Shown piece after piece: positions 1 through 32,000 of a stretch of DNA of 32,000 nt. Under the pieces are notes generated by a model, which ran no database searches, was not told the DNA's origin, and worked only from the letters and a program-made list of their open reading frames with translations. Numbering within the stretch: position 1 is the first letter of the stretch; the number at the start of each line of letters is the position of its first letter. The stretch is from Candidatus Helarchaeota ASGARD archaeon Hel_GB_B (GTDB lineage: Archaea; Asgardarchaeota; Lokiarchaeia; Helarchaeales; HEL-GB-B): positions 3,494-35,493 of the forward strand of contig SUPR01000032.1 of the NCBI GenBank assembly GCA_005191425.1, in the 5' to 3' direction. The translations under genes and the position numbers were made by a program.

Positions 1-1
1 G

Positions 2-1171
2 AATTACAAAAGGTATCATTGTCAATAGAAAAATACTATTTAGTAAAAAACTCCAACCTAATCCAATAAATACTAGAATATATGCTGTAAAAAAAGACCC
101 AACAGTTGTTCCCACTGCATAACTAAAACTTCTGAACCCAGCCCCAGTCCCTCTTATATCTGTAGGAAAAGATTCAATAGCAATCATTCTTGATATTACA
201 AATAGCCCCCAAAATGATATGCTGACCAAAAAACCGCCTATAAAACTAGCGATGAAATTCCCTAAAATAATCATAATAAGTCCTAATGGAATTATCACAC
301 TAAATATACAGATTACTGGTTTTCTACCAATATAATCCGAAAGTATCCCTGCTAAAATATAACCTATTATTGCTCCTAATACAATTGCTGTTATTATTAA
401 ATCAATTTGTGAAGTATCAAAATGCTTTTCAGCGGCTAAATATGGTTCTCCAGAAATTAAAAATACATAATTCCAACCGACAAAAAACCCTAATAGAGAA
501 ATTGTAATTGTACTTTTAATAATTTTTCTGTCAAAAATTTTTACAAATTTTTTAAGATTAAATCTAATTCCTTTTCGATCCTTTTTTTGTACCTTCATTT
601 CCCTATAAATTCTTGATTCTTTGAACATAAATGCCAAAAAAGCTATACCTATTGCAATATATGCAAACCAAGTCATTGATCTCCACCCAAAACTAGGAAT
701 TAATAATGCCCTAAATAACGGGATAGTTAGTCCACCACCTACTGACCCAAATACTAGCACAAGCGATATATATCCTGCCCGGTGCTTTTCGGAACTCTGC
801 TCAGAAAGGTAAATGACCCAAACATCACTACTAAAAAATATATATATAAAAAACAGACCAATCGTATATTGAAGTGGCGTTGTTGATAAAGAAATAAATA
901 AAGAAGACAACCCTAAACCTAGAAGGACTATAAAAATCATTATCCGTCTTCCTAGCAAATCACATAAATATTGGTTAAAAAATACAAAATATGTCCCGAT
1001 ACTGGCTATTCCTACAATGATTAGATATACACTATGCGTAATTCCAAATTCTAATTCAATAAAGGACCCATATGAGTTTGGATAATTTGTACAATAACTG
1101 TCAAAAATATCATTAAGACATAAAAAAATCAATAGCAACGGAAAATAGTATTTTCTATCCTCTTTTAACAT
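2..1171 (-). CDS. MFS transporter, 3' end truncated by window edge (missed by the ORF track)
   Basis: Translated by hand from ATG at 1171 (MLKEDRKYYFPLLLIFLCL...), open to the window start. It has MFS motif A twice (CDLLGRR, SDIIGRKP), the late-loop motif ESFPTDIRGTGAG and many hydrophobic segments. Confidence 0.9.
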   Translation of the reverse strand, partial: MLKEDRKYYFPLLLIFLCLNDIFDSYCTNYPNSYGSFIELEFGITHSVYLIIVGIASIGTYFVFFNQYLCDLLGRRIMIFIVLLGLGLSSLFISLSTTPLQYTIGLFFIYIFFSSDVWVIYLSEQSSEKHRAGYISLVLVFGSVGGGLTIPLFRALLIPSFGWRSMTWFAYIAIGIAFLAFMFKESRIYREMKVQKKDRKGIRFNLKKFVKIFDRKIIKSTITISLLGFFVGWNYVFLISGEPYLAAEKHFDTSQIDLIITAIVLGAIIGYILAGILSDYIGRKPVICIFSVIIPLGLIMIILGNFIASFIGGFLVSISFWGLFVISRMIAIESFPTDIRGTGAGFRSFSYAVGTTVGSFFTAYILVFIGLGWSFLLNSIFLLTMIPFVI

Positions 1172-1301
1172 ATGGTTTATTATTTTACTATTGAAATATA
1201 AAAGTAACCTATATCAGTAATAAACAACCTATATCTATAGTAAATTGTTAAAATATAATTTAGTTTAATTTGTTTTTATTAATGGAAATAAGGGATTTGA
1301 T

Positions 1302-3014
1302 TTGAAATCTGAAACAAGTAAAGTATTTGTATTAAAAATATCTGGTTCTATTGAAGACACGATTAACCAAGTATTTGACCAATTGGGTGGTATTTCCAAA
1401 TTTATTCCTCCTGGAAAGATAATTATTAAGCTTAATGGGGTCCATTTCACTAAATTTTCTTATACCGACCCCCTTGTACTTGATGCAGTATTAAAAGTTT
1501 TGATTAAAAATGGTGCAGATCCAACTAAAATTTTTGTAATCGAAAATTGCACATCTGGTTTATTTACCAGGTTCGTATTTAAACTTACAGGTTTTGACGA
1601 GGTTTGCAAAAAAAATGGAGTAAATATTATCTATATGGACGAAGGTTCAACTAAAAAGATCAAATTAGGTAAAGAAAAATATGATGTTGAAATTTCAAAA
1701 TTTGCTTATGATGAGCTTATAAATCCTGAAAATAGAAAAAATAACATATATATAGAAATACCTAAATTAAAAACGCATTGGTGTACAAAAATAACGCTTG
1801 GAATTAAACTCCAATTAGGTATGCTTAGAGATGAAAGCAAAGCCTTAAGACATCACTATTATCATGAACAACGTCTTATAGATATTTTCGAGGTATTTAA
1901 ACCCGATTTATGTATTGTTGATGGAATAAACGGAGTTGCTGTTGGCCCATGTCCCCCTCAGAACCCCGATATTTTACCTGATTACATTTTCAACTATAAT
2001 TTGATTATAGCTGGGACTGACATCGTAGCAGTGGATGCTGTTGGTGCTAAACTTCTGGGATTAAAAAATCTTGAAGTCCCGACCACTAAAATAGCCCATG
2101 ATAGAGAACTAGGCATCGGTGATATTAACAAAATTGAAATAATAACAATTCCTCAAATGGACATAGATTCATTAGTACAAAAAGTCCCTTGGGAATTAAG
2201 AAGAATTTTCCCTGACAATGTCGATATAATTTATGGGAATGAACTTGCATGTTATGAAGGCTGTGTAGGTCTAACTTTAGTTTATTTGGAAGAATTGACT
2301 CTTGAAAATCCGTCACTTAAAAAATCTGCGTCTTTCACACTAATTTTTGGAAAAGGATTTGATAAAAAAAGTTTAATAAACCTAAAAGAGCCTGTCTGTT
2401 TAATGGGGACATGCTGCGTTAATGAAATTGGTGATTTTATAAAATCAAAATATGAGAAAGTTTATGAAGCTAAATCTTGTGCTAATTTAGGGCAATATTG
2501 TAATTTACTTCTTAAAGTTATGCAAATTAATCCACTTTCTCAGATACCTACTGATAAAATCCCTCTACCGGAATTATTATGGTCCTATATTTTAGCTAAA
2601 TTGAATAAATTAGACGCAAGTTTACCGGAATTACCTTCAGAAAATGAAATTCTAGATTTAGTAGCGTCAAATTTAAATGTATTTTCAAAGCAAACCTTAC
2701 AAGATCCAAAATTTAAAAATACTATTGAAATATTAATGGCTAGCCCTAATGAAAATATAAGAGCAAGCACTATAAAAATAGCAATTAATATGGCTAATTA
2801 TCTTAACTCAAATTATCTCGAAATTGTCCGTAATTCCTTATATGATGATTCGAAAAAAGTTATCAAATCACTCCTGAAGGAACTTTTTAAAATAGGCAGA
2901 AAAAATTTGAACATTATAAAAGAATTAAAGTCGTATATTGAGAAAATTAATCAATTGAATAAAGATGAATCTATAAAAAAGCAATGCACAAAAGTACTTA
3001 AATTATTAAATTGA
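1302..3014 (+). CDS. DUF362-family (Fe-S-associated) protein with Cys-rich region and C-terminal helical HEAT-like extension
   Basis: TTG start. DUF362-type motifs KIIIKLN, YTDP, IPKLKTH, DGI...GP, AGTDIVAVD. Later Cys cluster (CYEGC, GTCC, KSC, QYC). The last ~100 aa are helical (LMASPNENIRASTIKIA...SLYDDSKKVIKS). Confidence 0.75.
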   Translation: MKSETSKVFVLKISGSIEDTINQVFDQLGGISKFIPPGKIIIKLNGVHFTKFSYTDPLVLDAVLKVLIKNGADPTKIFVIENCTSGLFTRFVFKLTGFDEVCKKNGVNIIYMDEGSTKKIKLGKEKYDVEISKFAYDELINPENRKNNIYIEIPKLKTHWCTKITLGIKLQLGMLRDESKALRHHYYHEQRLIDIFEVFKPDLCIVDGINGVAVGPCPPQNPDILPDYIFNYNLIIAGTDIVAVDAVGAKLLGLKNLEVPTTKIAHDRELGIGDINKIEIITIPQMDIDSLVQKVPWELRRIFPDNVDIIYGNELACYEGCVGLTLVYLEELTLENPSLKKSASFTLIFGKGFDKKSLINLKEPVCLMGTCCVNEIGDFIKSKYEKVYEAKSCANLGQYCNLLLKVMQINPLSQIPTDKIPLPELLWSYILAKLNKLDASLPELPSENEILDLVASNLNVFSKQTLQDPKFKNTIEILMASPNENIRASTIKIAINMANYLNSNYLEIVRNSLYDDSKKVIKSLLKELFKIGRKNLNIIKELKSYIEKINQLNKDESIKKQCTKVLKLLN

Positions 3015-3225
3015 GCAATTACTCTTTATATTAATTGAAAGTAATTAATAATTTTAACTCTTCTTAATTTAATTGTGATTAACAAATTATTCCCTTAAGA
3101 AATTCTTTTTTCTTTTCTATATCATTAATTAAATAAAAAAAATGCGGGTAATTTATTGTTCTATTGGTAATTTAAAATGTTTTAAAGAAAATGTTTATCT
3201 AATAAATACAACTTATGTAATTATC

Positions 3226-4296
3226 ATGAAAAAATTGACGAAAGAAAAATATTATGATGCGGTTTATGGGTCATGGCTGGGGAGGTGTATTGGATCAAGA
3301 TTAGGGGCCCCATTAGAATTAAAGCCATATCTCTGGATCAAAAAAAGATATGGTGAAATTAATAACTATATAAAGCCACTGAAAGAGAAATACGTGAATG
3401 ATGATGAAATGTATGAAATTGTTGGGTTATTAACTTTAGAAAGACATGGGATCGATATTAATTCAAAAATTATAGGAGAAGAATGGCTTAGAGAATTATA
3501 TACAATGATGTTTACTGCTGAAAAAGCAGCTTATAATAATATGAAAAAAAGAGGTATAATGCCACCTGAATCCGGCAAAAAAAATATCTATTATGATTTT
3601 ATTGGAGGGCAAATGAAAGGTGATATATGGGGTCAAATTGCCCCATGTCCTGAAATTGCAGCTCACTATGCCAAAATTGATGGGGAAGTAGCTCATAGTG
3701 GTGATGGTATTCTTGGAGAGATTTTTATTGCCGTATTAATATCTTTAGGTTTTTTTAACCCAAACATTAAGGAAAATATTAACGAGGCGTTAAAATACAT
3801 TCCAGTTGATAGTAATTATCATAGATTCATAAAACTTGCAATTAATTTGCATTCTAGATATTCAAATTGGAGATATTCTTTGAGAAAATTAAAAGGATAT
3901 TGGAGAAAATTCAAAAAAGAATTAATATCCCAATCTTCAATTAAAAGAAAAACTATATTAATGACACCATTTAGTGCTGTCCATGTATTACCCAATGCAA
4001 GTATTATAACTCTATCTTTATTATATGGTAACAATGATTTCGAAAAATCCATTTGTATTGCAGCCATGTGCGGTTTTGATACAGATTGTAATTGTGGTAA
4101 TGTAGGTGCTATACTCGGTACAATATGTGGGGCTCAGAATATCCCTCATAAATGGAAGGATCCTTTAAATGATATGTTTTATACAAAAACTAGGTCAATT
4201 AAAGAAATAAAAATTTCAGAAATCGCAAAAAGAGTATGTCGTATCGGAGAAAAAATTATTCAAAATAAATGTAATAATATCTTGTTAATTGATTAA
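3226..4296 (+). CDS. ADP-ribosylglycohydrolase (ARH/DraG) family protein
   Basis: N-terminal YDAVYGSWLGRCIG..LGAP.E, metal-binding NDDE and C-terminal GFDTDCNCGNVGAILG. Start moved from the track's 3142 to the in-frame ATG at 3226, where the family-like sequence begins. Confidence 0.85.
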   Translation: MKKLTKEKYYDAVYGSWLGRCIGSRLGAPLELKPYLWIKKRYGEINNYIKPLKEKYVNDDEMYEIVGLLTLERHGIDINSKIIGEEWLRELYTMMFTAEKAAYNNMKKRGIMPPESGKKNIYYDFIGGQMKGDIWGQIAPCPEIAAHYAKIDGEVAHSGDGILGEIFIAVLISLGFFNPNIKENINEALKYIPVDSNYHRFIKLAINLHSRYSNWRYSLRKLKGYWRKFKKELISQSSIKRKTILMTPFSAVHVLPNASIITLSLLYGNNDFEKSICIAAMCGFDTDCNCGNVGAILGTICGAQNIPHKWKDPLNDMFYTKTRSIKEIKISEIAKRVCRIGEKIIQNKCNNILLID

Positions 4297-4327
4297 ATAA
4301 TTATTCAAGTTATTTGGGTGTTCGTGA

Positions 4328-5164
4328 ATGAAAATACCTACAAAAAAGGAAATGTACTCTTACTATTTCCAAGAACCTATTAATAAAAAATTTGAAAAGG
4401 AAATTAAACATGTAAAAATAAAATATTTCTATTTTCAAGACCCAATTGAATTAAATACGAGAGAAAATACTGTGTTTAATTTTTGTATATTAAAAGGAAC
4501 TTCGATATTATTAAGAGATAAAAGAAAATTTAATTTGTCCCAATTTGACATGGTCTTTGTTCCTGAGAAAGATAAAATTCAGATTATTCCAAATTCTAAA
4601 GATTTATATGCAAATAAAATCTGTTTAATAGAAGCACCAGTTTTAAACAAAATCAATGAAAATTTAAATCCTCAATTTGAAATAAAAAAATTTTCATTTA
4701 AAAATTTTATTCCCAGAGGCGAACCTGGTAATTCAGAAAGGTTGGCTACATATAGAGAAGTATGGACAGCTTTTAGAAATGGATATTTTATGTCTGGTTT
4801 CACTAAAATTCCAAAAAAAGTATTTGGTCAAGGTGTTATAACAAGTGTCAATCTAGAAAGGTCTGACAATGGAAAAATAAAAATATATTCTCATATCCAT
4901 CCAGATTATCCCGAAATATATATATTTTGTATTGATGATGATACTAAAACAATTGCAGTAACTCAATATTTAATTAATTCTAAAGGTGAATCTGTCTGTA
5001 TGGATTTAGTTGATGGTGATGGCTTATTTTTTGACGGTTCATTAGGGCATATGAACTTTATTAGGCCAATATACAGAGAATTAAGATATTTAATGTATAT
5101 GTGGATTATTCCAACTTTTGGTAAAGAACAAGATATTAAACCGATCACATTATTTACCAATTAA
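4328..5164 (+). CDS. cupin-fold protein, IolB/KduI-like sugar isomerase candidate
   Basis: Cupin metal motif HxHx4E (HIHPDYPEIYIF) plus a downstream His (DGDGLFFDGSLGHMNF). Two beta-rich halves. 31 bp downstream of the ARH gene. Confidence 0.55.
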   Translation: MKIPTKKEMYSYYFQEPINKKFEKEIKHVKIKYFYFQDPIELNTRENTVFNFCILKGTSILLRDKRKFNLSQFDMVFVPEKDKIQIIPNSKDLYANKICLIEAPVLNKINENLNPQFEIKKFSFKNFIPRGEPGNSERLATYREVWTAFRNGYFMSGFTKIPKKVFGQGVITSVNLERSDNGKIKIYSHIHPDYPEIYIFCIDDDTKTIAVTQYLINSKGESVCMDLVDGDGLFFDGSLGHMNFIRPIYRELRYLMYMWIIPTFGKEQDIKPITLFTN

Positions 5165-5184
5165 AAAAAAGATATTTAAAATTT

Positions 5185-5769
5185 TTATAATTCTACATTA
5201 TCTGGGACTATATATCCAAATTTTTTGATAGATATTATCCAATACCAATAATATTTTAATAAATCTAATTCTAAGCGCTTTATTTGATACTCTGAATAAG
5301 TTGATCTCATTAAATCTATTCTACCTTTTTGTTTACCAATTTTTACGATCCAACTTTCAGGTCTTCTTATATTTGATGTCATATTTATAGCTATACAAAT
5401 TGGTAACGAAATAACAAAACCAATAAGTCCAACTGCAAACATTATAAGTCCAATTATAGCTAAGAAAAATAATTCAAGTAATGATATGAATGAAATTCCA
5501 ACCAATCCAATGCCTACTGCCCCAATAATTCCTAAGGGCATACTAATTTTTTTCACATAATGTTTATTTTCAAATATTGGTATTGTTTGATAATCACAAA
5601 TTCTATCTTTTAATTTATAGTAAGCTTCAGCGCGAGCATTTCCTTCAGGTGTTGCTATTATTTCCTCAGTTTGCTTATCAAATAAATCTTTTACTAATTC
5701 AAAAGCTTCCTCTAGGTTATTATTTTTAATCAAATTTTCTAATTCATCTAATTCATTATTAACGACCAT
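5185..5769 (-). CDS. hypothetical membrane protein (helical N-terminus, about 2 TM, soluble C-terminus)
   Basis: 194-aa ORF with a hydrophobic stretch from PLGIIGAVGIGLVGISFISLL to IGFVISLPICIAI. No family recognised. Confidence 0.7.
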   Translation of the reverse strand: MVVNNELDELENLIKNNNLEEAFELVKDLFDKQTEEIIATPEGNARAEAYYKLKDRICDYQTIPIFENKHYVKKISMPLGIIGAVGIGLVGISFISLLELFFLAIIGLIMFAVGLIGFVISLPICIAINMTSNIRRPESWIVKIGKQKGRIDLMRSTYSEYQIKRLELDLLKYYWYWIISIKKFGYIVPDNVEL

Positions 5770-5904
5770 ATTTTCAACACCAATATTAATAGTCTTATAA
5801 TACCATTAAACATATAATATATGGTTCTTGAGAATTTAATAATTAGCTTGTAATGAAATTTTAATTGATAATAAAAAAAAGGTAATATTTAGCCTCTAAA
5901 TTGA

Positions 5905-6846
5905 CTATTTTATAGGGAGTGTTTTTAATGGAAGTATTTTATGGTAAATATTTATTTCTATATCAGTTGTCCCTACTTGTTCACCATCTAAATCCAAAAA
6001 TATAGGTTTTTCTGATTCTGCTTTTATTTTTTTACATCGGGGATGGGCTTTTACTTCTGGTAACTCAAGGTGTTTGCCACTATACATTTTTGATATATTT
6101 TTTAAAAGTTTCCATCTTCCCATATCTTGAGCTGTAATTATATCTAATAACCCATCATCATTTATTGCATCTGGAGCTACTTTCATTCCTCCGCCAAAAT
6201 ATTTTCCATTTGCAAAAATTGCCAAATTTAAATTACATTCATATTTCTCACCTGTATCCTCAAAAATTAATGTAGTTTTCACCATTTTATGGTGTAATAT
6301 CCCTCTAATAGACCCTATGTAAAATGATATTTTACCCCCAAAAATTTTAGTAGTTCTATTCACTCTATCGACAACATCGCCACCGAGACCAATATCAGCT
6401 ATATTTAGGAAATAACGGGATTTAATATCTCCTTCAAAACTTCTGAATTTAGCAATTCCAATATCTATTTTTTTAATTGAACCTTTTTGTAGAATCTCGA
6501 TAGATTCTTCAAAATCTTTAGAATGCCCCAGAGTTTTAATAGTATCTGAGCCAGTTCCACTCGAAATAAGTCCAAAAACGCAATTTGGGTCAACCAATTT
6601 ATCATTTTCAAAAAATCCATTAATGACTTCATTGAAAGTGCCATCACCTCCCACTGCAACAATAAATTTATTACCTTTTTTAATTAAATCTCTTACAATT
6701 TCTGTTGCATGATTTGGATATTCCGTAAATTTAAAATTATATTCAATATTTTTAGATTCGATTAGTGGTCTAATTATTTTTTCCCATCGTTTTTTTGTTC
6801 TTCCATTTCCAGATTTTGGATTAATTATAAAATACATTTTCATCAT
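5905..6846 (-). CDS. diacylglycerol-kinase-like lipid kinase (YegS/Rv2252/BmrU family)
   Basis: INPKSG, AVGGDGTFNEVING, GTGSD, ANGKYFGGGM.VAP.A..DDG.LD and DGE motifs. Confidence 0.9.
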   Translation of the reverse strand: MMKMYFIINPKSGNGRTKKRWEKIIRPLIESKNIEYNFKFTEYPNHATEIVRDLIKKGNKFIVAVGGDGTFNEVINGFFENDKLVDPNCVFGLISSGTGSDTIKTLGHSKDFEESIEILQKGSIKKIDIGIAKFRSFEGDIKSRYFLNIADIGLGGDVVDRVNRTTKIFGGKISFYIGSIRGILHHKMVKTTLIFEDTGEKYECNLNLAIFANGKYFGGGMKVAPDAINDDGLLDIITAQDMGRWKLLKNISKMYSGKHLELPEVKAHPRCKKIKAESEKPIFLDLDGEQVGTTDIEINIYHKILPLKTLPIK

Positions 6847-6967
6847 TACTTTTTTTCTATCTAATTATTTAAATGATTTAAGGATAAAAATCAATTAATT
6901 TATGATTATAAAAAAATAAAAAAATTCAAAATAATAATAATGGTCATGAATTAAAGTTGGTCTTTTT

Positions 6968-7417
6968 ATGCGAGAAATAAAATCAGCCGGTATGATAATT
7001 TTCCGGAGAGATATTAATGATAAAAAATTAATTTGGTATTTATTATTGCAAGATTCACATAATCATTGGGGGTTTCCCAAGGGGATTATAGAAAAAGGAG
7101 AAACTATAATTGAGACTGCATCTCGAGAAGTTAAAGAAGAAGCAGGGCTTGACGATATTAAAGTTATTGATCATTTTTTAGAGACTATTGAATATTATTA
7201 TTACAGTAATAAAGGGAAAATACATAAAACTGTTACTTTTTTTCTTGGAGAAACCAAATCTGAAGAGATTAAAATTTCTTATGAACATATTGGATTTAAA
7301 TGGGTAAATTATATTGAAGCGCTAAATTTATTAAGTTTTGAAAATGCCAGATTAATTTTAAAAAAAGCTCATAAAAAAATAAATAGCATGATTGATCATT
7401 TTTTTAATAGGTTATAG
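6968..7417 (+). CDS. Nudix hydrolase, asymmetrical Ap4A-hydrolase-like
   Basis: Nudix box G.IEKGE...TA.REVKEEAGL. SAG, HWGFPKG and ISYEH..FKW motifs are typical of bis(5'-nucleosyl)-tetraphosphatases. Overlaps the convergent gene by 6 nt. Confidence 0.88.
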   Translation: MREIKSAGMIIFRRDINDKKLIWYLLLQDSHNHWGFPKGIIEKGETIIETASREVKEEAGLDDIKVIDHFLETIEYYYYSNKGKIHKTVTFFLGETKSEEIKISYEHIGFKWVNYIEALNLLSFENARLILKKAHKKINSMIDHFFNRL

Positions 7418-8572
7418 TCTTTCGATTTCTATAAGGTTATATTTTAAATTTTCAGGGTTATCTTTTTTCAATTGGTCTATAATGTATCTAAAATCTGCTC
7501 CTGTACTATCGGAGAAAATTTGGGACAGGACGTCTCCAGATTTTTGGGTGGCTACCGAGTCTGGTAAACGTGGGGCTTTATTAATCAAATCAAAAGAGGC
7601 GACATCAATTGCATATATATTTTTTGATGCAAGTATACCTATATCTTGGACTACATTATGGTCATTGTATGGTACACAATCACAAATTGGTGAAATATCT
7701 ATTAAAAAATTTATAAAACCGAAATTTTCTGGACCTTTGGCACGTAATACTGCATTTGCACAGTCTAGGATCCTAATATTTGTATCTTTTGCATTACACC
7801 ATTCGACTTTAATTGCTTTATTAGGACAAGCCCCTATACACCCATAACACCGGGAACATAAATCATTGATTATAATTTTATTATTAATGTCAATAGCATT
7901 TTCTGGACAAATTTGGGTGCATTTTCCGCATTGATTACATTCATTTGCAATTATTTCAGGAATTTCATTATAAAAATGTAAATTAAATTTAGACCTTTTA
8001 CCGACACATCCTACTCCTATATTCTTAATTGCTGCCCCCATCCCAGCTCTAGGGTGCCCTTTAACATGAGCTAATGAAATAATTTTATCTGCGTCCATTA
8101 TAGCTTTGCCGACATATACTTCTTTTAGTTGAACTCCTTCCTCATTTTTAACCTTTACATAATCTTTACCTTTTATACCATCTAGAGGGATCAGAGGTGC
8201 GCAACAAGTTTCCCATGTATAACCATTTTCTCTGGCAATTTTTAGGCGCCCCAAGCCAAAAGTTCGGTCATAAAAAAGTCCAAGTCCTGATGACTCAGTT
8301 ATAAAAGGAATCCCACCTCTAGATTCAATTTCCAATGCAAGTTTTCTGACATATATACTCCTAATTGTTTTCATTGTGCCATGATCCCCCCAATGCATTT
8401 TGATTGCGACTATATCACCTTTTTCAATTATGTCCAATACTTTACTTTTTTTGATTAACATTGACAATTTATTAACTAAGCTAAGTTCCGAATTAAAAAA
8501 GCTAATTTTACCTGCATTTACATCTTTTACATTAATGATTGCTCTAGAATTTACAAAATATACATTATTCAT
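7412..8572 (-). CDS. DUF362 protein with 2x[4Fe-4S] ferredoxin domain
   Basis: VAIKMHWGD, HVKGH..G.GAAIKNIG.GC, two ferredoxin motifs (CNQCGKCTQICP, CSRCYGCIGACP) and DISP.CDC. Confidence 0.88.
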   Translation of the reverse strand: MNNVYFVNSRAIINVKDVNAGKISFFNSELSLVNKLSMLIKKSKVLDIIEKGDIVAIKMHWGDHGTMKTIRSIYVRKLALEIESRGGIPFITESSGLGLFYDRTFGLGRLKIARENGYTWETCCAPLIPLDGIKGKDYVKVKNEEGVQLKEVYVGKAIMDADKIISLAHVKGHPRAGMGAAIKNIGVGCVGKRSKFNLHFYNEIPEIIANECNQCGKCTQICPENAIDINNKIIINDLCSRCYGCIGACPNKAIKVEWCNAKDTNIRILDCANAVLRAKGPENFGFINFLIDISPICDCVPYNDHNVVQDIGILASKNIYAIDVASFDLINKAPRLPDSVATQKSGDVLSQIFSDSTGADFRYIIDQLKKDNPENLKYNLIEIERL

Positions 8573-8592
8573 TTTTTAACCTCTTATATTTT

Positions 8593-10020
8593 TTAAATCT
8601 TCTTTTGTAAAAGGTCTATCTTTTGATAAACTTTTTCAGCAAAATCAAAAAATCCTAATTCATTTTGGACGGCAGCTAATTTCTCAAGTATTAATGTAGC
8701 ATTTTTATAATCTTTTTTAGATTCATAAATTTTAGCTAATTCTTTATATACATTAGAGAGAAGTTCCAAATCATTAATTTTTTCACCGAATTTTATACAT
8801 TTTTCAAAATTTTTAATGGCATTATAAAAATCCTCCTCAGACTCATAAGTTAATGCATCGCCTAAATATGATATGACTTTATTAAATTCATCCTTTTCTT
8901 TCTCAAAAATTTCAATTGATTTTGAATAATATTCATGTGCTAAATTAAACTTTTTCCACAGTCTGTATAATTTTCCTATATTTTGATAGACATTTCCAAG
9001 TAATGATAAATTCATAATTTCATCAGAAATTAACAGTGCATCATTAAAATTCTTCGATGCTTTTTCAAAATCCCCAATTTCAATTAAAACTTGTCCTCTC
9101 AATAGAAATGTCTGTAATTTGATTACGTGGTCTTCTACATAAGGAATTAGAGATTCAGCAAAATTAAGATATTTTAATGCGAGATTATAATTTTTTAAAG
9201 TAAAATATGCAGTTGCAAATAAGTTATATGCTAACAATTGGCCTCTAGAATCTCCCAACTCTTTATATAATTTTATAACATCTTCTAAGTATTTTATAGC
9301 ATCCTCCGACTCTTTAAATTCAATTTTTAATTGAGCTATTATTATTTCTGTTTTTGATATAGATTCAGGATCATTAAATTGTTCTTTTTGAAGTTGTAAA
9401 TCTTCCTCTAAATATTGCAGAGCGATTTTTTTCCTATTTAATTTCTTTAAATAAATATCTGACATCCTAATTAGCATCCTATGTAATGCCTCGTACTCTT
9501 TGACTTTACGAGCTGCTTGAATACCCTTTTCAAAATTAATAATAGCTTTTTCATAATCTCCTTTTGCTATTGCATCATTTCCCATAATTTCTGAATCATA
9601 TAATATTTTTGAATATTTCAGGACAATATCATCAAAAGTTGTTTTTATTGTATTATATTTTTCATAGTCTTCAAATTCTTGGGCTAATTTTAATGCGTCT
9701 TTTAATAATTGTATTGTTTTTACATAGTCCGACTTTTTTTGAAATATTAGTGCTTTATTATACATATTTTTTATTCTATATTCTATATTGTCCAATTTTT
9801 CTGCCAGTTCTAATGAAAGGTCATAATTTTTTAATGCATCGTCTAATTTGGACTGAAAATAATTGCATTTACCTAATTCAGCATATATTTTTAATAACCA
9901 CTGGGTATTATTATTAGCTATTGCGATTTCCAGTCCTTTTTTAAATAAATTTTCAGCTCCTGCAAAATCTTGTAATTTAAATTTAGAAATACCATCTTCA
10001 TATATTTCTTTAATATTCAA
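8593..10020 (-). CDS. tetratricopeptide-repeat protein
   Basis: TTG start. Recurrent TPR-like pattern along the whole length (LGKCNYFQSKLDDALKNYDLSLELAE; IGKLYRLWKKFNLAHEYYSKSIEIFE). No other domain seen. Confidence 0.85.
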   Translation of the reverse strand: MNIKEIYEDGISKFKLQDFAGAENLFKKGLEIAIANNNTQWLLKIYAELGKCNYFQSKLDDALKNYDLSLELAEKLDNIEYRIKNMYNKALIFQKKSDYVKTIQLLKDALKLAQEFEDYEKYNTIKTTFDDIVLKYSKILYDSEIMGNDAIAKGDYEKAIINFEKGIQAARKVKEYEALHRMLIRMSDIYLKKLNRKKIALQYLEEDLQLQKEQFNDPESISKTEIIIAQLKIEFKESEDAIKYLEDVIKLYKELGDSRGQLLAYNLFATAYFTLKNYNLALKYLNFAESLIPYVEDHVIKLQTFLLRGQVLIEIGDFEKASKNFNDALLISDEIMNLSLLGNVYQNIGKLYRLWKKFNLAHEYYSKSIEIFEKEKDEFNKVISYLGDALTYESEEDFYNAIKNFEKCIKFGEKINDLELLSNVYKELAKIYESKKDYKNATLILEKLAAVQNELGFFDFAEKVYQKIDLLQKKI

Positions 10021-10164
10021 ATATTATCACTTTCTTTTTTAGTTAATTTAAGCGGGAATTTCTTATTTTAGACTATGATACTTCTTTTGATTATTAAAAC
10101 AATGGGTAGAATTTGTATTTTGTCCAGATAAATTTAGTAATTAAAATAAAAATTTTAATAATTA

Positions 10165-11742
10165 TTAAATATGTTTATTTAATCGTTTATACATCTTCTT
10201 ATTCTTATTGTATATTTCAAGAAACTCTCTAAATAAGTCGCTATAAATTTTTCTATTTTCTTTTTTTGGCTTAAAAATTTTGGAATATTTAATATATTTT
10301 GGGATATCATTAAAAGTTATATATCCTAAAGCTACAGAAGCTATAAATGCAGCTCCCCGTGCATTGGCTTGGATTGGGTCTTTAACCTGCCGAATTGTCC
10401 TGTTTAAAACATCTGCATATATTTGGCACCAAATATCTGAACTTGCACCGCCGCCAATAATATTAATTGGCTCCATTTTTCTATTAAAAATAAATTTTTC
10501 TGCAAATTTTAATATCCACCGGGTATTAAATGCCACTCCTTCGAAGACCGCTCTAATTAGTTCAGCTCTTGATGTCTTAAGTGATATATTAAACAGTCCA
10601 CCGCGTACTGTATGGTCTTCAATAGGAGTCCTTTCTCCGTACAGCCAAGGAGTAAAAATTAGTTTATTACTTCCAGCTGGTACAGTTTCCACTATTTTAT
10701 CAAAAATTTTGTAAACATCTGGTAATTTTTCTTCTTTTAATAATTCATCTTTATGGTATAGTAAATTATCTCGTAAAAAAGATAAACAACCTCCAGCAGT
10801 TTCCTGTTCAGTCGCAAGAAAATATTTATCCGGAATAGCTGATGGTAGTGATGCCATATTATGACTTATATCCGTCTTCTTGAAAGGGACATGACAAACG
10901 ATCCATGAAGATGTCCCAATATAAATATGTGATTCATAATCTCTAACTGCACCTGAACCTATTGCTGCAGCTGGAAGGTCTGGAGCTCCCATTATAACTT
11001 TAACATTTTTCTCTAACCCTAACTCGTCTGCAACACTCTTAGATATATTTCCTAATACATCTATCGACCTTTTTAATTCAGGTAATTTTTCTTTTTTAAT
11101 TCCAAAAAATTTTAACAATCCATCATGATAATGGACATTATTCAAATTTCGATTGTCTGTTACCCAATGTAATACGATTGAATTATACGATGCAGCGAAT
11201 TTTCCTGTAAATTTTAAATTTAAAAAGTCAATACATTCAAGAAATTTGTATGTTTTCTCATAAATTTCAGGAAATTCTTCCTTTATATATAATATGTGTG
11301 CAATTGGGTCTTTACCTGATTTTGCAGGCCCACCTCCTGTGAGTTTAAGAAATTTTAATCCTTTAAAAAGACCATATCCATCAATATTCAAAACTCGACC
11401 TTTCAATAACTTTCTGATTAAAGGTTGTCCCCTCGAGTCTAGCCAGATCATTGCCCTCATTAAGTGATTACCGTCTTTATCTACTGCAACGGTACCTGAC
11501 CATTGACTTGAGCAGCTGATCGCCACAATATCTTCGACAGGCACTAAATTTTTATCGAGCAATTTTTTAGATGTCGAAAGAATAGCTTTCCACCATTCAT
11601 CTGGATCTTGCTCAGCACCACCATTTGGTAATAAATATAAGGGTGTTTCTTTAAATTCAAAATCTATTACTTCTCCATAAATTGAAACTAAAGCTGCCTT
11701 TGAACCACTTGTCCCATGGTCATGTGCTAGTATATATTTCAT
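10165..11742 (-). CDS. FGGY-family carbohydrate kinase (xylulokinase-like)
   Basis: AHDHGTSGSKA, EQDP..WW, IWLDSR, IGTS, F.PWL.GER.P, RAV.EGVAF and GGGA.S..W.QI.ADVL motifs. Substrate not determinable. Confidence 0.9.
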   Translation of the reverse strand: MKYILAHDHGTSGSKAALVSIYGEVIDFEFKETPLYLLPNGGAEQDPDEWWKAILSTSKKLLDKNLVPVEDIVAISCSSQWSGTVAVDKDGNHLMRAMIWLDSRGQPLIRKLLKGRVLNIDGYGLFKGLKFLKLTGGGPAKSGKDPIAHILYIKEEFPEIYEKTYKFLECIDFLNLKFTGKFAASYNSIVLHWVTDNRNLNNVHYHDGLLKFFGIKKEKLPELKRSIDVLGNISKSVADELGLEKNVKVIMGAPDLPAAAIGSGAVRDYESHIYIGTSSWIVCHVPFKKTDISHNMASLPSAIPDKYFLATEQETAGGCLSFLRDNLLYHKDELLKEEKLPDVYKIFDKIVETVPAGSNKLIFTPWLYGERTPIEDHTVRGGLFNISLKTSRAELIRAVFEGVAFNTRWILKFAEKFIFNRKMEPINIIGGGASSDIWCQIYADVLNRTIRQVKDPIQANARGAAFIASVALGYITFNDIPKYIKYSKIFKPKKENRKIYSDLFREFLEIYNKNKKMYKRLNKHI

Positions 11743-11826
11743 TTTTCAAGCCGGTCTGAATTATTGTAAATATCTTTTAAATCATAAATGAATTAAAAAA
11801 TAAAATGGTAATAAAAAATTTCTAAA

Positions 11827-13239
11827 TTAACTAAACCATTTTAAGACTGTTTCGTATGCTTTTAAAGTTTCATCTATGACATCATCTGTATGCGCAATAC
11901 ATGTATATCCCCTTGACCCTGCTAATATATGAACTCCTTGCGTCACTAATGCAGCTCCAAATTCGTCCATAACTTTTTTTCGTTCATTTAATTGGTTCAA
12001 AAAGTCATTGTCAGTCATTTTCAAGGCAAGAGGTGCCCCAGTTTCTATATGTAAGATTGATTTATAGTTCCAAGCGACAAATGGTAATTCAAATTTTTCA
12101 AATAATTCATTTATTCCTTTTGTAATTTTATCACCCGCTCGTCCTGCTACTTCTACTGCATTTGTACGGGCAATCTCTTTAATTGCATAATAGGCTGCCA
12201 TTGCAGTTATTGGATTAGCTGCTAATGTCCCTCCTGTATATGCTTTCTTTTTAATTCCTTCAATTCCTCCAGCTAAAACATCCATTATTTCTGATTTTCC
12301 TCCTACTCCACCACAACTCGGATATCCGTGACCTATAATTTTCCCAAAAGTTGTAAGATCTGGTCTGACTCCAAAATATTCTGCTGCACCACCCATTGAT
12401 AATCTAAAACCTGTAACTACTTCATCAAAAATTAAAAGCGAATTATATTCATCACATATTTCTCTTAAAAATTTGTTCCAACCTGGTTTTACTGGGTGTG
12501 TCCCAGATTCTCCACCCAATGGCTCGACAATAACTGCAGCAACTCCACCACCTTTTTCCTCTGCTTTTTGGAATATCCGCCTCATTTTTTTCTCATTATT
12601 TGGTGGCGCTTCAATAACATGTTTTTGATAATCTTTTGGAATCCCATGAGCCTCTAAAGATTTGGTACCTGGTATATGCATTCCGTATACCATTTCAGAC
12701 GACCATCCATGATATGAACCACCAATTTTAATAATTTTAAGTTTCTCTGTATAGGTACGAGCGACTCTTATAGCAGACATTACAGCTTCGGTTCCAGATT
12801 GATGAAATCTAAATTTTTCTATCCATGGCATGTGTTTTTGGATTTCTTTTATTGTTTTTACTTCCCACTCTGAAGTAACTCCATGTGCTGGGCCCTTCTC
12901 TCGAATTAGTTCTATAATTGCATCTCGTATTACAGGATAATTATGTCCCAATATTATTGGAGCTCCCATCATTAAATAATCAATATATTTATTATTATCA
13001 ATATCCCATAAATAACATCCTTCAGTTTTGTCCATTGTTATTGGAAAAGGCCATCTTAAACTTAAATTATGTTCTAGGCCTCCTGGGATAACCTTTTTTG
13101 CTTCTTCAAACATAGCTTTTGATTTTTTCCTTTTATTATCATAATCTTTTTCTATTTTAGAGATATATTCTGGGGCGATCCTTCTTATTGGTGATTCTAT
13201 AATTCCTCTTAGTCTCTTTATTATTTCTTCATATTCCAT
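11827..13239 (-). CDS. class III PLP aminotransferase, glutamate-1-semialdehyde aminomutase-like
   Basis: WDIDNNKYIDY...PIILGH, SGTEA, GSYHG, LIFDEV.TGFR, PLP lysine in FGKIIG and GT..ANP. Differs from canonical HemL at the gating loop and GGGLP motif. Confidence 0.85.
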   Translation of the reverse strand: MEYEEIIKRLRGIIESPIRRIAPEYISKIEKDYDNKRKKSKAMFEEAKKVIPGGLEHNLSLRWPFPITMDKTEGCYLWDIDNNKYIDYLMMGAPIILGHNYPVIRDAIIELIREKGPAHGVTSEWEVKTIKEIQKHMPWIEKFRFHQSGTEAVMSAIRVARTYTEKLKIIKIGGSYHGWSSEMVYGMHIPGTKSLEAHGIPKDYQKHVIEAPPNNEKKMRRIFQKAEEKGGGVAAVIVEPLGGESGTHPVKPGWNKFLREICDEYNSLLIFDEVVTGFRLSMGGAAEYFGVRPDLTTFGKIIGHGYPSCGGVGGKSEIMDVLAGGIEGIKKKAYTGGTLAANPITAMAAYYAIKEIARTNAVEVAGRAGDKITKGINELFEKFELPFVAWNYKSILHIETGAPLALKMTDNDFLNQLNERKKVMDEFGAALVTQGVHILAGSRGYTCIAHTDDVIDETLKAYETVLKWFS

Positions 13240-13481
13240 TTCTAATCATCATCCTTAAAACTAAATGTTTTATTATTTAATTTTCTGTATATTTAGATTT
13301 GTGTTCATTAAAATAAAAATTTACTAATAAGAAAAAAATATTTCTGTCGTTTTAAATTTTTACAGATGAATGGTAATTACCCTCAAATAAAATACAATAA
13401 ATGTTATTATTTAAAAAAATATAAGTTGAAAATTGGGATTTTCTAAATAATATATCAAATTAATACTTATTATTAGTCAAT

Positions 13482-14219
13482 TTATTTTTTTAGTTTTCTT
13501 GCTGGCATTCCCATATATATTGAATAAGGTTCAAGTTTCTGGTCAATTTCAGTTAAAGAAGCTGCTCCTAAAGTTGTATGCTCTCCAATTTCCGTTCCTG
13601 GCATGACAATAGCTTTAGCGCCGACAATTGCTCCATCATGAAGTTTCACTTTTTTCAAAATAAATAAATCGCCGTCTATATAATGAGAAAGTACAATGCT
13701 CCCAAGTCCTATCATACAATTATTTCCTGTTTCAATAAATTCTGTATCGATCCATCCGTCATACATAACGCTTGACATACCACACTTATTAAATTTGGAT
13801 CCTGATAAGAAGTTATAAACGACAAAATCTAGCCAGGGAAACGCAGAATATCGCATAAAAGTAAAAGGTAAGGACCTAATAAATGTCCGTAAGTTCCAAT
13901 AGAAATAATCTTTAGTTTCATTAATTTTAAAGACGCCTTCTCTTGGAGGGTAAATTTTACACACAATTACTAAAAATATTTTTGCAATCCAAGCTGTCAA
14001 AAGAATAAACATCCAATAGATTTCAAGAATATACAATGGAAGTAAAAACCATGACCACCAATATATCACTAGGTTTAAATAACATATATATCCCCAAAAA
14101 ACTGTTGGGATCGCGGCTAACCATATTTCTAAAATATAGATTATAATATATTTGCTATAAAACAAATTATTAGTAGTAATTGGGCCTAAATTAACACTAG
14201 GTGGCTTTGCTGATGCCAT
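13482..14219 (-). CDS. membrane-anchored left-handed beta-helix (hexapeptide) acyltransferase-like protein, paralogue B
   Basis: Two N-terminal hydrophobic segments, PPREG motif, then hexapeptide repeats (VKLHDGAIVGAKAIVMPGTEIGEHTTLGA). Overlaps the upstream gene by 23 nt. Confidence 0.8.
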   Translation of the reverse strand: MASAKPPSVNLGPITTNNLFYSKYIIIYILEIWLAAIPTVFWGYICYLNLVIYWWSWFLLPLYILEIYWMFILLTAWIAKIFLVIVCKIYPPREGVFKINETKDYFYWNLRTFIRSLPFTFMRYSAFPWLDFVVYNFLSGSKFNKCGMSSVMYDGWIDTEFIETGNNCMIGLGSIVLSHYIDGDLFILKKVKLHDGAIVGAKAIVMPGTEIGEHTTLGAASLTEIDQKLEPYSIYMGMPARKLKK

Positions 14220-15009
14220 TTTTTCTAATCATCTCCAATCTACTTCTTAATATTTTAGTACCTTTTACATCTCTTTTATAAAGAGAGTTATCAAAACCAG
14301 ATTTATAAACAGTAGCAGCTTTTAATTTTTCTAATTTTGGAACACCTGCTCTAGAACGAATTATTGTATATTCTCCCAATTCTACACCTGGGGCTAATAG
14401 AACATCATGTCCTAACTGCGAATTCTTACCCAATTTAATTTTTTTGATTGTAAGCCTGTTCATGCCATCCACTAAATGAGAAGATAGGACGCTTCCAATC
14501 CCTACAATTGTATTATCTTCAAGATAAATAAATTCCAGCCCAATCCATGAATCATAGATCAATACATTTTTTCCGATACTATATAGTCCAAAAGTTTTTA
14601 ACATCCATGGAACCAAAAAATGAAATGGACTACGCAATATAAGCCATAATGGGAACTTTTTTACGAAGCCTCTAAGATGATAATGAAATACAAGTCTGCT
14701 ATTAAAATCTCTTTCCATATTTTCTCCCTCTCTTGGTTTAGAACGCCAGTGAGATAGTACCAATATAAATTTTGTTAAATAGACTACAAGTACAATATAA
14801 AGAAAAGTCAGCCCCAAAATCACTAACGGTAGAAAAATTAGTCCAATTTGCAAATTATAATTAAAAACCTTTAAATAAATTAATAATAGATAAAACACTG
14901 GATATATCGGAGTTAATACAATAAAAAAATGTATCGGAATATATATTCCTAGGTTTAAATCACTTATTTTAAAATGTAGTTCTTCGTTATTTTTCGATTC
15001 TCCGGTCAT
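14197..15009 (-). CDS. membrane-anchored left-handed beta-helix (hexapeptide) acyltransferase-like protein, paralogue A
   Basis: Two N-terminal hydrophobic segments, KPREG motif and hexapeptide repeats (IKLGKNSQLGHDVLLAPGVELGEYTII). Alignable by eye with 13482-14219. Confidence 0.8.
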   Translation of the reverse strand: MTGESKNNEELHFKISDLNLGIYIPIHFFIVLTPIYPVFYLLLIYLKVFNYNLQIGLIFLPLVILGLTFLYIVLVVYLTKFILVLSHWRSKPREGENMERDFNSRLVFHYHLRGFVKKFPLWLILRSPFHFLVPWMLKTFGLYSIGKNVLIYDSWIGLEFIYLEDNTIVGIGSVLSSHLVDGMNRLTIKKIKLGKNSQLGHDVLLAPGVELGEYTIIRSRAGVPKLEKLKAATVYKSGFDNSLYKRDVKGTKILRSRLEMIRKNGISKAT

Positions 15010-15041
15010 AATTTCTCTGACTACTATATTGTGTAAAAATA

Positions 15042-15857
15042 TTATATAAAATTTTTTAATGATAGCTTATTTTTTATGAACCTAATTAAAATATCTTTGG
15101 ACACTATTCCCAATAATCTTTCAGATTTATCAGTGATGACTAAGATTCTTGTCCCTTTATTAAGCATTTGATCGGCAGCTTCACCAATAGAAGTATCTTT
15201 AGCGATAAAAAATGGTGCTTTACAATATTTTTCAATAATAATCTGTCTTAATCGTTCCTCTTGGTGAACTCCTGGCACTTTTTCACGAAAATCCGAAAAT
15301 GCTCTTGCTAAAACTCCTTCAGTAGCAACTCCCTTAACCGAACTTCTACTACCAACGAGAACATAGCAGACATCTTTTTCAAAAAGAATTCTACGTGCAT
15401 GTATTAACCTGCTATCTTCTGAAATAATTATGGGATTTTTCTCCATAATTTTATCAACAGTAATCGTCTTAATTCTTTGGCAGACTTTTAACATTTCATT
15501 TTGAGAAACAAAACCTACTAATTTGTCATCAACGATTGGGATTCCTGTATACCCCTTGTCATACATAATTTCCGCAACTTTATATACCGAATCATCGGGT
15601 TTAGCGACAACTGGGTCATAGACCATTATATTTGAAATTCTTATTGAACTTGTTTTTAATTTACCAGACTTGATAGACCCCAATCTGTCTAGCAAATCCC
15701 TCTCAGTAATTATACCCTTAAGTTCTTTTTTATTATCTATACACAATAAAATTGATGTTTTATTTTTATCCATTAAGCTCAAGGCATCAATTACTAACCT
15801 ATCCTTATCAATTGAAAATTTTTTAAAATTAATATTCATAATTTCTTCTATATTCAT
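15042..15857 (-). CDS. CBS-domain protein (two CBS pairs)
   Basis: Repeated CBS signatures (GIITERDLL, IMVYDPVVA.PDD, IPIVDDKLVGFVS, LLGIVSKDIL). Confidence 0.88.
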   Translation of the reverse strand: MNIEEIMNINFKKFSIDKDRLVIDALSLMDKNKTSILLCIDNKKELKGIITERDLLDRLGSIKSGKLKTSSIRISNIMVYDPVVAKPDDSVYKVAEIMYDKGYTGIPIVDDKLVGFVSQNEMLKVCQRIKTITVDKIMEKNPIIISEDSRLIHARRILFEKDVCYVLVGSRSSVKGVATEGVLARAFSDFREKVPGVHQEERLRQIIIEKYCKAPFFIAKDTSIGEAADQMLNKGTRILVITDKSERLLGIVSKDILIRFIKNKLSLKNFI

Positions 15858-15902
15858 AAAAATTCATTCCTTTCATAATTTAAATTTTAAAATTAGATTT
15901 AT

Positions 15903-16469
15903 TTAAAGGCAATCATCACATACAAATAGTCCATCTTCTGATTGCTTTAAATCATCACTCCATGCTCCACAAATTTGGCAATATCCAGTATAATTATCTA
16001 CTTGATGTTCGATACTCTCTTCTACAATCTCCATCTGTTGTTTAAGAACTTCTATATAATCTGGAGAATGTTTTAAGACATCGGTCGATGAAATAATTCC
16101 ATATAACTTGTTTTCATACATTACAATTAATCGTTTTACATTATTATTCACCATTTTTCTCATAGCTTCAATTAAATTGTTTTCTCCATCAATAGTAATT
16201 AATGGTTGGGACATTATTTCAGAACATTTTATTGAGCTCGCTTTTTTATTAAATTGTACAACTTTTCGGATTATATCGTCATTAGTAATTATTCCTATAG
16301 GTAAATTCTCTTTATTTACTACTAAGACTGCTCCTATCTTATATTTACTCATTATATTTGCAGCACTTTGAATAGTTTCATTGTATCTAACTGATTTAAT
16401 GTCTTTAGAGCATATATCTTTAACTTGCAAATCTTCTATTTTATTTATATTCATTTCAACATTCTCCAT
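15903..16469 (-). CDS. CBS-pair protein with C-terminal Zn ribbon
   Basis: CBS motifs (PIGIITNDDII, IMSQPLITI, YGIISSTDVL) and terminal CQIC...CDDC. This is a common archaeal architecture. Confidence 0.88.
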   Translation of the reverse strand: MENVEMNINKIEDLQVKDICSKDIKSVRYNETIQSAANIMSKYKIGAVLVVNKENLPIGIITNDDIIRKVVQFNKKASSIKCSEIMSQPLITIDGENNLIEAMRKMVNNNVKRLIVMYENKLYGIISSTDVLKHSPDYIEVLKQQMEIVEESIEHQVDNYTGYCQICGAWSDDLKQSEDGLFVCDDCL

Positions 16470-16628
16470 TTAATTTGATCTTTAATGATAGGTCTTTTAA
16501 TTTACAATTTAAATAATCTTACATATCTTGGAGAATTTAAGAGTAAATTAAAATGTTTTGATCAAATTATTGTAAATAATATTGTTGTCTTTTAAATCTA
16601 TAAAAAAATAATTGAAATTTAAAATTTA

Positions 16629-17486
16629 TTATTTTTGTTCGAAGCTATCAAAACCACCAAACCCACCACCCATTCCACCGAACTTAATACCTAATACTTT
16701 TTGGACAATAAAGCTAAAACCAAAACTACTCGTTAAATAAAATCCAAAAAAGTACAACGCAAATCCTCTGGGTGAAACTGGGATTCCTTGAATAAACATA
16801 CCTACAATAGGGGCTTCCCACACATTAAAAGGAAAGAATCCTACTAATACCCCTGAAAAAAACCAATTAAGTATGAAAAACATAACCATAAAAGGGACCA
16901 TTGTAATTAATGTTGGTTTAAGGCGTTGCCACATCATTTTTCTTTGTATTTTTTCTATGTATTTTTGTTTTCTCTTAACCTTAATCATCAATTTTCTATT
17001 TTTTGTTTCTTTTGCCTCTTTTTCCATTTTTTTATGTTTGTCAATTTCCTTTTGATATCTTTTTAATCGGGGGATGTCCATCATAATTCTGGCAAGTCCA
17101 CTAGTACCAAAAACAATTCCAAAAGATAATAATAATATACACAAAGTATTAATAGGATTCACATTATATTCAATCCAAATTTCTGGCCATAATAACCAAT
17201 GTAAAAGGGTATATGTAATTGTCCATAGTGATACCCATCCTAATACATAAGTCCCTAGTCCTTCCATGAAGACTTTTCCTTTACTCCCTAATTTTTCGTC
17301 TAACTTGAATATGTAAACCATTATTGCCCAATCAACAACTACCATCAACCAGCCAAACCCAACTCCCCATAACTGGGCATTTGGCAGACCATATAAAGCG
17401 TCTAATATTGTAAGAATATGACATACTAAAACTGTCCTAACTGCAAGGAGAAATTTTGTATAATATACTTTATCTTTAATTTCCAT
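16629..17486 (-). CDS. DUF106 (EMC3/TMCO1/Get1-type Oxa1-superfamily) membrane protein with an N-terminal EMC6/RAB5IF(OPTI)-like 3-TM domain
   Basis: C-terminal two thirds: TM, basic coiled coil (LKRYQKEIDKHKK...IQRKMM), KPTLITMVPF, conserved PF, FYLTSS...QKVLG. The N-terminal ~97 aa end in EGLGTYVLGWVSLWTITYTLLH, resembling the EMC6/RAB5IF C-terminus as I recall it. Confidence 0.8.
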   Translation of the reverse strand: MEIKDKVYYTKFLLAVRTVLVCHILTILDALYGLPNAQLWGVGFGWLMVVVDWAIMVYIFKLDEKLGSKGKVFMEGLGTYVLGWVSLWTITYTLLHWLLWPEIWIEYNVNPINTLCILLLSFGIVFGTSGLARIMMDIPRLKRYQKEIDKHKKMEKEAKETKNRKLMIKVKRKQKYIEKIQRKMMWQRLKPTLITMVPFMVMFFILNWFFSGVLVGFFPFNVWEAPIVGMFIQGIPVSPRGFALYFFGFYLTSSFGFSFIVQKVLGIKFGGMGGGFGGFDSFEQK

Positions 17487-17597
17487 TTAACGATTCTTCC
17501 TAAATTATTATAAAAGCAATCATAAAATATATCTTTAAAATTTTAGTAAGTATAATTTATTAAAAGTTTTGATACTAAAATTAAACGATTAAATTCT

Positions 17598-19646
17598 TTG
17601 GATGGTATCTTTTTGAAGGAAACTATTTCATCTTTTGATCTTGCAGCTATTATATCTGAAATTCAAGAAGAATGTATTGGCGCTATCATTAATAATGTAT
17701 ATCAAATAGATAATATATTTATTCTTAAACTAAAAACAAGGTCAAGGACCATAAATCTATTAATTGAGCCTGCTAAACGAATACACACGACTGAATATCA
17801 ACGAATTAAACCAAAATTTCCACCAAAATTTTGTATGACTTTAAGAAAATATTTGCGTAGAAAAGTGATTATTAAATTTAAACAATATAAATTTGATAGA
17901 GTCTTGATAATTGAAGTTGCAAGAAGACATAAAAACCATGAAACAAGGGAAATTGAATATTCTGAAAAAAATTTTCTAATATGTGAATTCTTTAATAGGG
18001 GTATGTTATTTTTATTAAATGAAATGGAAAATGTAATAATTGCAAATAAATATACTGTATTAAAAGACCGCCGAATAATTCCTAATCGTAAATTTGAATT
18101 TGCTCCCGTTCGAGGTTTAAATCTTTATGAATTTAAATATGAAGAGTTGCTGGAATTAAGCAATAAATCAAACAAATCTGTCGTAAATTTTCTAGCATCT
18201 GAGGTTGGTATTGGAGGGAAATATGCTACAGAATGTTGTCTAAGGCTGGATATAAATAAGAAGGAAACGATAAATAAGTTAGATAGCCAAAAAATTAAAG
18301 AAATATATTTATTATTAAAAAGCTTTATTGATAAAATAGTTAATAATAAAATTAATCCTAGAATTATTTATGAAAATAACTCTGCAATTGGTTTTGAACC
18401 ATTTGAATTAATGGTAGATAAACAATTCAAAGCCAAAATTAAAGATAATTATAACTCTTTATTAGATGATTTTTTCAGTAAAAACGAACACCTTGAAACG
18501 GTCGAAACTGAAATTGATAAAACCAGTTCTAAAATATCTAAACAAGAAAAAATTATTCAGTTTCAAAAAGAAACAATAAAGAAACTCGAAAAAAAAGTGA
18601 TAGATTATAAGGAATTTGGAGACCTAACATATCAATATCTGAATGTGATCCAAGATGTCCTCAATTCTTTTAAGGCTGCTCGAGATAAGGGTTATTCTTG
18701 GTCTGAAATTAAGGAACAAATTAAAAATGCAAAAAAACAAAAAAATTTTCCTTTAATAAATTATATTGCAGATATTAAACCATCAGAAAGTATAGTTGTA
18801 TTTAAATTCGGAGAAAAATTAATACCTATAAATTTTAGAGAGACTCCTCAAAAAAATGCTAATGAATTTTATACTACTTCAAAAAAGTCCCAAAAAAAAA
18901 TCGAAGGTGCTAAAAAAGCACTTGAATTATCTCTCAAAAATTTAGAAAAATCTAAAATAGAAAAAGAAGTTGTATCAACTTCCTTTAAACAAATAATTAA
19001 AAAACGAAAATTAAAATGGTATGAAAAATATCATTGGTTTAACTCGAGTGATAATTTTTTAGTAATTGGTGGTCGCGACTTAAAAACTAATGAAATTTTG
19101 TTTAGAAAATATCTGGATAAAGACGATTTATTTTTACATGCTGATATAAGAGGCTCACCAGCTGTAATAATAAAAAATAAAAGGGGTAAAATCCCTGAAA
19201 ATACAATTATTGAAGCTGCTCAATTTACTGTTATCTATTCAAGTGCATGGAAATCAAAATATATGAGTGCTGATGCTTATTGGGTAAATAAAAATCAAGT
19301 AAGTCAAGCTCCCCCTACTGGTCAATATTTACCAAAAGGGTCTTTTATGATCCGGGGTAAAAAAAATTACATTAAAAATTTATCTTTAAAATTAGCAATT
19401 GGGCTACTAGAAGAAAACTCAGAATTTATTCCAATCGCAGGTCCAATTAATGCGGTCAAAAAACAAACTACTATATATCTAAAAATTAAACCTGGTAATA
19501 AAAAAAGGTCTGAAATAGCCAAAGAAATTAAAAAATTTTTTATAGAAAATGTTAAAGATGCGATAAAAAAAGATAAAATTAGGCAAATTTCATTGGACGA
19601 AATTATCCGAATTTTACCTGGAGAAGCCGAAATAATCGGACAATAA
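17598..19646 (+). CDS. rqcH: ribosome quality-control factor Rqc2/RqcH/NEMF (NFACT family)
   Basis: TTG start. SSFDL..IISE, F.M.LRKYL, QYKFDR, long coiled coil, then NFACT-R (WYEKYHWF.SSD.FLVIGGRD..NE, HADI.GSP, QV...PPTGQYLPKGSFMIRGKKNY). Confidence 0.93.
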   Translation: MDGIFLKETISSFDLAAIISEIQEECIGAIINNVYQIDNIFILKLKTRSRTINLLIEPAKRIHTTEYQRIKPKFPPKFCMTLRKYLRRKVIIKFKQYKFDRVLIIEVARRHKNHETREIEYSEKNFLICEFFNRGMLFLLNEMENVIIANKYTVLKDRRIIPNRKFEFAPVRGLNLYEFKYEELLELSNKSNKSVVNFLASEVGIGGKYATECCLRLDINKKETINKLDSQKIKEIYLLLKSFIDKIVNNKINPRIIYENNSAIGFEPFELMVDKQFKAKIKDNYNSLLDDFFSKNEHLETVETEIDKTSSKISKQEKIIQFQKETIKKLEKKVIDYKEFGDLTYQYLNVIQDVLNSFKAARDKGYSWSEIKEQIKNAKKQKNFPLINYIADIKPSESIVVFKFGEKLIPINFRETPQKNANEFYTTSKKSQKKIEGAKKALELSLKNLEKSKIEKEVVSTSFKQIIKKRKLKWYEKYHWFNSSDNFLVIGGRDLKTNEILFRKYLDKDDLFLHADIRGSPAVIIKNKRGKIPENTIIEAAQFTVIYSSAWKSKYMSADAYWVNKNQVSQAPPTGQYLPKGSFMIRGKKNYIKNLSLKLAIGLLEENSEFIPIAGPINAVKKQTTIYLKIKPGNKKRSEIAKEIKKFFIENVKDAIKKDKIRQISLDEIIRILPGEAEIIGQ

Positions 19647-19698
19647 ATTTTTACATATTAAATATATTTGATAAGGTTATTATAAGGAGAGAAAAAAA

Positions 19699-21216
19699 AT
19701 GGATTTGATTTCTGTAGATGATATGAAAATTGTAGACGAAAATTCGACATATCTTGGCGTTCATTCCTCTTTATTAATGGAAAATGCTGGAAATGGTGTC
19801 AGCAGAGTAGTCCAATCACAATTAGATTCAAAAAGTAAAAATAAAATTGTTGTATTCGCCGGTACTGGAAATAATGGTGGTGATGGTTTTGTTGCTGCGA
19901 GACATCTTGCAGGAAATCCCTTAAATGAAGTTAAAGTGTTTTTAGTAGGAAATCCCGATAAAATACGGACAAATGACGCAAAATCAAATTGGAATGCAAT
20001 ATTATCAATGGATTCAATAGAAAAATTACAAATTCATGATTCATCAGAAATAGAACTTTATTTTGAAAAATTTCAAGAAGCCGACATAATCGTAGATGCA
20101 CTTTTAGGAACAGGTATCTATGGAAAAATACGGGAGCCAATTGCTTCAATCATTAAATATATTAATAAACTTGACGTAAAAAAAGTTTCTATTGATATCC
20201 CATCAGGAATGAACCCAGAAACAGGAAAAGTTACTGATATATGCGTAAAGGCTGATGTTACAGTTACATTTCATAAAGCTAAACCCGGCTTGTTAAAGAA
20301 CGACCAAAAAATTGGAAAATTAGAAATAGTTTCGATTGGTATTCCTCCAGAAGCTGAATATATTGCTGGACCTGGTGATCTAAGATTTGTTGCAAAAAAA
20401 AGAAAGATAAATAGCCATAAAGGCGATTTCGGAAAAGTCCTTGTAATTGGTGGGAGTGATCAATATTGCGGCGCGCCAGCTATTGCGAGTTTAGCAGCTC
20501 TTAAAACAGGATCCGACCTTGTTATCATTGTGGCACCAAAAAGTATTGCAACTCCTTTAAGATCTTATTCTCCAAATCTAATCGTGAGAGATTATCCAGA
20601 TAATTTTTTAACACCCGAAATAATCACTGAAATTAAAAAATATATCGAATGGGCAAGCTCAATAATTATTGGCCCAGGATTAGGACTAAGGGAAGAAACT
20701 GTCAAAGCTGTTAATCAAATCATCGAATTAATTAAAATTAAAAAAAGACCCATTTTAATTGATGCTGATGCAATAAAATCAATTGCTGATAATAAAAATA
20801 TCCTTAAAGGAACCCAAACAGTTATTACTCCTCATTTAGGTGAATTTAAGATTTTTACTAAAAATAAAGTGATTTTACCAGAGAATATTTTAGAAAGAGC
20901 AAAAATTGTAAACAAATTAGCTAAAGAATACAATACTACAATTCTTTTAAAGGGTAATTTTGATATAATAGCAAATGGAGCTCGTTTTAAAATTAATAAA
21001 ACAGGTACTCCTGCTATGACTGTTGGGGGGACTGGCGATTGTTTATCAGGTATCATTGGCAGTCTATTAGGTAGAAAAATAAGCCCATTTCGATCCGCTG
21101 TTGCAGGTGCATTTCTTTGTGGAAAAGCTGGCGAATTAGCAGAAAAAGAAGCAAATGGACCACATATTTTAGCAACGGATTTATTAAAATATATTTCATT
21201 TCAAAATTTCTTATAA
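19699..21216 (+). CDS. nnr: bifunctional NAD(P)HX epimerase/dehydratase
   Basis: YjeF-N (LMENAG, G.GNNGGDG...ARHL, DALLGTG, DIPSG) fused to YjeF-C (SHKGDFG, IGPGLG, DADA, ITPH.GEF, GGTGD). Confidence 0.95.
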   Translation: MDLISVDDMKIVDENSTYLGVHSSLLMENAGNGVSRVVQSQLDSKSKNKIVVFAGTGNNGGDGFVAARHLAGNPLNEVKVFLVGNPDKIRTNDAKSNWNAILSMDSIEKLQIHDSSEIELYFEKFQEADIIVDALLGTGIYGKIREPIASIIKYINKLDVKKVSIDIPSGMNPETGKVTDICVKADVTVTFHKAKPGLLKNDQKIGKLEIVSIGIPPEAEYIAGPGDLRFVAKKRKINSHKGDFGKVLVIGGSDQYCGAPAIASLAALKTGSDLVIIVAPKSIATPLRSYSPNLIVRDYPDNFLTPEIITEIKKYIEWASSIIIGPGLGLREETVKAVNQIIELIKIKKRPILIDADAIKSIADNKNILKGTQTVITPHLGEFKIFTKNKVILPENILERAKIVNKLAKEYNTTILLKGNFDIIANGARFKINKTGTPAMTVGGTGDCLSGIIGSLLGRKISPFRSAVAGAFLCGKAGELAEKEANGPHILATDLLKYISFQNFL

Positions 21217-21305
21217 TTTGAAAATAAAAAAAACATTAAATATGGAAAAAAATATATTATTATCAGACAAATAAATTTTAAAAAATAATAAATTAGGTTA
21301 TAAAA

Positions 21306-22178
21306 GTGGTAGATTCTAGCGTTGAAGTGTTGGAGATTAATGATGATGGGACTTCTACTGAAATTTCAATAACTGGTGCAATTAAAGACCATTTATCAAG
21401 CGATAAAGTAGTATTAATCATTAATGATAGAAAAAAAATAATATGGATTTGGAAAGGTGTAAATGCAAGAGTAAGAAAAAAGTTCATCGCGGCAAGACAA
21501 GCCCAAGAAATCAAAGGAAATAGGGGTTTAACTTATAAAATTGATAGTATTGAACACGGTGAAGAACCAAAAGAATTCATAAAACTGATTGGTGGTAAAA
21601 TACCAATGGAGGAAATATCTACTACAAAAGATGTTAATGAAATTATTGAAGAAAGTCAAATAATTAAACCAAAATATACTGATACAAGAAATTCAGCAGT
21701 TTCTGGTTTAAATAAACCCATAAATAAAGAAGAATTTTTCCAACCTGCGGCTCCAATAATTCGACAACATACTTCTTCTCCTACAGTTCAACAACCAATA
21801 AGTACGCAATCCACACAACCTTCAACTCCCTCACCAGTAATAAAACAAGACAGAACTGCCGAAGTTTTATCTGAGATAGAATCAATGCCTGTTCCAGAAG
21901 GATATAAACGCGAATTGATTATTATTGGAAATGATGCATTTAGTCTTGTTGAAATAAAAAAATCTTTTATGGGAAAAGAAAAAATCGAATATAAACTAGA
22001 TAAAACTGATACCCCTGATGGCGATTTTTTAGGTATAGATTACACACCAAGAACAATTGTCAGAAATGGTGAAATTATTGCCATAGAATTATTAAAATCA
22101 CTTGAAAAACCTATAAGTAATCAATCTTCCCTTAATATGACCGTTAAGGCATTAAAAATTAAAATTTACAAACCATAG
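21306..22178 (+). CDS. Asgard gelsolin-domain protein with C-terminal extra domain (1DGelX-like)
   Basis: GTG start. Gelsolin-homology core (DKVVLII, IWIWKG..A.VRKKFIAARQA, KIDSIEHGEEPKEF), a P/Q/S/T-rich linker, then a beta-rich domain (P.PEGYKRE...YTPR...NG). Confidence 0.82.
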   Translation: MVDSSVEVLEINDDGTSTEISITGAIKDHLSSDKVVLIINDRKKIIWIWKGVNARVRKKFIAARQAQEIKGNRGLTYKIDSIEHGEEPKEFIKLIGGKIPMEEISTTKDVNEIIEESQIIKPKYTDTRNSAVSGLNKPINKEEFFQPAAPIIRQHTSSPTVQQPISTQSTQPSTPSPVIKQDRTAEVLSEIESMPVPEGYKRELIIIGNDAFSLVEIKKSFMGKEKIEYKLDKTDTPDGDFLGIDYTPRTIVRNGEIIAIELLKSLEKPISNQSSLNMTVKALKIKIYKP

Positions 22179-22200
22179 AAATTGTAAAGGTAGAATTAAA

Positions 22201-22389
22201 ATGTCTCAATGGATGGAATATGCAGAAAAAAAAGGAGATTATTTATGTGAACTAGCTGATGAACATATCAGGTGTAAAGAACCTGATAAAGCAAAAGATT
22301 TACTAGGTAAGGCTATTGGGTGGTACAAAAAAGCCGGATTAACCGATAAAATTGAAAAAGTTAAAAAAATTTTAAAAGAACTAAGTTAA
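22201..22389 (+). CDS. small helical protein (single TPR-like hairpin)
   Basis: 62 aa, 22 bp after the gelsolin gene on the same strand, preceded by AAGGTAG. The pattern A..LL.KA..WY.KAG is TPR/SNAP-like. Confidence 0.6.
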   Translation: MSQWMEYAEKKGDYLCELADEHIRCKEPDKAKDLLGKAIGWYKKAGLTDKIEKVKKILKELS

Positions 22390-22820
22390 ATTGTTATTTT
22401 TTTTACGTTAACTATTTTCAAATTCTAAAGAAACATCATATAAATTTTAGACTTTAATTGGTTAATTTAATTCTTAAACGAATGAATTATAGGTAAAAAA
22501 TTATTAAATAGATTTTTATTATCTATCTATTATCATTTTTTGATATAATAATGATGTGTAATTAAAATTTTTGAATGTTATTATAACTAATTTTAAAAAA
22601 AATAGTATAAAATTTAAAAAATTACCTATAAAATCTAATATATTGTAATTTGAAAATTAGTCCGTAGATTACAAATTCATTAAGTAAAATATTTTTATAG
22701 AATTGTATATTTAACTTTAATCGGTATGTTCTATTATATTACATATTTAAAATTATAAATAGAAATTATTAAATTAAGAAGTAAATATTTAATAAGTTAA
22801 TACAAGATGATGATCAAAAA

Positions 22821-23750
22821 ATGTCATTAACTGAAGATCAAATTCATACATTACAGAAATTATTGTCAAATCTTGAGAGTCATACTGAGTTAGAAGCAAC
22901 AGCAGTTGTTACAATTGAAGGTATGCGAATTGCATGTGCTGTTTCTGGCGATCTAGATGCTGATGTATATTCGGCTGCCTCTGCAGCATTAGTTAATTTG
23001 GGGGAAACTACTTTAAAACAATTAAATCATGGGTCACTTAAAGAAATAATTGTTCGTGGCGATGATGGATATACAATTTTGACCAGAGCTGGGGAATCAT
23101 ACATGGTCGTTGGGTCATGTAAAATTGGGTCTAGAATGGGTTATTATTTAGCATTATTACATAGATTTTGTAAGAAGGTTGAAAATATAGTTAAAGGCGA
23201 GGGTGTTTCTGCTCCTGCTCCTACCCCTGCCCCCACACCACAAATATCCCCACCTGTCCAGCAGCATGTAGTATCCAATCCTTCACCAACGCCTGAATAT
23301 TCAGCTTCGCAACCAACAAATATTTTACCTTCGACATCTAAAGATAAAGCTGCAATTGAATCAGCTCTAGATGCTTTATCAATGTTAGAAGAAACTGAAC
23401 CCCCTGAATCTATTTCATCGCAACCTCCTGAACTTGCATCTGCCCCCTCTCAACCACTTATAGAAAATTTTGGTGATTCCACAGGTTTAGAAGATGCATT
23501 AAAGACTTTAGGGGCAGTTGAAGACCAATCTTCTGCTCCCAAAGTTGATATAAATACTGATGCATTAGTTGATGCTCTTCGACCTTCTACACCAGTAAAA
23601 GAGCCTGAACCTTCTTCTTCCCCGCCATTTGTCCCCTCACAGAGTGTATGTTCATCTTCTTCGTCAGATGATATTTTTAATATTTCTGATAAAGAAGCAG
23701 TACTAGAAGCACTAAAAGTATTGGGATGGGAAGAAGATGAGAATGAGTAA
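22821..23750 (+). CDS. roadblock/LC7 (MglB-like) domain protein with ~185-aa low-complexity tail
   Basis: aa 1-125 show the roadblock pattern (AVVTIEGMRIA, SAASAALVNLGE..L.QL.HG.L.EIIVRG.DG..IL..AG). The remainder is P/S/A/E-rich with repeated AL..L motifs. Confidence 0.88.
   Translation: MSLTEDQIHTLQKLLSNLESHTELEATAVVTIEGMRIACAVSGDLDADVYSAASAALVNLGETTLKQLNHGSLKEIIVRGDDGYTILTRAGESYMVVGSCKIGSRMGYYLALLHRFCKKVENIVKGEGVSAPAPTPAPTPQISPPVQQHVVSNPSPTPEYSASQPTNILPSTSKDKAAIESALDALSMLEETEPPESISSQPPELASAPSQPLIENFGDSTGLEDALKTLGAVEDQSSAPKVDINTDALVDALRPSTPVKEPEPSSSPPFVPSQSVCSSSSSDDIFNISDKEAVLEALKVLGWEEDENE
23211..23240 (+). repeat. imperfect 6-bp coding microrepeat encoding APAPTPAPTP
   Basis: gctcct gctcct acccct gccccc acacca, directly after the roadblock domain. 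Confidence 0.5.
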
Positions 23751-23801
23751 CCCAATTTATAGATTAAAAAGATCAAAATTTTAAATTTATACATTAATTT
23801 A

Positions 23802-24530
23802 TTAAATTTCACCACTGGGCAAAACAATTAAACCTTTATCACTTATTTCAAAGGGATATCTCTTTAATGAATGAGAAGTACCTCTCATTTTTCTAACTAA
23901 TATCGAGCGTCTTAGCTCTGCTGATTCCTCTCGCAAATCTAATTGAATAACTCCTTGTGTTATGAATTCTTCAATTCTGAAACGAGTATAATTATCTGGC
24001 CCGATCATTTCACAAGTCATTAAAGAAGTACAATTAATTTCTCTTAATAAGGCACTTAACCTAAATATTGCAGCTCTTAAGGAGGATTCTCCCTCATATT
24101 GTACTTCAAGCCCGCTAATTGAATCAATTACTATCCTCTTAGCATTTAATTCTTTTGAGGCTCTATAAATCTCTTGAGCTAATGTATTAACATCAAATCC
24201 ACGGTGTAATGCGTACTTTTCATTTGTTGGAAGTCCTGCTTTACTCGATGCTGCATCAACAATTGCAAATTTGTTTTCATTTTCTAATTTACGTAAATCC
24301 CAGCCAAAATTTAAAGCTTCTCTTCTTAATTCGTCAGGTCTTTCTTCTAATGTTACAAGAATTCCTGGCTCATTAAATTCTATTGCTCCCTTTACCAAAA
24401 ATTCCATTGAAAATATAGTTTTTCCGGTACCTGTACCCCCAGCAACTAAAATACAAGTACCTCTTAAAAGTCCGCCCCCTAATATTTCATCTAATCCATC
24501 AATTCCGCTGTTAATACGTTCAACTCCCAT
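23802..24530 (-). CDS. single-domain KaiC/RAD55-family RecA-type ATPase
   Basis: SGI.GLD.ILGGG, Walker A GGTGTGKT, LEE, Walker B RIVIDS, and KMRGT.H....PFEI...G. Confidence 0.92.
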   Translation of the reverse strand: MGVERINSGIDGLDEILGGGLLRGTCILVAGGTGTGKTIFSMEFLVKGAIEFNEPGILVTLEERPDELRREALNFGWDLRKLENENKFAIVDAASSKAGLPTNEKYALHRGFDVNTLAQEIYRASKELNAKRIVIDSISGLEVQYEGESSLRAAIFRLSALLREINCTSLMTCEMIGPDNYTRFRIEEFITQGVIQLDLREESAELRRSILVRKMRGTSHSLKRYPFEISDKGLIVLPSGEI

Positions 24531-24534
24531 AATA

Positions 24535-24539
24535 TCACC
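24535..24539 (-). promoter_or_regulatory. archaeal Shine-Dalgarno GGTGA for the KaiC-like gene
   Basis: GGTGA lies 4 nt upstream of the ATG at 24530, in the 15-bp gap after the Lrp stop. Confidence 0.6.
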
Positions 24540-24545
24540 ATATAA

Positions 24546-25025
24546 TTACAATGATTCTAAATTTAAAAATTCATCTCCTTTTAGAATTTCAAGTTCATCA
24601 TATTCTATTTTAATTATATCTGGATCTCTTTCTAAATTTTTTACTATCTTATTTAATTCTTCTTCGTTTTTTACCTTAATTAGTCCTATAATTGTTACTT
24701 TATCTTCTAAAATCCCAATGAAATTAAATTGTTCACTCAATTCTTTACCTAACATCCTTGCTTTTTTAATAGACGCATCAGCTATAATATGTCCACCAAC
24801 CTTCAATTTAATCATAAATGTACGGTTTTTTTCATAATCTTCAATGATAACCGTAAATTTTTTAATAATACCGCGTTCCTTCATCTTCTTAACATGAAAA
24901 TGTAATGTTGTGTCTGGTATTCCTAATTGTTTGGCCAATTTAGTATAAGGAATTCTACTATCTTCTTTTAATCCTTTTAATATTTTCTTGTCTAATTCAG
25001 ATAATGTATATACCATCCAATTCAC
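24546..25025 (-). CDS. Lrp/AsnC-family transcriptional regulator
   Basis: LSELDKKIL..L..DSRIPY..LAK.LGI...T....VKKM...GIIKKF helix-turn-helix with a C-terminal RAM-like domain. The start may be the ATG at 25016. Confidence 0.9.
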   Translation of the reverse strand: MNWMVYTLSELDKKILKGLKEDSRIPYTKLAKQLGIPDTTLHFHVKKMKERGIIKKFTVIIEDYEKNRTFMIKLKVGGHIIADASIKKARMLGKELSEQFNFIGILEDKVTIIGLIKVKNEEELNKIVKNLERDPDIIKIEYDELEILKGDEFLNLESL

Positions 25026-25198
25026 TGAAAACCTTTAGAAGATTAATTGAATGACTTTATTGATATTCCTATATTATAATATTTTATTTTAATCTTATTA
25101 TTTTTTATTAAAAAAATAATCAAAATAGATATTAAAAAAATAATGAATTTATTGAAATAATTTTTGGATATCTGTCATTTATTTTTATGAACATTCCA

Positions 25199-25537
25199 TC
25201 AATCTTCTATTTTAAATAGTAGATTCAACAAAAATTTGTATCCTTTTTTAACGAATATTATAAAACCTATTGATAAGAAAAATAATCCTGCAAATATTGA
25301 AAAAATGAGCAGTATTTGGATACCCATTTTAAGCTCTAAGAAAAACGTGAAGAAATTAGTATTTCCAGAATACGAAAAGAATATCTCTATAAGGCTCCAT
25401 AGACCGCCAAAAATAATCACAATTAATGATATCATGATACCCCAGCTTATAAATTTTGCAGTTAATTTTTCTGTAGTAGTCCACTGTATTTTTAATTGTG
25501 GGACTTCATATTCATCTTCTTTATTTTCATTATTCAA
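25199..25537 (-). CDS. small membrane protein, paralogue B of a tandem pair
   Basis: Start reassigned from 25600 to the in-frame TTG at 25537, which follows GGTGAGG and overlaps the upstream stop (TTGAATAA). Two hydrophobic segments ending in KKGY. Confidence 0.7.
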   Translation of the reverse strand: MNNENKEDEYEVPQLKIQWTTTEKLTAKFISWGIMISLIVIIFGGLWSLIEIFFSYSGNTNFFTFFLELKMGIQILLIFSIFAGLFFLSIGFIIFVKKGYKFLLNLLFKIED

Positions 25538-25865
25538 TTTCCTCACCAAATAACCATTTATAAAATTGACTTCTTCCTTTTTTCCAAATATAAATTGCAA
25601 TTGTTAGTCCTACGAAAAAGCAACCCATTAATGTCCCAAAAATTAGTATTTTAAGTCCCCACGGGCATGCACCTGTTATTGTAAATGGGTCAGAGAAATA
25701 CCACATCCACTTGGTCGAAAAGCCGGATGGAATGGGGATAAGTTCGACCAATGAATATAGGACACCTATGTAAATTCCAAGAAATAGTATAATGATGATA
25801 AAAGTTAATATAGCTATTATCCTTTTTCTATTTTTTAATTTTTTATCTATAGTCATAATATTCAC
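25530..25865 (-). CDS. small membrane protein, paralogue A of a tandem pair
   Basis: Basic N-terminus (KKLKNRKR), two hydrophobic segments, C-terminal WKKGR. The start could be the ATG at 25856. Confidence 0.7.
   Translation of the reverse strand: MNIMTIDKKLKNRKRIIAILTFIIIILFLGIYIGVLYSLVELIPIPSGFSTKWMWYFSDPFTITGACPWGLKILIFGTLMGCFFVGLTIAIYIWKKGRSQFYKWLFGEEIE
25541..25547 (-). promoter_or_regulatory. Shine-Dalgarno GGTGAGG embedded in the end of the upstream gene
   Basis: GGTGAGG-AAA-TTG, consistent with translational coupling. Confidence 0.6.
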
Positions 25866-26029
25866 ATTAATAATGATTAATTAATTGAATATTAATAAAT
25901 CTTATAATTTTTATTTATTTAAAAATTTAAGTTTTTAAAAAAGTGGTTAATTGAGTAAAATTTAACATTGAAAAAGAAAAAAACAAATAAAATTAAATGC
26001 TATTCAAGAAAAAAAAGAAAATTTTATTA

Positions 26030-29000
26030 TTATTTTTTCAACTTTTTCTTTTCTTCCCTTTTTCGGAAAATAAATAGAAATGTGAAAAAAATTGTTATAA
26101 ATAAGATCATAAATGGTAATATATAATCAATAAATATACCAAATACCGATAATTCTATTTTAATTGGTTCTTTTGTTTCGTATAATAGTTGGTTCGTATT
26201 GTTTTCATCGATATAATAGATCTTTAGTATCAAATTATGGTCTCCGAAGTCCCATGGAAGGCTATTATATGAAAATTGAATATAAATATATTCTTTTTCA
26301 AAATATTCCTTTAAAGTATAATTAACTGAGGTTATATCATTAGAGCCCTCCCAATAATATACAACATTTATTTTTGATTCAACAGACCTATGATTTTCTA
26401 AAAAGACGCTTATATACCCTGATTGCCCTTGTAATAAAGATTGCGGGAAATAGCAATTATCAATTCCTATATTTGAAGTAATTTCGATAGAAAATTGATA
26501 TTGATCTGCCCCTTCATATTGAATTGTATAATTCTGTCTATGAATTTCTATTGTCCCCGTATAAGTACCTTTAGGAATTGATAGAACTGGTCTAAATGTT
26601 AAATAAAATTCTCTAGTTTCATTGGGTAATAATAATTCTGATTTATAAATATCTTTTAAGGCTATAGATTGCATTCGTATTGAAAAATATGCGTTTACAT
26701 GCTTCTTGAAATTCTGTGCTTTTAATACAAATTCTCTTTGATCGTCTTGTGCGATTTTATTTGGGACAGTAATTGATATTATTTCTATTGCGTTGCGTAT
26801 AGATATTGTAATAAAATAACTATGTAGCCATCGTCCTTGATATGAAATATCTGCATAAAGCTTATAATCACCTACTTGACATCGTTCATCAATTTTTAAA
26901 TCTTGTAAAAAGCTAGTATAGCCAGGATGAACTACTACGGAACGATTTATTTCAATAATGAAGTTATTCTCACCATAAAAAGTGATATTAGTGGTAGCAT
27001 CCGATAATCTTTCATTTTTTATAGTTATATTAATAGTAAATATATCTCCTTGTGCTATTATTGGATTTTTTGTGGTATAATTTGCAATAAATAGTCCATA
27101 ACCCACACTGACTCTTACAAGATAATCGGTGGAAGAATACCATGTTTTTGGTGTTATTGATGTATTTACATGGGATGCATGGAATGTAATATTATAAATA
27201 CCTTCAAATATCGATTGGTTTGAAACCGGGCCAAAAAATACTTCAAACCAACCGTCTGAATCTGTCGTTATTATTTTTGACTCCCACATAGAACCATTAT
27301 TTGTAAAATAAATTGTGGCATTTATATGTGCATTTGGGATACCTTGTGGGTTTAACAAATTTGTATTATCTACATATCTCCCTTTTATATCAATAACATC
27401 TTCCCCTAATACATAAGCATAATATGCAAAATCCTTTTGGTAATTGTTTCCGGAAGAGCCAAAAACTGGCAGAAATTTTAATAATTTATCATTTTTATAA
27501 GCTCCAACTGAAACAATTGCAGTTTTAGCCCGTTTTATGTAAAAAATATTATAATATGAACCAAATGAATCATTTAGGGCTGAAACATATATGAAAATAT
27601 TTTCGGAATTTGATATATTTATGTTTCCTATATAATATTCACTAGTATTTTCATTAAATGAAACTTTTAATTTATTAAATATTATTTCTTGGGTCACACC
27701 CTCTCCTTTATGCCATTTAATTATTGTTATATTCACTATTCCTGTTTTTGTGTTATTAAATTTATCTTTTAAAGTGAATGATATATTTGCATATTCGCCA
27801 ATAGGTGGACAATTACTAGCTGAAATCTTTATTGATCCATTTAACCAATTTCCTAAAAATGTAGTATTAACGATATTAAAGACTTTTATTAATGCTTGAA
27901 TGCACAAACTACTGGAAACTAAATCACCTGGATATATATTTGGAATTGGACGAGTATACAAATATCCACTTCTATTTACAAATGAATAAAACCCTGGTGT
28001 TGTTAAAGATGTTGTGTGATTTCCCATATATGTAATTAAAAAGTGTAATGTTGTTTCAATATAATAATAATGCATTTTATTTTTTGAGGTATTAAATAAA
28101 TCCATTAGTGCCAAAACAGCCCATGAATTATATTCTAGAAACTTGGTCATATTATATTTAATTTGGGGAAATGACCAATTTGAGTATGTTTTTCTATAAA
28201 AGCCCCCATATTTATCGTCCCATAAATGATTTTGTAAAACTTGAGCAGTAGCATTTGCCATTCTGTAGCAACTCAAATTATAATAGCTAGAGTTATCAAA
28301 TAACTTGTGCATTTTCAGGTTCACAATAATAGCTAGAGAATTTGATTTAGTGTCTTTGTCCCAGAATTTAGACCATCCAGTACTATTTCCAAATGAATAA
28401 TATCCACCGTTTGTTTTATCCCAAAAAGTGGTATTAATTGTTTGGTATGTTAAGTTGACCATTTTCAGAGCTTGATTCCTAATTGTTTGTCTCAACTCTA
28501 TGGTCTGATTAATTTTAAGCCCTGCTAACATTGCAAGAAAATTATCCGTTGAACTTATATTTGGGTTAGATGTGGTATTATCGCTTCTGTAGCACCCTAA
28601 TGTCGAATCCCAAAATGTATTATTTAAATATAACCAAGTATTGTTTGCTAAGTCCAAATAAAAATTGTCATGAGTACTTTGATAGATATCTAAAAAAGTG
28701 ATCACTGCCAGCGCATTATCATAAAGAAATGTTTTATTTTCTATAGCCCCTGATGTGTTATATTCAAGAAATCCTGAAATATTTTCTTTAGGAATAGTCA
28801 TTAGATTATTTTCGAGGTATTCTGCAGCCAATTTTTGGGCATTTATTAAAGTATCATTTCCATACCAGTTATAGCTAAGTATTGTCGATCCAATTATATT
28901 AATAATGTCGTTAATTCCTTTCAGTATCAATAAATTTCCTGAAGTTGAAACAATTGAATTAAAAGATGAATTATAAAAACCGTTTTTGGTCATTTTGAGA

Positions 29001-31999
29001 TATTTAAATATCGATGCCAATGTTTCGTAAGCGATTTTTACATATGCTGGAAATTTTCTTTCATAAGTATATGTCGTATATGTAGAAGCATAAGTAGTAT
29101 TAAGGACTAAAATATGAATATTAACAGTCTTACTCATCATGGAAATATTAAATGTATTATAATAAGTTAAATTATCTGATGATTTCTTAAAAGTGAATAA
29201 CTCAGGAACTCCATATAAATATACCAAAACAGATACATTTCCTACTTTTGACATGTTAGAATCTGTGATCTCTAAATAAACTGTTAATTCTTTTTGAGTG
29301 CTCGATATGTCGAATTTATTAACAGTGATATTTGAAATAACCAATGGCCTCTTAAAACTTGTGCGAATTTTTTCCAAATTAATGAATGAATTGCAAAGTA
29401 TAAAATTTGGCAAGGAATGCAGTTCTGATTCCATTCCTGTCGCACTTCCCACTCTTGATGTTCTAGGTAAAAATAAACTAAAATCTGATGAATAGGCAAA
29501 AGTAGACAAGTAAAAAGCAATTTTCTCGGCTTTCTCAAAATATGTAAAATTCTTATCGATATTGTAAAGGTCTAATAGGTCATCAATAAGATATGCATTA
29601 TCAACTACATTTTTATCAGAGTCTGATAAATAATTTGTTCCATTAACAGCCGTGTAATATCCTCCAAATTTACTGTCAAACAGATTTTGGTCTAAAAATT
29701 GCAAGGTATTTAAAGCTTTATTGTAATAACTTGTATTTCCAGTAAGATTATACCTTTCTAACAACATCTTTATGGCTAATATGTTTGATAGTGCTGTTTT
29801 AGCATATTTTGTGTTATTAATAGGTTGCCAATTCGTCCCATTAAATTCAGAATAAAACCCATTATTAGTAGAATCCCAAAGATTATTTAAAATATTGGAA
29901 ACTGTCAAATTAATTATTTTAGAGGAGGAATTCTTTATTTTTTCATTAATTTCTGGCGTATTTAAAATCGAAGAATAAGCTAATATAGCCCAAATTTGTG
30001 TCTCTAAATTTTTATTTGAGATATTTGTAGACCAGTTTGATGATAAAAATCCTGTAGCATTTCTATCCCAGAATGTGGCATTAAGATAATTCCACGTCCT
30101 ATTAGCTGTTTCCAAATATTCGCTTTTATTATATTTATTATACAATTCTAAAAAGACGATAATTGCTAACGCATTATCTTTAGAATAAGTAATTGAAGAA
30201 TAATGTGTTTCACTAGCAGTAATAGAACTTGGAAAATATTCATAATTTAATGACTGATTTACTTTAGAAAGTCTGTTAAGAAATCCTATTGTTCCTTCTA
30301 AATATTTAGTAAAAACTTGATCATAACAAAAAGTCGTCCAATTTAACCCATAATTTAATCCTGAACTTTGAATAAAATTCATGAGCGTTTTTATTGCCAT
30401 TAAATTCTCAAATGCCGTTTTATTGTCCAACATGATCTTGTAATAATATCCATATTTAGAATAATCCCAAAAGTTTATCACTGGAATTAACTTATTTGGT
30501 AAAGTATTTAAATTTTTATAGGCAATATCTAAGTATCTGGACAAACTTCTATTTATTTTATGATAATCAAAATAATTAACCGTTGTTGTATTAAATATTC
30601 CTATTCCAACAAATATTAAATCCAAAAAAGGGGTTATATCTATTTTTGTAGAATACTTACCTGAAGAATAATTGAACGAATAAACTGAACCAATTCCGTG
30701 TAGTTCTTTTCCATTAGTATCTGTTTGTTCCTTACCAATAACATATGCCATTATACCAGTTGTATTGATTTTTATTCCATTAGAGTTATAAATTTCAATC
30801 CCAAAAGTAATTTCTTTTTCATTGAAATCATAAACTTTTTTATTATTTTCAACAACAATAAAGAAGTTAGTCAAATTTGTTTCTAATTCATTTAAAGTTA
30901 ATAACATATTTATAGCAATTAGATTACCTTTTGCATATTTTACATAATATTTTCCATATTTCCCCATATTTATAAATTCTAATGGTAATCCTCTCCTATT
31001 AAATTCAAAATAATATCCGCCATACTCATAATCCCAATAAAATTGATTTACATAATTTGCTAAATTAGATGCATTTTCATAATAACTTGAATTTTTAAAT
31101 TCTTTATACATGGCTATTAGTGCAATTATAAATTCAGAGGTAGAAACGATATCTTTTTTATTGTATACGATTGTCCCATTTGAATATCCCTGAGAGAATA
31201 CTCCTCCATATTCTTGATCTATAAAATGTTCTAATAGAAATCTTGATATATTTTTACAATACAAATTATATAGTGAATGATTTAAATGGTTGGGATACTG
31301 ATCATTATAACTTAATAATGTAGTTATCATTAATGCATTCATTTCCAATTGTTTAGATTTATTAGTATCCGTAAAAGGTGTCCAAGAAACACTTGCATTA
31401 AAATAATATCCATAGTTTACATTATCCCACAAATTATCATTTATTAATTTGATTGTTTTATTAATAAGCAAGCTTGCATTGTTTCTAATTTGGTCAAAAA
31501 TAGCATTGTTAGTTTGAAGTATTTTTAAATTAGCTTTAATTGCATTAATATTGGCGATTAATGTTTTAAAACTTTTATTAGAACCTACCCCATAACTATA
31601 ATTATATCCGCCGTTTTTTCTATCCCAAAAAGTGCTATTCATAAAATACCATGTTGAATTTGCTATTTCTAAATAAGACAAATTATTTGTCTCTTCATAT
31701 AACGAAATTAATGCATAAATCATCATTGCATTATCTTCACATAAATATGCTTGGGTCTTACCTTCACTATCATCAGAAATATTCACTATAAACCCATTTC
31801 CTACCCTCGAATTTGCTATTAAATATTTCATATTTTTTTCTGCATAATCAATATACTTTTGAATACCGGTTGATTTGGCTAAATTTATTAATGTTAATAT
31901 TCCTGTTGCTACATGTGAGGTAATTTTCATCTTTTGTATATGAAATGAGCCAAAGAAAAAGGAATATTCCCAATCGTTTGTGGTATAGAAATTGAATGC
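26030..31999 (-). CDS. giant C-terminally anchored cell-surface protein with tandem (alpha/alpha)6-barrel-like and beta-sandwich domains; 5' end outside the window
   Basis: The frame stays open upstream of the track's ATG at 31930 to the edge (AFNFYTTNDWEYSFFFGSFHIQK). It has recurring WD..GG[FY] and DNA..I..L motifs, dense N-x-S/T sequons, and a terminal TM helix followed by RKREEKKKLKK. Confidence 0.85.
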   Translation of the reverse strand, partial: AFNFYTTNDWEYSFFFGSFHIQKMKITSHVATGILTLINLAKSTGIQKYIDYAEKNMKYLIANSRVGNGFIVNISDDSEGKTQAYLCEDNAMMIYALISLYEETNNLSYLEIANSTWYFMNSTFWDRKNGGYNYSYGVGSNKSFKTLIANINAIKANLKILQTNNAIFDQIRNNASLLINKTIKLINDNLWDNVNYGYYFNASVSWTPFTDTNKSKQLEMNALMITTLLSYNDQYPNHLNHSLYNLYCKNISRFLLEHFIDQEYGGVFSQGYSNGTIVYNKKDIVSTSEFIIALIAMYKEFKNSSYYENASNLANYVNQFYWDYEYGGYYFEFNRRGLPLEFINMGKYGKYYVKYAKGNLIAINMLLTLNELETNLTNFFIVVENNKKVYDFNEKEITFGIEIYNSNGIKINTTGIMAYVIGKEQTDTNGKELHGIGSVYSFNYSSGKYSTKIDITPFLDLIFVGIGIFNTTTVNYFDYHKINRSLSRYLDIAYKNLNTLPNKLIPVINFWDYSKYGYYYKIMLDNKTAFENLMAIKTLMNFIQSSGLNYGLNWTTFCYDQVFTKYLEGTIGFLNRLSKVNQSLNYEYFPSSITASETHYSSITYSKDNALAIIVFLELYNKYNKSEYLETANRTWNYLNATFWDRNATGFLSSNWSTNISNKNLETQIWAILAYSSILNTPEINEKIKNSSSKIINLTVSNILNNLWDSTNNGFYSEFNGTNWQPINNTKYAKTALSNILAIKMLLERYNLTGNTSYYNKALNTLQFLDQNLFDSKFGGYYTAVNGTNYLSDSDKNVVDNAYLIDDLLDLYNIDKNFTYFEKAEKIAFYLSTFAYSSDFSLFLPRTSRVGSATGMESELHSLPNFILCNSFINLEKIRTSFKRPLVISNITVNKFDISSTQKELTVYLEITDSNMSKVGNVSVLVYLYGVPELFTFKKSSDNLTYYNTFNISMMSKTVNIHILVLNTTYASTYTTYTYERKFPAYVKIAYETLASIFKYLKMTKNGFYNSSFNSIVSTSGNLLILKGINDIINIIGSTILSYNWYGNDTLINAQKLAAEYLENNLMTIPKENISGFLEYNTSGAIENKTFLYDNALAVITFLDIYQSTHDNFYLDLANNTWLYLNNTFWDSTLGCYRSDNTTSNPNISSTDNFLAMLAGLKINQTIELRQTIRNQALKMVNLTYQTINTTFWDKTNGGYYSFGNSTGWSKFWDKDTKSNSLAIIVNLKMHKLFDNSSYYNLSCYRMANATAQVLQNHLWDDKYGGFYRKTYSNWSFPQIKYNMTKFLEYNSWAVLALMDLFNTSKNKMHYYYIETTLHFLITYMGNHTTSLTTPGFYSFVNRSGYLYTRPIPNIYPGDLVSSSLCIQALIKVFNIVNTTFLGNWLNGSIKISASNCPPIGEYANISFTLKDKFNNTKTGIVNITIIKWHKGEGVTQEIIFNKLKVSFNENTSEYYIGNINISNSENIFIYVSALNDSFGSYYNIFYIKRAKTAIVSVGAYKNDKLLKFLPVFGSSGNNYQKDFAYYAYVLGEDVIDIKGRYVDNTNLLNPQGIPNAHINATIYFTNNGSMWESKIITTDSDGWFEVFFGPVSNQSIFEGIYNITFHASHVNTSITPKTWYSSTDYLVRVSVGYGLFIANYTTKNPIIAQGDIFTINITIKNERLSDATTNITFYGENNFIIEINRSVVVHPGYTSFLQDLKIDERCQVGDYKLYADISYQGRWLHSYFITISIRNAIEIISITVPNKIAQDDQREFVLKAQNFKKHVNAYFSIRMQSIALKDIYKSELLLPNETREFYLTFRPVLSIPKGTYTGTIEIHRQNYTIQYEGADQYQFSIEITSNIGIDNCYFPQSLLQGQSGYISVFLENHRSVESKINVVYYWEGSNDITSVNYTLKEYFEKEYIYIQFSYNSLPWDFGDHNLILKIYYIDENNTNQLLYETKEPIKIELSVFGIFIDYILPFMILFITIFFTFLFIFRKREEKKKLKK

Positions 32000-32000
32000 A

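Follow-up and report, generated by a model that had tools for sequence, protein, structure and literature searches.

The locus and its features

The window is a 32,000-nucleotide stretch of contig SUPR01000032.1 from Candidatus Helarchaeota archaeon Hel_GB_B. The genome is a metagenome-assembled genome (MAG) of 3.54 Mb in 182 contigs, estimated to be 93.7% complete. Within the window, ORF P0001 occupies positions 16629-17486 of the minus strand, in a region of ~28% G+C. It encodes 285 residues followed by a stop, begins with ATG, and contains no internal stop or frameshift. This uninterrupted frame agrees with the original prediction that a partner module and a DUF106 module lie in one in-frame chain, and every string quoted in that prediction is present in the translation. 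The features of the locus are:

16629..17486, minus strand: whole fused gene, a single ORF with full-length homologs of 264-318 residues at 43-98% identity in 18 protein clusters
17190..17486, minus strand: EMC6/OPTI-like domain with three transmembrane (TM) helices, residues 1-99, assigned from profile-profile and fold evidence
17391-17453, minus strand: TM1 of the N-terminal half, about residues 12-32
17310-17375, minus strand: TM2 of the N-terminal half, about residues 38-59
Residues 60-76: K-rich cytosolic loop between TM2 and TM3 of the N-terminal half
17190-17258, minus strand: TM3 of the N-terminal half, about residues 77-99
17154..17189, minus strand: junction or linker, residues 100-111 (WPEIWIEYNVNP), a conserved motif containing no K or R and predicted to be extracellular
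16683..17153, minus strand: YidC/DUF106 (EMC3_TMCO1) domain, residues 112-268, assigned from PF01956, structural matches and conserved residues
17082-17153, minus strand: TM1 of the DUF106 half, residues 112-135
16902-17081, minus strand: basic cytosolic coiled coil, residues 136-195
16860-16901, minus strand: TM2 of the DUF106 half, about residues 196-209
16752-16859, minus strand: outer loop with short strands, residues 210-245
16695-16751, minus strand: TM3 of the DUF106 half, residues 246-264
16632..16694, minus strand: Gly-rich cytosolic C-terminal tail, residues 265-285, with pLDDT below 50 at residues 272-285
17487..17597, no strand: intergenic region of 111 bp, leading to the divergent NFACT gene
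17598-19646, plus strand: NFACT gene, domains identified by Pfam, head-to-head with the fused gene

Conservation of the fused frame

The same architecture recurs in independent assemblies. Eighteen protein clusters (90% identity clustering; 264-318 residues) align with the query at 43-98% identity over 85% or more of its length. Their sources are NCBI, JGI, ENA and Logan, with contigs of up to 141 kb, and the names given by these sources to close homologs are Helarchaeota or Promethearchaeota. Below the 18 clusters, scores fall sharply to stand-alone YidC proteins covering about 58% of the query. In addition, a Logan contig of 2605 nt, assembled from another hydrothermal-vent run (X2), spans positions 16979-17700; inside the ORF it carries substitutions only, and its sole gap is 1 nt, intergenic, at 17591. 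The independent assemblies, together with a contig that crosses the junction without an indel in the ORF, show that the gene is real and conserved, and not a product of misassembly.

The C-terminal half is an archaeal YidC

The C-terminal half is a member of the DUF106/archaeal YidC family. Pfam EMC3_TMCO1 (PF01956, formerly DUF106; archaeal YidC) matches residues 111-268 at 77.4 bits, well above its curated cut-off of 27.1, and the match spans profile positions 14-168 of 169. The DUF106 match predicted for residues 105-285, and its start near residue 110, were both correct. Residues characteristic of the family are retained: K190, P191, F203, and Y250 are invariant in a 33-sequence alignment (A6) of fused and stand-alone Asgard YidC proteins; D137, R188, P198, P219, and G234 are kept in at least 90% of that alignment; and all are present in the fused protein.

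The N-terminal half is a divergent EMC6/OPTI homolog

Three hydrophobic helices occupy the first ~100 residues, as anticipated for the region ahead of DUF106. Assignment of this domain required an intermediate-profile route, because direct Pfam and PDB searches came up empty. On residues 1-98, PF07019 (EMC6) scores 13.8 bits (E 0.25), below its cut-off of 23.3; this sub-threshold alignment is in register, with model positions 25-81 on residues 39-92. EMC6_arch (PF19094) matches neither the N-domain nor anything elsewhere in the genome, and a Pfam scan of residues 1-100 returned nothing relevant, the top match being Caveolin (E 0.06). The closest stand-alone relatives, the EMC6-like proteins of Helarchaeales family f30, also fail PF07019, at 13.7-15.2 bits. 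When a profile of eleven fused N-domains (A2) was compared with the PDB, no EMC6 or OPTI chain was retrieved, and the best match was synaptogyrin at E 0.15.

The connection to the family is provided by stand-alone proteins. Scanning 151 Asgard genomes with A2 identified small stand-alone ORFs in 59 other genomes, aligned end to end at E down to 1e-13 and nearly all 92-162 residues in length; among 1.84 billion representative proteins, A2 matched 19 stand-alone and three fused proteins. Six of ten Asgard stand-alone EMC6-like proteins lie above the PF07019 cut-off (25-31 bits), with EMC6_arch passed by one, and 12 of the 21 members of alignment A3 match PF07019 at E <= 0.01. A further profile, A4, was built from 22 unfused proteins only and is independent of the fused set. 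Comparison of A2 with A4 by hhalign gives 99.5% (E 5.2e-23) over residues 1-98, with the motifs at both ends matching, and A4 finds the fused ORF in a genome search at E 1.2e-18. Against the PDB, the best sequence match of A4 is OPTI (7tut_9, E 3.9e-10), followed by human EMC6 (8eoi_F, E 4.1e-5; 6ww7_F, E 5.5e-5) and yeast EMC6 (E 0.013).

Taken with the fold comparison described below, this identifies the N-domain as a divergent EMC6/OPTI-family homolog that lies below the Pfam threshold for membership. The homology proposed for the first ~100 residues therefore stands on profile-profile and fold evidence in place of a direct Pfam match; the family hit expected for this segment was obtained through A4 and not from Pfam itself. 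The human sequences quoted in support of the proposal are correct: in HMMER alignments, DVIYWFRQIIAV and the segment IDEEEYGG...FYTAI occur in OPTI 7tut_9, and ...YVLFWTFLYGMVH stands at the end of EMC6 chains.

Another gene of the genome, L002, was considered as a second EMC6-like gene and rejected, as it scores only 17.3 bits with PF07019 and E 0.28 with A4. An intact relative of L002 gives 60% by hhalign, over two helices.

Linker, topology and tail

The junction between the two halves is itself conserved. All 14 fused sequences retain the LWP motif, and W100 does not vary among them. In a combined alignment, the linker corresponds to a short stretch at the N-terminus of stand-alone YidC, which precedes TM1 and finishes with a proline motif.

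The K and R residues are distributed as follows: three at the N-terminus; none in the TM1-2 loop; four in the TM2-3 loop; none in the linker; 22 in the coiled coil between DUF106 TM1 and TM2; one in the TM5-6 loop; and two in the C-terminal tail. This charge distribution fits an EMC6-like module oriented N-inside/C-outside. It likewise fits the topology originally proposed for the whole chain, with six TM helices, both termini inside, and the linker outside, and the domain order is compatible with the same arrangement. The Gly-rich tail is found in f1-type fused proteins and is absent from the f29 type, which ends LRFEQ.

Predicted structure

A first AlphaFold run with 13 sequences gave a pLDDT of 64 and a poor C-terminal third, and was replaced. 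The final input was a 63-row alignment in which stand-alone EMC6-like and YidC rows were each aligned to their own half, and the resulting AF2 model has a pLDDT of 91.1 and a pTM of 0.84. Helices are modelled at residues 3-32, 37-59, and 77-99 in the N-terminal half and at residues 111-135, 138-161 with 164-209, and 246-264 in the DUF106 half; linker residues 101-106 are also modelled as helix, with high confidence.

The sole Foldseek match at E <= 0.001 is TMCO1 (7tut_8, E 5.7e-4, TM 0.71), and OPTI from the same entry, 7TUT, appears at probability 0.82. VIA-align was run against 48,161 PDB representatives, and the Foldseek matches were also re-aligned, with four chains reaching Z >= 8 in the scan and four in the re-alignment. 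Over the whole chain, the top match is 8cr1_C (Z 10.8, 232 residues, range 7..264, rmsd 10.3 Å), a value to be read in light of the fact that helical bundles can reach Z near 10 through arrangement alone. As chain C of 8CR1 is an engineered human Get2ΔN-Get1 fusion (PMC10646013), this top match is a single-chain insertase made in the laboratory, its domains in the same order as here. The C-terminal half aligns with TMCO1 (7tut_8, Z 10.6, rmsd 3.4 Å, 164 residues, range 105..278; 6w6l_6, Z 8.3) and with yeast EMC3 (6wb9_3, Z 7.5). The N-terminal half aligns with human EMC6 (6ww7_F, Z 8.2, rmsd 2.4 Å, 86 of 99 residues, range 1..98, 20% identity; 7ado_F, Z 7.6). One scan chain at Z >= 8, APH-1 (8oqz_C, Z 8.4 over residues 1-84), is an unrelated helical protein, and the membrane domains of ABC transporters come next at Z about 7, reflecting generic six-helix resemblance.

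When the halves were modelled as separate chains, the complex score was 0.01 and both chains were poorly folded, a result that speaks neither for nor against their pairing. From homology and the confidence of the single-chain model, we infer that YidC TM3 (helix H5) receives the EMC6-like helices on its outer face, in the manner of EMC6 on EMC3 and OPTI on TMCO1.

Distribution among Asgard genomes

Among the genomes sampled, the fusion is restricted to two families of Helarchaeales, f1 and f29. Seven species genomes of this order were sampled, and five contain the fused frame (two of family f1 and three of f29), as an open frame of 285-311 residues. In all five, PF01956 matches once and there is no EMC6-like match outside the fused frame. 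In the two f30 genomes, the EMC6-like protein and YidC are encoded by distinct genes on different contigs. Across Asgard archaea, DUF106 was found in 146 of 151 genomes, many with two copies, in frames almost all of 165-260 residues; this genome is the only one of the 151 in which a DUF106 frame also carries an EMC6-like match. Where the contigs are informative, a long distance separates yidC from the EMC6-like gene, about 490 kb in the single-contig genome G001. The statement that the two halves are generally separate genes in archaea thus holds for every other sampled Asgard genome, in which they are unfused and unlinked.

Larger protein collections give the same distribution. An exhaustive search of 1.84 billion representative proteins yielded three fused clusters, two of 285 residues and one of 336 residues; the former correspond to the f1 and f29 types, and the latter groups with the f29 type in the trees of both halves. 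A search of 5.8 billion proteins found fused proteins only under the names Helarchaeota or Promethearchaeota. In the AlphaFold database, A0A7C4J9R9 is a 281-residue DUF106 protein that aligns over residues 14-265 at 15% identity and an rmsd of 21 Å.

In this genome, the fused gene appears to be the only insertase of its kind, with no other Oxa1-superfamily or EMC6-like gene detected. A bacterial-type YidC (PF02096) was not found in this 93.7% complete genome. A search with the GET1 model is uninformative on GET1, as it gave no match in any control genome. The fused-type genomes are MAGs at 82-94% completeness, so that "only copy" should be read as "none other found".

Origin of the fusion

A maximum-likelihood tree was calculated for each half, with 14 fused sequences included. 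The fused sequences fall on one side of a supported branch in both trees (96/88 for the N-domain and 98/95 for the C-domain), and the same two fused subclades are recovered in each. Their grouping with the f30-type stand-alone proteins has support of 100/99 in the N-domain tree and 82/82 in the C-domain tree. Both trees can be explained by a single fusion between partners that were inherited vertically.

Gene order suggests which locus received the other. In f1 and f29 the fused gene stands head-to-head with NFACT, as does the stand-alone EMC6-like gene of f30; NFACT also lies beside the stand-alone gene at 19 of 19 other Asgard loci. This conserved neighbour indicates that the EMC6 locus was the recipient, with yidC appended to it. 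In the proposed sequence of events, the yidC coding region was joined to the 3' end of the EMC6-like gene in the ancestor shared by f1 and f29, probably in a single event, and the stand-alone yidC copy was lost afterwards.

An ancestral fusion followed by fission was also considered, in which the extra N-terminal helix of f30 YidC would be a remnant of EMC6 TM3. This was rejected, as hhalign of that helix gives 0.6% against A4 and 0.2% against A2; a score of 97% against profile A1 is circular, since A1 contains those sequences.

The fusion is a derived, lineage-specific, and late event in one Asgard order. The original prediction had suggested that it links the two-subunit cores of eukaryotes to single-chain YidC. 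That suggestion is not supported, as both domains are nested in the order's own stand-alone genes. A late fusion inside one order, with the other sampled Asgard genomes unfused, does not form an evolutionary link with bacterial YidC, and an event this late and local has no bearing on the origin of bacterial YidC or on the timing of eukaryogenesis.

Proposed function and alternatives

In aggregate, the gene likely encodes both halves of the archaeal YidC/EMC6-like insertase as one natural chain, its insertase role being a prediction. The stronger proposal, that it serves as its hosts' sole Oxa1-superfamily insertase and as a self-contained six-TM machine equivalent to the EMC3-EMC6 or TMCO1-OPTI core, is probably correct. 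In this architecture, an EMC6/OPTI-type three-TM module (residues 1-99) is joined by a 12-residue, predicted extracellular linker to a DUF106 module composed of TM1, the basic coiled coil, TM2, and TM3. The three YidC helices would form a hydrophilic groove facing both cytosol and lipid, which would move short extracellular segments and TM helices of clients into the membrane, and the basic coiled coil may dock ribosomes or nascent chains. Fusion would fix a 1:1 ratio and the co-assembly of both parts.

Two alternatives question the fusion itself or the identity of its N-terminal half. A MAG of 182 contigs could contain a chimeric contig, or a sequencing or assembly error could have merged adjacent genes, and low-depth Logan unitigs of run X3 do break near 17166-17180. 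Against this, the architecture is shared by 18 clusters that diverge to 43% identity and by five species-level genomes, the X2 contig crosses the junction with no indel in the ORF, W100 at the junction is invariant, and the two genes that would have had to be adjacent are unlinked in unfused Asgard genomes (some 490 kb apart in G001). An artefact is effectively refuted. It is extremely unlikely that the N-terminal block is an unrelated lineage-specific extension, comparable to the extra helices of bacterial YidC, whose resemblance to EMC6 is compositional. The lack of a significant direct Pfam match to EMC6 or EMC6_arch, and the synaptogyrin match of the fused N-domain profile, would be expected on that reading; it does not account for the hhalign agreement across the whole domain with both end motifs, the match of the independent unfused profile to the ORF, or the superposition of 86 residues on human EMC6 at 2.4 Å and 20% identity. 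Moreover, the fused gene occupies the place of the stand-alone EMC6-like gene beside NFACT, and no second EMC6-like gene was found in the fused-type genomes.

The other two alternatives accept the fusion and concern what becomes of it. Cleavage in the linker, which is predicted to be exposed outside, could convert a precursor into the usual two-subunit complex. This is very unlikely, as the linker is short (12 residues), aromatic, conserved, and modelled as helix, with no recognisable signal-peptidase-type site noted in it, and the engineered Emc6-Emc3 and Get2-Get1 fusions function or assemble uncut. The fused protein might instead have moved to another job, such as lipid scrambling or an ion leak, activities under debate for TMCO1 and further insertases. 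Its best structural relative is TMCO1, and scrambling is put forward as a general insertase property in one paper. A change of role is nevertheless quite unlikely for a protein encoded by the sole Oxa1-superfamily gene found in five genomes, with all family-wide conserved residues kept and with similar rates in both domains across the fused set (44-84% identity in the N-domain and 46-80% in the C-domain).

If the stronger proposal of a sole, self-contained insertase is correct, the fusion would provide, for the first time from nature, Rosetta-stone evidence of an obligate EMC6-like partner for archaeal YidC. The earlier basis for this partnership was AlphaFold co-folding only (PMC8675477); a natural fusion that replaces both separate genes adds independent genomic evidence that the halves act as one unit, and this evidence comes from the closest prokaryotic relatives of eukaryotes. 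An obligate pairing would imply that the heterodimeric core of the eukaryotic ER insertases predates eukaryotes as a functional unit. The gene would also provide structural and reconstitution studies with a minimal Asgard insertase, ready to use as a single small gene for expression, structure determination, and insertion assays.

Comparison with known systems

No report of a natural EMC6-like-YidC fusion was found in the literature searched (EMC6, YidC, DUF106, TMCO1, and EMC3; Asgard). Public records label the fused proteins only as DUF106/EMC3-TMCO1, which has left the EMC6-like half unrecognised. Lewis and Hegde (2021) examined nine archaeal proteomes and found a single EMC6-like protein in each. 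The Asgard protein is the closest of these to eukaryotic EMC6, yet is closer still to C20orf24/OPTI; AlphaFold predicted archaeal YidC/EMC6-like heterodimers that associate via H5, the genes were described as separate, and the same paper states that no biochemistry has been published on YidC in archaeal cells (PMC8675477). A 2026 preprint lists Asgard EMC6 as stand-alone proteins (PMC13734099).

The nearest counterpart is therefore the archaeal pair itself, consisting of YidC (M. jannaschii MJ0480) and its EMC6-like partner (MJ0606, Lokiarch_50810; PMC8675477), which belong to the same two families. The fusion makes permanent the H5 partnership predicted for this pair. The pair is encoded by separate unlinked genes, whereas the Helarchaeales protein is one polypeptide, with no separate copies found.

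Among solved structures, TMCO1-OPTI (C20orf24/RAB5IF; the GEL complex of the multipass translocon, 7TUT chains 8 and 9) provides the best match for each half. It differs in comprising two chains, at the ER, inside a ribosome-bound multi-factor translocon, and its identity to the fusion is about 20%; the likeness does not establish orthology to TMCO1 over EMC3 or GET1. For EMC3-EMC6, both half folds also match (Z 8.2 for EMC6 and 7.5 for yeast EMC3), and the topology is the same, an N-in/C-out partner followed by an N-out insertase. The EMC differs in that it is built of 8-10 subunits and has large parts in the lumen and cytosol; the fused protein contains none of this.

Bacterial YidC and mitochondrial Oxa1 (PF02096) belong to the same superfamily and are likewise single chains that cover their own H5 face. 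Their extra helices differ, being a hairpin between core helices that is not EMC6-related (PMC8675477). The likeness of the fusion to bacterial YidC and Oxa1 is convergent and not an evolutionary link.

The same domain order, with the partner N-terminal, has been built by hand in two constructs: mito-EMC, an engineered Emc6-Emc3 fusion that rescues yeast Δoxa1 (Güngör et al.; PMC8887752); and Get2ΔN-Get1 (8CR1; PMC10646013). Both were made in the laboratory, with artificial linkers and with targeting or ribosome-binding parts added, whereas the Helarchaeales fusion occurs naturally and its 12-residue linker is conserved. Nature, too, arrived at the design that experimenters assembled by hand.

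Gene neighbourhood of the EMC6-like gene

A conserved feature beside the EMC6-like gene is its divergent neighbour, which encodes an NFACT protein of the Rqc2/NEMF ribosome quality-control type. In the window, the two flanks of the fused gene are:

Window 17487-19646: intergenic region and NFACT gene, head-to-head with the fused gene (other loci, L007-L031)
Window 15042-16469, (-) strand: two CBS-domain genes that follow the fused gene immediately, in its orientation

The NFACT gene lies head-to-head with the EMC6-like gene whether the latter is fused or stand-alone, at a spacing of ~20-130 bp. This arrangement is present in all seven Helarchaeales genomes (7/7) and in 19/19 other Asgard loci checked. 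The conserved divergent pair links a predicted insertase subunit to a ribosome-rescue factor; the literature searched on EMC6-like/YidC insertases does not mention it. On the downstream side, the nearer CBS-domain gene encodes 188 residues ending in a CxxC...CxxC zinc-ribbon-like tail, and its conservation beside the fused gene is limited to the same genus.

DUF106 copy number and a second EMC6-like candidate

The fused-type Helarchaeales carry one DUF106 gene each. The Asgard genome scan identified two DUF106 paralogs in many Lokiarchaeia and family f8 genomes, and a profile of the fused N-terminal domains (A2) returned no second EMC6-like match in Asgard genomes with two DUF106 copies.

L002:1483-1844 (contig C141 of G000, the genome of the window) and L044:1489-1782 (G151): candidate second EMC6-like gene

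This small membrane gene is intact in G151 (98 aa) and is broken in G000 into ORFs of 46 and 77 aa in different frames. An EMC6-like motif, D-E-x-[LI]-Y-W-x-K, is seen at its start, and a G-T-Q...helix at its end. It matches EMC6 weakly, at 17.3 bits on PF07019 and 60% by hhalign across two helices. The gene could be a distant EMC6 paralog, a decaying copy or a chance resemblance.

Extended YidC homologs

L033:1345-2052 and L038:1360-2106: stand-alone YidC of sister family f30 (P0015, P0016)
L058:1477-2922: N-extended DUF106/YidC frame (G015, family f15)

The f30 proteins (236-249 aa) have an additional N-terminal TM helix, for which hhalign against A2 and the unfused archaeal EMC6-like profile (A4) detected no homology to EMC6 TM3. 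Among fused homologs, the metagenomic P0018 (336 aa) contains a ~50-residue acidic-rich insertion within the cytosolic coiled coil. AlphaFold DB entry A0A7C4J9R9 (281 aa, annotated "DUF106 domain-containing protein") aligns to residues 14-265 of the fused-protein model at just 15% identity and an rmsd of 21 Å, and could represent a YidC of another lineage that was extended or fused at its N-terminus independently.

All four genomes of Asgard family f15 were negative for an EMC6-like gene in the A2 profile scan. In this family, the L058 DUF106/YidC follows a helix resembling a signal anchor and a soluble domain of ~290 aa, and G036 and G054 carry similar frames of 485-495 aa. The arrangement recalls that of Gram-negative YidC, whose periplasmic domain is large.
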